A DNA stretch of 64,000 nucleotides from a virus (taxonomy: Duplodnaviria > Caudoviricetes): positions 3,864 through 67,863 of IMG/VR virus record IMGVR_UViG_3300033066_002031. One strand, 5' to 3'. Under the pieces are notes generated by a model. That model saw only the letters and a list, made by a program, of their open reading frames with translations. It made no database searches and had not been told where the DNA came from. The translations under genes were made by a program, and so were the position numbers. Of this stretch, positions 1 through 64,000 are shown one piece after another. The first letter of the stretch is position 1, and every line of letters starts with the position of its first letter.

Positions 1-1547
1 CCGAGGATCTCCTGATCATCGCGGCTTGGGCTCGCGACGCCAAGGAGGGTCTGCGAATCCGCTCGACGCCGCAGATCATGCTCGCCATCGCGGCTCACCA
101 CCCGAAGACGAAGCCGTACGTGGCTCGCTACGGCACGGCGATCATGACCCGCGCCGACGACGTCCTCCAGGTCTTCGGGGCTTACCGCGACCTGTTCCAG
201 CGGGGCGAGAAGCTGCTCCACAAGGGCAGCCTGCCGCACGGTCTCCGCAAGGCTCTGGCGTCCGCCCTGGCGTCCCAGTCGCTCTACGGTCTGCTGAAGT
301 ACGACGGCGCGAACCGTCCGAACTTCGCCGACGTGCTCAAGATCGTCTCGGGCGACGCCGCGATGAGGAAGTACGGGCGCCCCGACGGCTACCCGCTGTC
401 GAAGAGCGTCTACAACTATTTCGTCAAGGGCGTCGTGGACGAGAACGCGCCGCAGATCATCAAGGCTCGCAAGGCGTTCTTCGCCTCCAAGGACATCAAC
501 GCCGTCAGCCTGGAGACCCTGAAGGCGGCGGGGCTGACCTGGGAGAACGTGATCTCGCACCTCGGATCGTCGAAGCAGTCGTGGGAACTGGTGCTCCCGC
601 TGATGAACGAGCAGGCTCTGACCCGCAACCTGCGGAACTTCGAGCAGGCTGGCATCAGCGAGAAGTCGTGGGATCTGGTCTACGAGGGCTTGCAGAAGAG
701 CGAGGGCAGCGTCCAGTTGCCGTTCCAGTTCTTCCTCGCCCTGAAGGCGGTGACTTCGACCAACGCCAAGACCGCCGTCGGGATCTGCCTGGACCACTCC
801 TGTGCGTCCCTGCCGGACCTGGACGGCGTCACGACGGTGTTTGTGGACAACTCCGGCTCGTGCCAGTCGGCGAAGGTCAGCGAGATGGGCAGCGCCACCG
901 TGGCGGACGCGGGCAACGTCCTCGCCGCCGTCGTGGCGAAGCGGTACGGTCGCAGGGCTAAGGTCGCCGTCTTCGGCGACCGTGGCATCTGGGTCAACGC
1001 ATCGCACGCCGACTCCTGCCTCTCGATCCACGCCAGCGTCTCCCGAGCCGCGACGAGCGGCAGCGAGACGGACTACCAGATCCTGGGCGCGATGAAGGAC
1101 TGGCGGTGCGGCAAGGTCGGCGTCGGCGCCGCGACCGAGACCGGCTTGTGGCACCTGCTCAAGCACATGATCGACAACAAGATCATGACGGACCGCATCA
1201 TCCTGCTCAGCGATCTCTGCTGCTACACCCAGGGCGACGTGAATTGCAGCGTCGACATGCGAAAGATCCTCGGCATCCCGAATGCCTCGATACAGTCGCT
1301 CATCGACCTGTACCGCCGCCAGGTCAACAACAACCTCCGGGTCTACTCGATCAACCTCAATGGGCACGCCCAGGCTCAGACGAGGGACGACGGCAAGACC
1401 CACCTGATGTCGGGCTGGTCGGAGAAGGTGATCTCGCTCATCGCGGATCTTGAGGCTCCGGTCTCGCCCAACGTCAACACGCCGTCGGTTACGGCGCCGC
1501 CCGTCAAGACCATCGACGTCCTTCGCCAGAAGTATCGTCGGGTCTGA
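1..1547 (+). CDS. rsr: Ro60/TROVE-domain RNA-binding protein with C-terminal vWA domain (5'-truncated by window edge)
   Basis: Frame is open from base 3 (EDLLIIAAWARDAKEGLRIRSTPQIMLA...). It carries TROVE-like motifs (ALTRNLRNF, QLPFQFFLA) and a vWA MIDAS motif (VFVDNSGS ... IILLSD). Confidence 0.85.
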   Translation, partial: EDLLIIAAWARDAKEGLRIRSTPQIMLAIAAHHPKTKPYVARYGTAIMTRADDVLQVFGAYRDLFQRGEKLLHKGSLPHGLRKALASALASQSLYGLLKYDGANRPNFADVLKIVSGDAAMRKYGRPDGYPLSKSVYNYFVKGVVDENAPQIIKARKAFFASKDINAVSLETLKAAGLTWENVISHLGSSKQSWELVLPLMNEQALTRNLRNFEQAGISEKSWDLVYEGLQKSEGSVQLPFQFFLALKAVTSTNAKTAVGICLDHSCASLPDLDGVTTVFVDNSGSCQSAKVSEMGSATVADAGNVLAAVVAKRYGRRAKVAVFGDRGIWVNASHADSCLSIHASVSRAATSGSETDYQILGAMKDWRCGKVGVGAATETGLWHLLKHMIDNKIMTDRIILLSDLCCYTQGDVNCSVDMRKILGIPNASIQSLIDLYRRQVNNNLRVYSINLNGHAQAQTRDDGKTHLMSGWSEKVISLIADLEAPVSPNVNTPSVTAPPVKTIDVLRQKYRRV

Positions 1548-1566
1548 GGCGAACCAGGAATCGGGG

Positions 1567-1595
1567 AGCCCCGTCTATACGACGGGGCTTTTCTT
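1567..1595 (+). terminator. Rho-independent terminator after ro60
   Basis: AGCCCCGTC-TATAC-GACGGGGCT stem followed by TTTCTT. Confidence 0.8.
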
Positions 1596-1613
1596 GTGCA
1601 AACGGTGTTCGCC

Positions 1614-1763
1614 ATGACTCCTCCACTCCCTGATTCCGACGACGACTTTGCCGATTATCCGATCGGCATTTGCCGCCATTGCGACAAAGCGTTCTTGAAG
1701 ACGGAGTTCTTCCTGGAGTTTTGTTCATGGGACTGCGAGGAGCGTTGGCTCAGCGGAAACTGA
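1614..1763 (+). CDS. Small Cys-containing hypothetical protein (49 aa, below the ORF-track cut-off)
   Basis: ATG..TGA, MTPPLPDSDDDFADYPIGICRHCDKAFLKTEFFLEFCSWDCEERWLSGN; CxxC...CxxxC pattern. Confidence 0.45.
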   Translation: MTPPLPDSDDDFADYPIGICRHCDKAFLKTEFFLEFCSWDCEERWLSGN

Positions 1764-1783
1764 ATGGATTCGGTGGATTCGCC

Positions 1784-1993
1784 ATGCACAAGAAGTGCAA
1801 TCATTGTAGCGGCAAGGGCGTGGTCGCCGATACGCACCACTGCTATCGAGTGTTCAGCAAGTATCAAGACACCGGCTGGATTGAGCCCCAGGAGTTCCCG
1901 ACCCTGGATCTCGCGAGGCTGTACAAGGCGAGCAACGGCGACAACTCCCGCATGATGCAGATCGTCGATCCAAAAGGCTGCGTCGTCGATTGA
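1784..1993 (+). CDS. Small hypothetical protein with CxxCxGxG motif
   Basis: MHKKCNHCSGKGVV...; tight packing with neighbours. Confidence 0.5.
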   Translation: MHKKCNHCSGKGVVADTHHCYRVFSKYQDTGWIEPQEFPTLDLARLYKASNGDNSRMMQIVDPKGCVVD

Positions 1994-2002
1994 GAGGTTG
2001 AA

Positions 2003-2218
2003 ATGTCCACCATCGTGATGAAGTGCTCCTGCGACGGCTTCCTCGGCAACAAGGCTGCGGCTCGCTATCAAGACGCCCATAACGGCGCCGGGCTCCGGGT
2101 CCATAACAAGACGACCAAGGAGAATACCTTCCGCTGCACCGTATGCGGCACCGAACGGGGCGCGACGGGCGGAGAAGGCAAGAAGGATTCCAAGAAGGAC
2201 GCCAAGAAGAAGTCCTGA
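2003..2218 (+). CDS. Small putative Zn-ribbon protein
   Basis: CSC...HN...RCTVCG, basic C-terminus, GAGG RBS. Confidence 0.6.
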   Translation: MSTIVMKCSCDGFLGNKAAARYQDAHNGAGLRVHNKTTKENTFRCTVCGTERGATGGEGKKDSKKDAKKKS

Positions 2219-2311
2219 GCCGATCCACCGCATCTGAAGAACATGAGCGACCCGCTGTCCTATTGTCAAATTAGGATCAGCGGGTTTCTCATTTCCCCAA
2301 GGAAGGAACAG

Positions 2312-2674
2312 ATGCCGAACCCAACCAATTTCAACCTCGGCGACGCCATGTCGGTTTCCGGGACGACGGTCGGCGAGAACGTCTACTACGTCTTCCACGT
2401 CGACCGCGACGCCAAGTACACGATCGAGACCAAGGGCACGGCGAACGCCACCCTCGGGATCTGGGGTCCGTTCCCCGACGCATCGGCGGCTTCGCAGGGC
2501 GACCATCCGCCGTACGGCAGGGTCGCGGTCAACGGCGTCGCCAAGTGGGGCAGCCGCACCCTCGCCCCAGGCTACTACTGCCTCCGCGTCACGCTGAGCA
2601 CCAACGGCTCCTACGGCTTCAAGGTGCGTCCTTGGCAGTTCGCCGACTACATCATGACCAAGCTGCATTCATGA
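2312..2674 (+). CDS. Beta-sandwich protein resembling a pre-peptidase C-terminal (PPC) domain
   Basis: YYVF...YTIET.G...TLAPGYYCLRV pattern; AAGGAAGGA RBS. Confidence 0.5.
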   Translation: MPNPTNFNLGDAMSVSGTTVGENVYYVFHVDRDAKYTIETKGTANATLGIWGPFPDASAASQGDHPPYGRVAVNGVAKWGSRTLAPGYYCLRVTLSTNGSYGFKVRPWQFADYIMTKLHS

Positions 2675-2687
2675 CGGGAGGCTCGTC

Positions 2688-2984
2688 ATGGACGGCGACA
2701 TCAAGATCAAGCTGGCTAAATTCATCGAGGTTTCCGAAGCCAAGCAGGAGGAGATTCGGGCGGAATCCGACCGCGTCGCCACGCTCGGCGTGCGAGCCCA
2801 GGAGACGAGCCAGGTGGGGGATTACCTCTCCTACATCTTGTCGGTCTGCAATCTCCATGACAAGAAATTCCAGTTCGTCCTGGATCACGTCGGGTTCATG
2901 ACGCAGTTGTCCAACCTCCTGCTCGTCCACGTTACAGCCCTGCAAAGTCGGATTGACAACCTTGACGGCGACTGCGACGCCTGA
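2688..2984 (+). CDS. Hypothetical protein
   Basis: GGAGG RBS, 98-aa ORF. Confidence 0.6.
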   Translation: MDGDIKIKLAKFIEVSEAKQEEIRAESDRVATLGVRAQETSQVGDYLSYILSVCNLHDKKFQFVLDHVGFMTQLSNLLLVHVTALQSRIDNLDGDCDA

Positions 2985-2998
2985 TATAATCCCAAGGA

Positions 2999-3125
2999 GT
3001 CAGGAGGCGGAATCGAATGTGCGGGCTGCATTGCTCATAAATTTCCCCGCAAGGGGTTGACCACACAGTCGGTAGGATGCTGCCCTCATAAAGCAGAGAC
3101 GGCGGTTCGATTCCGCCTCCTGGCA
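2999..3125 (+). pseudogene. Chimeric tRNA-Met(CAT)-like element: tRNA 3' three-quarters preceded by a CRISPR-repeat-like hairpin and a 19-nt self-antisense segment
   Basis: D-loop AGTCGGTA, anticodon loop CTCATAA, T arm GGCGG-TTCGATT-CCGCC and acceptor 3' strand TCCTGGC are present. The 5' D-stem strand is missing, and 2999-3017 is complementary to the T loop/acceptor strand (3106-3124). Confidence 0.55.
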
Positions 3126-3139
3126 TTAAGGAGACGACG

Positions 3140-3493
3140 ATGACGCTCGACGATCTGAAGGCTGACATCGCCAGCGACATCCCGAGTGACGGGACGCCGC
3201 AGTTTGGGATCATACTGCTGATGGTGATCGGTGCGTTGGTCAGCGAAATCATCCACTGGATCTTCAAGCGGTACACCGACAAGCGGGAAGCCGCCGCCCA
3301 GTGCGTCGTCTACTTCCAGCACTTCGGTCCCATCAAGCGAGTTGCCCTGGTCGCCAGGGCTGTGGCGCTGAAGCATCGCTTCGGCGTCGTCTCGACGTCG
3401 AACGAGAAGATCGTCGATACCACCGTCGGGAAGCTCCGCACCTTGTCGGCGGACGACTTCCTGGCTCTCGCGAAGAACATCGGAGCGGCGTGA
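3140..3493 (+). CDS. Hypothetical protein with one hydrophobic segment
   Basis: AAGGAG RBS, 117 aa. Confidence 0.65.
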   Translation: MTLDDLKADIASDIPSDGTPQFGIILLMVIGALVSEIIHWIFKRYTDKREAAAQCVVYFQHFGPIKRVALVARAVALKHRFGVVSTSNEKIVDTTVGKLRTLSADDFLALAKNIGAA

Positions 3494-3590
3494 TGCAGAG
3501 GCATGGCGATGGCGTCGAGTCCGGTCTTGCAGCTTAACCCCAGGCGATCCATCGATCGTCGGCTGCAAGACGGGCTGGGGCGACCAAGAT

Positions 3591-3821
3591 GTGCAAAGAT
3601 TTCATTCGCAAGACGCTGAGAATGTCCGCAACCGTCGCAAGCGAGATTGGCTCCGTGGGGATCGATATGACAAAGATCCGCATCCCCACAACTGCAACAA
3701 GAAGCATCCATTCGACTGCGGCAATTCGAGGTGCGGCATCTGCTCCGAAGCCAAGCGTTACGGTCACGAACCGACGCGGCAGGAGATCCGCAGCCTGGAC
3801 GGCATGATGGATCAGATGTAA
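3591..3821 (+). CDS. Small basic Cys/His protein
   Basis: HPFDCGNSRCGICS...TRQEIR motif; start uncertain. Confidence 0.5.
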   Translation: MQRFHSQDAENVRNRRKRDWLRGDRYDKDPHPHNCNKKHPFDCGNSRCGICSEAKRYGHEPTRQEIRSLDGMMDQM

Positions 3822-3828
3822 CGGAAAT

Positions 3829-3919
3829 CGCCTGGTGGCTCGAATAGTTAGGCTCCGGTTTTACACACCGGCACACCGGCATAAACCGGTTCAAGTAGGT
3901 GCAAGTCCTACCCAGGCGA
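3829..3919 (+). tRNA. tRNA-Val(TAC)-like gene with long variable arm and atypical T loop
   Basis: Acceptor CGCCTGG/CCAGGCG+A; anticodon arm CCGGT-TTTACAC-ACCGG; V-arm ACCGG-CATAAA-CCGGT; T arm GTAGG-TGCAAGT-CCTAC. Confidence 0.7.
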
Positions 3920-3931
3920 CTTAAAAATACC

Positions 3932-3959
3932 TTGACAAACATTTTTGTCGGGGTATACT
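3932..3959 (+). promoter_or_regulatory. Sigma70-type promoter
   Basis: TTGACA-16 nt-TATACT upstream of tRNA-Thr. Confidence 0.65.
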
Positions 3960-3975
3960 ATTGGGCAGGGATAAT

Positions 3976-4046
3976 TCCCCGAAGGTGTTGCGGCAGCATT
4001 CCGCTTTGGTATGGCGGCGGACCGGGTTCGACTCCCGGTCGGGGAT
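3976..4046 (+). tRNA. tRNA-Thr(GGT), CCA not encoded
   Basis: Acceptor TCCCCGA/TCGGGGA; anticodon arm CCGCT-TTGGTAT-GGCGG; T arm CCGGG-TTCGACT-CCCGG. Confidence 0.75.
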
Positions 4047-4061
4047 CTTAGGACAACGATC

Positions 4062-4556
4062 ATGAGCCGATACAGATTTCTCGTCTCGTCCCGCGTCAAT
4101 GCCGAGGCGACGACCCGCACCGGCATCCAGGACTTCGACGGCAACGACGTCGACTACGCCGTGGTGTCGATCCGAGACCCCAAGGCTCCGGTTCCGAATC
4201 TGCATCGCTCTCCCAGGCTGATCAGCATCCTCTCGCTGGCGTTCCACGACGCCGACGACAAGTGCAACGACAAGCCGTATCAGTTGATGACCAACGCCGA
4301 CGCCAAGAAGGTGTACGACTTCGTCTCGACGATGATGAAGGGCGGCGTCGACACGTTCCTGATCCACTGCGAGCTTGGAATCTCCCGCTCGGCTGGCTGC
4401 GCCGCCGCGCTCAGCAGGATCTTCAACGGCGACGACAGCCGGTATTTCATGACGGGCGGTCCTTACGGCTCGTCGATGTACCGACCCAACATGTTCATCT
4501 ACCGCAAGGTGCTCGAAGCCGGTGGCTACTCCCTAAAGCCGATAGGAGCGGAGTAA
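4062..4556 (+). CDS. PTP/dual-specificity-phosphatase-like protein
   Basis: HCELGISRSAG = CX5R active-site loop; VVSIRDP N-terminal motif. Confidence 0.8.
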   Translation: MSRYRFLVSSRVNAEATTRTGIQDFDGNDVDYAVVSIRDPKAPVPNLHRSPRLISILSLAFHDADDKCNDKPYQLMTNADAKKVYDFVSTMMKGGVDTFLIHCELGISRSAGCAAALSRIFNGDDSRYFMTGGPYGSSMYRPNMFIYRKVLEAGGYSLKPIGAE

Positions 4557-4626
4557 GCGTCGCAAAAGGATTTGCGTTGACATGCGTCCTTTTCGATGAC
4601 TCATCCTCATTTGAGGCTACCTCCCC

Positions 4627-5130
4627 ATGAGCGTTCAGACTCGTCGCGGCATCATCTTCGCCAGCTTCTTCCCGACCGGTTTCCTCACACGCAAGTTCGT
4701 CTCGCCGCCCGAGAAGCCGTCCAACGCCTTCCCCGTCGCCTATGACCGCGACCGCTACAATCGCATCGTCGCGGACTTCGGCTTGATCAACGCTCCCGAG
4801 ACCGCCGTCTACGTCGTCGGCTCCTGGAAGGGGTGCAGCGACTCCAAAGACGCCATCGCGTGCGTCCTGCGGGAAGACGGGCGGTGGATGGGAGCCAGCA
4901 CCCATTTCCCCAGATTTGCGGAGATCCCGGAATACAAGGTCGCGGAGCAATTCCTGCCGAAAGGCTCCGACTGGTTCCTCTCCGAGCCGTCGATCCAGGC
5001 GTTCTCGCCGTATCACACCACATGGTTCCGCAAGGACGGCGGCGACATCCACATGACGCTCCTGACGGGAGCCGGAGCCTACTGCGAACTCGCCGACGCC
5101 GACCACTACTGGATGTACAAGACGTTCTGA
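4627..5130 (+). CDS. Hypothetical protein
   Basis: 167-aa ORF with coding-like composition, followed by a terminator-like hairpin (GCCCGCC/GGCGGGC + T tract). Confidence 0.6.
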   Translation: MSVQTRRGIIFASFFPTGFLTRKFVSPPEKPSNAFPVAYDRDRYNRIVADFGLINAPETAVYVVGSWKGCSDSKDAIACVLREDGRWMGASTHFPRFAEIPEYKVAEQFLPKGSDWFLSEPSIQAFSPYHTTWFRKDGGDIHMTLLTGAGAYCELADADHYWMYKTF

Positions 5131-5189
5131 TCTATTCGTCGGTATAGCCCGCCAAGGACAGGCGGGCTTTTTTCGCGAAAGGAATCGCC

Positions 5190-5609
5190 ATGACCAGGGA
5201 CTTGCTTGAACGGATCGGCTGGAACTTCGCCCAGATCGTCGGGAGGATCACCCTGGACCAGAACCAGGGCGCAATCCTCATCGGAGCTTACACCCTCGCC
5301 GCCATCGCCTTCCTCGGGCTGATCTGCGTCGTCGTCTACACGTCCCGCAAGACGCCGGAAGTGAAGCAGGACGTCGTCAATCTCGACGACACCCAGTACG
5401 TCGAGGAGTTTTTGTCCGAGAAGGCGTCGGAATTCATCACGCTCGCCAACCAGATCGAGCGGGGCGACATCGCCGTCTTCAACCACTGGGGCAAGCGGGT
5501 CAACTGCGAGTCGCTGGTCACGCAGTCCAGGGATCTCGCCGCCTGGCTCACGACGTCGGCTAACAAGTTCAGGTCGCTCCAGGGTCTCGTCGACGACGAG
5601 CAAGCCTGA
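5190..5609 (+). CDS. Hypothetical membrane-anchored protein
   Basis: One hydrophobic helix (ILIGAYTLAAIAFLGLICVVVY); AAGGAA RBS. Confidence 0.65.
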   Translation: MTRDLLERIGWNFAQIVGRITLDQNQGAILIGAYTLAAIAFLGLICVVVYTSRKTPEVKQDVVNLDDTQYVEEFLSEKASEFITLANQIERGDIAVFNHWGKRVNCESLVTQSRDLAAWLTTSANKFRSLQGLVDDEQA

Positions 5610-5610
5610 T

Positions 5611-6744
5611 ATGAGCGGCAAGACGTTCGCCGAGTTCTTCGCGGGCATCGGTCTCGTCCGCCTGGGTCTTGAACCCGGCGGATGGCGGTGCGTCTACGCC
5701 AACGACTTCGACGCCACGAAGCGTCGGTTCTACGAGGCGCAATTCGGGGAGGAAAATCATTTCCACCTCGAAGACGTCAACAACGTCGACGCCGTGGTCG
5801 ACCGCATCGACGAAGCTCCGTTCCTCGCGACGGCTTCGTTCCCATGCACCGACCTCAGCCTCGCGGGACGCTATGCCGGGCTTGACGGCAAGCATTCGTC
5901 GGCGTTCTACGCCTTCGCGTCCGTGCTCGAAAGGCTTGGCGACCGCAAGCCCCAGGTCGTGATGCTGGAAAACGTGCCGGGGCTCCTGTCGTCGCGCAAG
6001 GGCAAGGACTTCGAGTTCATCGCCCGCAAGCTCGCGGATCTCGGCTATTGGGTCGACGCCATGATCGTCGACGCCCGCCATTTCCTCCCGCAAAGCCGCC
6101 CCCGCGTCTTCATCTTCGGCATCCGGAATCCTCCTCCGTCCTGGCGAGGCGAAGACGGGAGATTCTTCCCTCCGAACAAAGCCATCTCGCGCGCCAAGAA
6201 AACGGTCGAACTTTCGACTGGCTGGCTCTACATCTCGGCGAAGTCCAAGAAGCGGAGCGACGTGCCGGAACTCCATGAACTCATCGACGTCTTCGACGAC
6301 GGCGACTGGACCGACGCGAAGATCGAATTGTCGGCGAGCCGCATCCCGGAACGGCACAAGGCGTGTCTTGACAAACTCTACGATCGTGGTACGATATGGG
6401 CTGGCACCGCGTTCCAGAGGACGCGGCACGGCAGGCAGGTCGTCGAGGTCCGGTTCGACGGTCTGGCGGGCTGTCTGAGGACTCCCAAGGGCGGAAACGG
6501 GCGGCAGATCGTCATCATCATCGAGTCGTCGAGAACGGCGATGCGTTGGATGAAGCCGATCGAGTACGCCAGGCTCCAGGGCGCCCCGGATTATCCGCTG
6601 GTTGGCTCGACGACGCAGCAGTTGTTCGCCTTCGCCGACGCCGTCTGCGTCCCCGTAATCAAATGGCTCGACGACAACATCCTGACGCCAGCTTACGAGT
6701 ATGCTTCCAAATATGCGGCTGTTCCTGGAATTCCGCCAGCCTGA
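5611..6744 (+). CDS. dcm: DNA (cytosine-5)-methyltransferase
   Basis: Motif I FAEFFAGIG, motif IV FPCTDLS, motif VI ENV, motif VIII QSRPRVF, motifs IX/X EYARLQG / ADAVCVP. Confidence 0.92.
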   Translation: MSGKTFAEFFAGIGLVRLGLEPGGWRCVYANDFDATKRRFYEAQFGEENHFHLEDVNNVDAVVDRIDEAPFLATASFPCTDLSLAGRYAGLDGKHSSAFYAFASVLERLGDRKPQVVMLENVPGLLSSRKGKDFEFIARKLADLGYWVDAMIVDARHFLPQSRPRVFIFGIRNPPPSWRGEDGRFFPPNKAISRAKKTVELSTGWLYISAKSKKRSDVPELHELIDVFDDGDWTDAKIELSASRIPERHKACLDKLYDRGTIWAGTAFQRTRHGRQVVEVRFDGLAGCLRTPKGGNGRQIVIIIESSRTAMRWMKPIEYARLQGAPDYPLVGSTTQQLFAFADAVCVPVIKWLDDNILTPAYEYASKYAAVPGIPPA

Positions 6745-7126
6745 CGTCTGGATCAATCGCTACGTCCTGGCACCGTACGCTCCGTTTCACGATTGGAACG
6801 AGCACATTTTCAAAGCCAGCACCCAGATCCCGATGGGGCAGTTGACGACGTGGAAGCCGCTCGATCCCTGGTACTACAGGCTCGGCACTATTCAAACCTA
6901 CGACCCCGGCGGCGACGTCTGCGAACGCCACGTCAGGGTGTTCCTGCCGATGATCGGCTTGCGGAAACCGATCGAAGGCGAGAAGAAGACCGGAAAACCA
7001 CCATTGACCTTGCTCCCCGGAAGTGAATACGGAATCGTGACTCTGTTCGCTCCGTGCGAGTTGATGGTGGGTGATGGACCAGAGACACATGATCCTCTAC
7101 GTGGGCGACATCCCGCTCAGGCTTAA
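6701..7126 (+). CDS. Hypothetical protein
   Basis: 141-aa ORF overlapping both neighbours. Confidence 0.45.
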   Translation: MLPNMRLFLEFRQPDVWINRYVLAPYAPFHDWNEHIFKASTQIPMGQLTTWKPLDPWYYRLGTIQTYDPGGDVCERHVRVFLPMIGLRKPIEGEKKTGKPPLTLLPGSEYGIVTLFAPCELMVGDGPETHDPLRGRHPAQA

Positions 7127-7724
7127 CGGCGCCGTCAACGACCGCGTCAACGAGCAGATCAATGATTTCGTCGCCGCCATGAGCGGACGCGATCAGTCGG
7201 CGGGGTATTACACGGACCGCCGACGCGCCCCCGCGTCCAAGGTCGCCGACGACATCGCGGTGGGGAAGAAAGCCGAGTTCTTCGCCCTCCTGGCTCTCTA
7301 CCGGCATTACGGCTTCCCGTCGGTCCCGGTCGACCTGGAGATACGGCGGGGCAAGAAGAAGGGATGGGCGACGGATCTCCCATTCGCCAGCGTCGACGCC
7401 CGCTTCCCCAACGCCCACGTCAAGGCGTGCAGCGACAAGACGATCTCGTTCTGCGGCGACTATAGCTGGACGTTCCAGATCGGCGACGCCAGGGGAACCA
7501 GCGGCATCGACGACATCTTCATGCGGGGCAACGACGATATCCTCGTCCTCGTCTACCTCGCCGACGCCGTTACGCCCGAAGCCGTCGTCAAAGCCATCAT
7601 CCCCTGGGATACGGCGCAACTCCACCTCGCCGACCCCCGCAAGGCGTCGCTCGTCGGGCTGAAGAAATGCCTCTACTACGCCGACCTCAAGGCAAATTTT
7701 GCGACGATGAAAACAACCGCTTGA
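7089..7724 (+). CDS. Hypothetical protein, possibly PD-(D/E)xK nuclease fold
   Basis: GKKAE...TDL...HVKA spacing resembles a PD-(D/E)xK core; not confirmed. Confidence 0.4.
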   Translation: MILYVGDIPLRLNGAVNDRVNEQINDFVAAMSGRDQSAGYYTDRRRAPASKVADDIAVGKKAEFFALLALYRHYGFPSVPVDLEIRRGKKKGWATDLPFASVDARFPNAHVKACSDKTISFCGDYSWTFQIGDARGTSGIDDIFMRGNDDILVLVYLADAVTPEAVVKAIIPWDTAQLHLADPRKASLVGLKKCLYYADLKANFATMKTTA

Positions 7725-7949
7725 CAATCTCGGCGCCGCGTGGTAGTATCATGGAGTCGGACGCGAGCGGCTCGGTGGTGCGAAAATGCCGGGGGTCGCT
7801 CGCAAATCCACAAGATGATCATTGGCAATGCGTTATGAGAAACTCATCGGCGAGAACGGTTGCATAGAGCTTGATATTTAGCTTTGCTGCGACCGGCTCT
7901 CGCAAGATGCCTTGCAAACCGATACGGCGACGGGGCTTACGGAGCCGCC
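7721..7949 (+). promoter_or_regulatory. Sigma70 promoter plus CRISPR leader
   Basis: TTGACA(7721-26)-17 nt-TAGTAT(7744-49), then ~200 nt of non-coding leader ending at repeat 1. Confidence 0.75.
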
Positions 7950-8424
7950 GTCGCAACACTACAAACTCCGTCAGGAGTTGACCACGCATCCTTGCCTCCG
8001 ATGTAAATAGATAGGTTCTCGCGTCGCAACACTACAAACTCCGTCAGGAGTTGACCACTACATGGATCAGGACAGCGTCCGCGAGCCCGTCGGGGAGTCG
8101 CAACACTACAAACTCCGTCAGGAGTTGACCACTACATGGATCAGGACAGCGTCCGCGAGCCCGTCGGGGAGTCGCAACACTACAAACTCCGTCAGGAGTT
8201 GACCACGCTACCATGCAGCCCATCGATGCGAACGTGCCGATAACTGTCGCAACACTACAAACTCCGTCAGGAGTTGACCACTGGTGAACCGTGTTAGCAA
8301 GCTCTCCACAGTGGGCGTCGCAACACTACAAACTCCGTCAGGAGTTGACCACGAGTCGATCGTGACCGAGCCGCCGGAGCCGGTCAGGGTCGCAACACTA
8401 CAAACTCCGTCAGGAGTTGACCAC
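7950..8424 (+). CRISPR. CRISPR array: 7 identical 36-nt repeats GTCGCAACACTACAAACTCCGTCAGGAGTTGACCAC, 6 spacers (37, 38, 38, 39, 35, 36 nt)
   Basis: Repeats start at 7950, 8023, 8097, 8171, 8246, 8317, 8389; internal hairpin AACTCC-GTCA-GGAGTT; spacers 2 and 3 identical; no cas gene nearby. Confidence 0.97.
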
Positions 8425-8572
8425 CAACAAAACTGTTCCGCGCAAGGGGCTGTTCACAGCCGATGGAACTGTAACACTATTATCCCCTGCAAAGGGTTGA
8501 CCACAGTACGCACCACGGGCTTTCCGTGCTTTCGTCTGCAACACAAATAACCCCGCAAGGGGCTCGTCGTAC
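8425..8572 (+). repeat. Diverged repeat-like units trailing the array
   Basis: 8469-8504 CTGTAACACTATTATCCCCTGCAAAGGGTTGACCAC and 8534-8572 GTCTGCAACACAAATAACCCCGCAAGGGGCTCGTCGTAC keep the GYAACAC start and a hairpin, now with a GCAA loop; only the first keeps the GTTGACCAC end. Confidence 0.65.
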
Positions 8573-8596
8573 TAAAGTATCCTATCTTTTTTATGC

Positions 8597-8818
8597 TTGA
8601 CGCGGAGGTTCGTCATGGTGCATCAGATGTGTGTGGCGGCGTGCGTCGACCCAGCTTGTGCAAAGGGGTCGACGTTCCTGCTCCGCGAAGACGAATGGCG
8701 AGCCGGTAAGGATCAGTGTCCGCGATGCGGCAAGCCAGCCCACGTCAAACCCTACAGCCTCGACGAGTGGCGGAATCTTGCCGCCGCCGCGAACCAGGAC
8801 GAAGCCAAGAGCGTCTAG
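8597..8818 (+). CDS. Small Cys-rich (Zn-binding) protein
   Basis: C...C...CPRCGKP; start uncertain. Confidence 0.55.
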   Translation: MTRRFVMVHQMCVAACVDPACAKGSTFLLREDEWRAGKDQCPRCGKPAHVKPYSLDEWRNLAAAANQDEAKSV

Positions 8819-9016
8819 TAAGATACAACACGGGCGATGATCGGCATTGGAGACCGAGCCGCACTCGCATTGCGGAGGCAACCCGTTCGAATCGGGTATC
8901 GTCCACTCTGTTTACATGTTCACTATATTGCTGGAGCCAGCAAGATGATCGACAAAATCTTTTCACGGTGCGGTTTCCTTTAGTGTGGCTCAACCGCCAC
9001 GCGAAAGGAAACTGCA

Positions 9017-9331
9017 ATGGGATGGCGAGAGCGGAACCGACCCGCAGATTACACGGCGATCTACGGGTTCCACAAGAACGGCGTCTGGGTTTCGATGTGG
9101 CGTGGATGGCACAGCGGCGGAAGCTGCCGAAGCTTTCGCCCAATCCGCACCACGGCTGAGAAGCGGGATTGGGATCGCGAGTACGGTCGGGCGAAGCGGT
9201 CGCCTCGGCAACTCCCGATGTATGAGGACGAGCGAATCCGCTGCGTCCAGCGTAGCTGGAAAGCCCAGCGACGCCATCAGTACAAGGTGATCGATATGAA
9301 CACGAAGCGAAAGGTTGGGTCCGCCTGTTGA
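9017..9331 (+). CDS. Basic Arg/Trp-rich small protein, MGWRE family paralog 1
   Basis: Starts MGWRER, has RSWKAQRRHQYK near the C-terminus. Confidence 0.75.
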   Translation: MGWRERNRPADYTAIYGFHKNGVWVSMWRGWHSGGSCRSFRPIRTTAEKRDWDREYGRAKRSPRQLPMYEDERIRCVQRSWKAQRRHQYKVIDMNTKRKVGSAC

Positions 9332-9364
9332 AGTTCGCATTTCGCGAACAGAACAGGAGATCCG

Positions 9365-9655
9365 ATGGGCTGGAGAGAAAAAGGGGCTCCGGAGTTTTAC
9401 CGGAACCACCCGGTCAGGGACTGTCGCAGCGGCTCTTACTGGTGGGGCAAGAAGAGGACGAAGGGCGGGTATCGCCGGGAGCCTTCGCTTTATCGCGAGC
9501 TTCACAACGTCGGCGATCCGCTCTACGCACCGAGAGCCAAGCGGTCGTCCAGGCTGAAGAAGTGGTTTTGCTGGGACTGGGAGCCGACCAAAACGCAGTG
9601 GCGGTCGTGGAAGCACTACCGCTCGACGCAATACAAGGTCGTCAGGACGACGTAA
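9365..9655 (+). CDS. Basic Arg/Trp-rich small protein, MGWRE family paralog 2
   Basis: MGWREK...RSWKHYRSTQYK; AGGAG RBS. Confidence 0.75.
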   Translation: MGWREKGAPEFYRNHPVRDCRSGSYWWGKKRTKGGYRREPSLYRELHNVGDPLYAPRAKRSSRLKKWFCWDWEPTKTQWRSWKHYRSTQYKVVRTT

Positions 9656-9940
9656 ATGGGATGGCGTGAAAAAGGACCGCCGCCGGTTCGGAAAACAACG
9701 ATCGACCTTGGGTACGGAAGCGTCTGGCACAAGGTCTTTTGGCACGGCAACGGCGGTCCCGTCAGGTCGCCTCATCGTCATCCCGCCCTGATGAGCGAGC
9801 GGCGGGCATGGGACGAGCAGTACGCGAGACGATCGCGACGCTGGACGACCAAGACGCTCGCCTGGATCTACAAGTCGGGTCGCAAGCCGCGATCCTGGAA
9901 AAACTACCGCGATCACCAATGGAAGCCGGTGGTCGCGTAA
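9656..9940 (+). CDS. Basic Arg/Trp-rich small protein, MGWRE family paralog 3
   Basis: MGWREK...RSWKNYRDHQWK; starts immediately after the previous stop. Confidence 0.75.
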   Translation: MGWREKGPPPVRKTTIDLGYGSVWHKVFWHGNGGPVRSPHRHPALMSERRAWDEQYARRSRRWTTKTLAWIYKSGRKPRSWKNYRDHQWKPVVA

Positions 9941-9944
9941 TTAC

Positions 9945-10027
9945 GGTGGGGAAGCGAATTGGAAAGCAGCCTGATTGCTAGTCAGGTGCCCGTAAAAGGG
10001 TTGCGAGTTCGAGCCTCGCCCCCACCG
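9945..10027 (+). tRNA. tRNA-Ser(GCT)
   Basis: GGTGGGG/CCCCACC+G73; CCTGA-TTGCTAG-TCAGG; long V-arm CCC-GTAAAA-GGG. Confidence 0.85.
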
Positions 10028-10034
10028 CTTTCTG

Positions 10035-10253
10035 ATGGAGCCTGACTGCATGGAGGCAGCGATGGACGCCAAGGCTTTCGACAGCTTGATTCTGTTCTTG
10101 TCCGTTCCTTACATGGGCGACAAGAGGCGGATCTCCTTCAACAAGCCTGGCGTCTTGTGCGAGAGCGGCGAAAATTATGTCGTGAAATCGGACTGGACAT
10201 GCATCGTTCGTCGTGATATAGTCATCATGGTGGCGATGAAGACAAAGAAGTGA
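10035..10253 (+). CDS. Hypothetical small protein within the tRNA cluster
   Basis: 72-aa ORF filling the gap between tRNAs; GGAGG before the internal ATG. Confidence 0.45.
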   Translation: MEPDCMEAAMDAKAFDSLILFLSVPYMGDKRRISFNKPGVLCESGENYVVKSDWTCIVRRDIVIMVAMKTKK

Positions 10254-10259
10254 AGCGAT

Positions 10260-10344
10260 GGGTCGTGGTGGCGAGGAGCCTGAACCGCCTCCTAAGCGGT
10301 TTTTGCCGAAAGGCAATTGCCGGGTTCGAATCCCGGACGACCTA
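10260..10344 (+). tRNA. tRNA-Arg(CCT) with 5-nt D loop and long variable arm
   Basis: GGGTCGT/ACGACCT+A; D arm GGC-GAGGA-GCC; AACCGC-CTCCTAA-GCGGTT; V-arm TTGCC-GAAA-GGCAA; CCGGG-TTCGAAT-CCCGG. Confidence 0.75.
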
Positions 10345-10349
10345 CTGAC

Positions 10350-10417
10350 GGCTCGCGTCCTGGAGACAGGCGGGTCTTCTACACCTGCCCAGCCCAGTTC
10401 GACACTGGGGCGGGCTA
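10350..10417 (+). tRNA. Non-canonical tRNA-Arg(TCT), 68 nt
   Basis: GGCTCGC/GCGGGCT+A; no nt 8-9; D arm GTC-CTGGA-GAC; 7-bp anticodon stem GGCGGGT-CTTCTAC-ACCTGCC; T arm CCCAG-TTCGACA-CTGGG. Confidence 0.75.
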
Positions 10418-10430
10418 CTGACTGATTGAC

Positions 10431-10500
10431 GGCTCGCGCCCTGGAGGCACCGGCGGCTTCGAACCGCTGGCATCGCAAGGTTCGACCCCTTGGCGAGCTA
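10431..10500 (+). tRNA. Non-canonical tRNA-Arg(TCG), 70 nt
   Basis: GGCTCGC/GCGAGCT+A; D arm GCC-CTGGA-GGC; CCGGCGG-CTTCGAA-CCGCTGG; CAAGG-TTCGACC-CCTTG. Confidence 0.75.
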
Positions 10501-10506
10501 CTCGAC

Positions 10507-10576
10507 AGCCTGCGTCCTGGAGACACCCGAGCTTGCGAAGCTCAGGCATAGTCGGGTTCGACCCCCGAGCAGGCTG
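10507..10576 (+). tRNA. Non-canonical tRNA-Arg(GCG), 70 nt
   Basis: AGCCTGC/GCAGGCT+G; D arm GTC-CTGGA-GAC; CCCGAGC-TTGCGAA-GCTCAGG (one mismatch); TCGGG-TTCGACC-CCCGA. Confidence 0.75.
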
Positions 10577-10580
10577 CTGA

Positions 10581-10651
10581 CCCCCGGTGGTGAAATGGTA
10601 TGACACATGCTCGACACGCATGAGTAGAAGGTTCGATTCCTTCCTGGGGGA
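10581..10651 (+). tRNA. tRNA-Val(GAC), C at position 33
   Basis: CCCCCGG/CTGGGGG+A; CATGC-TCGACAC-GCATG; GAAGG-TTCGATT-CCTTC. Confidence 0.7.
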
Positions 10652-10676
10652 CTTTACCAACCAGTCCTGGAGCAAT

Positions 10677-10925
10677 GCGATGAGCAATCGGAAGAGCGAA
10701 AATCTCATGGCGTGGATCTCGGTTTGCATCGGCTTGGGCTTATGGGTAGCCTTCGCCGGAGGTTGCTACACTCTGTTTTCCGGGCAGGGCGATCTGCATG
10801 AGTTCAAGATCGCGATGACCAACTTTCTGTTCGCCTGGATGCAAACCGCCTTCGTCCTTCGCCACCTTGACAATCTCAACGGGTTTCATGTGACCGAGAG
10901 GGAGAAGTTGGTCTACTCTCGGTAA
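10677..10925 (+). CDS. Small membrane protein
   Basis: Two hydrophobic segments. The longer ORF-track start overlaps tRNA-Val, so an internal ATG is preferred. Confidence 0.5.
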   Translation, partial: AMSNRKSENLMAWISVCIGLGLWVAFAGGCYTLFSGQGDLHEFKIAMTNFLFAWMQTAFVLRHLDNLNGFHVTEREKLVYSR

Positions 10926-10936
10926 GCAGTAGTTAC

Positions 10937-11019
10937 AGCAGGGCTATCCGATTGGCGACGGAATCCGCTTGGAAGGCGGACGTGCGAAAGCCTTGAGGGT
11001 TCGACTCCCTCCCCTGCTG
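10937..11019 (+). tRNA. tRNA-Ser(GGA)
   Basis: AGCAGGG/CCCTGCT+G73; TCCGC-TTGGAAG-GCGGA; long V-arm. Confidence 0.88.
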
Positions 11020-11030
11020 CTTGGTTTTAC

Positions 11031-11120
11031 AGAAGGGCAAGCCGATTGGCGACGGTATCCGCTTCGAAAGCGGACGAGCGGCTCAATGCCGCCTTGAGGG
11101 TTCGACTCCCTCTCCTTCTG
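11031..11120 (+). tRNA. tRNA-Ser(CGA)
   Basis: AGAAGGG/TCCTTCT+G73; TCCGC-TTCGAAA-GCGGA; V-arm GCGGC-TCAAT-GCCGC. Confidence 0.88.
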
Positions 11121-11134
11121 CTGCGGTCATTGAT

Positions 11135-11208
11135 GGGGGTTGTGATGTAATTGGATAGCATCCCTGATTGTGCGTCAGGTCGTGCCGGTTCGAGTCCGGT
11201 CAAGCCTA
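11135..11208 (+). tRNA. tRNA-His(GTG), imperfect acceptor stem
   Basis: CCTGA-TTGTGCG-TCAGG; GCCGG-TTCGAGT-CCGGT; possible G-1; one G-G mismatch in the acceptor stem. Confidence 0.7.
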
Positions 11209-11209
11209 C

Positions 11210-12493
11210 TGGGTGTGTTTTGCATACAGACAATCAGAATTAGCAACATGAGAATTCACAAGAGCTTCAAAACTGAACTTGACCCAAACGATAAACAGCG
11301 GACGCTTTTCCTTAAAAATGCCGGAGTTGCCCGATTTGCCTACAATTGGGGCTTGCATCAAGCACAACAAGCTCAGGCGAATGGTCAAAAAAGACCTCGA
11401 TATTTTGAACTCAACCGTCGTCTGAATTTGCTTAAAAAAACAGAATTCCCATGGATGTACGAAGTGTCTAAGTGTGCTCCTCAGGGAGCTTTGCAGGATC
11501 TCGAAGAGGCGTTCAAAAGATTTTTCAAGAATTGCAATCTGAAAAATAAGGGTGGTTTCAAGAGCAAAAACGGTTTTCCCAGGTTCAAAAACAAAAAAAA
11601 CGGTGTTGGCGGCTTTCGACTGACAGGGTCTATCTATGTTTTTGCCGATGCGATCCAAATTCCCAAAATTGGCAAGGTGCGTCTGAAAGAGCGTGGCTAT
11701 ATTCCGACAGACGCTAAAATTCTCAATATTACCGTCACAGAGCGCGCTGGACGTTGGTTCGTCTCGGTGCTGATTGAAGCAGAACTGCCCGAGCCGTCTG
11801 CTAAGCCTGTTGCTGTTGCTGGCGTTGATCTTGGTATCAAAACGCTCGCGACCTGTAGCGACGGCGTGACGTTCCGGCACTCCAAGGCTTTGCAGGAAAG
11901 CCTCCAAAAACTCAGGCGGCTTAGCCGCCTTGTGTCACGCAAGAAGAAAGGCGGTGCCAACCGGAGGAAAGCCGTAGCCAAACTCGGGAAGCTTCACAAG
12001 CGGATTAGTGACATCCGGAACGACACGCTTCACAAGGTCACGACGCACCTGGCGAAAACCAAGTCGGTCGTCGTGATCGAAGACCTTAACGTCTCCGGCA
12101 TGCTCAAAAACCGTTGTCTCGCCAGAGCCATCAGCGATGTCGGGTTCGGCGAGTTCCGTCGTCAGATGGAGTACAAAGGCTCCTGGTACGGCTGCAAAGT
12201 CATCGTCGCTGATAGGTTTTTCCCGTCGTCGAAGATGTGCTGCAAGTGCGGCGAAGTCAAAATCGACCTATCTTTGTCAGAAAGGATCTTTGTTTGTGAA
12301 TGTGGCAATGTGATTGACCGCGATTTGAATGCCGCAATCAATCTTGAGCGATACTGTACCGCCGGTTCGGCGGGAATCTACGCCTGCGGAGAATCGGGCT
12401 CTGGGCTCGGCTCGCAAGAGTAGAGTGTAACCGGATTCGTTGAAGCAGGAAGCGGACTGCAAGCTACAACTTGCGTAAGTTCCGCAGAACAGG
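11210..12493 (+). mobile_element. Non-autonomous tnpB-only insertion element (ends approximate) with omega-RNA region at the right end
   Basis: No tnpA; visibly AT-richer than the flanks; right-end features GCCTGCGGAG..GAAGCAGGAA..AACTT-GCGT-AAGTT..GAACAGG. Confidence 0.6.
11248..12423 (+). CDS. tnpB: TnpB RNA-guided endonuclease (IS200/IS605 or IS607 type), RuvC intact
   Basis: HTH start KTELDPNDKQ..ARFAYNWGL; RuvC-I GVDLGIK, RuvC-II IEDLNV, Zn ribbon CCKCG..CECG, RuvC-III DRDLNAAINL. Confidence 0.93.
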   Translation: MRIHKSFKTELDPNDKQRTLFLKNAGVARFAYNWGLHQAQQAQANGQKRPRYFELNRRLNLLKKTEFPWMYEVSKCAPQGALQDLEEAFKRFFKNCNLKNKGGFKSKNGFPRFKNKKNGVGGFRLTGSIYVFADAIQIPKIGKVRLKERGYIPTDAKILNITVTERAGRWFVSVLIEAELPEPSAKPVAVAGVDLGIKTLATCSDGVTFRHSKALQESLQKLRRLSRLVSRKKKGGANRRKAVAKLGKLHKRISDIRNDTLHKVTTHLAKTKSVVVIEDLNVSGMLKNRCLARAISDVGFGEFRRQMEYKGSWYGCKVIVADRFFPSSKMCCKCGEVKIDLSLSERIFVCECGNVIDRDLNAAINLERYCTAGSAGIYACGESGSGLGSQE

Positions 12494-12502
12494 CGTGATG
12501 TC

Positions 12503-13090
12503 ATGAGCGGCGTATTGACCCGCCCGGTTTTGGTCCTCAATCAGTCCTGGATGCCCATCCACGTTTCCGAGGTCGCCTCGGTCGTGACGAAGCTCTGGAA
12601 CGACGTCTTCAAGGCGATCGACCCGGAGACCTACGGGCTCCACACCTGGGAAGAGTGGATCGAACTGCCGGTCGGTGAAAGTGAGCCATGCATCCGCACC
12701 GGGAAGCTGAAGATCAAGGTTCCCGAGGTCGTGTGTGCGTTCCGCTACGACAAGATGCCTGCGGCGGCGGTCGTGTACAACGCCCGCAACGTCCACAAGC
12801 GGGACCACTACACCTGCCAGTATTGCGGGGCTCAGCCGGGGCTCGACGGCGTCACGATCGACCACGTCGTGCCGAAGGCTCAGGGCGGCGGCTCGAACTG
12901 GCTCAACTGCGTCTCGTGCTGCTCGCCGTGCAACGCCAAGAAGGCTGACCGCACGCCCGAGCAGGCTGGCATGAAGTTGAGGCGGCAGCCGTTCAAGCCG
13001 GAATTCAAGGCGTTCTGGCAGGAGCAGGGCGCCAGGGTCGCAAGCTGGGAGAGGTTCGTCCGGCACGCGCCGGTTATGAGCTATGCTTGA
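12503..13090 (+). CDS. HNH endonuclease (McrA/HNH_5-like)
   Basis: VLVLNQSW start; RD.YTCQYCG..TIDHVVP...GG...WLNCVSCCSPCNAKK. Confidence 0.9.
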   Translation: MSGVLTRPVLVLNQSWMPIHVSEVASVVTKLWNDVFKAIDPETYGLHTWEEWIELPVGESEPCIRTGKLKIKVPEVVCAFRYDKMPAAAVVYNARNVHKRDHYTCQYCGAQPGLDGVTIDHVVPKAQGGGSNWLNCVSCCSPCNAKKADRTPEQAGMKLRRQPFKPEFKAFWQEQGARVASWERFVRHAPVMSYA

Positions 13091-13119
13091 AGCGTCGCCC
13101 CTTCGGGGGCGACCAATTA

Positions 13120-13194
13120 GAGTGGCGAAGATCGCGGGTAGCGGCGGCGTCTCTGCAAAAGACGTATACATCGGTTCGACTCCGACGCCACTCT
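13120..13194 (+). tRNA. tRNA-Cys(GCA)
   Basis: GAGTGGC/GCCACTC+U73; CGTCT-CTGCAAA-AGACG; TTCGACT T loop. Confidence 0.8.
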
Positions 13195-13213
13195 CTCACA
13201 CAAGGACGGAACC

Positions 13214-16015
13214 ATGCTGAAAGTCAATGGAAGCGCCTCGCTGACGCCCGACTCCGTCGTCCTGACGGCTGGGGAGGACGGCGAGTACGGCTCGGCGTGG
13301 CTCCCGACGCCCGTCAGCACGCTCGACGACTTCTCGATATCGTTCGCGTTCCAAGCCAAGCCCGTCCCTGGGAGACCCCTGGGAGCCGGGCTTGCTTTCG
13401 TTATCCAGAACAGCTTCATGTACGGCTATCTGGAGACGGCGACGAACAACAACCCCGGCAAGGGCAGCCTCGGCATGGGGACGGGGAAGAAGGTCGCGAT
13501 CAAGTTCGACTTCTTCAACGACAACGTCAACAACTGGCAGGGACCGGGCATGGCGAGCACCCGGAACGCCACCGGTCTCTACGTCGACAGCCGCATGCCC
13601 GACGTCACGGACCCCGAAGAGATCAATACCGACCTCGACTTCACGAAGCCGGTCTACGTCACGATCTCCTACAACGCATCCGGCGGGACGCTGACGCAGG
13701 AGATGGGCTCCGTCAAGGGGCAGCCGTCCTGGAAACACGTTTACAGCGATCTGAATCTCAGGACTGAATTCGCCAGGGCGGATTACGACGGCGGCAGGGC
13801 TTACCTCGGCTTCACCGGCAGCACCGGCAGCTTCTATGTCTTGCAGTCGCCTCCGACGGCGAGGATCGAGGTCTTCGACCTGAGCGTCAAGGAGCCGAGC
13901 CGCTACCGCTTCTCCTTCTCGCTCTCCGAGCCCAAGATCACGGCGGCTGATGTGTTCGGGACATCCGGACATGTCCGGACGCTGTGGCAGGCGAACAGGC
14001 TCTTGCCCGGCGACTACGTCGTCGGCTGGGACGGGCTCGACGAATACGGCAAGGTGGTCCCAGCTTCCGCCAACCCTTACGTCCAGGTCGTGGCGAGCGC
14101 GAGGAGCGTCGTGGCGTCGACGGTCGGCAACGACGGCGGCTATTCCGCCGTCGGGATCTACGGCATTGCGGCGTCGCGGCACGACGACCGCCTCTACACG
14201 GCGATCCAGGGCGCCGACTCCTGCCTCGGCGGATGCTCGCGGCAGCTTGATGCGTCGGGCAGGATCGTGCAGCCCGCGTACGTCATGGACGCCCCAGGCT
14301 TCGCCGGCTCGGCGGTGACGCTGGACGCGAAATACTTGTACGTCGCGGTCCAGATCGCCCTCCAGGGCGGCTACGGCGTCACGAAGATCACGCGGGACTA
14401 CTACGACCCATCCGACTCATTCACGAGCGAAAGCCTGCTGAGCCACGGCGGGAAGAAGTACATCCACGTCGACGACGGCGACGCTGGCGAGATGACGCTG
14501 ATCCGCAAGATGGCGGCGACGAATTACGCCGACCCTTCCAGGGGTCTCCTGTACGTCGTGAACCGCAGGCTTTCCCGCATCGAGCGATACGACAAGGTCA
14601 AGGGTCAGCCGATCGGGCTCCCGATCGCGATGGACAATCCGACGGCGGTCGCGTACGACGATGCGACGGCGACGCTCTACGCCTCGGACGGCAAGAGCGT
14701 CTTCGCCTTCGACGACGCCGGCAAGCCGCTCCGCACGCTCCCGGCGGCGTTCGTCGACGTCTCGGATCTGGTCGTCGCGAATGGCTTGTTCTACGTGGCG
14801 GATCGCGGCGTCGGTCGCGTGCTGGTCTACGACGCGGCTGGGAAGCTGAAGCTGTCGATCGGGCAGGACAAGGACGACGGCGTCCGCAAGTTTTGGAGCC
14901 TGACCGGACTCGCCGTGGACGCCTCCGGCTCGCTCTACACGGTGCAGAACCTCCGCAAACCCGACAAGCCGTCGACGCTGTCGAACGGCGTCCAGATCGC
15001 CAAATGGAGCCCTTCCGGCGATAACGTGTGGGTGAAGGGAGGCTACTCGTTCCAGGGCGGCGCCGGGACGGCGGCTGACGGCGTGCTCGTCACGTCCGAC
15101 CTCCGCACGTTCTCGATCGACTCCGAGACGCGGGCGTGGAAGTACCTGGGCACGATCGACTATCCGGCTTGGGATTCGGGAGCCGACGCCGACTACAACG
15201 ACACGTCCCGGTCTCCGATGCGGAACCTGGGCGGCACGCTGGTGAAATCATTGCGGGACGAGGGCGGCGTCGTCTTCATCCGCAGCGGCAAGGTGCTGGC
15301 GTCGGTGTCGCCCGACGTCGTCACGAGGGGCGCCCAGAAGTTCAAGTCGACGACCGGAATCCCCGTGGCGTACATGATGTCCGACCGCGCCGGGAACGTC
15401 TGGTGCGTCTCGCGGCATCCGACGACGTGGATGTACGGTCTGTACAAGCTGCCGCTGCTCTCGTTCGACCGGAGCGGCGCCCCGGTGCATAACTGGAACG
15501 CCGTGGCGAAGGTCATGGACTTCGACGCGATCCCGAATTCGATCGCGATCAACGACGGCGGCGTCTACTCCCTGGTTTCGGACTGGACGCTGAGCCCGCC
15601 GAGCAGTATAAGCGTATTCGGGAACTACAGCATCGGCGGCAGCAATGCACTCGTGAAATATTCCCTGAATGGAACGCGGGAATGGACGATCCGCCTGCCC
15701 AACTACGCCGTCTGCCTCGACTCGATCCCAGGCGGGGGCGGCGTCGTCGTCGGCATGGCGGTCGGGAGCGAGGTCTATCAGGTGACGAGCGAAGGTCAGG
15801 TGACGGCGTGCTCCTTCCCGTCGACGCCTTCGGACTGGCTCGACGTCAAGAGCGGCTCGATCGGCGTCAGCCGCGACGAGAAGACCGGTCGCATCGACGT
15901 CTTCACGGAAAACATCGGCTGGTCCCAGACGGCTTGGCATTCGATCTACCAAAGGGCTCCCGTCGTCGTCCTCCGTGGGAAGGCGGTCGGCGGAGCCGTT
16001 TCACCGTTGAAGTAA
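13214..16015 (+). CDS. Multidomain protein: L-type lectin + FlgD-like Ig domain + NHL/beta-propeller repeats
   Basis: Lectin motifs (GSAW..FSISFAF..GLAFVIQN..VAIKFD..YLGFTGSTG); FlgD motif VRTL..GDYVVGWDGLDEYG; NHL-like YVADRG..GLAVD. Confidence 0.7.
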   Translation: MLKVNGSASLTPDSVVLTAGEDGEYGSAWLPTPVSTLDDFSISFAFQAKPVPGRPLGAGLAFVIQNSFMYGYLETATNNNPGKGSLGMGTGKKVAIKFDFFNDNVNNWQGPGMASTRNATGLYVDSRMPDVTDPEEINTDLDFTKPVYVTISYNASGGTLTQEMGSVKGQPSWKHVYSDLNLRTEFARADYDGGRAYLGFTGSTGSFYVLQSPPTARIEVFDLSVKEPSRYRFSFSLSEPKITAADVFGTSGHVRTLWQANRLLPGDYVVGWDGLDEYGKVVPASANPYVQVVASARSVVASTVGNDGGYSAVGIYGIAASRHDDRLYTAIQGADSCLGGCSRQLDASGRIVQPAYVMDAPGFAGSAVTLDAKYLYVAVQIALQGGYGVTKITRDYYDPSDSFTSESLLSHGGKKYIHVDDGDAGEMTLIRKMAATNYADPSRGLLYVVNRRLSRIERYDKVKGQPIGLPIAMDNPTAVAYDDATATLYASDGKSVFAFDDAGKPLRTLPAAFVDVSDLVVANGLFYVADRGVGRVLVYDAAGKLKLSIGQDKDDGVRKFWSLTGLAVDASGSLYTVQNLRKPDKPSTLSNGVQIAKWSPSGDNVWVKGGYSFQGGAGTAADGVLVTSDLRTFSIDSETRAWKYLGTIDYPAWDSGADADYNDTSRSPMRNLGGTLVKSLRDEGGVVFIRSGKVLASVSPDVVTRGAQKFKSTTGIPVAYMMSDRAGNVWCVSRHPTTWMYGLYKLPLLSFDRSGAPVHNWNAVAKVMDFDAIPNSIAINDGGVYSLVSDWTLSPPSSISVFGNYSIGGSNALVKYSLNGTREWTIRLPNYAVCLDSIPGGGGVVVGMAVGSEVYQVTSEGQVTACSFPSTPSDWLDVKSGSIGVSRDEKTGRIDVFTENIGWSQTAWHSIYQRAPVVVLRGKAVGGAVSPLK

Positions 16016-16365
16016 ACCGCCTCCGCCTTTCGGCGGCGGCTTTCCATCTGTTCAGCCGAAGCTGAGCGACAGTTCTAAGGCTGGTTTACATTTCAGCCTG
16101 AGCCAGCCCTTGCGGGCTGGCGGCGGATTCAATCGCGAAGGTTATGCGGAATGCCAGGCGATCCCCTGAAGCCGTTCCCTCCGTCGCCACGACGGTGGTG
16201 CGTTTGAGACAGCCGGGCGGAAACCTTCCGCGATGCCGACAACAGCAGGATAGGTCGCGTCTTGAGACGCGACCAGGGTTACATATCATTCTTTTTGCAA
16301 GAAGAAACTATTCCTCCAGCGGATTTAGCCGCTGGTCTCCCATCCGGATTCAAAATGAGGCAACG

Positions 16366-17319
16366 ATGATCGGCACGCTGATTCTCGCCGTGGCGATGAC
16401 GACCGGCGTCGAGTTGATCAAGACGTCCCGCGAGGTGCAGCAGGACAAAGGGACGTGGGTCGTCTCCTACAAGCTCCGGAGTCCATTCGGCGAGGAGACT
16501 TTCGTACGACGTTCCGACGTCATCCTGACGCTTGCGGGGACCGCCTCCAATTCCGCCGTCCCCGGAGACGGCGTATGCCGCGAGTTCCGCATCGTCGCAT
16601 CGGACGCCGAGAAATCCCCTGGGCATTTCGGTCGCCATGCGATCCATCTCGACGAGTCCGACGCCAGGTCGTGCCGCATGGCGATTCGCGTCGAGATGGG
16701 CGACAAGGACGCCGCCGTCATAAGCCCCGGAAGGGATCTGGATCTCCGAATTTTTTTCGAGCACAACCATTTCGTTTATGGAATTTGGGAACCAATTCTG
16801 GGAGAATGGTCGCTCGACTTCGACATGGGCGAATTCCAATTCCGGGATCGGCTGAAGCTCGACATGGCGGAACGAGCGAAACCCGACTTGGCGATCAACG
16901 TCGGCGAAGGCTCGCGGGACGAAACCTATTCCAAATCCGCTGTCAACAGCGTATACTTTGCGTCCCACGATCCGTGCAAAAACAACGTTTCGGTCAACAA
17001 CATCCCGGTGCGGTACGGGACGAAGCTCAGGTTCTCGTTCAGGTATCTCGTCGCCCTCGGGACCGAGGGCGAACCCTGCGTCGAACTCAGGCAGGAGACC
17101 GACGCAGGGGATATGTGGAAGCGGATTTACGACGCCGACATGACGATCGTCTTGACGACGGTCGGGAAGTGGCAGGAGTATTCCGGAATCATCAACGTCG
17201 ATGGGAGCGGCTCCTTGCTCGACGTGAGATTCCGCCTCGCATCGAGCGACGTCGGCGAAGTATGGATTTCCGACCTGCAACTCAAGGAAGTCGGCTTCTC
17301 ACCATCGAGAAATCCTTAG
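16366..17319 (+). CDS. Exported protein with signal peptide
   Basis: MIGTLILAVAMTTG N-terminus; GAGG RBS; beta-rich C-terminal domain. Confidence 0.65.
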   Translation: MIGTLILAVAMTTGVELIKTSREVQQDKGTWVVSYKLRSPFGEETFVRRSDVILTLAGTASNSAVPGDGVCREFRIVASDAEKSPGHFGRHAIHLDESDARSCRMAIRVEMGDKDAAVISPGRDLDLRIFFEHNHFVYGIWEPILGEWSLDFDMGEFQFRDRLKLDMAERAKPDLAINVGEGSRDETYSKSAVNSVYFASHDPCKNNVSVNNIPVRYGTKLRFSFRYLVALGTEGEPCVELRQETDAGDMWKRIYDADMTIVLTTVGKWQEYSGIINVDGSGSLLDVRFRLASSDVGEVWISDLQLKEVGFSPSRNP

Positions 17320-17386
17320 CCTTCAACGAGGCTTTGTGACCTAGATTAACCTTTAGGCGACAAAACCTCGTACTGGAGCATCACAA

Positions 17387-17794
17387 ATGCGTTGTTTCGT
17401 TATAGTTATTGCTTTTCTGTTCACGTCGGTTTCGATCTCTCACTTCCGCTATTTGCAGAAGCTGGAAACCAAGATCGAAATGATGGAGTCGTACGTCGAC
17501 CAGTCCCGCAAAGAATTGGCGACGCTGACGCGGCTCAACGATCTGCAAGCGGGGCATATGAGCCTCATAGTCGAGACGCAGATGCGGCTCATGCACCGCG
17601 TCGTCCCCCATGTGTCGACGAACAACTACTGCCCCGACTGCGTCGAATACAAGCAGCACATCGACAAGGTCACGAGCGATTTCGAATCTCACGCAGGCGA
17701 CACGGGCAGGACCGAGACGCAGCGTGTCAAGGAGCGAGTCCTCAACGCGATGGCAATGCCAGAGCGGGAGGTCTACGACGGAGAAGACCAGTGA
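17387..17794 (+). CDS. Membrane-anchored coiled-coil hypothetical protein
   Basis: N-terminal hydrophobic helix, heptad region, CPDC motif. Confidence 0.6.
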
Positions 17795-18225
17795 GAATCG
17801 AGATCAGCAGGAAGGACGTCCTCCGAGCGACATTTAGAGCCGGGGGACCTGGCGGGCAGAATCAGAACAAGGTCGAGACGGCGGTGCGGCTGACTCACCT
17901 ACCAACCGGCGTCGTAGCCGAATCGAGGGTCGAGCGGACCCAGGAAGGCAATGAGCAAAGAGCCTGGAAGCTGCTCATTTGCAAGATCGTAAAATCCCAC
18001 GAAGATCGTCTTGCCAACGAGAGGCGAGACAGGTATAATGCAAAAGCCGACGCAGCTTTCGGCAGCCAGATTCGCACGTACGTCCTCGACGGCGGCAAAC
18101 CCCGCGTCGTCGATCACGTCACGGACGTCAAGGCTGATCCAAACGACGTCGTCTTCAAGGGGCGTCTCGACGCCCTCATCACGGCGAACATGATCTTCAG
18201 GCACAGAAAACAAGCAAAATCGTGA
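17791..18225 (+). CDS. Stand-alone GGQ peptidyl-tRNA hydrolase (release-factor catalytic domain, PrfH/ArfB-like)
   Basis: [25 protein letters not shown] and SQIRTYVL. The GTG start overlaps the upstream stop (GTGA), and there is no N-terminal codon-recognition domain. Confidence 0.85.
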
Positions 18226-19014
18226 TCATCCTCCCGATGCGGTCTCTCACGAGAAGACCCAGGCATCCGCAAAAGCCGGACCCATTCTACAGTCGCATGT
18301 TGCGGGTTTCCGTAATCCTGGGAAGCGTTTTCGGAGCCGCCTGGTTCGTCCTGTTTCTCTGCAACCCGGACAGCCTTTTGATGGCGGGCTCCGGAGTTAT
18401 CTTCGGGATCATCTTCGGGATGTGGGTGGCTGGCATCAGTGCCATGACATAAGGATTCGCCATGATCCCCGAACTGCTGGACCACGTTGCTACGCGATTC
18501 ATCAAACGGGCTCTGATCTTCCTGGCGATCGTCGTGCCGCTCGCCGCCTACGGAGCCTACCACCTGATCCGCCTGCTCTTGGAGGCTTTGTCATGATCGG
18601 CGGTCCGTTCTGCTGGATCGACAGCGTCATCGAGTTGAACAACCGTCGCGAGGCGGAGTTGCGGCAAGCCAAGAAGCTGCTCCGAGAGCACCGTCGGGAG
18701 CGGATTCGTGAATTCTGGGGATTCACGAAATTCGTGGCGATCATTTTCCTTCCGCCGATGCTCCTGGCGTTTGTGCTGGGCGGCATCGTCATGAGTTTTT
18801 GCAGATAAGGAGTGCGACCCTGATGTTTGGTCCGGGTTTTGGTCTTGCTATCCTACTAGGCATGATGTTCAAGAACGCAGAAGACGACAAAGTCGGCTGC
18901 GGCTGCCTCATCGCCGCAGCCGTGGTCGTCGGCGTCCTGAGCCTTTGCGGGGCTTATTTCGTCGTCAATTGGCTCTTGAACCACGTTCATGTGACGCTGG
19001 GCTGCCTCGGGTGA
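18222..19014 (+). CDS. Run of four small membrane proteins (18222-18452, 18462-18597, 18594-18808, 18822-19014)
   Basis: Short hydrophobic ORFs, closely packed or overlapping; starts approximate. Confidence 0.5.
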
Positions 19015-19052
19015 AAATCCGCGAGGGAGCCGAAAAAAAATCCAAAGAGATG

Positions 19053-19081
19053 TTGACAACGGTTCCGAGTCGTGATAGGAT
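19053..19081 (+). promoter_or_regulatory. Sigma70 promoter for the ncRNA/tmRNA unit
   Basis: TTGACA-17 nt-TAGGAT. Confidence 0.75.
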
Positions 19082-19099
19082 ACCTACATCTGACGCAGT

Positions 19100-19177
19100 G
19101 AGAACAAGGTTGCATGGAAATGCGGGTTCAAATCCCGCCGCATGCTAGTGGGTCTAGTGACATGCCACCTTTTTCTC
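19100..19177 (+). ncRNA. Candidate Y-RNA-like (permuted tRNA-elbow) RNA
   Basis: Terminal stem GAGAA.AGGT.GCATG / CATGC.ACCT.TTCTC encloses GAAAT, a T arm (GCGGG-TTCAAAT-CCCGC) and then a D-like arm (GCTAG-TGGGT-CTAGT). Confidence 0.55.
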
Positions 19178-19183
19178 TTCAAG

Positions 19184-19546
19184 GGGCGCGTTCTAGAATC
19201 GAATCGCGTCGAGACTGAGATACAGTGCGAGCCGTGCTTGGTCGAGCGGGCACGTTAAAAATCGACCGAAACCTTAGCTGCGAACGACACCGTTCCCTTC
19301 CGTCTCGCCGCCTGATCGGCGAGAGGATCGGACGCAAGGCTCCATCCTGGAGGGCTTTGCGTCCGAGCGTCAAACCAGGATAGGGCAGCGTCAGTTCTGA
19401 CCGGTCGCCGCCCGAAACAAAAACGCCAGATCGCCTGAAATGATTGTGCCGAGTGCAATCTTCAAGGCTAAACCTTCATTCGGAAACGCTCGTAGTGCTG
19501 GTCTTTGCCTGACCCGATGACAGCGGTGCAAGTCCGCTCGCGTCCA
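19184..19546 (+). ncRNA. ssrA: tmRNA, tag peptide ANDTVPFRLAA
   Basis: 5' GGGCGCG pairs with 3' CGCGTCC+A, including G3-U70; tag ORF 19280-19315 ends LAA-stop; T arm AGCGG-TGCAAGT-CCGCT. Confidence 0.92.
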
Positions 19547-19595
19547 ATTGATGCAAGCTGTTTGTTCGCAAGGTCTTATAGCTAGAAAGGTTGCC

Positions 19596-20270
19596 ATGTC
19601 CACGTCCGAAGTCGCTGACCAGGCGGTTCCCGCCAAATCCCCGAAGACCGCGAGCCCCAAGAGCCGGAAGGCATGGGTGCCGCCAGCCGGTTTCAAGCGG
19701 AACATGATGCTGTCGAGCGGCAAGGCGGTGGCTCGCGTCACCTACTGCTACGACACGATCGACGCCAAGATCAAGGTCGTCATCGGCGCCTGGTCGCAGT
19801 GGTATCGCGGCGCAGACGGCAGCGAGCCGCGAATCCAGACCGTCCGCCTTCGGGTCAAGACGACGAACGTGACGGTCAAGCTGGCTGACGGCAACATGCT
19901 GCGAGCCAGGGCTTGCTGCAAGCCGATGGACCAGTTCAACGCCCACACGGGCAAGCACGCCGCGATCGAGCGTCTGCTCCGCAAGAACGCCGACGTTCTG
20001 ACGAAGGACGACCGCCGTCAGATCCGCAACACCCTCTGCCCCGGTCTGGCTCGTCAGATCCAGCGGCGGGAGGAAGCCAAGGCGAAGCGAGACGCCGACC
20101 AGGCGGCGAGGCGAGCCGAGGCGGCTGCCAAGCGAGCCGAGGTCGTGAAGCCGGTCGTCGACCCGCAGTCCAACGGAGCGATTCCGGACTTCGCGGCAAG
20201 TCTCCGCAAGGGGATGGAGATGACGGTCGCGGACGTCGTCGCCGAAGCCAAGGCGGAAGCGGCGGAGTAA
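19596..20270 (+). CDS. Basic hypothetical protein
   Basis: AGAAAGG RBS; 224 aa. Confidence 0.7.
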   Translation: MSTSEVADQAVPAKSPKTASPKSRKAWVPPAGFKRNMMLSSGKAVARVTYCYDTIDAKIKVVIGAWSQWYRGADGSEPRIQTVRLRVKTTNVTVKLADGNMLRARACCKPMDQFNAHTGKHAAIERLLRKNADVLTKDDRRQIRNTLCPGLARQIQRREEAKAKRDADQAARRAEAAAKRAEVVKPVVDPQSNGAIPDFAASLRKGMEMTVADVVAEAKAEAAE

Positions 20271-20289
20271 TCGGAGGAAGGGGTCGCAC

Positions 20290-20586
20290 ATGGTCACGTT
20301 GACGAAATTTCGCGAGAAGCCATTCGTCGCCGGAAGCAATGACGACCCCGTCTATCTCTTCCTCGACCCCAGGACGGGCAACATCTTGTTCCCTGGTCCT
20401 GCGTCGATTCATGCTCCAAGCAAACGATTCGCCTTGCGACAAGAAGACGCATACAGCGAAGTCGTGCTGGAGGTGCAGATCGACGGAGGTCGCGTTGTTC
20501 TCGACCTGGCTTACGTCGCCGACATGGCGGCGGCTGAGGAATGGGTCGAATCGGCGAACGAGTTCCTGGCTTTATTTGTCCAGTAA
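20290..20586 (+). CDS. Hypothetical protein
   Basis: AAGGGG RBS; 98 aa. Confidence 0.6.
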   Translation: MVTLTKFREKPFVAGSNDDPVYLFLDPRTGNILFPGPASIHAPSKRFALRQEDAYSEVVLEVQIDGGRVVLDLAYVADMAAAEEWVESANEFLALFVQ

Positions 20587-20592
20587 AACGAC

Positions 20593-20749
20593 ACCCGCCT
20601 AGCTCAGTCGGCAGAGCACCGACGAAACGATGGTCTCATGTTGGCGGAATTCGGGCGACGGTGTACAACGCCGTCCGCGTGACTCCAATGTGTGGCATGA
20701 TCACATCGTGACGTGTCGGAGGTCCGTGGTTCGATCCCATGGGCGGGTA
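20593..20749 (+). ncRNA. tRNA-like RNA 1 with a 91-nt insert replacing the anticodon loop
   Basis: ACCCGCC/GGCGGGT+A; TA-GCTC-AGTCGGCA-GAGC; CCGAC[20624-20714]GTCGG; AGGTC; CGTGG-TTCGATC-CCATG. Confidence 0.8.
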
Positions 20750-20760
20750 CTCTTACTGAC

Positions 20761-20924
20761 ACCCGGTTAGCTCAACTGGTTAGAGCGCCGTCCCCTGGAT
20801 GGTGGACCCGGTCGTGGAGCCGCAGGAGGTTGCGCAGCCTCCGGTAGCGACGAAACGGCATGGTCTGCACGATCGAATCCGGGAACATGGCGGAGGCTGC
20901 GAGGTTCGAATCCCGCACCGGGTA
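20761..20924 (+). ncRNA. tRNA-like RNA 2 with a 96-nt insert replacing the anticodon loop
   Basis: ACCCGGT/ACCGGGT+A; TA-GCTC-AACTGGTTA-GAGC; CCGTC[20793-20888]GGCGG; AGGCT; T loop TTCGAAT. Confidence 0.8.
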
Positions 20925-20949
20925 CTTCTACTTATGGAGCAGCAACGTA

Positions 20950-21345
20950 ATGCGTTTCCTAACGTGGCGAGAGCGGCTCGGTCGTCCCGAATGCCCTTAC
21001 ATGACGCGGTGGGCGATCAACTTCGGGCTGTTCTCGTTACGCATCCACCATTGGCATAGCTCCGACGACCACCGCTACTACCACGACCATCCCTGGTGGT
21101 TCGTAACATTGGTGCTCAAGGGCTCCTACACCGACGTCTCCGACGATGGTCGCGAGGCGATGACGCCCGGCTCGATCCGCTGTCGACCCGCCCTGCACCG
21201 CCACACCGTGGAGGTCGCGGACGGCGGCTGCTGGACCGTGCTGCTGACCGGCAAGGTCGTGCGGAGATGGGGCTTCTGGGTCAACGGCAAATTTAAAAAG
21301 ACGAACAAGTATTTTCTTGAGCACGGTCATCATCCGTGCAAGTAA
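20950..21345 (+). CDS. Cupin-fold protein
   Basis: HDHPWWFVTLVLKGSY...HRHTVE...WTVLLTG cupin motifs. Confidence 0.7.
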   Translation: MRFLTWRERLGRPECPYMTRWAINFGLFSLRIHHWHSSDDHRYYHDHPWWFVTLVLKGSYTDVSDDGREAMTPGSIRCRPALHRHTVEVADGGCWTVLLTGKVVRRWGFWVNGKFKKTNKYFLEHGHHPCK

Positions 21346-21346
21346 T

Positions 21347-21420
21347 GCCTCCGGAGTGTGTTGGTCAGCACGCAACGACTTCGAGCGTTGTAGTTCGGGT
21401 TCGAATCCCGACGGAGAGCA
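21347..21420 (+). tRNA. Atypical tRNA (TCG/Arg-like) with 8-nt anticodon loop and bulged acceptor stem
   Basis: GCCTCCG/CGGAGAGC; CAACG-ACTTCGAG-CGTTG; TCGGG-TTCGAAT-CCCGA. Confidence 0.6.
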
Positions 21421-21440
21421 ATCCGGGAATAGAGGTCAAA

Positions 21441-22031
21441 ATGATTTTCGAGTCGCACATCACCGTCGAAGGCGTTTCGCTGCCGCGATTCAAGGCGATG
21501 TGCCGCCAGGCAGACGTCAAGCCGGTGCATATCGTCAGCGACACGGGCTCCGGCGTCGAGCAGTTGATGTCGGCTCACTTCCATCATGTGCGGAGCTTCC
21601 CGCAGGCGTATGCCGAGATGGAGGATCTCTGCCGAACGTTCCATCCAGCCGTAGTCCGATCCAAGCTCGAATACATCCCGCGACCCAAGGACGTCGACCC
21701 GCCGACGATCTTCCTGTACGAAGAATGGCATTTCAAGTTCGAGGTGGCGTTCGACTACGTCGAGACGCTGCGGAATCTCGCCGCATCGGCGGGATTCAAG
21801 ACCTCGATCAACGCCGTGCGGCAGCCCCAGGATTCCGAGACGATGTTCGTCTTCGCCACCACGAGGAGCCGCGAGTCGAGCGAATCATTTCGCGATTCGC
21901 TGTTCGGCGTCGAGACGCTTTACTGGAAGCCGATCAACTCGATCCACGAATGCGTGGTGTATGACTCCAATCCTGGGGTCGACCGCTACTGGTTTTGCGA
22001 CTGCCCGTTGAAATCCACCGATCGGATCTGA
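21441..22031 (+). CDS. Hypothetical protein
   Basis: GAGG RBS; followed by terminator ACCGCCG/CGGCGGT + T tract (~22058-22086). Confidence 0.65.
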   Translation: MIFESHITVEGVSLPRFKAMCRQADVKPVHIVSDTGSGVEQLMSAHFHHVRSFPQAYAEMEDLCRTFHPAVVRSKLEYIPRPKDVDPPTIFLYEEWHFKFEVAFDYVETLRNLAASAGFKTSINAVRQPQDSETMFVFATTRSRESSESFRDSLFGVETLYWKPINSIHECVVYDSNPGVDRYWFCDCPLKSTDRI

Positions 22032-22124
22032 CTGGCGTACAATCAAGGACGGATCTGAACCGCCGGAGAGATTCGGCGGTTTTTTTGTTGAAATGTGTTG
22101 CATTCGTCAAATCGAGGCGACATA

Positions 22125-22904
22125 ATGTCGCTTCTGGAATACCGGGAGAAGCTCGTGTTCAATCCGGCGGACATCGTTACGATCCTGGCGACCATCGGGA
22201 TGCTCGTCGTCCTTGAGGGTCTGCTTTCCGCAGACAACGCCCTCGTGCTTGCCGTCATGGTCAAGCACCTGCCGCACGTCGACCAGAAGAAGGCGTTGCG
22301 GTACGGCATCTTCGGGGCGTTCGCCTTCCGCCTCGTCGCGGTCCTATTCGCCGGAATCCTGCTGGATTTCTGGATCTTCAAGATCATCGGCGGCGGCTAC
22401 CTGCTCTACCTGGCGTTGGAAAATCTTCTGAAGCATGGCGACGACGGCGACGTTGCGTCTCGCGAGCGGAGCTTCTGGGGGACCGTGATCGGCGTCGAAC
22501 TAGCCGACATCGCGTTCTCGATCGACTCGATCCTCGCCGCCGTCGCGATGGCGGAAGGCTTGCCCAAGCACCTGCATTCGGCGTCGCTGCTGGCGTTGTC
22601 GCTGAAGACCTGGACCGTATACGTCGGCGGCGTGCTCGGCATCATTACGATGCGATTCGTCGCGGGCAAGTTCATCGGGCTTCTTCGCCGTTATCCAAGG
22701 CTGGAAACCGGCGCCTACTATCTCGTGCTCTGGATCTCGTTCAAATTGATCGGCTCCGGGCTGCACAACGCCCTCGCGGGCAACCCGCAGTACAACCATT
22801 TGCCGCTGGAGATGAACGAGTACGTCTTCTGGGGCGGCATGCTCACGATCTTCGCCTCTTGCTTCCTTCTCCCTTCAAAGGGCAAGGAGTCGACGCCGAC
22901 ATGA
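22125..22904 (+). CDS. terC: TerC-family membrane protein
   Basis: LEGLLSADNALVLAVMV..LP...KALRYGIFGAFAFR; ADIAFSIDSILAAVA; GVLGIITMRF. Confidence 0.9.
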   Translation: MSLLEYREKLVFNPADIVTILATIGMLVVLEGLLSADNALVLAVMVKHLPHVDQKKALRYGIFGAFAFRLVAVLFAGILLDFWIFKIIGGGYLLYLALENLLKHGDDGDVASRERSFWGTVIGVELADIAFSIDSILAAVAMAEGLPKHLHSASLLALSLKTWTVYVGGVLGIITMRFVAGKFIGLLRRYPRLETGAYYLVLWISFKLIGSGLHNALAGNPQYNHLPLEMNEYVFWGGMLTIFASCFLLPSKGKESTPT

Positions 22905-23521
22905 TGAAGATGAGGGCACTCAAAGTTCGAGGCATCTGGTTCACTCTGGCGATGATCTGGACCGGCGTCCTGATCGCCGCCTGTATCGGTCAATACAAGG
23001 CTGCGGCGCGGCACGAAAAAATCATCAGCGACATCGCCAAGGAGTGCGAAGCCGCCTCCAAGGTGTCGAAGATCGCCAGGGACTTTCAGACGGCTTCTTC
23101 TCTCGTGGTCATGTGCGTCTTCGAGCCAGACGAAGCCAGGGCTCTTCAGGCGAGGGCGATGTTCGACGCCGCCGACGACTCGCTCGCGTCCCTGGTGCTG
23201 GTTGATGCCGAGCGGTACGCCAATTTCGCCCATGTCATCGGAATGTCCAGGGAGTATCTCGACGTCGAGACGCTCAAAAAATCCAAAGAGCCGTTCTCGC
23301 ACATTCTTTTCACGAGCACGACCTGCGTCACGACGGTGAACGCCGAGGCGGCTAAGATCATCGAGTCTCACACCAACGTGAGCGAATCGGCGAAGCCGTT
23401 CGGGGGCGACAAGGCGATCCCGCTTGTGGTCGTCGGCGTCGGCGTCATGATCTTCGGCGGCATGCTGGCGTCGTTGCGGACGCCACAGGTCGATCAGGAC
23501 GAATCCCAGCCTGAAATTTGA
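22901..23521 (+). CDS. Two-TM membrane protein
   Basis: Hydrophobic helices at both ends; ATGA overlap with terC. Confidence 0.6.
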   Translation: MMKMRALKVRGIWFTLAMIWTGVLIAACIGQYKAAARHEKIISDIAKECEAASKVSKIARDFQTASSLVVMCVFEPDEARALQARAMFDAADDSLASLVLVDAERYANFAHVIGMSREYLDVETLKKSKEPFSHILFTSTTCVTTVNAEAAKIIESHTNVSESAKPFGGDKAIPLVVVGVGVMIFGGMLASLRTPQVDQDESQPEI

Positions 23522-23584
23522 CCTATTCTGAAATCGAGGAACCTGGGTTTTCTCGATTGAAAGAAAAGTGTAGAATAAAAACCA

Positions 23585-23797
23585 GACCGGGCAGGAGGCG
23601 ACGAGCCTTCTGCCTGAGTCTCTCCGGAAGGCGATCGCCTTACCGAAGCCCGAGAGCGATCTTGGGAATGTTTAACCTCGACATGACGTCGGGGCTTAGC
23701 CCAGGGATGGGCTGCGATCGTAAGATCGTTCTGCGCGTCAAGGACGACGTGCAGGTAGAGCCTAAATAAATGGATTGTCCGATAAATAGGCTTCTAC
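23585..23797 (+). ncRNA. Candidate structured ncRNA (multi-hairpin)
   Basis: At least 7 consecutive hairpins, three with GNRA loops (GCGA, GGGA, GTAA); no convincing ORF. Confidence 0.45.
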
Positions 23798-23839
23798 AAA
23801 AAAGCGACCCCGGCGATGATCTGCCGGGGTCGCTTTTTT
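23798..23839. terminator. Bidirectional terminator at the arm junction
   Basis: A6-GCGACCCCGGC-GATGATCT-GCCGGGGTCGC-T6. Confidence 0.9.
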
Positions 23840-24272
23840 ATTCATCGACGTCGACGTCGTCTTCTTCGGTCCCGTTGGGGGCGGAATTCTCCGTCACCTT
23901 CTTGCCTCGCTCTGGAAGGACGTGGCTTTCCTTGGCGATCTTGGCGATTGCCTGGAGTACCGTGATGATGCAGTGCTCACGCGCCCGCAGCACCTTGGCG
24001 GGCGTCTGGTCGGTGTCGACCTCCGTCGCGTCGCTCGGCATCCATGCGCCCATCTTCGCGATCTGGCGAAAAGCGAAGTTGCTCAGGACGGCTAGCCGCG
24101 TCGTCTGAGCCCTGTAACGGGCGACGTTAGCCTCGGTGACGAACTTGTCGAATTCCAGTTCTTCGATCGTTTCTGCCTTGATGGCTTCGGCGTATTCGAT
24201 CACGTCCTGCTCGGTGATGCCCTCCGGCTCCGAGTCCGACTTCGATTCAATCGGGATTTCTTGGTCGCTCAT
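23838..24272 (-). CDS. Acidic hypothetical protein
   Basis: GGAGG RBS before MSDQE; 144 aa. Confidence 0.65.
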   Translation of the reverse strand: MSDQEIPIESKSDSEPEGITEQDVIEYAEAIKAETIEELEFDKFVTEANVARYRAQTTRLAVLSNFAFRQIAKMGAWMPSDATEVDTDQTPAKVLRAREHCIITVLQAIAKIAKESHVLPERGKKVTENSAPNGTEEDDVDVDE

Positions 24273-24291
24273 AAACACCTCCTGCCAAAGA

Positions 24292-26763
24292 TTAGGACGA
24301 TTGCGGCGCCCTGCCCGACTGAATAAGCCTGCCGATCGTTTCCGCCCATCTCCTAGCGCATCGCTGGGGCGTCATCTGATCGCAGACGTATTTCCTCGCC
24401 CGAAGCAGCCTCAGGCGGTTGCCCTGGGTTTCCTCCGTTGCAATCATAATTTTGGCGGACACGTCTTCGGAAGTCCATGTGTTCGGAACGATTACGGCGA
24501 GGTCAGATGCCGGGTCGACTACGCCTCCGGACGTCGCGACCACCGGGACGGAACTGAGCCATGCCTTCGCGACGCTTCTCCCGAACCCACGGTCCATGTC
24601 GACGTTCAGGAATACGTCGGTTGATGCGATGATTTGTCCAATGTCGCCCTCCTGGATGATCTTGACTCGATCTCCCAACTTGTTCTGGAAGTTCCTGATC
24701 GATTCGGAATGGATCGATCCAATACCCGCCATGACGCCCGCGATGCGTTCGTCGCCCGTTTCCATCGCTTCCGCCAAGGCTACGGCGGAAGCGATGCCGC
24801 AAGTCGACACGACCACAGAGCCTTCGGGAAAGCCCCAGTCGATGCAGTCGCCTTCGGGAACCGTCACTCCGTCGTGGATGATCGCCACGACGCGGGAGTT
24901 GCCGATGCGGTCGGCGGCGTCGCGGCTGGTCGCTACGATCAGGTCCGCCCAGAAAGCCGATTCGACCTCTTCTTTGGCGGTCAAAGGATTGTCGACGACC
25001 TTGATGTTGACGACATGGCTCGGCTGCGAGTCGATCAAAGCTTGGGAAGGAGACGTCCCGTAATATATCATGACGTCCGAAAAACTTGAGAATGATTTCG
25101 CCGTCGCGTCAATTCCGAATGTGGAGAACGAATCGCCGGTCTTGTAGTGGACGGAGCCAAACGACAAGTCGTCGGAGATCCAATGGTCCCGGACGTTTTC
25201 GGCGAACTCCCTGGCGTCGGCGTCCCACCCCTCGACGACGATCGACACCTCGGCTTGCGACGGGAACCCTTCCGGAGTCACGAAATCATTTTGGCTGGCT
25301 CCTTCTATCTTGCATTCGATGCACTCCTCGATCGTCACGACGCCGGGCTTGACGCCGCCTTTACCCAGGGCGCACGAGAACTTGTTGCGGCAAGAGCATT
25401 CCGGGAGCAAACCGCGCCATCGGCAAGCGTCGACGGCTTTCTTGGCGACGTATGCAGCCCTAGGGCTGCGAACCGGAGGGGCGACCTTCCCATCAGCCGG
25501 GCGAGCCGATCGCCGGGATTCGACGGCGGTGCGGATCAGTTCACTCCATTCTCCCCCCGTCTTCCCGATCGTGTACTCCATCGCCGCCGTCTTCGCGGCG
25601 GCGTCGACCCTAGCGGTTCGGTTCGGATCGGCGAAATCGTTCAGGATGCATCTCGCGACGATCTCGCCGCGATTGGTCCTCGGCATGATGCGGACCAGCC
25701 TCTTGTTGACTGACGCGATGCCGACGTCGACGCTTATGACCGGCGTATGCGACGCCCAGGCTTCCACGATCGCTGATCCGAATCCACCTCGTGAAGACGG
25801 CTTGACTAGAGCGTCGATGCACGACAGGTATCCTCCCAGTTCGTAGTTCCACGGGAGGAACCCGACCCTCCCCGGAACCTTGTCGTCGACGAGAGCCTGG
25901 AGGAATTCGAGGTAATCGCCTTCTCCGTATCCGCATATGAGAAGGGCGAATCGTTCGGGCAGGAACCCGACAGCTTCTATGAGCGTTTCGAGATTCGCAT
26001 TCGGCTCGACGCGACCAATGTATCCGATGATACTCTTGTCCGGGAGATTGAACATCCTCCTTGCGACATCCCTGTCGATCGCGAGGCACCTCTCTGGGTC
26101 CACGCCCTTCGGGATGACGCTCAGAATCGCCGCGTTCGGCTCGAACGGGTTCGTCGACGTTCTACATCGCTCGGTGCTGAATACGATGATGTCGGCTGCG
26201 TCCGATCGCTTGGACAGCGAAGGGTTGGACGGATCGATTTCGGAGTCGACGACGCTGAATACGACCGGTTCATTGGTATGCGAATCCAGGAAGACGCCTT
26301 CAACGTCGACGTTGCCAAGAAGGATTGCGGCGTCGCATTTGCCGACGAAGCCGGACGCCGACGCTTTGCCGCAGGACACCTGGAACCTGGACGAAAGGAA
26401 GGCGAACGACATGCGATCCTGATCGGTCAGCAGCGATTCTTCATATTCACTCAGGATCGACATGGCGACGACGCGAGCGTGGGTGTCGTAAAATGATTTC
26501 GCCAGAGACGCTATCGACGCGGCTTCGCCGAGGTCGGGTATCTTGTCGGCGATCAGCACGACTTCGGCGGCGCGGCTCGTGTCCACAACCGGGGCTCTTG
26601 GCGGCGTGTAATCTTCAGGCAGCCCGTCTTCCGTCGCAACCTGCCTGATGACGTCGCGGTATTCTGGCTGTTCCGCAGCGAGGTCGCAGTACACCGGGTG
26701 CGGCAGCGTATAGCTGGGGCATCCGTACGGCAAGTCCTTGCAAGGGCAGTGGTTGCATTTCAC
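24292..26763 (-). CDS. Tandem-domain GT-B (GT4-like) glycosyltransferase with Cys-rich N-terminus
   Basis: IGYIGRVEP.....YLSCIDALVKPSSRGGFGSAIVEAW and a second DVFLNVDMDRGFGRSVAKAW; GTG start overlaps the upstream stop. Confidence 0.75.
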   Translation of the reverse strand: MKCNHCPCKDLPYGCPSYTLPHPVYCDLAAEQPEYRDVIRQVATEDGLPEDYTPPRAPVVDTSRAAEVVLIADKIPDLGEAASIASLAKSFYDTHARVVAMSILSEYEESLLTDQDRMSFAFLSSRFQVSCGKASASGFVGKCDAAILLGNVDVEGVFLDSHTNEPVVFSVVDSEIDPSNPSLSKRSDAADIIVFSTERCRTSTNPFEPNAAILSVIPKGVDPERCLAIDRDVARRMFNLPDKSIIGYIGRVEPNANLETLIEAVGFLPERFALLICGYGEGDYLEFLQALVDDKVPGRVGFLPWNYELGGYLSCIDALVKPSSRGGFGSAIVEAWASHTPVISVDVGIASVNKRLVRIMPRTNRGEIVARCILNDFADPNRTARVDAAAKTAAMEYTIGKTGGEWSELIRTAVESRRSARPADGKVAPPVRSPRAAYVAKKAVDACRWRGLLPECSCRNKFSCALGKGGVKPGVVTIEECIECKIEGASQNDFVTPEGFPSQAEVSIVVEGWDADAREFAENVRDHWISDDLSFGSVHYKTGDSFSTFGIDATAKSFSSFSDVMIYYGTSPSQALIDSQPSHVVNIKVVDNPLTAKEEVESAFWADLIVATSRDAADRIGNSRVVAIIHDGVTVPEGDCIDWGFPEGSVVVSTCGIASAVALAEAMETGDERIAGVMAGIGSIHSESIRNFQNKLGDRVKIIQEGDIGQIIASTDVFLNVDMDRGFGRSVAKAWLSSVPVVATSGGVVDPASDLAVIVPNTWTSEDVSAKIMIATEETQGNRLRLLRARKYVCDQMTPQRCARRWAETIGRLIQSGRAPQSS

Positions 26764-29700
26764 GACGACGGACTCTCCGTGATGGTTACGACTCCGGGAA
26801 TCGCCGCGCAGGATGCGAAGCGGAATCTGAGATTGATCGGTCGGCAAGTGTAAGTCGTCCTGCCGTTTGCGACGTCGGAGGCGTTTCCCCTGTCCAGTGG
26901 GCTGTATGGATAGTAGTACGTGTAGTTGTCGGAATAGACCTCCGTCGAAGAGAACACGCCCGTCGTTGCCCCGACGTACCATTTCGTCACGACCTTGCCC
27001 GAGGCGTCGCGAACGAGTTGCTGATAGCCGGTGGCAGGGACGGACGGGTCCGGATAATACATGTAGTACCTCGGTCCTTCTCCCAGGAAAGGGCACATAG
27101 GAATGTATGCGGGTATCTGGTTGCTTTTACCGATGGCGTCTTGTATCGCGTCCTGGTCGGCATAGACGGCGAGTTCCGGATGCGGATCACCTGCACGAAC
27201 GTCTCCTCCGCCGCTTCCGCCGATGCCGTCCGCATCCCTGTAGGCGTACCCCTGGGTCTGGAACGGCTGTACCGGAGCCGGATAGGACGCAACTCCGTTG
27301 CCCCAGTTGCCTCCATTCAAAAACATCGAATCAACGTCGACGCACTTGCCGTCGGTCATGAAGTATGGCGTGGGAAGCGTGAAGCTTCCACCTACCGTAA
27401 CCGTCGAATTGGTATTTTGGCAGTACGTCACCATTTGGTCGTATGTGCCAAAGAAGCTCCTCGTAGGACCCCCTAGCGGAAAAACTCCGGGGAGGAATCC
27501 GACGTAATAGTCGTAGAACTCGCCCGAAAAATTCCTGGCATTGATGTTGTGGGTGTAGGAATTCCATCTCGGAGGGTAAACGACACTATGTCCAAGGGTG
27601 GAATCAACCGTGATGGCGATGTACCCGTTCGTCGGGAAATATTGGGTCAATCTCCACCTTCTTCCGTCGGGGCATTGCAGTCGATAGACGATCGAGGCGC
27701 TGACGGACGTCCCCGGAGTCGTGACTGGCATATACCCCGTCGCCGGATAGGGGAATTGCTGAAAGTTGTTGCTGAGCAGCGGACCAGAGTTCCTCAATTG
27801 AGGGACGCACGTCATACCGCCGTATCCGGTGGTCTGATACTGATAGCACCCCCACCACTCCGCTCTCTTGTCGTTGTAGACGACGTAATTGTTGACGTCC
27901 CGATAGCTGTAAGCCATTGACTTCAACGTGATGGTCTTGTTGCCGTCGGTGAGCGACATTTCCAGGGGCAGCGGTTCGACGCAGCCGCCGTCGCAACAGA
28001 CCCCGGAAGTCCCTTTGATGCCGATGCCGATCGCGTTGTTCTGGCACGGGAGTGCATGGACGTAGCCGCTGTTGGACTGGAACCCCGGCGCCGAGGTGTA
28101 GACCTCGTATACGCCCCCCGATTCCCTGATGTTGAAATAGCACTTGCCCTTGAAGTCGGTCGTCTTCTTGTCGAGGATTACGAATCCGTCGTCGTTGTGA
28201 TCGGTGATGTAGATATTGTAGCCAACCGCCCCCGGAGGTAGTTTCGGCAGATAGACCTTGGGTATCCAGCCTTTCTTGGACACCTTGAACTCCGCGCTGA
28301 TCGGTCCAGGTTCGGTTTCGCCGTAACGGACGGCTCCGGTGTCAATCATCTGACCATTGGCGTCATAGATTTTGGCGGCGCCGACGAAGGTGTAGCGAAG
28401 CGAGTAGGTCCCGACGTCCAGGCTGCCGCCCTCTTCGCCGTATCCTCTCGGGTCGACGATGGCGGCGACGGTCGGGTTCGGAATCGGATAGTTCCAGTAG
28501 TAGAAGAAGACTGACGCCGGAGAGACAATTGGATCTCTCGACCCGTACGGATATACGAGGTTGAAGTTGGAACCCGTCTCGTTCCGCGTCGGCGGCGCAG
28601 GCGGCAACGGTATCGGACCGTAATACTTCAGAGAATTTCCGGAATACTGGCTGATGATCCGGTGCAGCTTGTCCTTTCCGCCGCGACGCACGCTGGTGTA
28701 GACGTTGGTCGACTTGACCTTGGGGTTACGGGAATAAACGCTTCCGATTTTGGGGAAGAACTCGAACTCCACGCATCCCCAGTTGTCTGTGGTGTATTCG
28801 TACGTTGAAGAAGGTTGACTTTCTTTGATAACGCCGCTGCCGTCGTCGTACATGTATGTGAAGACGAAGTAGTGGGTTCCTGGCGTAATCTGGGCGATCT
28901 TGCCTCTTTCCGGCGTTGCACCGCCCACATGCCCCAGGGGGAACACGCCGTTGTCCAGAGTCGGGTTATACGACATTTCTCCGGGAGACGGCGGCATCGT
29001 AAAGCCGTCGACAAGGGCGATTTCCCTGCTCTGCGCCATCTGGGCGTACAGATACTCGGCTCCTCTCTTCCCAAGCGTGACCTCGACGCCGCCCAGCGGA
29101 TTTGGCACCGTCGTGCTGAGGCTGTTGGGTGCGAATATGACGCTGCCGCCTGGGTCGGTCGTGCTGCTGCTCGTCGGGAACGTGGAGCAACCGCTGACCG
29201 TGACGTCGATCCAGCCCGGCACGTCGCAGAACGTGTAGGCGATCCAGTAGGCTCCTGGAAGCATGCCGCCGCCGTTCCGCCCTCCGCCGACCGGGTCGAC
29301 GACTGGGGCGGTCGTCGGGTCCGTCGTATGCGTTTCGCGGACGGTCCCCTCGCTCCCGTCCAGAACTATCGGGCTGCGGTTGTAGGTGTCGACCGGGGCG
29401 ATCAGGTCGACGTAATCGAGATTGTTGAGCGGCTTGTACAGATAGAGAGGGTCGTCGACGCCGCCTCCTGCTCCCGCGTTGACTGCGGATATGTAGAGGT
29501 TGATCCCTGCGGCGCGGGCTGGATAATCCTCCTGCTTCGGCAGGTAGACGCGGGGAACGTCGCCTTTCTGCTGGACGAAGAATCTCGTGCGAGGAGACGC
29601 CTTCGTTTCCGACTGATTGGTGTAGCATCCGCCCGAATGCCAGTCGAAGATCATCCGCTCGGACACGATCGCGCGGTCCTGACCCACGTTCTTGGAGTCG

Positions 29701-30155
29701 TCCACGCTTGCGACCGTAAAGTATTTCTCGCCGTGGTTCCTCTCAAGCCAGACGACGGAGCCTTGCGGCAGATAGACGCTGTTCGCCACCGACATGACGA
29801 ATGCGGGCTGCCTTAGGATCGTCTTCCCATTGCTGTTCTTCTCGTAGTAGGAGGATCGTCCCGAGGGGTTGGCGACCCATTTGCCCTTCCCGGCGTACAT
29901 AGCTTCCTGCCACGAGAACGCCGTGATGGAGTCGAGCTTGTCGTAGCCCGTGATCATCGCCCAGAATCCGCTCCGCTCGACGACAGGCTGGAGCGTCTTG
30001 CCGGACGCAGAACGGCTCACGCCGTCGCCTGGCGCCATCGACCAGCGACCGCGTTCCTCGATCTTGCGAGCCATCTCGACGAGGAACTGGCTCGTGATGG
30101 GATCGCCGGGTCGGAGTTCCGACGACGACCGCAGGAAGTCGCTCCTGGATCTCAT
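26760..30155 (-). CDS. Large tail-tip/receptor-binding protein with Ig-like repeats
   Basis: Follows the tail genes; carries 3 copies of the G.L..G.Y...YT....GET module also seen in the 37658-43027 protein; Gly/Tyr/Pro-rich. Confidence 0.6.
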   Translation of the reverse strand: MRSRSDFLRSSSELRPGDPITSQFLVEMARKIEERGRWSMAPGDGVSRSASGKTLQPVVERSGFWAMITGYDKLDSITAFSWQEAMYAGKGKWVANPSGRSSYYEKNSNGKTILRQPAFVMSVANSVYLPQGSVVWLERNHGEKYFTVASVDDSKNVGQDRAIVSERMIFDWHSGGCYTNQSETKASPRTRFFVQQKGDVPRVYLPKQEDYPARAAGINLYISAVNAGAGGGVDDPLYLYKPLNNLDYVDLIAPVDTYNRSPIVLDGSEGTVRETHTTDPTTAPVVDPVGGGRNGGGMLPGAYWIAYTFCDVPGWIDVTVSGCSTFPTSSSTTDPGGSVIFAPNSLSTTVPNPLGGVEVTLGKRGAEYLYAQMAQSREIALVDGFTMPPSPGEMSYNPTLDNGVFPLGHVGGATPERGKIAQITPGTHYFVFTYMYDDGSGVIKESQPSSTYEYTTDNWGCVEFEFFPKIGSVYSRNPKVKSTNVYTSVRRGGKDKLHRIISQYSGNSLKYYGPIPLPPAPPTRNETGSNFNLVYPYGSRDPIVSPASVFFYYWNYPIPNPTVAAIVDPRGYGEEGGSLDVGTYSLRYTFVGAAKIYDANGQMIDTGAVRYGETEPGPISAEFKVSKKGWIPKVYLPKLPPGAVGYNIYITDHNDDGFVILDKKTTDFKGKCYFNIRESGGVYEVYTSAPGFQSNSGYVHALPCQNNAIGIGIKGTSGVCCDGGCVEPLPLEMSLTDGNKTITLKSMAYSYRDVNNYVVYNDKRAEWWGCYQYQTTGYGGMTCVPQLRNSGPLLSNNFQQFPYPATGYMPVTTPGTSVSASIVYRLQCPDGRRWRLTQYFPTNGYIAITVDSTLGHSVVYPPRWNSYTHNINARNFSGEFYDYYVGFLPGVFPLGGPTRSFFGTYDQMVTYCQNTNSTVTVGGSFTLPTPYFMTDGKCVDVDSMFLNGGNWGNGVASYPAPVQPFQTQGYAYRDADGIGGSGGGDVRAGDPHPELAVYADQDAIQDAIGKSNQIPAYIPMCPFLGEGPRYYMYYPDPSVPATGYQQLVRDASGKVVTKWYVGATTGVFSSTEVYSDNYTYYYPYSPLDRGNASDVANGRTTYTCRPINLRFRFASCAAIPGVVTITESPSS

Positions 30156-30167
30156 TCGCGATGATCC

Positions 30168-30596
30168 TCAGAAACATGGAGAGAACTGGAAAATGTATTC
30201 GGCGAATCCGGGAGCCCTGGTCATCCTGACGACGGTCCCGATGGTGATGCTGCTGTTGCCGTTGACCTCGTACGCCGGGTAGAACTCGTCGGTCGTGTCG
30301 GTCTGTAGCGTGCCGTAGCGACCGGCGACTTGCTGGATCGATTCGCGGTTCGGGTTCGTATCCGAAAGCCAGGGCAGGTACTCCTGCCATGAATACGGAT
30401 TGGTGCCGCCGGTGATCTTGGCGTAGAACCACTCCTTGCGGTTCGGCGAAATCTGGTATCCGGCTGCGTTGCTCCGGAGGTTGAATCCTGGGGCGACGGC
30501 GACCTTCCCCTGCCTCTCGACTTCCTGAGCCATGAGGTTGAGGAACGACGCCGTGATCTTGTCGCCCCGCTTGATCCTGGGGATGTTGGAAGGCAT
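30168..30596 (-). CDS. Minor tail protein, paralogous to the N-terminus of the 26760-30155 protein
   Basis: GDKITASFLNLM..EVERQG..F.AKITG....YSWQE versus GDPITSQFLVEM..KIEERG..FWAMITG....FSWQE. Confidence 0.65.
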   Translation of the reverse strand: MPSNIPRIKRGDKITASFLNLMAQEVERQGKVAVAPGFNLRSNAAGYQISPNRKEWFYAKITGGTNPYSWQEYLPWLSDTNPNRESIQQVAGRYGTLQTDTTDEFYPAYEVNGNSSITIGTVVRMTRAPGFAEYIFQFSPCF

Positions 30597-30607
30597 CGCC
30601 GCTCCTC

Positions 30608-31435
30608 TCAGACCGGAAGACCGTTGAAGTCCGAATACTGATATATAGGCGACGGATCGTTGCCTAGCTGCGGATTCGGCTTCTGGAAGACGTATTCGAA
30701 CGTCGGCAGGATCGGATGCTTGAGCTTGTTCCACTCGACCTGGCGATACTGGAACTTCCAGTCGATCTGCCATTGGGGGGAGCCCAGCACCGTGGACTGG
30801 CGGCTCGTTTCGCAGCCGATGAACAGCATCGTCCCCGGAGCGGCGCCGTACCATTCGGACTGGTTGACGGTGCCGATCGTGGCGAGGACGTATGGCAGCG
30901 GGAACGTCGGGAACCGATGGGTCGTGATCGAAAGCTCGATCGTCGGCATGACGATGCCGAGCGTCTGCGGCACCGGCGTGCCGTCCGGGAACACGTAAGC
31001 CCCTTCCGGGAGTTGCAGGATGTCGGCGGAGAACGACAGCTTCTCGGTGCGGAAGTTGTCGTCGCCGGACGTCGGGTATTCCGGCGTCGAGAAATCGACG
31101 ACCACGACGGCGTAGTCGTATCTCCCGTGGAGACCGTTGGGGTGCGACTTGCCGACCGGCGTCATGCGGAACGACGACGCCAGGAGCCTTGTATTGTCCG
31201 GGTAGGACGCCGGCACATACCGGGTGTACTGCATGCCCTGCCCCAAACCGTAGGACACGGTCTTGCCCATCATCTCGCGATAGAACTGCCAGCGGTCCGC
31301 CCAATCGACGATGTAGGTCGCGGAGGCGGTGACGCCGTTGCGGTCGCCGCCTTCCGTGGTCTGCTCGTGGAGTTGCTTGAATGGGACCGAGATGCCGCTG
31401 TTGGGCACCAACTTCAAGTCGACTTGATCAGCCAT
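30608..31435 (-). CDS. Tail protein directly after the tape measure (Dit-like position)
   Basis: Synteny only; 275 aa. Confidence 0.55.
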   Translation of the reverse strand: MADQVDLKLVPNSGISVPFKQLHEQTTEGGDRNGVTASATYIVDWADRWQFYREMMGKTVSYGLGQGMQYTRYVPASYPDNTRLLASSFRMTPVGKSHPNGLHGRYDYAVVVVDFSTPEYPTSGDDNFRTEKLSFSADILQLPEGAYVFPDGTPVPQTLGIVMPTIELSITTHRFPTFPLPYVLATIGTVNQSEWYGAAPGTMLFIGCETSRQSTVLGSPQWQIDWKFQYRQVEWNKLKHPILPTFEYVFQKPNPQLGNDPSPIYQYSDFNGLPV

Positions 31436-31457
31436 CGTGAAATCCTTTCACTCATGG

Positions 31458-34400
31458 TTACTGGGCTATCGCTCCTCCGAAATTGTTGACTTCCGTCATG
31501 TTCGCCGGATTCCGAGCCTCGGTGTTCTCGGCGATCTGTTCGAGCACTTTCAGTTGCTTCTTCGGGATGTCTTCCTTAGCCAACGCCGAAGACTGGAGCT
31601 TGCGGGAGAATTCGACGAGCCCCGTGAAGTCCCCGGCGCTCTTGCTGTGCATGTTGGTCATCTCGTCGCCGAGCGGATCGAAGATGCCGGTGCCGCCCTT
31701 CCGCATGTGCTCCCGCTCCCTCGTCTGGGTCTCGTCGGGAGTCTCGCGGAGGAGCCTGGCGATGCTCTCGGTCAGGTTCTTCTCGCTGCCGAACGCGGTC
31801 AGGAGCTTGGAGATCGTGGTGACGTCGCCCTGCTTGAAATCCTCGACGAGCTTGTTCGCCAACTCCATCGCGCCCTTCTCGGTGCTGACGTCGCCGCCCT
31901 TTTCGCTGATGATCTTATTGCGGGCGTCCACCGTGCCGAGCTTCAGGTTGGTTATCGACTTGAGGGCGCGGTCGGTGTTGTCGTTCGAGAGGAGGAGTTG
32001 CCGCTTCTTGGCGGCTGCCTGCTTCGATATCCTGGGCGTCCGGTACTTGGTTCCGCGAAGCGTGCTTCGCTGCATCCTTCCGGCAGCCTCCTTGGACACG
32101 CGGGCGGTGCGGATCGCCATAGCCATCCGCAGCTTCTCGCGATACGAGTTCGTGTCTCCCTTCTTCAGATCCTCCTTGGCTTCTTTCTCAAGCTTGGTCG
32201 CCGCCTCCATCGACTCCTTGACGTTTTCCTTGTCGGTGCCGCGAAGCTTCGCCAGCAACGGGTTGTCCTTGCCGATCTTGGCGTCGTCGACGCCCTTGAG
32301 CTTGAGGTGGTTTTCGTAGTCCTTCCGAGAGAAAGGCTTCAAACCAGCCTGGGTTCGCCTCAGATTCTCGTCCAGGAAAGCCCTCTCCTTGGCGGAAGCC
32401 GCAATCCTGTGGAGGGACGAGTTGTATTCTTCCAGCGCCGCCTTGGACTTGCGGGCGGCGGCGTCCTTCTGCTGCTTGAGCAGCGTCTCGTTGTCGAGCC
32501 CCTGCTTGGCGAGTTCGGCTTGCATGGATTGCCATTTGGCGATCTGCATGGCGTAATTGTTCGCATCATGAATTGGAGACATGCCAAGCGACGCATTCAT
32601 CTGGGGCTTCGGAATGAAGCCCTTCGGGAGCGGCTGGGCTCCAGGCTCGCCGTTCGGGGCGCCCTTCAGGATTGCTCCGTAGAAGCGATTGGCGGTCTCC
32701 AGGTCGTACTCCCTGGACGCAATCTTGTCGGCAAGCTCAAGCTCTTTCTTGGCGTGAGCCTTCTGGGCGTCGTACATGATCTTGTTGCCGCGTTCCCAGT
32801 ATTCGTTGGCGAGCTTCTTTCGCTGGTCCGCGCTGGCGAGGAGATCGAACACCGTCTTCTTGACGGCTTCTTCATAGTCCCTGTCCGCCAACTCCTTCGA
32901 CTTCTCCTGGGCTTGCTGGATCAGCTTCGGGTCCGTCATGTTCTTCAGCCAATTCGGCTTGGCGAATTCCGGCAAGGTCGGGAACGGAGCATTCTTTTCG
33001 CCGTTGGGCGGCGGCGGAAGAATGTTCCTGTTCTGCATGTTCCGCACCTTCCCGGCATTCTGGAAATAGGAGCCCTCCGAGTTGAAGTAATCGATCCAGC
33101 CGACGCCGCTCATTATTCCAGCCGGGAGCAGCAGGGAGTCCAGAGCCGTGCCGACGGCGCGGTTCACCATGTTGCTCATCCGATTGGCGACGCCGCCGGC
33201 GCTGACCGTGCCGGGAACCTGCTCATAGTTCTGTTGCTCGTCAATGAATCCGGCAGCCATGTTGATGACTTTGAAGAATCCGGCGAAGGCGGATTGGACA
33301 GCCTTCCCGACCAGCGGCATCTTGTCGACAAGATGACCGATGAATCGGTCCGTCACCGTCATCAGCGTCCCGCCCATCCAGTCAGCAAGGCTCTTCCAAT
33401 TCGTCTTGAGCCAATCCCACGACGATTCCCAGGCGTTCGTCATTTTCGCCATGAATTCATGCCACTTCTGGCTCATGAATTCGTAGAACGGCTCGAATCC
33501 GGCGATCAGATACTGCTTGGCGGTGATCGCGCCGGATTCGATGGCAGACACCCAGCCTTCGATATGGCTCCTGTTGGCTTCGAAGAAATTGCTGGCGGCG
33601 TCCATCGCGACGCCGAAGAACTCGGCGAGCGCGATGGCGGCTGGCATGAGCATGTCGCCGACCTTGGCGGCGAGAGCCGTCAGCTTGTTCGTGCTCTGCT
33701 CCAAAATGGAGTAGAACTGGCGAGCCCTCACGTTGGCGGCTTCGATGAGCGAGTTCTGGCTCTTCCACTCCTCGGCGCCTTCCGCCATGAACGTGTCGAT
33801 CATCTGCCAGTTGTTAGCCATCTGGAGGATGACGCTCGACGTCTGACGACCCTGAAGCTGCATCTTGCTCAGGACGCGAAGCTGGTCGACGGGCGAGAAC
33901 TTGCCGATGGCTTGCAGCACCATCTTGAGAGCTTCGATGGGCTTCGTATTGATGGCGTGCTCAAGCTCCTGGAACGGGATCTTGAGCGCCTTGGCGTAGT
34001 CCTTGGTCTTGTAGGCGGTCTTGATGAACAACTGCGACATCGCCGTGCCGCCGACCTCGACCTCGACGCCAGCGTCTCGCATGGCGGCGGCGAGACCCAT
34101 GACCTCGCTGGGCATGGCGCCCAGCGTTGAGAGGACGCCGGACAAACGCCTTGTGAGGTCGAGGATGTCGCGACCCGTCGCGGTCGAACTGTTGTCGAGC
34201 TTGACGAGCGCGGAGGCGAAATTATCGATATATTCGGGTCCGAGACCGAAGACGCGGAGGATTCGGACGATGTACGTCGCCGCCTCTTCGGTCGGCATGT
34301 CGGTCAACGCCATACGGACGCGGGCGATCGACTTGGTGAACTCCTCGATCGCCTTGACCTTGAGCGAGCCTTCCAGCCCTTCGCCGATGCCCATGCGGGC

Positions 34401-35930
34401 GCCGAAGCTGGCAAGCTCGAACAGGTCTTTGATGGAGCCGGTTCCCGGCGTCGCCGTGCCGACGGCGACAATGGCGTCGCGCAGCTTCAGCACGTCCTGA
34501 CCAGCCAGGCTCGCGATACGACCGAGTTCCTGATAGGCGACCTGGACGTCGGCTGCCTTCTTGACGGCGGCGATGGCGAGACCGGCGATCACTGCGCCGA
34601 CGACGCCAGCAGCCTTCAAGATCATGCCGACGACTTGCGTTACGGCGGACGCGATGGATTCGACGACCGACGCGATGGCGCTCATCAAGGCATAGAGCAT
34701 GCTCCAAACCGCTTTCAGGGCGTTCAGGAGGGTTCCTATGATCCCGGTGACGAGTCGCATGATTCCGCCGACCACGGACAATGCAACGCCAAATGCTTTC
34801 GCCGCCCCGGATACGAACTGGAGGGCTGACCCCAATCCGTTTACTGCCGCCGAGAAAAAGGTGCCCAGACCTCCGACCACCCTGGCGATGCCTTCCGATA
34901 TTGCCGACACGCCGTTAGATATCATGACGGCGTATTGTGTAGCCTGATTGCCCATCTGGATGAAATGTCGACCCGTCGACCTCATCCAGACGATCGTCTG
35001 CAACATCGCCGGGGACATGCCGCCTTGCCTCGGGGTGGCTATAAGCCTGGCGGCTCCGTTGATCAGCCCCTGACCGATGCTCTGGGCGCGGGCGGCTACG
35101 ACCATGAATGGCATAGACAGGGTTCTTGCCAGGCTGTTCCCGACCGCCCTGGATTTCGCCTGCAAATTATTGAAGAAACCAGATACAGCATTCCCGTAGT
35201 TAGCAAATCTTGAAGTAGTGGCGTCGCCGAAGAGGCGGTTGATAGCTGTATGTATTACGTTGATTCGGGCGAGGAATCCAAACGCGCCGGGGTTCATCGA
35301 CAGCGCCCGCATGCTGATGCCGATCCTGTTCAGGAGATTCTCAATGTCATACACCCCCTGGAACATTTTCACGCGGAATGACATTGGAATAGTATTCAGA
35401 ATTCGGCTGCTTTTAATCAGCTTGTCAATCATATCCTGAATTGGCATCGCATTTTTGCCCCTGAAGGACGCAAAAAGCGAAGCGATGCCTCTGCCGTAAG
35501 ACTGGACGAGCACGGAAAACACATTTCCGAAATTCATCCTGCTCATGGTCAGGCGCTGTAGGTTTTTGTGAACGCCAAGGATCGCCCGGTCGATGAACCC
35601 GATGCCCGTGATGACGCGGCTTGGGTTCAGGAAGTTGTCGAGCCCGTGCCCGGCACGTCGCATCGCGGCGCCGAGCCGGTCGAAATCCCTTGAGGCTCCT
35701 CGGGTGAATTCAATGGTCGCCTTGGCGGCTTTGTTGGTCTTGTAGACGAGATTGTCCATGCCGTCGAGCACGGCTTTGAGACCGATGCCGCGAGAGAACG
35801 TAACGGCGGCGATCTTGGAGCGCAGCCTGTCCATCTTCTCGCCGAGCTTGTCGATCTCGTCGCGAGCAGGCTGCGTCCTAGCCTTGATGTTAATGATCGC
35901 TTCCGCGACCTTCACGCCGCTTCCAAGCAT
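31458..35930 (-). CDS. Tape measure protein (~1490 aa)
   Basis: Ala/Gly-rich helical repeats with a TP901-like core; ATG lies 1 nt after the chaperone-GT stop. Confidence 0.9.
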   Translation of the reverse strand: MLGSGVKVAEAIINIKARTQPARDEIDKLGEKMDRLRSKIAAVTFSRGIGLKAVLDGMDNLVYKTNKAAKATIEFTRGASRDFDRLGAAMRRAGHGLDNFLNPSRVITGIGFIDRAILGVHKNLQRLTMSRMNFGNVFSVLVQSYGRGIASLFASFRGKNAMPIQDMIDKLIKSSRILNTIPMSFRVKMFQGVYDIENLLNRIGISMRALSMNPGAFGFLARINVIHTAINRLFGDATTSRFANYGNAVSGFFNNLQAKSRAVGNSLARTLSMPFMVVAARAQSIGQGLINGAARLIATPRQGGMSPAMLQTIVWMRSTGRHFIQMGNQATQYAVMISNGVSAISEGIARVVGGLGTFFSAAVNGLGSALQFVSGAAKAFGVALSVVGGIMRLVTGIIGTLLNALKAVWSMLYALMSAIASVVESIASAVTQVVGMILKAAGVVGAVIAGLAIAAVKKAADVQVAYQELGRIASLAGQDVLKLRDAIVAVGTATPGTGSIKDLFELASFGARMGIGEGLEGSLKVKAIEEFTKSIARVRMALTDMPTEEAATYIVRILRVFGLGPEYIDNFASALVKLDNSSTATGRDILDLTRRLSGVLSTLGAMPSEVMGLAAAMRDAGVEVEVGGTAMSQLFIKTAYKTKDYAKALKIPFQELEHAINTKPIEALKMVLQAIGKFSPVDQLRVLSKMQLQGRQTSSVILQMANNWQMIDTFMAEGAEEWKSQNSLIEAANVRARQFYSILEQSTNKLTALAAKVGDMLMPAAIALAEFFGVAMDAASNFFEANRSHIEGWVSAIESGAITAKQYLIAGFEPFYEFMSQKWHEFMAKMTNAWESSWDWLKTNWKSLADWMGGTLMTVTDRFIGHLVDKMPLVGKAVQSAFAGFFKVINMAAGFIDEQQNYEQVPGTVSAGGVANRMSNMVNRAVGTALDSLLLPAGIMSGVGWIDYFNSEGSYFQNAGKVRNMQNRNILPPPPNGEKNAPFPTLPEFAKPNWLKNMTDPKLIQQAQEKSKELADRDYEEAVKKTVFDLLASADQRKKLANEYWERGNKIMYDAQKAHAKKELELADKIASREYDLETANRFYGAILKGAPNGEPGAQPLPKGFIPKPQMNASLGMSPIHDANNYAMQIAKWQSMQAELAKQGLDNETLLKQQKDAAARKSKAALEEYNSSLHRIAASAKERAFLDENLRRTQAGLKPFSRKDYENHLKLKGVDDAKIGKDNPLLAKLRGTDKENVKESMEAATKLEKEAKEDLKKGDTNSYREKLRMAMAIRTARVSKEAAGRMQRSTLRGTKYRTPRISKQAAAKKRQLLLSNDNTDRALKSITNLKLGTVDARNKIISEKGGDVSTEKGAMELANKLVEDFKQGDVTTISKLLTAFGSEKNLTESIARLLRETPDETQTREREHMRKGGTGIFDPLGDEMTNMHSKSAGDFTGLVEFSRKLQSSALAKEDIPKKQLKVLEQIAENTEARNPANMTEVNNFGGAIAQ

Positions 35931-35931
35931 T

Positions 35932-36213
35932 TCACCCGCCCTTCTGTGGCTCCGGGATTCCCTTCCGCTTGCGGAATTCCTCCGCAACCTTGTTGACCTC
36001 CCAGAATTCGATCTCGCGAGACCCTTCCGGAACCTGCTGCTCCTCCTTGGCGAGATAGGCGTTTAGCTGGGTCATCGTGAGCGAGCCGATGGCTTCGGGA
36101 CTCGCCCAGTGGTATTTTTCTCCCAGCCACTTGAAGATGTGAGCCCAATCGATGGGCTTGGGCTCGCCTTCGTTCACGACGCCGTCGCCGTCTCGCCGCC
36201 TTCGTCTTTTGGG
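35932..36213 (-). CDS. Tail assembly chaperone -1 frame extension (gpGT-like)
   Basis: Startless frame (..PKRRRRRDGDGVVNEGEPKPIDWAH..) is entered by a -1 slip at C CCA AAA (36207-36213). Confidence 0.75.
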   Translation of the reverse strand, partial: PKRRRRRDGDGVVNEGEPKPIDWAHIFKWLGEKYHWASPEAIGSLTMTQLNAYLAKEEQQVPEGSREIEFWEVNKVAEEFRKRKGIPEPQKGG

Positions 36214-36644
36214 ACCTCGTCTTCGCCCATCGCGACCGCCATGATCTCCTCCATGACCTTGAAGAACGTCGTCGCGCTGATGTTGTTGATCAGTTCGTAG
36301 ACGTCGTCGTCGGTCAGGCTCTTGTCCGCCTTGCGCAGCATCATGCGGGCGATCTCCTGCATGCCCTCGATGCCGTGCAGGTGGGTTTCGGCTTCGACGG
36401 TGCCGAGGAGGGGCGGGAAGTTGACGGCGAGCTTCGCCTGGGCGTCGACGAGCAGCTTGGCTCGCTCTTCCGGCGTCAAGCCGTCGAGGTGCCCGCGAAG
36501 GCTGTCGAGGGGGTTGGGGTACGTCTTCTTGATCCAGCTTTGAAGCTGGCTGATCTCCAGGATGGAGAACGGCTTGATGTAGAAGGTCCGCCCGGCGATC
36601 TCGACGGGCTTGCCGACCGGCAGCATCCGGTTGATGTCCGACAT
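36174..36644 (-). CDS. Tail assembly chaperone (gpG-like)
   Basis: Lies between tail tube and TMP; in-phase slippery heptamer near the 3' end. Confidence 0.8.
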   Translation of the reverse strand: MSDINRMLPVGKPVEIAGRTFYIKPFSILEISQLQSWIKKTYPNPLDSLRGHLDGLTPEERAKLLVDAQAKLAVNFPPLLGTVEAETHLHGIEGMQEIARMMLRKADKSLTDDDVYELINNISATTFFKVMEEIMAVAMGEDEVPKDEGGETATAS

Positions 36645-36660
36645 GGTCTCGTTCCTCGAT

Positions 36661-36700
36661 AAAAAGGCGCCGAGCCCGTTCATCCTGACGGGGCTCGGCT
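36661..36700 (-). terminator. Terminator after the tail tube gene
   Basis: On the minus strand a GCCGAGCCC...GGGCTCGGC stem is followed by a T tract. Confidence 0.6.
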
Positions 36701-36718
36701 TTCGTCGTCATCGTTACA

Positions 36719-37108
36719 TTAGACCGGGAGCGTGATGGCGCCCGTCGCCTTGAACGAAGCCGTCCAGTTGATGACGTCGTTGACGTCCACCGTGACCTTC
36801 AGGCTCTCGATGATGGCGTCGCACTGGAAGTAGCTCGTCGCCGAGACGTAGAGCTTCAGCGTCACGATGCTGCCGGGGAGCAGACCCGGAGGGCTGGCGG
36901 TCGGATTGGCGTTGAGGTCCCAGAACGCCTTGAACGTGCCGGAGCCGCCGGACAGACCGGCGATGTATTCCCGCCATCCGCCGGACTGGCAAGTCGTTAC
37001 TTCCTTGGTCTCGTTGCCGTAGTCCAGGTCCCACGAGGACGTGCGAAGCTCGGTCGATCCGACGGTTACGCATCCGTCCTTGCCGTGGCTGTAATTAGGT
37101 GCGGTCAT
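36719..37108 (-). CDS. Tail tube (major tail) protein
   Basis: SWDLDY...EVTT..SGGWREYIAGL.GGSGTF..FWD siphovirus tail-tube pattern. Confidence 0.85.
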   Translation of the reverse strand: MTAPNYSHGKDGCVTVGSTELRTSSWDLDYGNETKEVTTCQSGGWREYIAGLSGGSGTFKAFWDLNANPTASPPGLLPGSIVTLKLYVSATSYFQCDAIIESLKVTVDVNDVINWTASFKATGAITLPV

Positions 37109-37143
37109 GTTCCAGACTTCTCCTTCCTTGGAGTGTGTTGTGG

Positions 37144-37644
37144 TTAAGAAGAGCTTCCAAGGATCGCGATTTCGTACGTGAGGGTCGCGCCCTGGGGGTC
37201 GATGTGCAACTGGTCGCCCGTCCCGGAGACGACGGGGAATCCCGTCGCGAGCGGCGAATAGTTGAAGAAGAAGCCGCTGGGTCCGACCTTGATCTTGTGG
37301 CTCGTGCCTCCGACCATGCCGACCCAGGCGTTGGAACCGGCGCCGCCGACGAGGATGTCCTGACCGTCGGTCGATGAAAGGTTCCCGATGTAAATACCTT
37401 TGACCCTCAGGAGGTTGACGCTGGCTCCGTAGGCGTCCGTGAGGACGCCGTTCAGGTCCAGATCCTCCGCCGTACCGGTCAAGGACCGGCTCGACGACCA
37501 GAGGACGTTCGCCTGGTTGGCGCCGGAGCCGTTCGCGATCGTCTTCGCCACGGTTTTCGCGAGGGTGTTGGAGGCTTGTCCGAGACCAGCCGTCACCGAT
37601 TGGCTCGCGTTGATTGTCAGACTGACGCTGCCGTTCAAAGCCAT
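37144..37644 (-). CDS. Virion structural protein (compact paralog of the 37658-43027 protein)
   Basis: GANQANVLWS..DLDLNGVL..KIKVGPSGF..SPLATGFPV..YEIAILGSSS. Confidence 0.7.
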   Translation of the reverse strand: MALNGSVSLTINASQSVTAGLGQASNTLAKTVAKTIANGSGANQANVLWSSSRSLTGTAEDLDLNGVLTDAYGASVNLLRVKGIYIGNLSSTDGQDILVGGAGSNAWVGMVGGTSHKIKVGPSGFFFNYSPLATGFPVVSGTGDQLHIDPQGATLTYEIAILGSSS

Positions 37645-37657
37645 TGTGTGACTCCGT

Positions 37658-40600
37658 TCACGAGGAACATCCGAATATTGCGATTTCGTATTGGATCGAC
37701 GCGATCCCGCCGTCGAGCTTGATCTGGTCAGCCGTCGAAGCCGTCACCGGATACCCCGTCGCGAGCGGCGAACTGAGCACCAGGAAACCGCTCGGTCCGA
37801 TTTTGATCTTTGCGGACGTGCTGCTATTGAATACATTAGCCCATCCGTTCGAGGCTGCCGGGGAAAACCACAGATCCTCCCCGTCGGTCTCGGAGTCGTT
37901 GATGATCGCGATGGCTTTGATCCGCACGCAGTCGACCGAATCGCCGAAAATCGTCTTCAGAACCCCGTTCAGGTCGATCACGTCAGCCGCCAGGATCGCC
38001 GTCGAGGTCGTCGGCGGAAGCACGCTCCACACGCCGGGAACCGAGGTCGTCGTGCTCGTCACGCCCGCCGCGTACAGCGACTCGGATTCGGCGCCGCCGC
38101 CGACTCCCGAAAGGTAGATGTTGTATCCCGTCGCCCCGGCGCCGAGACCCGGCAGCGTGATCGATGGGATGTTGCCCGCCGTGACAGCGAACGTCGCCTG
38201 AGGCGCAGCCGTCGTTTCGCCGTTGGCGTTGATGTACGTATAGGTCAAGTAATACGTGCCCGAGGCGAGCTTTCCGCCCGTAAATCCCGCCCCGGAACCC
38301 ACTACCGTCGCCGCCGTCGCAGGCGCCGTGACGAGGCATCCGTTCAACGAAGGCTTCGCGACCGACGTCGTCGCCGTCGTCATGTCGTACAGCGTGCTCG
38401 CCGCCGTCGAGAGCGATGTCGAGGCGTAGAACGTCTCTTGCCCCGTGGCTCCGCCCGGTCCGGTGACGTAGACGTTGCCGCTCGAAACGCCCTGCGGCAC
38501 GGCTGGGATCGTGACTCGCGGGATGTTGCCCGACGCGACCGTGAAAGAAACTTCGGGGCTCGCCGTTGTTTCTCCGACGGAATTTACATAAGTGAAAACA
38601 AGCTTGTATGTACCGGCTGACATCAAGCCGCCGACCGAGCCGCCGCCCGTCGCCGAGACCGTGGGAGCCGATACGGGAGCCGCGATCGTCGCCGTGTTGA
38701 CCAGTGGTATGGTCGTGCCGGACGACAAGGTCGACAGGTCGTAGTTTCCAGGAGAAACGCCGAAGGCGTACAACGATTGCGTGCCGTCGGAGCCGTTGGC
38801 TGGCGTGAGGTAGAGCTTCGCCGCAGACGCCCCGGAAGGGAGCGAAGGGATCGTGACCCTGGGAATGTTCCCGGACGCGATCGTGAACGACGTCGCTGGG
38901 CTCGTGGTGGTCTCGCCGATGCCCGATCCGGTGGAGCTTGGATAGCCGTTGATGACGGTGTATCGCAGCGAGTAGGAACCTGCCGCCAGCAGACCGCCTA
39001 CCGAGCCGCCGCCCGTGGCGTTGACCGTCGCGGCGACGGACGGCGGTGACACGGAAGCCGTGCTGGTCGCCGGACTCGTCCTCGAAGGATGCGCCGTCGC
39101 CATCGTGTAGAGCGTCGTCGCCGAGCTTATGGGCGTCGTATTGTACTTGACGAGCGTCGCCGTCGTCCCATTGACCGCCGAGAGGTAGACGTTGACCCCG
39201 GTGGACAGCGTCGACGCGATCGACGACGGGTTGAACGAGGGGATGTTGCCAGCCGCCACCGTGAAAGTACCGGCTGTGGTGTTGGTCTTGGTCTCGCCGT
39301 TGGCGTTGACGAGCGACATGGAATAGCGGTACGTACCGGCTGGGAGCAGCCCGCCCGCAGCGCCGCCGCCCGTCGCCGTGATCGTCGCCGCCGACCCCGG
39401 ATCGCTTACTTTGTAGGTCGCGGTGAGCGGGATGGTGACGCTGCCGGACAATGATTGGAGCGTAAACGTGCCGGTGCTGATCGACGCGCTGGCGAGCACG
39501 CGGACTTCGCTCAGGGACGCGCCGCCGGAAGCGGTGCAGTAGATGTTCGCCGTCGTTATGCCGGCAGGCGCGGCGGGGATCACGACCTGGATAGCCGCGT
39601 TGACGCCGCCGACCAGGGTATGCACCAGGGTCGTCTCGGGACCGATCAGCGTCTCGTTGGAACCGCTGTTGTATGTGTACGTGAGGATGTAGGTGCCTGG
39701 GGCGATGCTCGAAATGCCGCTCGCGACCGACGTGCATGCCAGGGCTCCAACGGGCGGCGACACGACAGCCGTGCTCGTCGACAGCGGGACGTAGTAGGTC
39801 AGCGGATACGGGATGTCGAAATAGCTTCCTGTCGTGCTGCCGTAATACGTCTCCGTACCGGCGGCTCTGCCAGCGAGCGTGATGTAGACGTTCGTCGTCA
39901 CGCCGGACGTCGGCGGAGACGGGACGAAGATCCTCGGGATGTTGCCCAACGACGACGTGAACGACGTGCGTGGGCTTCCGAGCGTCTCGCCGTTGGCGTT
40001 GGACCACGTATACGAGACTAGGTACGTGCCCGCCGGAAGCGTACCCGTCAGAGAGCCGCCGGACGAGACCACCGTCGCAGCCGAACTCGGCGCGCTCAGC
40101 ACCGCCACGTTGACCACCGGCGGAGCCAGGCTCGCCGCCGACATGTCGTACGTCGTCGTCGAAATCCCCGTGGCGTAATAGACGACGCTGAATTGAGTGC
40201 CGCCAGGCGCGTTCAGATACAGCTTGATGCCGCTTGCGCCGGTCGGGAGAGCCGGAAGCGTCACGCGGGGGATGTTGCCGGACGCGATCGTGAATTGAGC
40301 CGACGACGGCGACGGCGGGGTTTCGCCGAGCGCCGTGTAGAAGCTGTACTGGCAGTAGTAGCTCCCGGCGAGCATGCTGCCGCCTCCGGAGCCGCCGCCC
40401 GTGGGGCTGACCGTGGGCGCCGACGTCGGCGCCGTCAGGAGAGCCGTGCTCGCCGTCGGAGGCGGCGTCGTGAACGCAGCCGTGAGGTCGTAGGTGGAAC
40501 CCGTGACGCCCGATGCGTACAGCCGCTCGCTGCCCGATCCGCCCGTCGCCAGCGACAGATAGATCGTGTAGCTCGTGACGCCGACCGGGAGCGAGCCCAG

Positions 40601-43027
40601 CGTCACCCTCGGGAACGTGCCGGACGTGACGGTGAACGCAATCGTTTCAGGCGACGGAAGCGTTTCTCCCGAGCCGTCGACGAGCGTGTATTTGAGGTAG
40701 TACGTACCGACAGCGAGGCTGCTCGCCCCAGTCTGGATCGAGACCGTGGGGGCGGAAGCCGGGTCGGTCGCCACAGCCGTGCTGGACCCCGGCGGCAGCG
40801 TGTTCGCATGAGCCGTCGCCAGGTCGTAGGTCGTGCCTGTGAGCCCAGTGGCGTACAGCGTCTCCGAGCCCGCCGAACCTCCCGGCGGCGTCAGGTACAG
40901 TTTCGCCGTCGAGTATCCGGATGGGATCGCGGCGAACGTCATCCTCGGGATATTGCCGGACGACACCGTGAACGACGATGACTCGGCGCTGGGCGCACTC
41001 TCGCCGTTGCTGCCGACGTACGTGTAGACGGCGTAGTAGGTGCCAGCCTGCAACGCCCCTCCGACCGATCCGCCGCCCGTGACGTTGAACGTGGGGGCTG
41101 AGCCTGGGTTCGGGAGATAGGCGCCGTTGGACAACGCCGGGGCGGCTTGCGGCGAAGCCGCCGACATATCGTACGTCGTCGTCGTGATGCCGTCCGCGTA
41201 GAGCGTCTCGTATCCGATCGACCCGTCGGCTCCCGTGGAATACAGGCGGATCTTGGTGACGCCAGCCGGGAGAGCCGGAAGCGTCACGCGGGGGATGTTG
41301 CCGGACGCCACGACGAACGGGTCGCTTTCGGGGCTCATCCTTGATTCGCCGTTGGACGTGCTGTAGGTGTATCCGACGCGGTACGTCCCGGCGGCGAGCG
41401 AGCCGCCCATCGAACCGCCGCCCGTCGGAGCCACGGTCGGCTTGGACGCTGGCGACGTGATGACGGACGTATTGGAGCTTGGCGGCGCGGCGTTGGACGC
41501 CACGACCGGCATCGCCATGTCGTACGTCGTCGTCGTGATGGGCGACGAATTGTATTTCACGACCGCCGCAGGACCGGCGTTCGTCGGCGTCGCGTACAGG
41601 TTGATGCTGGTGATTCCGGCGGGGAGCGCCGGCAGCGTCACCCTGGGGATCTGATCGACAGCCACGGTGAACTGCGCCGACGCCGGGGACGCCGTCGTCT
41701 CTCCGCGAGAATTCACATAAGTGTATTTAACGTAATAGTTGCCGGGGACGAGCCACGCGCCGGTGCCGACGCCCGAGACCGTCACCGTCGGGGCTGCGGA
41801 CGGCGAAGGCAGGACGCAAGTGTTGGTCGTCGGGATGCCGTCCCACGCGACGTCGAGCGTGAGCGGGGTCGCCGTGACGCCGGTCTTGTACAGAGTCTCA
41901 TTGCCGGACGCCGCGCCGCTCCGCGTCAGGTAGACGTTGATCGACGTCGCGCCGTTGATCAGGGGCGTGACGACGCCGCCGATCGTCGCCGTCGGGAATG
42001 TGAGAGTCGGGGCGAGACCGCTGCTTACCGACAGCGTCAGGCTCGGGCTCGGGGTCGTCTCGCCGGAGCCGTTGACGTAGGTATATCTCGCGAAGTACGT
42101 GCCGTTCGCGAGCGACGTGGCGACGCTCGTGCTCGTGCCAGGCGCATTCGTCGGCGGCGGGATGCGTGCGGTGTTGGTCGTCGGCGCGTAGGTCGCGTTG
42201 GACGCCAGGTCGTACGTCGTCGTCGTGATCCCGCTGGTGTTGTACAGCGTCTTCGTCGCGGCGGACTGGTTCACGGCGGAGAGGTACACGTTGATCCACA
42301 GGACGCCGCTCGGGAGCGACGGCAGCGTGACCCTGGGGACGTTGCCGAGGGAGGCGACGGTGAACGTGGCGTCGGGGCTGTCGGTCGTCTCGCCGAGGTA
42401 GTTGGCGTACGTGTATGAGATGTGGTAAGCGCCGGCGGCGAGGAGACCGCCGGACGTGCCGCCTCCCGTGGCGTCAATCGTCGGTGCGTCCGTCGGGGCG
42501 CTGATGTACGCCGTGTTGGTCGACGGTGAGCCCTTCCCGGCGTCGGCGAGGTCGTGCGTCGTCGTCGTGATGCCGGTCGCGTAGATATATGCGGTCGATC
42601 CGTCAGCCCTGGTAAGATACAGGCTGATCGAACTGACGTTGCCTGGAAGCGACGGCAGCGTGACCCTGGGGATGTTGCCGGACGCGACCGTGAACGGATC
42701 GCTTTCCGGAGAGGGGAGCGTCTCGCCTCCCGACGACGTTACGTACGTGTACTTGCACTTGTAGTCGCCAGCCGCGAGCAGACCGCCGACCGAGCCGCCT
42801 CCCGTGACGCTGACGGTGGGCTTGGTCGACGGGTCCGAGATGGGAGTGGCGTCCAGAGTCTTGACCCTGGACCAGAGGATGTCGGCTTGATTGGCGCCGA
42901 CGCCGGGTTCGTAGGTGTTGGAAACGCTCTTGTTGACCTCGAAATCGGAGATTTCGAGCCCGGTTTCCACCCTTTGGCTCGCAACTATTTCGACGCCTAT
43001 GGAGGCGTTGAGATCGGGGGTCGGCAT
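37658..43027 (-). CDS. 1789-aa virion protein with 14 tandem ~115-aa Ig/FN3-like repeats
   Basis: 14 copies of the Y...YTY....GE[TS]..SP....FTV.SGNIPRVTLP module, flanked by termini homologous to the 166-aa neighbour. Confidence 0.75.
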   Translation of the reverse strand: MPTPDLNASIGVEIVASQRVETGLEISDFEVNKSVSNTYEPGVGANQADILWSRVKTLDATPISDPSTKPTVSVTGGGSVGGLLAAGDYKCKYTYVTSSGGETLPSPESDPFTVASGNIPRVTLPSLPGNVSSISLYLTRADGSTAYIYATGITTTTHDLADAGKGSPSTNTAYISAPTDAPTIDATGGGTSGGLLAAGAYHISYTYANYLGETTDSPDATFTVASLGNVPRVTLPSLPSGVLWINVYLSAVNQSAATKTLYNTSGITTTTYDLASNATYAPTTNTARIPPPTNAPGTSTSVATSLANGTYFARYTYVNGSGETTPSPSLTLSVSSGLAPTLTFPTATIGGVVTPLINGATSINVYLTRSGAASGNETLYKTGVTATPLTLDVAWDGIPTTNTCVLPSPSAAPTVTVSGVGTGAWLVPGNYYVKYTYVNSRGETTASPASAQFTVAVDQIPRVTLPALPAGITSINLYATPTNAGPAAVVKYNSSPITTTTYDMAMPVVASNAAPPSSNTSVITSPASKPTVAPTGGGSMGGSLAAGTYRVGYTYSTSNGESRMSPESDPFVVASGNIPRVTLPALPAGVTKIRLYSTGADGSIGYETLYADGITTTTYDMSAASPQAAPALSNGAYLPNPGSAPTFNVTGGGSVGGALQAGTYYAVYTYVGSNGESAPSAESSSFTVSSGNIPRMTFAAIPSGYSTAKLYLTPPGGSAGSETLYATGLTGTTYDLATAHANTLPPGSSTAVATDPASAPTVSIQTGASSLAVGTYYLKYTLVDGSGETLPSPETIAFTVTSGTFPRVTLGSLPVGVTSYTIYLSLATGGSGSERLYASGVTGSTYDLTAAFTTPPPTASTALLTAPTSAPTVSPTGGGSGGGSMLAGSYYCQYSFYTALGETPPSPSSAQFTIASGNIPRVTLPALPTGASGIKLYLNAPGGTQFSVVYYATGISTTTYDMSAASLAPPVVNVAVLSAPSSAATVVSSGGSLTGTLPAGTYLVSYTWSNANGETLGSPRTSFTSSLGNIPRIFVPSPPTSGVTTNVYITLAGRAAGTETYYGSTTGSYFDIPYPLTYYVPLSTSTAVVSPPVGALACTSVASGISSIAPGTYILTYTYNSGSNETLIGPETTLVHTLVGGVNAAIQVVIPAAPAGITTANIYCTASGGASLSEVRVLASASISTGTFTLQSLSGSVTIPLTATYKVSDPGSAATITATGGGAAGGLLPAGTYRYSMSLVNANGETKTNTTAGTFTVAAGNIPSFNPSSIASTLSTGVNVYLSAVNGTTATLVKYNTTPISSATTLYTMATAHPSRTSPATSTASVSPPSVAATVNATGGGSVGGLLAAGSYSLRYTVINGYPSSTGSGIGETTTSPATSFTIASGNIPRVTIPSLPSGASAAKLYLTPANGSDGTQSLYAFGVSPGNYDLSTLSSGTTIPLVNTATIAAPVSAPTVSATGGGSVGGLMSAGTYKLVFTYVNSVGETTASPEVSFTVASGNIPRVTIPAVPQGVSSGNVYVTGPGGATGQETFYASTSLSTAASTLYDMTTATTSVAKPSLNGCLVTAPATAATVVGSGAGFTGGKLASGTYYLTYTYINANGETTAAPQATFAVTAGNIPSITLPGLGAGATGYNIYLSGVGGGAESESLYAAGVTSTTTSVPGVWSVLPPTTSTAILAADVIDLNGVLKTIFGDSVDCVRIKAIAIINDSETDGEDLWFSPAASNGWANVFNSSTSAKIKIGPSGFLVLSSPLATGYPVTASTADQIKLDGGIASIQYEIAIFGCSS

Positions 43028-43037
43028 CGTTTGTTCC

Positions 43038-43445
43038 TCAACTCAAGCTTTTATTCAGGTAGATCCTGAAATCCAGAGCCTGCTGCCAAACGCTCGCCGA
43101 TTCGAGCCACTCCCGCTTCTCCGCGATGAGATTCTTTGAGATGAGGCGGATGGCGAATACGCTGTACCCCGAAGCCGAGAGGTTGGATCTTTCGAATGCC
43201 CACATCAGATCGACGCCGATCGATCGAGCCGTCTCGGCGTAGTCGGCGAATATCCCGAACCTGACGTGGTCGGCTTCGTAATAGCATCCGGACATGTTGA
43301 ATCTCGGCACGGAAGCCACGAGATTGACGACGGCGTACGGTCTCGCCGTGCCTTCCGGAGCGATCCCCGTCCACAGCCCCCCTGGCAGCCTCGAAATGAC
43401 GCTGCTTGCGAGGAACCATGTACGGACGGCTTGCAGCGTGGTCAT
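43038..43445 (-). CDS. Tail completion/terminator-like protein (DUF3168-type), paralog A
   Basis: GGLWTGIAPEGTARPYAVV...FGIFA..AETARSI pattern; synteny. Confidence 0.5.
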   Translation of the reverse strand: MTTLQAVRTWFLASSVISRLPGGLWTGIAPEGTARPYAVVNLVASVPRFNMSGCYYEADHVRFGIFADYAETARSIGVDLMWAFERSNLSASGYSVFAIRLISKNLIAEKREWLESASVWQQALDFRIYLNKSLS

Positions 43446-43450
43446 CTAGG

Positions 43451-43828
43451 TCAAGCCCCCGGCGGATTCCTTCCGACGACCCATGAATACTGGATTTCGT
43501 ACAGCCAGACGTCCTGGTTTCCGAGGCTTTTCATCTTCCTGATGAACCACATGGCGCTGGATTTCCTCATGAGTACCATAGTGTATTCATCCGAGTCGGT
43601 GGTCATCTTGCGGAAGTCGTAGAAGGACTTCAGCGACGCCGCCAGCGACTCCGCCGTCGCGGCGCTCGACGCATACACCTTGAACGTCAGATTGTCCGGC
43701 TCGATGTCGGAGTAGCCGCCCTGGACGAATTTCGGCTGCACGAAGTCATGATTAAACACGACGTATGGCAGCCCCTGGTTCTCGGGCGCCACTTCGAGAT
43801 ACATGGCTATCCCAGGGGCGAATTCCAT
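43451..43828 (-). CDS. Tail completion/terminator-like protein, paralog B
   Basis: MYLEVAPENQGLPYVV...FKVYASSAATAESLA. Confidence 0.5.
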   Translation of the reverse strand: MEFAPGIAMYLEVAPENQGLPYVVFNHDFVQPKFVQGGYSDIEPDNLTFKVYASSAATAESLAASLKSFYDFRKMTTDSDEYTMVLMRKSSAMWFIRKMKSLGNQDVWLYEIQYSWVVGRNPPGA

Positions 43829-44181
43829 CAGACCCCCCGCTTCTTCTTGCCCCTTGGGTCGATCGGCGTCGCCGGGGCGGATTCCTGGGGATTGGGCTGC
43901 GGCTCGATGGCGACGATCTGACCGGCTTCAAGGTCGAAGCCGTACTTCACGCCGAGGTCGTCGACGTCCAAGCCGTGTCTTTCGGCGATGTGCGTCATGG
44001 CGAGCTTGACGTCCTTCTGATGCCTGTCGACGAACTGCCGCAACTCGCGTTCGTTGGCTTGAAGACCCTTGAGGATGACGAGGTCGATCTCTTCGAGCTT
44101 CTTCGGTTCCACTGGAAACTCCTGAAAAAATGCGGGGAAACACTGCTGATCATAGGTCGCGTCAGTACAACGCGCCTTCAT
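43828..44181 (-). CDS. Hypothetical protein
   Basis: 117-aa ORF within the operon. Confidence 0.5.
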   Translation of the reverse strand: MKARCTDATYDQQCFPAFFQEFPVEPKKLEEIDLVILKGLQANERELRQFVDRHQKDVKLAMTHIAERHGLDVDDLGVKYGFDLEAGQIVAIEPQPNPQESAPATPIDPRGKKKRGV

Positions 44182-47089
44182 TTCTTCCTATGAAGCAGTC
44201 GTAGTTGATGGCGTTGATCCAGGCGTCTACGAACCCATGAGCCTTGCCGACGGGATTAGTCTTCTGGGGCTGCCAGTATTTCAATTGCCTCCCGCGACGC
44301 AGCATCGCCATGACGTAGTCGCCCTGAAGCGGCAGCTTGGCGTGGTTGTATTTCCGCTCGAAAAGCTTGCCGAGGAGGCGGCATTGCTCGGCGCCGGGCG
44401 CGTAGAGCTTGACGATGAACGGCTGCATTTCGATGCGGTATTCGGTGCAGCTTTGGAAAAGCTCCGTCGCCGTATCCGGGTTCACGACGATGTACGGCAT
44501 GACCGTAGCCGACGGGGCGAACCCCAGCCAGAGCCCCCCTGGGAACGACGGCGACAAGCCGCTGCTCAGGAACCAGGCGTGGATGGCGCCCCAGATGTCG
44601 GCGAGTTCTGGGGTCGTCGTGACGCTCGAATATTCCGCCAATGCGGCGGCGTCGGCAGCCGATATCGGGATATATTGGAAGACGCTCGCCGTTTCCGCAG
44701 CGTGGACGCCTTCGACCCCGACCATCGTCAGCGACAATGTAGCCGATTCGGATACTCCGATGCGTTCCCTGACCGTCGTCGCCAGCGTCAGCGTCGACCC
44801 CGACTCGGCGGCGGTGAACGACTCGATCGACGACATGCTCCAGACGACGAACGCCGACTCGACGAAAGCCGTCCTGACGTGCTGCACAGCCGGCGCATAC
44901 ACGTTCGGCGCGAAGAGCCTGGGGACGAAGGTCATCTTGTTGAATGGACCGCAGGAGGCGTCGCGGTCCCTAGCCAGGTCGTCGTGCCCCGACAACGCCC
45001 ATGCCGTCGACCCGGCTTCGGAGGCGTGCGTCGTCTCGTGGACGACCGCAGTCTTAGCCAGCGAGGACGATTCGGACAGCGAAGCCGCATCCGATTGCGT
45101 CCAGGCGAACACGACGGACGCCTGGTCGGACGCCGTCGCCACGCTGGAGATCGTCACGGATCTGGAGGCGGCTGACTGCTCAGAGCCCCCGAACAGGTCG
45201 ACCGCAAAGAAGCCGAGGCTCCTCGCCGTCTCTGCCAGGGCGACGGAGTCGGCGCCGGTGATCAGCTTCAGAACCGACGCCGCTTCGGCAGCCGCGATCG
45301 ATTGAGATACTGTGGACGACTTGACAATCGCCGACGTTTCATTGAACGACGCGAATTGACCCGTGGATCGATAGAAGGCGGATATCGAATCCGTGGCGTG
45401 GAAGGCGTCTCCGGACGCCTGGGTGCGAGATGCGGCGGACGACTCCGCAGCCGTCGCCGTATCCTGAACGATCGTCGTGAGATAAGAGCCTTCGCCGGTC
45501 GAACCGGAATCCGATCCGGCAAGGCTCGTCGACAGAGACCCCGTCGCGTCCGTCGAACCAATGAAGTCGAAAGCGAATGTATTCTTGGGCAGTGCGGATT
45601 CGGATGCCGACGCCGTTTCGGAAGACGCCACGGCGACGTAGAGGTTGCTCGTGTCCGCAGCCGATGCAGAGTCGATTGCGGAGAGCGTCCATTGCAATGC
45701 CGAGGCGTCCACAGCCGTGGACGACTGCGACGTGATCCGTGCCATCGCAGCGGCGTCCGCAGCTACGGCGGAATCGCCGCTGTACAGGATTCTGGCGTAG
45801 GACAGGAGGCTGTCGACAGCCTGTGCGGTGTCGCCGTCCAGGACGATGTAGATGCCGATGTCGGCGAGCGAAGCCGCATCCGAAGACGCGAGCGTCCTGA
45901 GCAGGGACCGGGACTCGGTCGCCAGGATCGCGTCGATCGCTTGTAGAGACAGTGCAACATATGAGGAGTCGGAAACCGATGCGGAATCGGACGCCGAAGC
46001 CGCCGCATAGATGACGGACGATTCGAGGGTGGAAGACGAGTCGGAGACCTGGCTTTGACGCGAGGCGGACGAAGCCTCCGAGACGCCAGCCTGCTCCGTC
46101 GCGTCGTGGGTCTTGGCGAGGGACGAGGATTCGGCGGAGGACGTCGAATCGGAGGCGGAGGCGAATATGACGACCACCGCCGCGTCGACTGCGGAGGACG
46201 ATTCCGATACCTGGCTTTGACGCGAGGCGGACGAGGTTTCCGTGACGCCGCCCGCTTCCGCCGCCGCTTGGTCCTTGGCGATGGAGGACGCTTCGGAAAT
46301 CGCTGCGGATTCGGAGCCTGGGATTGCGAACAGCACCGACGACGATTCAGCCGCCGAAGACGTCTGGGACGAAGGGATCGCCTTGGCGAGCGACGCGACG
46401 TTCTCGCTGCCGCCGAACTGGTCCGAAGATCCTTTGCCGACGTATCCGACTTCGACCGACATGGACGCCGCGTCGTCGCCGGAATAAGCCACGACGTTCA
46501 GCGAGTATTCGCCGTCCACGAAGGAGGCGACGGTGCCGAATACGGACCTGGCGAAGACTTCCGACGGGTACAGCTTTCGCGGGAACACGCCGATCTGGCG
46601 GTATCCGGAGACGTGGACGGCGTCGTAGCCTTGCACGGAACGCGACAACGCATCCCGAGCCTGAGACGCCGTGACGGATTCCGAGCCGACCACGATCCTC
46701 AGCAGAGACGACGTGTCGGACGCCGAAGACGACTCGACGGCTGGCGTGAAATCGCTGGCGACGAAGGCGTCGGCGGATGCGTGGTAGAAGGCGGAGTCGG
46801 AAGTCGCGGCGACCGCGTCGCTGGACGTCAACGACCTCGCGATGGCGGCGACGTCGTCCGCCCCGGCGGCTTCCCCGCGAGTCGCCGACCAGACGGCGGC
46901 GGAAGCGTCGGATGCGGTCGACGACTCCCAGGACAGCGATGCGTCGTCGGTCGTCGCGGCGTCGGAGCCGGACAGCGATGCGTCGATGTGCGAATTGTCG
47001 TATGCGGACGACGAACCGCCGGAAACGACGATTGTAATCGACGCCGAAGACTGGTCGCTCGCCGTTGTGAAATCATTCGACGACGGCAT
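44162..47089 (-). CDS. Ser/Ala-rich low-complexity virion protein fused to a C-terminal tail-completion-like domain (paralog C)
   Basis: About 850 aa of SDSAxxSES-type repeats, then GGLWLGFAPSATVMPYIVV..VKLYAPGAEQCRLL. Confidence 0.6.
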   Translation of the reverse strand: MPSSNDFTTASDQSSASITIVVSGGSSSAYDNSHIDASLSGSDAATTDDASLSWESSTASDASAAVWSATRGEAAGADDVAAIARSLTSSDAVAATSDSAFYHASADAFVASDFTPAVESSSASDTSSLLRIVVGSESVTASQARDALSRSVQGYDAVHVSGYRQIGVFPRKLYPSEVFARSVFGTVASFVDGEYSLNVVAYSGDDAASMSVEVGYVGKGSSDQFGGSENVASLAKAIPSSQTSSAAESSSVLFAIPGSESAAISEASSIAKDQAAAEAGGVTETSSASRQSQVSESSSAVDAAVVVIFASASDSTSSAESSSLAKTHDATEQAGVSEASSASRQSQVSDSSSTLESSVIYAAASASDSASVSDSSYVALSLQAIDAILATESRSLLRTLASSDAASLADIGIYIVLDGDTAQAVDSLLSYARILYSGDSAVAADAAAMARITSQSSTAVDASALQWTLSAIDSASAADTSNLYVAVASSETASASESALPKNTFAFDFIGSTDATGSLSTSLAGSDSGSTGEGSYLTTIVQDTATAAESSAASRTQASGDAFHATDSISAFYRSTGQFASFNETSAIVKSSTVSQSIAAAEAASVLKLITGADSVALAETARSLGFFAVDLFGGSEQSAASRSVTISSVATASDQASVVFAWTQSDAASLSESSSLAKTAVVHETTHASEAGSTAWALSGHDDLARDRDASCGPFNKMTFVPRLFAPNVYAPAVQHVRTAFVESAFVVWSMSSIESFTAAESGSTLTLATTVRERIGVSESATLSLTMVGVEGVHAAETASVFQYIPISAADAAALAEYSSVTTTPELADIWGAIHAWFLSSGLSPSFPGGLWLGFAPSATVMPYIVVNPDTATELFQSCTEYRIEMQPFIVKLYAPGAEQCRLLGKLFERKYNHAKLPLQGDYVMAMLRRGRQLKYWQPQKTNPVGKAHGFVDAWINAINYDCFIGRNEGALY

Positions 47090-47105
47090 TCAGTTGCCCC
47101 GGAAT

Positions 47106-47131
47106 AAAAAAGGCGGCGGTTGTCCGCCGCC
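47106..47131 (-). terminator. Rho-independent terminator
   Basis: Minus strand GGCGGCGG-ACAA-CCGCCGCC-TTTTTT. Confidence 0.8.
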
Positions 47132-47159
47132 CGCGTCGATCCGTTTGGAGATGCAAGGG

Positions 47160-47765
47160 TTAGCTGAGCGTGATCGTCACCGTGAAGGCGGCACTGGTCC
47201 CGCTGCTCTTGGTGCCGTTAGCCTGCACCTTGCGGTTCAGCATCCTGCCGCCGCTCGTGGCGTTGAACACGCCCCACTCAGCCCAGGCGAAGTTGGCGGT
47301 CGAGCCGTTGAACGTCGACTTGAACGTGATCGTGGCGGCGCCCGACGTGGTGGCGTCGGTGTGCTGCGGATAGGTGGCGTCCATCGCGACGCGAGCCTTG
47401 TTGGACGAAGCCTGCAAGTCCGTCTGCGTCGCCGCCTCAGCCGTCGTGGAGTCGCCGACCCCGATGGCGGCGTTGCCGTTGTTGAAGTAGGTCAGGGTCT
47501 GAGCCGACGTGCCGGTGCCGTTACCGATGAGGCACTGCCAGAGGCACGACGCGCCGCCGTACATGAGGAGATTGCCCTCGGATTCGTGGACTTCTTCCGG
47601 CTTGTTTTCGAGGAAGAAACGCTGTTCGCCCCTCTTCTTCCCGTACTTCGCCCGGTAGTCCTCGATGTCGGCGCCGTAGTATTCGACGCGGGTCCTCACC
47701 TTCCAGGAGGCGGGGTCGTGCGAGTCTCGGCACGTCTGCATCTTGTTCGCGTAGTTCTTCTTCAT
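47160..47765 (-). CDS. Virion structural protein
   Basis: GVGDSTTAEAATQTDL..ANFAWAEWGVFNA..GG.MLNR pattern typical of minor virion proteins. Confidence 0.6.
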   Translation of the reverse strand: MKKNYANKMQTCRDSHDPASWKVRTRVEYYGADIEDYRAKYGKKRGEQRFFLENKPEEVHESEGNLLMYGGASCLWQCLIGNGTGTSAQTLTYFNNGNAAIGVGDSTTAEAATQTDLQASSNKARVAMDATYPQHTDATTSGAATITFKSTFNGSTANFAWAEWGVFNATSGGRMLNRKVQANGTKSSGTSAAFTVTITLS

Positions 47766-47783
47766 ACTGATGTTCCTGTATGG

Positions 47784-48083
47784 TTAGATGTCGATACTGT
47801 TTTCCATCGCGTACAACGCCCGGATCATTGGCGATACGGGAGCCACGGTCGACGACCCGAGTTCAACTTCGTACGCGGCTGGGTTGTCGTTAGCCACGAC
47901 GGCTCCGTCGGCGCCGGACGGGATCACGTAGTAGGATTCGGCGTAGTCTTCGACGCCGGAGTCCTTCGCGATCTGGGCGGCGATTTCCGACATGTCTTCC
48001 GACGCCGTACGCAAGGTCTCCTGGGCGAGTTCGTCGACCAAGTCCCGGAATGCCGCGTCGTCGAATGCGAGATAGTCGTCCAT
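47784..48083 (-). CDS. HK97 gp10-like neck protein
   Basis: N..AYEVELGS....P..PMIRA motif; synteny. Confidence 0.6.
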   Translation of the reverse strand: MDDYLAFDDAAFRDLVDELAQETLRTASEDMSEIAAQIAKDSGVEDYAESYYVIPSGADGAVVANDNPAAYEVELGSSTVAPVSPMIRALYAMENSIDI

Positions 48084-48092
48084 CGTTCCTCC

Positions 48093-48434
48093 TCAGGTCG
48101 GAAGCTCTTTCGCCCAAATCTGGGTGAGCCGCCTCCACTCGTCCACGTCCTTGCATCCCCTGACTTCGAAGTATCGGGTCTGACCGCTGGCGTCCACGAA
48201 CTTGATCCGGTCCAGGTCGGTGATCCCCTGGAAGACGTTGGAGTAGACGACGTGCGTGACCTGCATCCCGAGCTTGTCGAAGTTGATGATCTTGTCGCTC
48301 GAAAGCGGCTCGATGCGGCACGGCATGCTCCTGACCCTGGCGGTCCAGGAGTCCACCTTGCCGCCCGACGCATCCTGGGTGACGGTCTTCCGCTCGATGT
48401 CGACCTTGTGAATCATCAGCGAACGTAGCGACAT
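48093..48434 (-). CDS. Head closure/stopper protein
   Basis: KVDIERK...DASGG...W...PCRIEP..DRIKF...YFEV. Confidence 0.75.
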   Translation of the reverse strand: MSLRSLMIHKVDIERKTVTQDASGGKVDSWTARVRSMPCRIEPLSSDKIINFDKLGMQVTHVVYSNVFQGITDLDRIKFVDASGQTRYFEVRGCKDVDEWRRLTQIWAKELPT

Positions 48435-48436
48435 GT

Positions 48437-49726
48437 TCAGTCCCTGAAGTCCCTGTACAGGTTGAGTATCTGGGTCGCGGCTTCGGGGAGACCGGACATG
48501 CCGAGGCTCTGCTTGCGAAGCTGGTATTCGTAGTCGCCGAGCTTCTCCCGCTCGAAGATCCGGCTGGTGTTCGCCTCGTCGAAGAGCTTCTGCACCGACA
48601 GGGCGCAGGCGTATTGGACGGCGTCCGGCACGGTGTCGAAACCCGCGTTGTACATGACCCGGATCGCAGCCGGTCCCCTCAGCACGAACGGGTCGGGGTC
48701 GATGAAGAAGTATGGTCCGAAGTTCTCCAGCGGTCCGTACGTGTCCTCGCCGCCGAAATTGATTTCGCCCGTGTTGGGGTCGAACGTGTACGACGTCGAG
48801 TCCTGGGTGTAGACGTTAAGCTTCGCCTGCCTGCTGTTCGCCGCGTCCAGCGAGCCCTGGGGAGCCCTCAGGTCCACGGCTGGATACTTCCCGAACGGAG
48901 GCGTAGCCGTCGCGACCCATCCGCTGCCGATGCCGTTGATGTACGTAGCCACGTCCTGGATCGTCGGGCACGACGCGAACGGCACGATCACCGGCGAAGA
49001 CACGACGCCAAGGCTGGTCGTCTGGAGCCTGATTCCGGTGCCGACGAGCGGGATGTCCTTCTGGTGAATGCTCTTGCCGCCCATGTATAGCTGGACGCTG
49101 GCTCTCTGAACGGTGCTGGTATTGACGTTCTTGATCGAGAGAGCCGGTCGCGGATTGAGCGACAGGCGGTCGACGCGATTGACCGGGAAGTTGCGCAGCA
49201 CCAAGCTCCCGAACCCGTTGCCGTCGTAAATCTCGTCGTAGTCGCGAGCGATGAAGTGGCGGTTGCAATACTGCTCGATCATGTCGCTTGCGACGGATAT
49301 GAGCCACTGTAGATACGGGATCTGCGAGCTTGAAATGTTCGGCGTCGCGGCGATGGCGTTGTCCAGGGAGATGAGACCCGGCTGGTTAAGCTCGACGCCG
49401 ATCGCTTGATAGACCGGGATGCTGGCGTCGAGGATCACCTTGGGGTCGCCCGAGCCGACCGTGGAAGTCACCGTGACGGAGTACCTTCCGGGGCTCGGCA
49501 GCGTGAGCGTGTTAGCCGCCGATATCGTGATGGTGACGACGCTGTTCGGGATGCTGGTGAGCGACACGGCTGGGTTGCAGTAAGCCGTGCCGATGACGGG
49601 ATTCCACAGCGTGGCGGCGAGCGTCTCGGAGCCGGTGAAAGTGTAATTCGTGCCGTCGGAATTGGTGATCGTAACGGGGTACGAGCATCCAGTACCGATG
49701 AATTGGGGGTCGAGATTGGTTCTCAT
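48437..49726 (-). CDS. Head-tail adaptor (gp6/gp15-like) with extra domains
   Basis: ASDMIEQYCNRHF..YNAGF..VPDAVQYAC..EKLGDYEY. Confidence 0.75.
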   Translation of the reverse strand: MRTNLDPQFIGTGCSYPVTITNSDGTNYTFTGSETLAATLWNPVIGTAYCNPAVSLTSIPNSVVTITISAANTLTLPSPGRYSVTVTSTVGSGDPKVILDASIPVYQAIGVELNQPGLISLDNAIAATPNISSSQIPYLQWLISVASDMIEQYCNRHFIARDYDEIYDGNGFGSLVLRNFPVNRVDRLSLNPRPALSIKNVNTSTVQRASVQLYMGGKSIHQKDIPLVGTGIRLQTTSLGVVSSPVIVPFASCPTIQDVATYINGIGSGWVATATPPFGKYPAVDLRAPQGSLDAANSRQAKLNVYTQDSTSYTFDPNTGEINFGGEDTYGPLENFGPYFFIDPDPFVLRGPAAIRVMYNAGFDTVPDAVQYACALSVQKLFDEANTSRIFEREKLGDYEYQLRKQSLGMSGLPEAATQILNLYRDFRD

Positions 49727-49822
49727 GAAACCTCCGCAGGCACAAATGGAAAGCGGAATGCACCGCTACATCTATAGTAGTGCATTCCGCTTGAGTTATT
49801 CCGTGTCGTCAGGCAGCCGCGA

Positions 49823-50323
49823 TTACGGCTGCGAAGAGGCGATCGGGGAGACCGTCTCCTTGACGGCGGCGATGTTGGCGACGTTCTCGGGGCGCTTGAA
49901 GCGACCGTGAGCGGCGATGACGAGCAAGCCGACGACGGCGTTGCCGGAGCCGCCGACCGTCGCGACGCCCTTGACCCATCGATACTTGTTCAGCACGCTG
50001 GTGCCAGCCGTGGTCTCGGCGGCGACAAGCTGCTCGCTGGAGATTTCGACCAGCGCGATCTTGTTGTCGTCGGCGGCGACGTACTGCGTGATCGCGAAGC
50101 CGCTGACGTCCGTGTAGCTGCCGCCGCTCGTCGCGGAAGCCTGGAGCTTGAAGTCCAGCGTCGTCGAGGCGTCGACGACACCGCCGAGCACGACGAAGAG
50201 CAGACGACCGTAGAGACCCGCGTCGACCGCCGTGGTCGAGACGGTTCCGGCAGCCGTGGAAGCGGGAGCGTTGTAGCTCACGATCGCCAGCGACTGATAC
50301 AGGGGAGTGTTGTAGGTAATCAC
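49823..50323 (-). CDS. Capsid-associated (decoration) protein
   Basis: Directly downstream of MCP; beta-rich. Confidence 0.55.
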   Translation of the reverse strand: MITYNTPLYQSLAIVSYNAPASTAAGTVSTTAVDAGLYGRLLFVVLGGVVDASTTLDFKLQASATSGGSYTDVSGFAITQYVAADDNKIALVEISSEQLVAAETTAGTSVLNKYRWVKGVATVGGSGNAVVGLLVIAAHGRFKRPENVANIAAVKETVSPIASSQP

Positions 50324-50475
50324 TTAATCTTCCTCCGATTGGGAGTTGTTCGAGGACGCGGTTTGCGGCATGGGGAATGGATGGTTCATGCCTGCAACTA
50401 CTGCTTGTGTTTGGCGTCAGCCGCCCCGAGGTTGAAGTCGGGGCGGCTGCATATGACCAATCGCGACGCCAGCGA

Positions 50476-51795
50476 TTAGTTCAGGATGACGAACGGCGAG
50501 ACCTGGGTCGTGCCGTCGCTGTAGGTGAACGGAGCGTCGAGCCAGGGCTGACCGTCGACTCGGTGGATGAATCGCCAGGTGATCTGGTTCGTGTTGAAGC
50601 GGGCGTGCTCGCTGGTCGCGATCTCGATCGACTGGCGGTCGCCGATGAGGTAGTAGCTGAAGTCGACGAGCATGACGTCGCCAGCGGTGCCGAGGGGCGG
50701 AACCTTCTCGGTGAAAATGATCGGGCGCCCGAGAAGCTGCATCGGCATGCTCTGCGTCAGCGGACCGCCGCTGGCAGCCGTCGCAGCCGGGTTCGGCATG
50801 TAGACGACGCGACCGGAGGCGTCGGCAAGCTGGATCAACTGAGGCATGACCGACTGGGACATGATCCAGACAGCCTTCTTCTGCGAGGACGGCAGAAGGG
50901 CAGCCTGCATCTTGGCGGCGTCGACCAGCTTGAAGGTCGTGCTGGTGCCGCGATTGACCGTGAGGGCGGCGGCGCTCGTCGAGACGCCGCGAGGCTTGCC
51001 GACGCCGTTGCCGTTGAGGAACGCATAGTCCTCGTGCCAGCCGATGGCGCGGGCGAAGAGGCGGGTGAGGATCGTGTTCAGACCGAACGCATTGTCCTGG
51101 AGCAGCGTACGGGAGACGTAGCTGACGCCGGAGAGTTCGCGGGCGGTCAGTTCGATCTGCTTGAACGTCGGCTGGGTCTCGGGACGGCTCTGGGCTTCCT
51201 CGACCCAGTAGGCGTTCATGCCGCCGAAGAAGGCGGTTTGCCCAGCGATGGGGATCTCGGTCTGGTCGAGAGCCGGGATCGTGATCTGGCGCGTCGACAT
51301 CGGGACGATTTCCGCGTACGGGCGGACGATCGCCTCCTCGGCGCTGACCTGGAGGATCTGCTGGAGATACTCGGGCGGGACCAGATAGCCGCCGTTGGGA
51401 CCGCTGACGGAGTTCAGCGGACCACCCTTGGTGGCGCCGTAGACCGTGGCGATCTTGTTGTGGTCGCCGAGCAGAACGGAGGCGAAGAAGTCGGGGAAGC
51501 CCTTGGTGCGGTCTTCGCTCGCCGTAACGAGACTGACCCGGTTGCCCACGCCCTTCGTGATCCCCGCCGTCGCCTTCTCAATGGCAACGCCGACGGCGTC
51601 CTGGATCGCCTCGCCGAACTTCGACGAGAACGTGTCCAGAGCTTTGCTGAGAATCTCAGCCTCGGGCTTGTCTCCGCACGGCTCCAGGAAGCCAGCAGCG
51701 ACGAGAGGAGCCGCGTCGGACTCTCCCATCTGGATCTGCTCCCCAGGCTGGTGGTTGGAGAACTCCTTCTTCAGAGTGTACCACTTCATCTTCAC
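50476..51795 (-). CDS. Major capsid protein, HK97 fold
   Basis: GGYLVPPEY..WVEEAQ..P.F.QIEL...FLNGNGVGKPRG..LLGRPIIFTE..DFSYYLIGDR. Confidence 0.95.
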   Translation of the reverse strand: MKMKWYTLKKEFSNHQPGEQIQMGESDAAPLVAAGFLEPCGDKPEAEILSKALDTFSSKFGEAIQDAVGVAIEKATAGITKGVGNRVSLVTASEDRTKGFPDFFASVLLGDHNKIATVYGATKGGPLNSVSGPNGGYLVPPEYLQQILQVSAEEAIVRPYAEIVPMSTRQITIPALDQTEIPIAGQTAFFGGMNAYWVEEAQSRPETQPTFKQIELTARELSGVSYVSRTLLQDNAFGLNTILTRLFARAIGWHEDYAFLNGNGVGKPRGVSTSAAALTVNRGTSTTFKLVDAAKMQAALLPSSQKKAVWIMSQSVMPQLIQLADASGRVVYMPNPAATAASGGPLTQSMPMQLLGRPIIFTEKVPPLGTAGDVMLVDFSYYLIGDRQSIEIATSEHARFNTNQITWRFIHRVDGQPWLDAPFTYSDGTTQVSPFVILN

Positions 51796-52075
51796 GTCCT
51801 TGTGTTTACAGTTGTTTCACGATCTCAACTGCTTCGGTGGCTAACCTCTAAGCCGAACAAAAGCTGCCTACCTGTGGCGAGGATTGATTACCCCGTTGGG
51901 AGGCTCCACTCGTCGACTCTGGCGACTCTGCCGAAGGCGTCCGCTGCTCCGAGGGCTCCAAGCCCCCGGAGTTTGATTTGATGACATCCATCTGTTCATA
52001 TCTTGATGGATTGTCGTACAAACTTATTTGTAGGTCATATTTACGGCGGACGTCGCAAATACGCCTATTTGACGA

Positions 52076-53767
52076 TTAAACCCTGCCGCGACGGCGGTCG
52101 AGTTCGTCGGAAATCATTTTCTCGATCAGAGCCGTGAAGTCGATCGACTCCATGTACTTGACCAGAGCCATCTCGATCTGCTTGCGAGTCCTGAACATGA
52201 TGAGCTTGCAGGCTGGCTTCTCGTCGGCGTCGACGCCCTTCTTCGGAGCGACCTTCTCGTCGTCCGCGTCGTCGTCGTCTTCCTCGTCGTCGCCGTCGTC
52301 TTCCTCGTCGGAAGGCTTCGGCTTGGGCTTGGAAGCCTTGCTGTCGTCGGCGTCGCCGTCGGGCTTGCCGCCCGGCTTGTCGTCCTCGTCGGGCTCCTCG
52401 TGAGGCTTGGCAGCCTTGCCGCACTCGCACTCGTCCTTGGGCTTGCCGCACTCGTCGCAGACCGGCTTGTCGGGTGCCTTCTTGTCGCCGCACTTGCACT
52501 CGTCCATCGGCTTGCCGCACGTCCTGCACTTGCCTTCGTCGGCAGCCTTCTCCTCTTCCGGCTTCTCTTCCTCGACCGGCTCCTCGGCAGCCTTGGGCTC
52601 GGCGGACGGAAGCGTCACGGCGTTGATCTCTTCAGGCGGCGTGTGCTGGACGACGACCGTGCCCTTGGTGGAGTCGGGCTCGACTTCCTTGGCGGCGGGC
52701 TCTTCGACCGGCGTTTCAGCCGCGACGGGCTCTTCGACCGGCGTCGGCTCCGGATCGACCACGGCGTCGACGACGACCGGCTCGGGTTCGACAGCCTTGG
52801 ACTCGGCGACGGCTTCGGCGGATTTGCCGCACTCGCACTCGCCTTTGAGCTTGCCGCACTTGTCGCATCGCTCCTCGGAATCCGCCTTGCCCTTCTCGTC
52901 CTCGGGCTTGACCTCTTCCTCGGACTCCTCTTCCTTCTTCGGCTTCTTGGGCTTGTCCTCGTCGACGAGATAGCCGCCGTCGGGACCGCTGACGGAAGTC
53001 AAAGCCTTGTCGGTCTCGACCTCAGCCGCCTTCTCTTCCTCGACGACTTCGACGGCTTCCTCAACGACTTCGACGACGGCTTCGGCGGCGGTCTCTGCGG
53101 ACTTGGTCGTGGTCTCTTCGGCGGTCGGCTCGTCGAGGTCGCCCGCCTCGAACTTGATGTCGACCGGGACCGACACCAGGATCTTGCGGACTTCGCCCGG
53201 AACCGCCATGCCCTTGGAAACGGCGATGGCGAGGGCTTCGGGATTCGACGGGACCGGCACGGCGCTGTATTCGAGCATCACCGACTCGCGGATGATCGCC
53301 CAGCACCTCTCAAGCTCCGGTCGCTCCTCCATCTCCTTGACCGAAGGCGGCGACGCCGACTTCACGAGGAAGCCGATGGAGAAGGCGTTGAGGAATTTGT
53401 CGCGGTACAGGTTGAACGTCATCTCGCCGAGCGGCGTGTGGTTGAACTCCGTCTTGGCGATGAGTCGGCGTCGGTCCTTCGAGAGCTTGATCCACTGGCA
53501 GCGACCGATCGGCGGCTGCTTGTAGTCGTGAGCCCAGAGGACGACGGGGTTGACGCGGAACTGCGCGAGGTCGACGCCCTTGGGCAGCACGACCTCAAGG
53601 TCTCGGTCGATGGCGTCGGTCGACACCGTCGCGATGACGGCTCGCTCGCCTTCCTTGACCTCCATCGCAGCCTTGAACGACTTCCGGATCGTCGAGCCGA
53701 TCGTCAGCTTCTCGCCGTCGGGACCGACCAACTCGGCTCCGACGGTGTTGATGATGTTTGGTTCCAT
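52076..53767 (-). CDS. HK97-type prohead protease fused to a long acidic scaffold with CxxCGKxxxECxC repeats
   Basis: NPVVLWAHD..PPIGR..AFSIGF..EYSAVPVPSNPEAL; Glu/Lys/Pro-rich tail with 3 Cys repeats. Confidence 0.9.
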   Translation of the reverse strand: MEPNIINTVGAELVGPDGEKLTIGSTIRKSFKAAMEVKEGERAVIATVSTDAIDRDLEVVLPKGVDLAQFRVNPVVLWAHDYKQPPIGRCQWIKLSKDRRRLIAKTEFNHTPLGEMTFNLYRDKFLNAFSIGFLVKSASPPSVKEMEERPELERCWAIIRESVMLEYSAVPVPSNPEALAIAVSKGMAVPGEVRKILVSVPVDIKFEAGDLDEPTAEETTTKSAETAAEAVVEVVEEAVEVVEEEKAAEVETDKALTSVSGPDGGYLVDEDKPKKPKKEEESEEEVKPEDEKGKADSEERCDKCGKLKGECECGKSAEAVAESKAVEPEPVVVDAVVDPEPTPVEEPVAAETPVEEPAAKEVEPDSTKGTVVVQHTPPEEINAVTLPSAEPKAAEEPVEEEKPEEEKAADEGKCRTCGKPMDECKCGDKKAPDKPVCDECGKPKDECECGKAAKPHEEPDEDDKPGGKPDGDADDSKASKPKPKPSDEEDDGDDEEDDDDADDEKVAPKKGVDADEKPACKLIMFRTRKQIEMALVKYMESIDFTALIEKMISDELDRRRGRV

Positions 53768-53808
53768 GCAATACGCCCTCCAAGGCGGTCTAAGATCCGT
53801 GATTCAAT

Positions 53809-55290
53809 TCAATCCCCGGATGTGTCGATGGAGATCGAGTTGTTTTGTGACAATGCTTGAAGAAGCTTTGATGCCGTTATATGATCTACAAGGTTATTTG
53901 GCTCCTCGGCGCCCTTTTCGGGGGGCTTCGCAGGTTTCGGAGGAGCGGGCTTCCCAGGCGCCGCGACCGGCTTGGGGTCGCGGATCGGGTGGGACAACGG
54001 TGCGACGTTGACCGGCAGGATCGGCTCGTCGCCCCACTTCTTCGGCGGCAGACCGTCTTCGGCGCGGATTTCGTTGATGGTCTTGACGCCGTACATCAAA
54101 AACATTTTGCGGTTTTCACGCTTCTCGGTCTCGTTCTCAGGGACCGGGTCGTCGAACGCGACGAAGAGCCTGCCGTCGGGGTCGAACTTGGGGCACAAGT
54201 CCTTGTTGATCCGCTCCTGCATGCGGATGCATCGCGGACGGACGGCGTCGATCGCGTGACGGTAGTTGCCAGCTTCGGCGTTGGCGCGGTTGACGTCCTC
54301 GGTCCTCAACAGGCTGATCGGCACCTGGAAGGCGTTCGCGATCTCCTCCTTCGACACCTTTCTTAGCTGCAATGCTGCCAGGTCTGACGGCGGGAACACC
54401 AGCGGCTTGTAGTCCAGACCGCTTTCACCGACCAGGACGCCTCCGCCGCCGCCCCAGCGGAACTTGTTCTGGATCTTCCGCTCAAGCCGCATCGCCTCCT
54501 GCTGACCGATCGGCTCCTTCGGGCTCACGAGCATGTCCGGGCGAGCCCTGTTGTCCAGCGTCGCCTCTTCGTAAGCCAGCATCTTGTCGTGGATGATCGC
54601 GTGCTCGAAAGCCGCGCGGAGCGGGCTCCAGCCCAGGATGTAAGGGTCGACGAGGCTCGAATACTTGAAATGCACGATCTCGTCGGGGCTGAACGTCGTA
54701 TTGCCAATGCCGGAAGCGAATATGTATTCCTTGATGACGTTCGACGAATCGAAGTTCGGAATCACCGTCATCATGTGGGATTGGAGCAGGTACACCCGCG
54801 TCGGCACGCCCAGGGCGTCGAACTCCAGCGACCAGTATGCGTCGCCGCAAATCTCCTGGTAGAGCGTCGTCAATTCGATCAGGTCGTATTTCGTGTGCTG
54901 ATAGTTGACCCTGTTGAACATGTCGATGATCGGATGGCTCGTGACCTCCTGGATCTTCGACGAACCGTTCAGCGACGCCCCCAGACCAGCCTTCTCGCGG
55001 AGATAACGCTCCCGCTCAAGCGTCACGGGTTCGAGACCGAGGTGCGACTTCGCAGCCCTCTGACCCTTCTTGGTCTCCACGTACACGCCCATGCGCGTGG
55101 AGGCGACGGCTGAGGCGTTCTTCGTCGCGCATGCGTAGGCGACGTTCTTGTACGCCTGGATCAATTCGATCCGGCTCGGCGCCCGCGCGTGGCGGAAGCT
55201 GTCGACGAAGCCGTACTGGCTGGCGCCGCCGGTGAGACCGCCAAGCCCAGACTTCGTCACCCAGCGTATGGCTCGTTTAATTGGCGACAC
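53809..55290 (-). CDS. Portal protein (HK97 family)
   Basis: VAYACA..G.AYW..GVP..YLL..EIVHFK..GWSPL..EIANAFQVP..N.ANAE..TINEIRA. Confidence 0.93.
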   Translation of the reverse strand: MSPIKRAIRWVTKSGLGGLTGGASQYGFVDSFRHARAPSRIELIQAYKNVAYACATKNASAVASTRMGVYVETKKGQRAAKSHLGLEPVTLERERYLREKAGLGASLNGSSKIQEVTSHPIIDMFNRVNYQHTKYDLIELTTLYQEICGDAYWSLEFDALGVPTRVYLLQSHMMTVIPNFDSSNVIKEYIFASGIGNTTFSPDEIVHFKYSSLVDPYILGWSPLRAAFEHAIIHDKMLAYEEATLDNRARPDMLVSPKEPIGQQEAMRLERKIQNKFRWGGGGGVLVGESGLDYKPLVFPPSDLAALQLRKVSKEEIANAFQVPISLLRTEDVNRANAEAGNYRHAIDAVRPRCIRMQERINKDLCPKFDPDGRLFVAFDDPVPENETEKRENRKMFLMYGVKTINEIRAEDGLPPKKWGDEPILPVNVAPLSHPIRDPKPVAAPGKPAPPKPAKPPEKGAEEPNNLVDHITASKLLQALSQNNSISIDTSGD

Positions 55291-55311
55291 CGCGTCACCT
55301 TCCCTGTTTGG

Positions 55312-57903
55312 TCATCGTCCCTGCCAGAACGCCGGGTTGTCCCAACGATTCCAGTTGTGCTCGTCGAATTCCTCGATCGGAGGAGCCGAGTCGTCCGGCT
55401 TCTCGCCGTCGTCGACGAATTCGATCCGGTCCACGTCCCCGTACAGCTTGGAGATCCCGACGACCATGTACCGCATCGCGTCGCAGATGTGGTCGTTCTC
55501 CTTGACCGGGTTCTCGTCGATCTTGACGCCGTACGAGTCGAGGATCTGGTCGTCGTTCCTCGCCGGGGCTTCCGGGTAGTGGTATCCCGCGACCTCCTGA
55601 CGCAATGCGGAACAGGTGTCGAATATGAACATCTTGTTGCGTCTCAGACGCTGCGACACCTGCAAAATACCGTAGTCGCGACGCTTCGGAACCTTCTGCA
55701 CCGCGAAATCCAACTTGCGAAGCTGCATGATGTGCTCGGGCTGAGCCGAGTCGGCGAACCACAGGATGTCCTGCTCGCACGGGAGATGCGCGGCGTGCTC
55801 CTGGATCGTCATGTTTCGCGTGTATCTCTCCCAGTAAACCCATAGGACATCGTTCTTGTCCAAAACCCCTGCCACGGCGGCGAATGGGGCTCGGAAACCC
55901 CAGTCGATCCCGCCGAAATGCCGCCCCTCCGGCAGACGCCTCGGCGGCACGACGCGGTCCTCGAAATCGGGATAGACCAAGCCCGACCGCTTGATCTTCC
56001 AGTCGCCGTGCAGCAGCCTCGCCTTCTCGACGGGGTCCAGGTTCTCCAGCGACTTGCGGTACGACTCCGCGTCGACGTGCGGGTTGTCGTCCACCTTCGC
56101 CGGGATGAAAACGATTTCCTTGTTCTTCTTCGCCGGGTTCACGCACCGCTCGTACACCCACTGGGAGCCGACGCCGCCTGGGTTGCTGGCAGCCCTCATC
56201 CGCAGCGGCACCGGCATCCCAGCCGGTTTTCGCAGACGGCTGAACAGATACGTGTATGACGACTCGTTGAAGTGGGTCAACTCGTCGAAGGCGCAGAATT
56301 GCAGTTCCGAGCCCTGATACCGGAGCTTGTCGTTCTCGTGCTCCAGATACCCGAACGTCAGGTTCGCCCCGGACGGGAAGCGGAACACCTTGTCCTTCTC
56401 GTTCCACTTGACCTCGCTGGCGAACGGAGCCAGCCACTCCTTGGCTCGGTCCATGATGGCGCCGGGGAGATTCAAGTCGGCAAACGTCTTACGAAGGATC
56501 AAAGCAGAATATCCAGGCACGTCGACGTATTGCAAAGCCGCCATCAGCAAGGCGTCGCTGTTGTGCGTTGGGATGCAGGATCGCGAGCAAAGATACTGGT
56601 GGCTCGGCGAGTCCACCGCGATGCACTTGACCGGCACCGGATCGACCTTGCGGCACGCGACGATGTAATGCCAGTGCTGCTTCTCGCTCGTCTTCAGCTT
56701 CTGCCGAGCCGCCTTCCGCTCAAGATGGAAGATCCGGACGTCCGTCGTGATCTTGACGCGGAATTTTTCCCCATAGTCCTCACCGTTCAACATCGCCCTG
56801 CCGATGATCAGGCTGGCTTTCAAGCCGAGCGACCTGGCGAGTTCAAGGCAGCCGTAGGCGATCTCGGGGTTTGTATTGCAGAATTCGGCACCGCCGTCTT
56901 CGTCGCAGCAGCCGTCCGTGTCCATCAAGCCGCGAAGAAGCTCCATCCGCTGCTCAGCACTCGCCCGCATGTATTGCTCAGGGATGTGCTTGTTGTCCAG
57001 GATGCCAAGCTCGCGGAGCTTGCCGCGAATTTGCTTGATGTACCAAGCCTTAGGCTCTGAGCAGTCCGTGATCTCAAATCCCAGGCTGGCGATCCGATCA
57101 ATGATTTCTCTGTCGGGCGGATGGCAAGTGAATCCGCCGCCTGCCGACGTGCCGTCGCCCAGCCAGGCGCCGACAAGATATGGAGGAAGCAGCAGATCCT
57201 GCCCTTCCCACTGAACCGCACCGGCGACGCGAATGGCGTGGTTGTTGTGCGTCCCGCCTCGCGTCTTGAGCGTCTTGAAGATTTCGGCAGTACTCTTAGC
57301 ACTGCCGGTCGGCGCCGGTTTGGTCGGAGGCTTCATGACGACGTTGCGGGCGGCAACGTCTGGTCGCTTGCCTTTGCTGCGGCTCGGTCGCTTTGCACGA
57401 CGGGCGGCTCGCCATTCGTCGGTGCGGTGCAAAAGTTCAATACGATCTTTGTAGGTGAACGTGTGCCAGAGGTGAGTACCAGCGGCGATGATCTTCTCGC
57501 CAGTGTCGAATTCGATCTCGTAACATTCGGCGTCGTATTCGACTTCCGACTCTGCAAGAACTTTGCAGGGCTTACCGGTCTCGTCGAAGACCGTGTCGCC
57601 AGGTCGAATTCTGCCCATCGGCACCCATCCGCTCGGAGTCGGAATAGGTGTATCGATGTATACCAGTTTCCCGCCTGAAGCGCTTCCTCCGTAGAAAGCC
57701 TCCAGGCAGTCCAGCATGAGGAAAGCCGCCTGTTTAGGCGTAGGCGTATGCGGGATGTACTTCGTCATCTTCGGCGTGCAGAGTTGCAGGAGTTGCGGGT
57801 TGGACACGATCATGTCCGACCACTTCTCCGTGACGGCGGGATTGACCCTGTATCGCGGCTTGTCGTTCTCGGGTTGATTGACGGAGATGCCGTTGTCGTC
57901 CAT
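55312..57903 (-). CDS. terL: Terminase large subunit, interrupted by an intein in Walker A
   Basis: YGGSASGGK|intein|S; YQGSELQFCAFDELTHF (Walker B); ASNPGG; GGIDWG; NDHICDAMRY. Confidence 0.95.
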   Translation of the reverse strand: MDDNGISVNQPENDKPRYRVNPAVTEKWSDMIVSNPQLLQLCTPKMTKYIPHTPTPKQAAFLMLDCLEAFYGGSASGGKLVYIDTPIPTPSGWVPMGRIRPGDTVFDETGKPCKVLAESEVEYDAECYEIEFDTGEKIIAAGTHLWHTFTYKDRIELLHRTDEWRAARRAKRPSRSKGKRPDVAARNVVMKPPTKPAPTGSAKSTAEIFKTLKTRGGTHNNHAIRVAGAVQWEGQDLLLPPYLVGAWLGDGTSAGGGFTCHPPDREIIDRIASLGFEITDCSEPKAWYIKQIRGKLRELGILDNKHIPEQYMRASAEQRMELLRGLMDTDGCCDEDGGAEFCNTNPEIAYGCLELARSLGLKASLIIGRAMLNGEDYGEKFRVKITTDVRIFHLERKAARQKLKTSEKQHWHYIVACRKVDPVPVKCIAVDSPSHQYLCSRSCIPTHNSDALLMAALQYVDVPGYSALILRKTFADLNLPGAIMDRAKEWLAPFASEVKWNEKDKVFRFPSGANLTFGYLEHENDKLRYQGSELQFCAFDELTHFNESSYTYLFSRLRKPAGMPVPLRMRAASNPGGVGSQWVYERCVNPAKKNKEIVFIPAKVDDNPHVDAESYRKSLENLDPVEKARLLHGDWKIKRSGLVYPDFEDRVVPPRRLPEGRHFGGIDWGFRAPFAAVAGVLDKNDVLWVYWERYTRNMTIQEHAAHLPCEQDILWFADSAQPEHIMQLRKLDFAVQKVPKRRDYGILQVSQRLRRNKMFIFDTCSALRQEVAGYHYPEAPARNDDQILDSYGVKIDENPVKENDHICDAMRYMVVGISKLYGDVDRIEFVDDGEKPDDSAPPIEEFDEHNWNRWDNPAFWQGR
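56560..57666 (-). mobile_element. Class 3-type intein (369 aa) with LAGLIDADG homing endonuclease
   Basis: Starts LVYIDTPIPTPSGW; block B HLW; block F VKCIAV; block G IPTHN followed by extein Ser; LGAWLGDG / LRGLMDTDG motifs. Confidence 0.88.
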
Positions 57904-57917
57904 GACGAATTTCCTTT

Positions 57918-58532
57918 TCAGGAGTGGGCGGGGTAGTAATATTCGGGCAGGACGTGGGGGTTGATTTCACCGGCGGCGTCGATGTAGTTCAGGTCGTAGC
58001 CGCCGAAATACTTCACGGCGGGGTCGCAGTCCGGGAATCGCCCGCAGCCCATGAACTGGATCTTGACCCCGGAATCCCTGGGAGTCCTCAGCCTTGAAAG
58101 CATGTATCTGTACTGCATTCCTGGGAACCGCTCGATGTGGTCGAAGCCGACGAACGTGGCTTCAACGCCCCCGTACCGATAGACGTCATGCTCGGAGCCC
58201 AGCGTGTCGAATATCAGCCTGGCGCCGGACGGGAAAATTATTTCCCGCCACCGCTCTTCAAACACCAGATCCAGGCGGTCAGCCGCCCCGCTCAGAATTG
58301 GAGCGAACATGTATTTGCAGTCGTCGAGGCTGTACCGGTGGACCGCCGAATCGTGATGGCAGAACAGGAATCCCCTGTGGTGCGGAGAGTCGACGTTCTT
58401 GACGGCGGCGGCGACGAGAGCCGTCGTGCCGCCGACGAGGTTGCCCGTGAGCGTCGAAAGCGATTCGCTGTAGACGAACGCCTTCTGCATCGGAGTGAGC
58501 TTGATGTTCAGGTATTGTTCAACGTCGATCAT
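57918..58532 (-). CDS. Degenerate terminase-ATPase-like protein 1
   Basis: TPMQKAF..GNLVGGTT..FPSGARLIF..RYGGVEATFVGFDHIERF..YRYMLSRLR aligns with the TerL N-domain; Walker A Lys is absent. Confidence 0.7.
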   Translation of the reverse strand: MIDVEQYLNIKLTPMQKAFVYSESLSTLTGNLVGGTTALVAAAVKNVDSPHHRGFLFCHHDSAVHRYSLDDCKYMFAPILSGAADRLDLVFEERWREIIFPSGARLIFDTLGSEHDVYRYGGVEATFVGFDHIERFPGMQYRYMLSRLRTPRDSGVKIQFMGCGRFPDCDPAVKYFGGYDLNYIDAAGEINPHVLPEYYYPAHS

Positions 58533-58992
58533 TCTTGGCTCTCATGTACGGGCAGGCGTCGTGGTGCCCGTGCAGCAGCGTCTCGCAGGTGCATTCGGGC
58601 TCGCGAGACAGGGCGTCCTGGTGCCGCGTGATGCTAGCGGCGATGTCGGGCGGGACGTAAGAGCCGCCTTGCGGGATGACGACGTTGCCGTTGGCGTCGA
58701 TGCTCGCCAGGACGGTGCCGCTGCCGTCCTTCCACTCCCGCAGGCTGTATTTGCACGAGTCGGCGCCTCGCACGATGAGCGGGACGTCTTTGTGCGACAC
58801 GGCTCCGTAAGTCGACACGGCTTCCGGCGGCACTTTGAACCACCCGGACAGTTCTTCCGTGGTGTAGCTTCGCGTGTGGATCTTCTCGGCGTCGTCGGGG
58901 TCGATCTTGATTTCGCAGCCGCCGACCCTGTAGATGCCGAATGGTCCGTACAGTCGCATCACGTCCTGCACGGGGTCTCCGTGGTAGCTCAT
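58519..58992 (-). CDS. Hypothetical protein
   Basis: GGAGG RBS; C-terminal CTCE..HH..C. Confidence 0.6.
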   Translation of the reverse strand: MSYHGDPVQDVMRLYGPFGIYRVGGCEIKIDPDDAEKIHTRSYTTEELSGWFKVPPEAVSTYGAVSHKDVPLIVRGADSCKYSLREWKDGSGTVLASIDANGNVVIPQGGSYVPPDIAASITRHQDALSREPECTCETLLHGHHDACPYMRAKNDRR

Positions 58993-59040
58993 GTCGCCTC
59001 CATGTAATGAAAATAGTGTATACTGTTGATGCGTATACAC

Positions 59041-59832
59041 TTAGGGGGTGTTGTACGGCTTCTCTTCGTCCGGGATGGTGTCGGGGTGGGGCGTCATCGG
59101 CTTGGCGGGCTGGCTCTTCGCCCTGCTGGCGGGACCGAACCAGGGGGTCGTGCGACCTTTCCAGTTGGCGCCCATAGGGGCTGGTGCGGATTCGAGGTGG
59201 TAGGCGAAGATGTCGGGGATGAGGCGGCGGTGCTTCCGCTTCCACTGGAGCGCGAAGAGCATGTCGGAGCGTGCGGCGTCGGTGTGCCCTTCGGGGTAGT
59301 GGGAGATGCCGGAGGCGGACGGATTCCAGGCTTGGAAGTAGCCGATCGGGATGTAGCCGCCGTATTCCGACTTGGCGATGCGGGTCGCCATGGGGAACGG
59401 GTGCGGGTGTACGAAGACGTTGAGTTCGTGCTGCGGCGTGGGGCTGGAGAGGAATTCGCCCCAGGCGTCGAAGCTCTTGCAGTTGAGGCGGTCGACGCCG
59501 TAGATGCATTCCGGGTCCGGCTCGGAGTTGCGGAACATGTTTCGCGTGCCGGGCGGCAGCGCGATGTCGGCGTCGATGTGGATGACCCAATCCGATAGGC
59601 TCAGGTGCTTGAGCCCTACGTTGATGGCTTTCGCCTTATTGAACGGACCGCCCTCGCTGAAGACGGTCGTCTTGACGCAGTGGACGCCCCAGAAGTCGCA
59701 CGTCTTGATGGTGTTGTAATCATCGGGAGTCGTCACGACGACGAGGTGGTCGAACGCATTCCTGTTGAACATAAGTGAATGCGAGAGGAAATCGGAGTAG
59801 CCGACGCAGGTCGTCACGGCTTCGATACGCAT
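59041..59832 (-). CDS. GT-A (GT2-like) glycosyltransferase
   Basis: FNKAKAINVGL..WVIHIDADI (DxD)..GYFQAW..SDMLF. Confidence 0.8.
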   Translation of the reverse strand: MRIEAVTTCVGYSDFLSHSLMFNRNAFDHLVVVTTPDDYNTIKTCDFWGVHCVKTTVFSEGGPFNKAKAINVGLKHLSLSDWVIHIDADIALPPGTRNMFRNSEPDPECIYGVDRLNCKSFDAWGEFLSSPTPQHELNVFVHPHPFPMATRIAKSEYGGYIPIGYFQAWNPSASGISHYPEGHTDAARSDMLFALQWKRKHRRLIPDIFAYHLESAPAPMGANWKGRTTPWFGPASRAKSQPAKPMTPHPDTIPDEEKPYNTP

Positions 59833-59851
59833 GTCGCAACCTTCCCTGGTA

Positions 59852-60433
59852 TCACCAGCACAATTCAGGCGACCGCCTGAATTCCTCGAAATCTTCCGGC
59901 GTGAACCAGCCGCAGTCTTCGGGGCGGGCGACGACGTGATCCTGGGAGAGCAGCCTCCGCACCACCCAACTGCGGTGCGGACCCTCCGGATCTCCCGACG
60001 AGCGTACCCTCGCTGGCGCCGGTCTCTCCCCGCCGAGGCTGACCGCCTTCGGCGCCATCGCCAGGTATTGCTCTTCGCTGAAATCTAGGACGCGATCGAA
60101 GCCTATGAAATGGAACTGGGTCGCGTATCTCTTGGCGGAGCACGTCTTTTCGAGCGAGCCGAGGAGGATCGAGGCGCCTGAGGGGAATGCGAAACTGCTC
60201 GACGACTCGATCCAGGAGGCTTCGGGCGGGAGGAACGCCGCGACGTGGCGTTGCAATTGGGGGAGCCGCCTGGGATCGCGGCACAAAATAACAGCCCTGT
60301 AATATCCGGATTCGCATCCCGGAATCGCCGCAGATACGAGTGCAGCCGTGTTGCCCCCTCCGGACGGCGCCCCGAAGAAAGCCTCACGGCTGCGGATGGA
60401 TGCGAAATGATTTTGCTTCACGTTGGGCGTCAT
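59852..60433 (-). CDS. Degenerate terminase-ATPase-like protein 2
   Basis: KQ..F..EAFFGAPSGGGNT..YRAVIL..FAFPSGASILLGSL..FHFIGFDRVLDFSEEQY..RVRSSGDPEG; ATGA overlap with the upstream gene. Confidence 0.7.
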   Translation of the reverse strand: MTPNVKQNHFASIRSREAFFGAPSGGGNTAALVSAAIPGCESGYYRAVILCRDPRRLPQLQRHVAAFLPPEASWIESSSSFAFPSGASILLGSLEKTCSAKRYATQFHFIGFDRVLDFSEEQYLAMAPKAVSLGGERPAPARVRSSGDPEGPHRSWVVRRLLSQDHVVARPEDCGWFTPEDFEEFRRSPELCW

Positions 60434-60906
60434 GCCGGTGGGTTCGCGGTGACGGCTGTCCTGTTGCCGACGCCGTCGACGACGATCTGGAGCCTGTCGG
60501 CGGTGTCGTTGATGTCCCGCACCGTCACGGTCCCGCTGCCGACGTCGGCTCCCGAGAGCTTGGCGGCGACCATGCTGAGGATCAGGGCGAGCGTCTGACG
60601 CGGGTTGTAGCCCGTCTCGACGTTGATATAGTCGAGACCCATCGAACTGAGGATTCCGGGGTTGATCGTCTCGCACGCGACGAGCGGAGAGCCGCCGCCC
60701 GTATCCCACGCGATGTGCCCCTTGAAGTCGGCGGGGTGGGTTACGAGTGCGCCGTAACAGCCGCTGTTCGCGACGATCTCGACGACGCCCGACGTCGTCC
60801 TGGCGGCGTACGTCGTGAAATCGTAGTTCAGGAGCGTGTAGCCTACCGACAATCCGGTGTTGGCTGAACCGAAGCTCGCCTGGTAGGCTCTCGTTATATT
60901 CGCCAT
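60430..60906 (-). CDS. Hypothetical virion-associated protein
   Basis: GGAGG RBS; operonic. Confidence 0.6.
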   Translation of the reverse strand: MANITRAYQASFGSANTGLSVGYTLLNYDFTTYAARTTSGVVEIVANSGCYGALVTHPADFKGHIAWDTGGGSPLVACETINPGILSSMGLDYINVETGYNPRQTLALILSMVAAKLSGADVGSGTVTVRDINDTADRLQIVVDGVGNRTAVTANPPA

Positions 60907-60924
60907 CGGAACAACCTCCCGTCG

Positions 60925-61308
60925 TTACACCTGGGTGGCGCCGTGGAAAGCCGCCACCTTAGCCGCAGCCTTCTGGTAAATCTTGGTGCCGACCGTGTTG
61001 TAGGCAGCGGCGAATTCGGGGTCCGCCATAAGTTCCTGGAGCGTGTCGAACGTCACGGCTTCGGTAGCCGGCACCGGCGGCGTCGCGTTCGGATCGCCGG
61101 GCGTTGCGGGCGTGAGCGTCTGACCGAGACTGACGCTCACCTGGGCGACGGGCGGCTTGTCCCAGTCGTCGGCGGTCGGGTTGATGTTGAACACCACCCT
61201 GCCCGTGCCGGCGAACAGGTCGAGCGCGATGAAGCTCAGCCATCCGTAGGCGTTCGTCAGCGGGGCGGAGGAGCATGGGTTGGGGTAGCTTGGGATTCCG
61301 AGTGCCAT
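60925..61308 (-). CDS. Small protein after the tail fibre (possible fibre chaperone)
   Basis: GAGG RBS; synteny only. Confidence 0.55.
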   Translation of the reverse strand: MALGIPSYPNPCSSAPLTNAYGWLSFIALDLFAGTGRVVFNINPTADDWDKPPVAQVSVSLGQTLTPATPGDPNATPPVPATEAVTFDTLQELMADPEFAAAYNTVGTKIYQKAAAKVAAFHGATQV

Positions 61309-61318
61309 TGATTCATCC

Positions 61319-64000
61319 TCAGGTAAGATTTACGGATTTCCACGCCGAGCCGTCCCAGGCGTAGAGCTTGCCGTTCGCCGTGTCGTAATACAGACCGCCG
61401 CCGCTCGTCGGGTTCGTCGCCGGGGCTCCGGAGCCGGTCGGGACGCAGATGTAGCCGCTCTTGTCCACGCTGGACAGAGCCGTTCCGCTGCTGTCCTGCC
61501 ATTCGGTCAGGTTCGCCGTCTGGCTGGTCGCCGCGCGGGCGATGAACGCCTTGGTCGACGCCGCCGACGCCCGCACCTCAAGCTGTCCCGTGGCGGCAAA
61601 GTTGCCGACGCCGACATATCCAGTCGTGTCGAAGTAGACGCACGCATTCTGATTCGTGTACAGTTTGAAGGGATGATTCGTCTCGGTGCCGACCAAGCCG
61701 AACGAGTTGCCGATCGCCTGCATTTTGCTGATGGCGCCGCTCGTCGAGTTGGCTCGCAGTTGGGGATTGCCGGAGCCACGAGCCTGGATCGCCGCGTTAG
61801 CCTGACCGCATTCGATGCCGACGCCGAAGTCTCCGGAGGCGACGCCGCTGTAGACGATGCCGTTGTAGGTGACGCCAGCCAGCACCGTGCCGCTGCTGTC
61901 CTGCCACTCCGTCAGATTCGCCGTCTGGCTCGCCGCGCCCTGGACGATCAGCCCCTTCGCCGAAGAAGTCGGACAGGATGCGTGCAGCGAGGCGCCGGGA
62001 GAAGCGGTGCTCACGCCGACGTTGCCGTCCGAGTCTATGTACAGCCGCGAGGTGAAGACGCCCGTCGCGCCGTCGATGGTCTGGAAGTCCATCGCCGTCC
62101 TGTAGTTGCCCGTGTTGACCGACTTGGCGACGATCTTCGCGCGGTCGAAAAGTTGACCTCCCGAGCGGGCGGCGAAAACAAGTTCGGCGGTGTTGCTGGT
62201 CGAGTCGAATTTGTTGTTGCGGATTCGCACTTGCAGATTGGTGGATGCTGAGTCGAAGACGTCCAGCTTGGCTCCCGGCGTCGACGTGCCGATGCCGACT
62301 GAGCCGCCGTAGGGGTTCAACAGGATGTCGCCGTATTCGATCCCCTCCTTGACGACCTGGAAAGTCAGCGTGTTGTTCGACGTATCGATCGTCTGCTGTG
62401 AATAAACATTGCCGTAGCCGTCCTCAAGCCCCATCCAGAAAGTGCATGACCCGTATAGATGCAACGTCGACACCGGGTTGCCGGTGCCGATGCCGACATA
62501 CCCGATCGAGTTGACCGCCACCCGAGCAGAGCCGCTGCTGTTCTGCCACTCCTGGAGGTTCGCCGACTGCGACGGGGCGCCACGGACGACCAGACCCTTA
62601 TCCGTCGCCGCTGCTGGTGTGACGACTGCGGCTGCGCCCGACCCCGAAGCGTTGAGCGTCAGAGGCGTTCCGGCGGCGCTTCGGAAAAAGGCGCCGTTCG
62701 TGAAATCGACGTACACCCCCCCGCCGGAGTTGTTGTTGCGCAGCACCACATTTCCCGAGCCGTCGAGTTGGATCAGACCAGAATATGCTTGATTGTTGCT
62801 GTAGAAGTCGATGCCGCTGCCCGCCCCTTGCCCTGCGGGCGATGACATCATGATATGCCCATGCGCTCCCGACGCCCCCCGCACGGAAACCGTCATATTT
62901 CCGTCGCTGTCCTGCCATTCCTGGAGGTTCGCCGACTGGCTCGGGGCGCCGACGATGGTCAGGGGCTTGGTCGCGGCGGCTAGCGACGTCAGCGTCGTGC
63001 CGCCCGTCGGCGTGATAGCCGCGACGTCCAAGATGCCTGGGGTGCCGTATGCAGAGATTTTGTATCCGTTGGTGTTTCGATCGAGCCCAGCCGCCCAGTT
63101 CTGCCCGCCGTTGACGCCGGTTCGGACGTACGCGCCGCCCGAACTGTAAGCCATAGCCTCTACCACTGCATCGCCGGACCCGGAGTTGTGGACGTGCATG
63201 TAGGCGTTGCCGGTGGACCATCCCCCGGCGTGTATGACGTAATAGTCGCCCGAAACAAGATTGCCCGTCGCGACGGAGACGACGGCTTCACCGGCGGCTG
63301 CGGCGTTGCACTGGAAAGCCGCCACCCTGGGCATGTATCCGTTGTAAAAGTTGTGCGCCGCGTTGAGTTCGGCGGTGCCCCAGTAGGTCTTGCCGTCCGC
63401 GCTGATCCTGTTCATCGCGGTGCCGCTGCTGTCCTGCCATTCCTGGAGATTGGCGGACTGTGATGCGGCTCCCCTGACGACCAACGCCTTGGTCGACGAG
63501 GACGAGGCACGGACGTCAAGCTGAGCCGACGGCGTGTACACGGCGCCGCCGATCGACACGAGCCCCGAGTTGTCGGTATACAGGGCGGTGACGCCGACGC
63601 CGATGCGGAGTGTGTTGGTCGTGTAGCCGCTGATGCCGAAGCCGTACTTGGCGGAGTTGGTGTCGACCTCGAACAGCGTGCTGCCGCCGGACGTCGCAAC
63701 CGCGAACCGGGTGGGCGAGAAGCTGCCGAGTACGTTGCCGCTGCTGTCCTGCCATTCCTGGAGGTTCGCCGTCTGCGACGATGCTCCCTGGACGACGAGC
63801 GGCTTGACCCCTGCGGCGCTCGATACGACGTGGAGTTGCCCCGACGCCGATCCCGTGTTGATGCCGACCTTGCCGCCGTTAAATACAATCGCATTGGCAT
63901 TCGTCGTGTCGCCGACGCCCGTGGTGGTCAGCGACCCTGTGTAGGAGCCGCTGCCGAACACGCGGAGCTTGCCGTTGTACGTGTCGGCGATCTTGGCGAC
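61319..64000 (-). CDS. Tail fibre protein (5'-truncated by window edge)
   Basis: Frame is open to base 64000; GNVGI-type fibre repeats; 6 copies of the [GA]AxSQxANLxEWQxSxG spacer motif. Confidence 0.8.
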   Translation of the reverse strand, partial: VAKIADTYNGKLRVFGSGSYTGSLTTTGVGDTTNANAIVFNGGKVGINTGSASGQLHVVSSAAGVKPLVVQGASSQTANLQEWQDSSGNVLGSFSPTRFAVATSGGSTLFEVDTNSAKYGFGISGYTTNTLRIGVGVTALYTDNSGLVSIGGAVYTPSAQLDVRASSSSTKALVVRGAASQSANLQEWQDSSGTAMNRISADGKTYWGTAELNAAHNFYNGYMPRVAAFQCNAAAAGEAVVSVATGNLVSGDYYVIHAGGWSTGNAYMHVHNSGSGDAVVEAMAYSSGGAYVRTGVNGGQNWAAGLDRNTNGYKISAYGTPGILDVAAITPTGGTTLTSLAAATKPLTIVGAPSQSANLQEWQDSDGNMTVSVRGASGAHGHIMMSSPAGQGAGSGIDFYSNNQAYSGLIQLDGSGNVVLRNNNSGGGVYVDFTNGAFFRSAAGTPLTLNASGSGAAAVVTPAAATDKGLVVRGAPSQSANLQEWQNSSGSARVAVNSIGYVGIGTGNPVSTLHLYGSCTFWMGLEDGYGNVYSQQTIDTSNNTLTFQVVKEGIEYGDILLNPYGGSVGIGTSTPGAKLDVFDSASTNLQVRIRNNKFDSTSNTAELVFAARSGGQLFDRAKIVAKSVNTGNYRTAMDFQTIDGATGVFTSRLYIDSDGNVGVSTASPGASLHASCPTSSAKGLIVQGAASQTANLTEWQDSSGTVLAGVTYNGIVYSGVASGDFGVGIECGQANAAIQARGSGNPQLRANSTSGAISKMQAIGNSFGLVGTETNHPFKLYTNQNACVYFDTTGYVGVGNFAATGQLEVRASAASTKAFIARAATSQTANLTEWQDSSGTALSSVDKSGYICVPTGSGAPATNPTSGGGLYYDTANGKLYAWDGSAWKSVNLT

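Follow-up and report, generated by a model that had tools for sequence, protein, structure and literature searches.

Tandem tRNA-Val-like genes with inserts in their anticodon arms upstream of a phage cupin gene: possible non-decoding tRNA mimics

Two tRNA-like genes and their setting

The stretch of DNA analysed here (the window, 64 kb in length) comprises bases 3864–67863 of a 67.9-kb IMG/VR virus record that is estimated to be 88% complete. We refer to this phage record as G000, to related records by other G-numbers and to cupin loci by L-numbers. On the plus-strand arm from position 1 to ~24 kb of the window there are eleven ordinary tRNA genes, a tmRNA, genes for an RF-1-domain protein, TnpB and an HNH protein, and a CRISPR-like array, together with the 3' part of a TROVE/Ro60 gene that encodes 715 aa and spans 3263–5410 of the record. 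As the phage encodes a tmRNA, its host should be bacterial. Valine accounts for four of the 14 tRNA-type genes of G000, and the ordinary tRNA-Val(GAC) among them also lacks U33.

Here we describe two further features of this arm, the tRNA-like genes RNA1 and RNA2, and the gene for a small metal-binding cupin that follows them (Table 1). The sigma-70-like promoter match at 19053 is a possible start, judging from its sequence, of one transcript running over the tmRNA, two open reading frames, RNA1, RNA2 and the cupin gene. A blastn search of the locus against cultured phages gave no match, and we found no relation between the RNA1/RNA2 locus and either the CRISPR-like repeats of the phage or the rest of the window, in which the best match was 19 of 21 bases in the same sense at 38865–38885 (E = 0.25).

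Table 1. Features of the RNA1/RNA2 locus; positions are those of the window.
Feature	Position	Strand	Description or basis
Sigma-70-like promoter match	19053–19081	+	TTGACA-17-TAGGAT; only match upstream; consensus match only
RNA1, tRNA-Val(GAC)-like gene	20593–20749	+	ARAGORN with introns allowed, own parse, fold
RNA1 acceptor stem	20593–20599/20742–20748	+	Parse
RNA1 D arm	20602–20617	+	Parse
RNA1 anticodon stem	20619–20623/20715–20719	+	Parse
RNA1 shared block, copy 1	20621–20655	+	Exact motif 20621–20636; looser part ends CGGAAUUCGGG
RNA1 insert	20624–20707	+	84 nt; long irregular hairpin, begins directly past position 31
RNA1 inner hairpin	20653–20678	+	Loop UGUACAA
RNA1 anticodon heptamer	20708–20714	+	GUGACGU (U33, GAC, G37)
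RNA1 T arm	20725–20741	+	Parse
RNA1 A73	20749	+	Parse
RNA2, tRNA-Val(AAC)-like gene	20761–20924	+	ARAGORN with introns allowed, own parse
RNA2 acceptor stem	20761–20767/20917–20923	+	Parse
RNA2 D arm	20770–20786	+	Parse
RNA2 anticodon stem	20788–20792/20889–20893	+	Parse
RNA2 insert	20793–20881	+	89 nt; closing helix CCUGGAU/AUCCGGG
RNA2 insert hairpin	20825–20842	+	GGAGGUU-GCGC-AGCCUCC
RNA2 shared block, copy 2	20849–20883	+	Exact motif 20849–20866, then GCACGAUCGAAUCCGGG
RNA2 anticodon heptamer	20882–20888	+	GGAACAU (G33, AAC, A37, U38)
RNA2 T arm	20899–20916	+	Parse
RNA2 A73	20924	+	Parse
Small metal-binding cupin gene	20950–21345	+	phrog_4786 'cysteine dioxygenase'; TM1459-like fold; synteny
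Terminator-like hairpin	22057–22082	+	First downstream; consensus match only

An earlier sequence-only reading had placed two tRNA bodies here, with anticodon arms interrupted by 91 and 96 nt, and the strand distances, ARAGORN and our own parse all bear this out. Default ARAGORN calls nothing at 20593–20925; with introns allowed, it reports RNA1 at 20593–20750 as Val(GAC) with an insert of 84 nt, and RNA2 at 20761–20925 with an insert of 89 nt. In our parse the acceptors are perfect over 7 bp (ACCCGCC/GGCGGGT in RNA1, ACCCGGT/ACCGGGT in RNA2) and the anticodon stems have 5 bp (CCGAC/GUCGG and CCGUC/GGCGG, respectively). Both molecules have D arms with G18G19, AGGUC-type variable loops, TTCGAxx T loops and A73, and the Levitt pair 15:48 covaries between them (G15:C48 in RNA1, A15:U48 in RNA2); the T stem of RNA2 has one bulged A. 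Both RNAs thus possess the canonical tRNA body (7-bp acceptor, G18G19 in the D arm, TTCRAxx T loop and 15:48 pair), and neither has a canonical 7-nt anticodon loop with U33 on its 5-bp stem, as 91 and 96 nt lie between the strands and RNA2 carries G33. With the Rfam tRNA model (RF00005, gathering threshold 29 bits) RNA1 and RNA2 fall below the gathering score and are absent even at E <= 10; several of their insert-bearing relatives described below exceed the threshold (L093, 41 bits; L065, 46.9; L155, 50; L063, 33.4).

Folding of the whole molecules yields modest z-scores (-1.8 and -1.4), and most of the helices proposed in the sequence-only reading recur in the minimum free energy folds. In RNA1 these include ACGAUG/CAUCGU, UCAUG/CAUGA and the ACGGUG hairpin; in RNA2, CCUGGAU/AUCCGGG and GGAGGUU/AGCCUCC recur, and the proposed GGUCGUG/CACGAUC helix is contested by GUGGACC/GGUCUGC. 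The anticodon heptamer of RNA1 lies on the 3' side, where, flanked by the closing helix of the insert and the 3' anticodon-stem strand, it is wholly or partly unpaired, and in RNA2 the bases AACAU form a bulge, likewise on the 3' side. It had been stated that simple excision of the inserts would leave no clean U33 loop. This is correct for RNA2, which would be left with GGAACAU (or, in the ARAGORN register, CCCUGAU), and incorrect for RNA1, in which removal of 84 nt gives GUGACGU. The loop of the inner hairpin of RNA1 is identical to the anticodon loop of an insert-less family member (L057-2), and GGTGTACAAC is a hairpin loop in the insert of L044/L063 too, although, over the set as a whole, such a 10-mer in common has no significance of its own. 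Nor is the enrichment of GTAC/UGUACA in the inserts significant (8 observed against 4.75 expected, a number reached by 215 of 2000 shuffles).

The two inserts share the motif GACGAAACG(GC)ATGGTCT, as had been noted before; we find exactly two copies in the 64-kb window and none in 100 shuffles. The exact motif spans 16 and 18 nt in the two copies, with a looser similarity, judged by eye, over ~35 nt. Copy 1 forms the 5' start of the RNA1 insert, where it overlaps the anticodon stem, and copy 2 the 3' end of the RNA2 insert, so that the motif is found on the D-arm side of RNA1 and, paired differently, on the other strand of the arm, the T-arm side, of RNA2. Local alignment of insert against insert, with the stem excluded, scores 19, which 103 of 2000 shuffles reach and which is not significant alone; the significance of the motif derives from the exact-pattern test and not from this alignment. 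An exact scan of viral contigs returned 35 single-copy matches in apparently unrelated, mostly coding DNA, about the number expected by chance. A profile HMM of the shared block, run against all DNA that we fetched, recovered the G000 copies and an element of record G002 and nothing else.

A family of valine-like genes next to cupin genes

The gene that led us beyond the window is the cupin, which is the conserved downstream partner of tRNA-Val-like genes. Its homologues occur at 35 loci in IMG/VR viral contigs and at 164 in metagenome contigs, 80 of which were kept for analysis. The AlphaFold model of the cupin (pLDDT 89) matches generic TM1459-type cupins only, and these structure matches gave no tRNA-related clue. 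Within 400 nt upstream of the cupin homologues we parsed 38 distinct tRNA-like genes, and as the family we took the 26 in which A35-C36 is in register and immediately precedes the 3' anticodon-stem strand; A35-C36 is thus a criterion of selection here. Position 37 is A in 19 of the 26 and the discriminator is A73 in 23. In the acceptor and anticodon stems each position is paired in 24 to 26 of the 26 genes, with two to five types of pair, and position 15 pairs with 48 as G:C in 19 genes and as A:U in six.

Position 33 is variable in this family: A occurs in eight members, G in seven, C in six and U in five, whereas U33 is found in 55 of 65 ordinary phage tRNAs that share the stem sequences (Fisher p = 6e-9) and in 10 of the 11 other tRNAs of G000. 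Position 34 is A in 14 of the 26. The closest relatives of the G000 locus, with cupins 66–69% identical to that of G000, also carry two tandem genes, in their case without inserts, the anticodon loops being either ACAACGU and UGUACUA or UUCAACGA and UGUACAA. Insert-bearing tRNA-like genes were confirmed upstream of a methylase-type gene and the cupin in Caulobacter, Brevundimonas and Rhizobium phages (the methylase-type annotation is present in two of the three). A further member, L093, belongs to a cultured phage of Paraglaciecola sp. IceBac 372, Paraglaciecola Antarctic GD virus 1 (MW805361), in which the tRNA-Val-like gene, at ~113999–114122 (L093:1168–1291), is unannotated and is closely preceded by genes annotated as RNA ligase and phosphatase. 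In the literature searched we found no description of a dedicated valine-like family without U33, of a fixed insertion site at 31/32 that leaves the anticodon as a bulge, or of tRNA-Val-like genes tightly linked to a cupin gene. It appears that these genes make up a widespread and hitherto undescribed phage family of tRNA-Val look-alikes.

The extra length is confined in all members to the 5' side of the anticodon. It amounts to 0, 1, 2, 2, 3, 18, 24, 24, 30, 49, 50, 62, 63, 78, 84, 85, 89, 107, 117, 123, 132 or 135 nt, with one loop of only 6 nt at the other extreme, and the smallest insert is a plain hairpin of 18 nt. All insert-bearing arms are built alike, with a 5-bp stem, 0–2 unpaired nucleotides on the 5' side, a closing helix and a bulge of 5–7 nt that contains NAC. 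The seven bases before the 3' strand correspond to the loops of insert-less relatives (AGUACAU, L068 and L073; UAAACAU, L084 and L063).

The inserts themselves fall into sub-families. One, GGGAGUAG...ACUCC, is found in L095, L098 and L135; another, GAGGAC or GAAGAC with CUAGUACU, in L083 and L093; and the G000 block defines a third, kept in RNA1, RNA2 and the element of G002. The inserts of L095 and L098 are near-identical and their exons differ, and the closing helices of L083 and L093 differ by three compensatory pairs with the common loop motif kept. From such comparisons (L095/L098, the compensation in L083/L093 and the retained G000 block) we judge that the inserts are under selection. 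RNA1 and L095/L098 have identical anticodon stems with unrelated inserts at the same site, and excision would produce a canonical U33 loop in three members, RNA1, L083 and L093.

Known RNA classes and the Ro60 question

A sensitive Rfam scan of 20400–21500 (E <= 10) assigned the inserts to no intron, ribozyme or other family, and 16 related loci gave the same result. The sequence-only reading had held that they are not group I introns, and we agree. Such introns, which interrupt bacterial and phage tRNA genes in the anticodon loop and to that extent resemble the present cases, are ~200 nt or longer and have a P3–P9 core, whereas the family inserts are hairpins of 18–135 nt without an Rfam match; those of RNA1 and RNA2 (84 and 89 nt) have no such core, and no group I match came from the 16 related loci. 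The absence of a bulge-helix-bulge is likewise upheld, since the folds show one bulge of 5–7 nt, on the 3' side only; with no gene for a splicing endonuclease (tRNA_int_endo) in the phage record and a bacterial host implied, an intron of the archaeal/eukaryal type was rejected. A hammerhead ribozyme consists of CUGANGA and GAAA cores and three helices and cleaves past helix III. Here GACGAAAC...GUC resembles half of the core, and this candidate was also rejected, there being no CUGANGA in a compatible position and no Rfam ribozyme match.

Closer to what we observe are the 'enigmatic' introns of tRNA genes in Lak megaphages, which are known as predictions only (Devoto et al., 2019; PMC6784885). 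These and the present inserts have in common extra sequence in the anticodon region, no Rfam class, and alleles with and without the insert at the site. The Lak cases come from AT-rich gut megaphages and affect other tRNA species. The present family differs in its insertion site, 31/32, and in its dedicated valine-like hosts, which are without U33 even when free of inserts.

The Ro60 gene at the start of the window raises the question of whether RNA1 and RNA2 are Y RNAs of a kind. Bacterial YrlA RNAs carry the motif GNCGAAN0-1G near the 5' end (Chen et al., 2014; PMC4201824), with acGGCGAAUGC as the consensus in Rfam (RF02553). The sequence-only reading had likened the shared motif to the Ro60-binding strand, and the hexamer GNCGAA is indeed common to both; the N0-1G part is unmatched, GACGAA being followed by AC in RNA1 and RNA2, at positions and on strands that differ between the two. 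Rfam reports a single YrlA match, at 20717–20791, which scores 19.3 bits against a cut-off of 69 and is composed of the T arm and acceptor strand of RNA1, an 11-nt spacer and the acceptor strand and D arm of RNA2. A permuted YrlA extending over both genes was rejected, as only the tRNA-like core fits and the flanks are unpaired; the 3' strand of RNA1 and the 5' strand of RNA2 could cross-pair at six of seven positions, and each RNA has its own perfect 7-bp acceptor. Better candidates lie directly upstream of the G000 Ro60 gene, outside the window, where two YrlA-like modules (31 and 38 bits) have closed acceptor hairpins and covarying terminal stems (AACCAG/CUGGUU against AACCGA/UCGGUU). On direct reading, the shared motif is absent from both.

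One proposal made from the sequence was that RNA1 and RNA2 are unpermuted Y-RNA/tRNA chimeras, in which the GACGAA block binds the phage Ro60 and the body represents the tRNA-like domain of YrlA. The likeness extends beyond the hexamer, the core of the YrlA motif: YrlA, too, sets a tRNA-like domain of D, T and acceptor parts on a long irregular helix and is carried by Ro60-bearing phages, and some YrlA RNAs are substrates of RNase P that receive CCA (PMC4201824; RF02553), the M. smegmatis one acquiring in this way an open acceptor end as seen here. A TROVE gene is present in three of the 11 family records, G000 included, and in G010 (locus L065) the order is Ro60, ~0.8 kb, a YrlA-like RNA (38 bits), a tRNA-Val-like gene with a 30-nt insert, and the cupin. 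Yet YrlA is a circularly permuted molecule in which the Ro-binding stem contains the ends, the acceptor hairpin is closed and an anticodon is absent, and its genes lie within 4 kb of Ro60, whereas RNA1 and RNA2 have open acceptor ends, keep NAC and A73, score far below the family cut-off with a match that spans the gene junction, and lie ~19–20 kb downstream of the TROVE gene on the same strand. The incomplete motif, its placement on opposite strands in different pairings and its absence from the YrlA-like RNAs next to Ro60 add to these objections, as do the family members, the majority, that carry other inserts or none, and the eight of 10 related records in which no TROVE gene was found, one of them 86% complete. 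We consider such chimeras very unlikely, and of the three hypotheses offered from the sequence (chimeras, decoys and protein-spliced introns) this one has fared worst. Ro60 may still be a partner of the RNA1/RNA2 insert, for which the motif evidence is thin.

A tRNA-Val mimic and its alternatives

The reading we prefer, tentatively and at slightly less than even probability, is that RNA1 and RNA2 are tandem paralogues that function as stable, non-decoding mimics of valine identity with a modular expansion of the anticodon arm. The identity set for valine consists of A35, C36 and A73, with G45 as a minor element (PMC9976931). These major determinants for valyl-tRNA synthetase (ValRS), and the minor G45, are kept, which favours mimics: A35, C36 and A73 are present and exposed, as GAC-G37 with A73 in RNA1 and AAC-A37 with A73 in RNA2. 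Another minor determinant, G20, is missing from both. Across the family the L-shaped body and a purine at position 37 are retained and no constraint is seen on the 5' half of the anticodon loop. Conservation of the valine identity set throughout, together with the loss of U33, favours the idea of a chargeable decoy over that of a protein-spliced intron. As extras of 1–3 nt cannot represent introns, the 5' part of the loop must be open to change in the mature RNA; combined with U33 loss and the frequent A34, this speaks against ordinary decoding tRNAs. In G000 a structured module of ~85–90 nt between positions 31 and 32 makes the helix continuous, with the anticodon bulging from its 3' side as 5–7 nt.

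If this is so, RNase P and RNase Z would cut the RNAs out of a polycistronic transcript, CCA would be added, and the insert would stay in place. Host ValRS would bind and probably valylate the RNAs, which would take no part in decoding on the ribosome. The insert modules could serve as add-on binding surfaces, with the ~35-nt block common to the G000 pair. Our guess is that the molecule would serve as a stable decoy or as an adaptor, its target being a factor that recognises tRNA-Val, either ValRS or a host nuclease or sensor directed at tRNA-Val. The broader proposition is that the family consists of valylatable non-decoding mimics, each displaying its anticodon as a bulge next to an exchangeable structured module, which as decoys or adaptors counter a host system that recognises or cuts tRNA-Val, and that the G000 modules, with the block they share, recruit a specific protein, possibly Ro60. 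We regard it as doubtful.

What tells against stable mimics is also what makes an intron a serious alternative: the unrelated inserts of orthologues, the U33 loops restored in RNA1, L083 and L093, and the position of L093 downstream of a ligase and phosphatase. The last two are intron-like, and unrelated inserts at one site in orthologues resemble the turnover of mobile elements more than slow expansion. The inserts might then be ribozyme-less, protein-dependent introns at 31/32, removed by a host or phage endonuclease, with the exons rejoined by an RNA ligase to yield an odd-loop tRNA-Val, perhaps resistant to anticodon nucleases; we hold this to be somewhat unlikely. In keeping with it, inserts are present or absent among orthologues at one fixed site, the full 7-nt loop stands intact before the 3' strand and equals the insert-less loops, and 'enigmatic' phage tRNA introns provide a precedent (PMC6784885). 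The four valine genes among 14 and the U33-less tRNA-Val(GAC) fit pressure from a defence directed at tRNA-Val (for the concept, see PMC10264068). Several points oppose it. RNA2 and most other members would still be without U33 once excised, more than half of the family has A34, and, as the 1–3-nt extras and the 6-nt loop demonstrate, this site can vary in the absence of splicing. The inserts have neither a self-splicing core nor a bulge-helix-bulge, the smallest being no more than a plain hairpin, and the phage record, 88% complete, revealed no gene for RtcB, an Rnl2-type ligase or a splicing endonuclease. To our knowledge, no bacterial enzyme excises such hairpins.

The genes could also be tRNA-Val pseudogenes in decay, broken up by insertions, whose sole remaining role is to provide RNase P/Z processing signals for the cupin mRNA. 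The unconstrained 5' half of the loop accords with this, and so does the spacing, the cupin start codon lying -5 to +9 nt from the discriminator at nine of the 26 loci; as this leaves no room for a Shine-Dalgarno sequence, processing at these loci would yield a nearly leaderless cupin mRNA. A35-C36 and A73 are needless for processing, yet are kept at loci where the cupins are only 43–69% identical to that of G000, and decay would not account for the compensatory changes and conserved blocks in the inserts. We therefore give this explanation little credence.

For the preferred reading, that of stable mimics, there is a viral parallel in the valine-accepting tRNA-like structures of plant RNA viruses, such as that of turnip yellow mosaic virus (TYMV TLS-Val), which are non-decoding mimics that keep A35 and C36 and are charged by host ValRS (PMC7749636; PMC9976931). 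The present family is like them in viral origin and in A35/C36; mimicry and charging are what we propose for it. TLS-Val elements are 3'-terminal parts of RNA genomes and have a pseudoknotted acceptor, whereas the family consists of genes of DNA phages in which the cloverleaf body is standard and the anticodon forms a bulge. Evasion of anticodon nucleases has been suggested for phage tRNAs with changes in the anticodon loop (van den Berg et al., 2023; PMC10264068), and these, like the family, are phage-encoded with loops that depart from the host consensus. Those tRNAs are otherwise normal decoders with point changes, whereas the family has lost U33, often has A34 and carries large inserted helices.

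Members of the family can be located by their fixed position directly upstream of the cupin gene and by simple rules (NAC and A73, no U33, insertion at 31/32). With one member in a cultured phage–host pair, an answer to the question of mimic or intron is within reach. If the inserts are spliced, they would represent an undescribed, protein-only route of tRNA splicing in bacteria or phages. If the RNAs are stable mimics, DNA phages would share the valine tRNA-mimicry so far known from plant RNA viruses, with a modular arm in addition, and the family would be a new type of player in the conflict between phage and host over tRNAs.

YrlA-like modules beside the Ro60 gene

The Ro60 gene of the phage (record G000) is directly preceded by two YrlA-like tRNA-mimic modules, which score 31 and 38 bits (cut-off for Rfam RF02553, 69 bits). 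Their repeated flanks pair as covarying terminal stems, AACCAG/CUGGUU in one versus AACCGA/UCGGUU in the other. These two modules are likely the Y RNAs of this phage.

Features of the window, the upstream region and related loci
Feature	Position	Detail
YrlA-like tRNA-mimic module 1	L001:418-492 = G000:C1 about 2693-2767	outside window, upstream
YrlA-like tRNA-mimic module 2	L001:837-899 = G000:C1 about 3112-3174	outside window, upstream
CRISPR-like array	window 7950-8441	seven 36-nt repeats, 35-39-nt spacers
TnpB-type gene	window 11136-12423	OrfB_IS605 and Cas12f1-like TNB domains
Stand-alone RF-1-domain (GGQ) protein	window 17392-18225	same arm as tmRNA
Phage tmRNA	window 19184-19549	tag ANDTVPFRLAA
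tRNA-Ile-like genes with inserts	L049:1991-2135 and L049:2198-2377	record G002
Unannotated tRNA-Val(GAC)-like gene	L093:1168-1291	MW805361, Paraglaciecola Antarctic GD virus 1

Valine and isoleucine tRNA genes

Valine-type genes make up four of the 14 tRNA-type genes of the phage. The ordinary tRNA-Val(GAC) (window 10581-10652; loop UCGACAC) also lacks U33, and tRNA genes on three other viral contigs (L188, L192, L209) have almost the same loop, UCGACAA.

The two tRNA-Ile-like genes of record G002 differ from the Val family in insertion site: each has a complete loop, CUGAUAC or CUAAUAC, followed by an insert of 50-104 nt, and the insert is flanked by a direct repeat that comprises the 3' strand of the anticodon stem plus the variable loop (GAUGGAAGUC ... 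GAUGAAGGUC). One of the two carries the block common to the RNA1 and RNA2 inserts. The CRISPR-like repeats are unrelated in sequence to the tRNA inserts; two units of that array (8023-8096 and 8097-8170) are identical duplicates. The TnpB-type open reading frame starts inside the 3' end of tRNA-His(GTG).

Possible expression of the tRNA–cupin module

The sole promoter-like site (19053-19081) lies upstream of the tmRNA, and RNA1, RNA2 and the cupin gene may be transcribed from it as well. Among the cupin loci used for start-codon distances (L056-L174, e.g. L062:1424-1503), nine of 26 have a spacing of only -5 to +9 nt between the discriminator of the tRNA-Val-like gene and the first codon of the cupin gene, as in ...A-CU-AUG, and no Shine-Dalgarno sequence fits before the start codon in these nine. 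Processing by RNase Z or RNase P at such close-spaced loci would yield a nearly leaderless cupin mRNA.

Several related phages (L042, L044, L049, L067) have tRNA genes with the anticodon CUA, of amber suppressor type, beside the module and near the cupin gene, and one cupin homologue (L045:3001-3381) contains an in-frame stop codon. Stop-codon recoding is possible in the phages with these features.

A family member in a cultured phage

The tRNA-Val(GAC)-like gene of the Paraglaciecola virus carries an insert of 50 nt, encodes CCA, and is flanked by RNA ligase/phosphatase genes (gp191, gp192) on one side and a cupin gene (gp194) on the other. This member provides a cultured system in which tRNA-Val-like genes are open to bench work.
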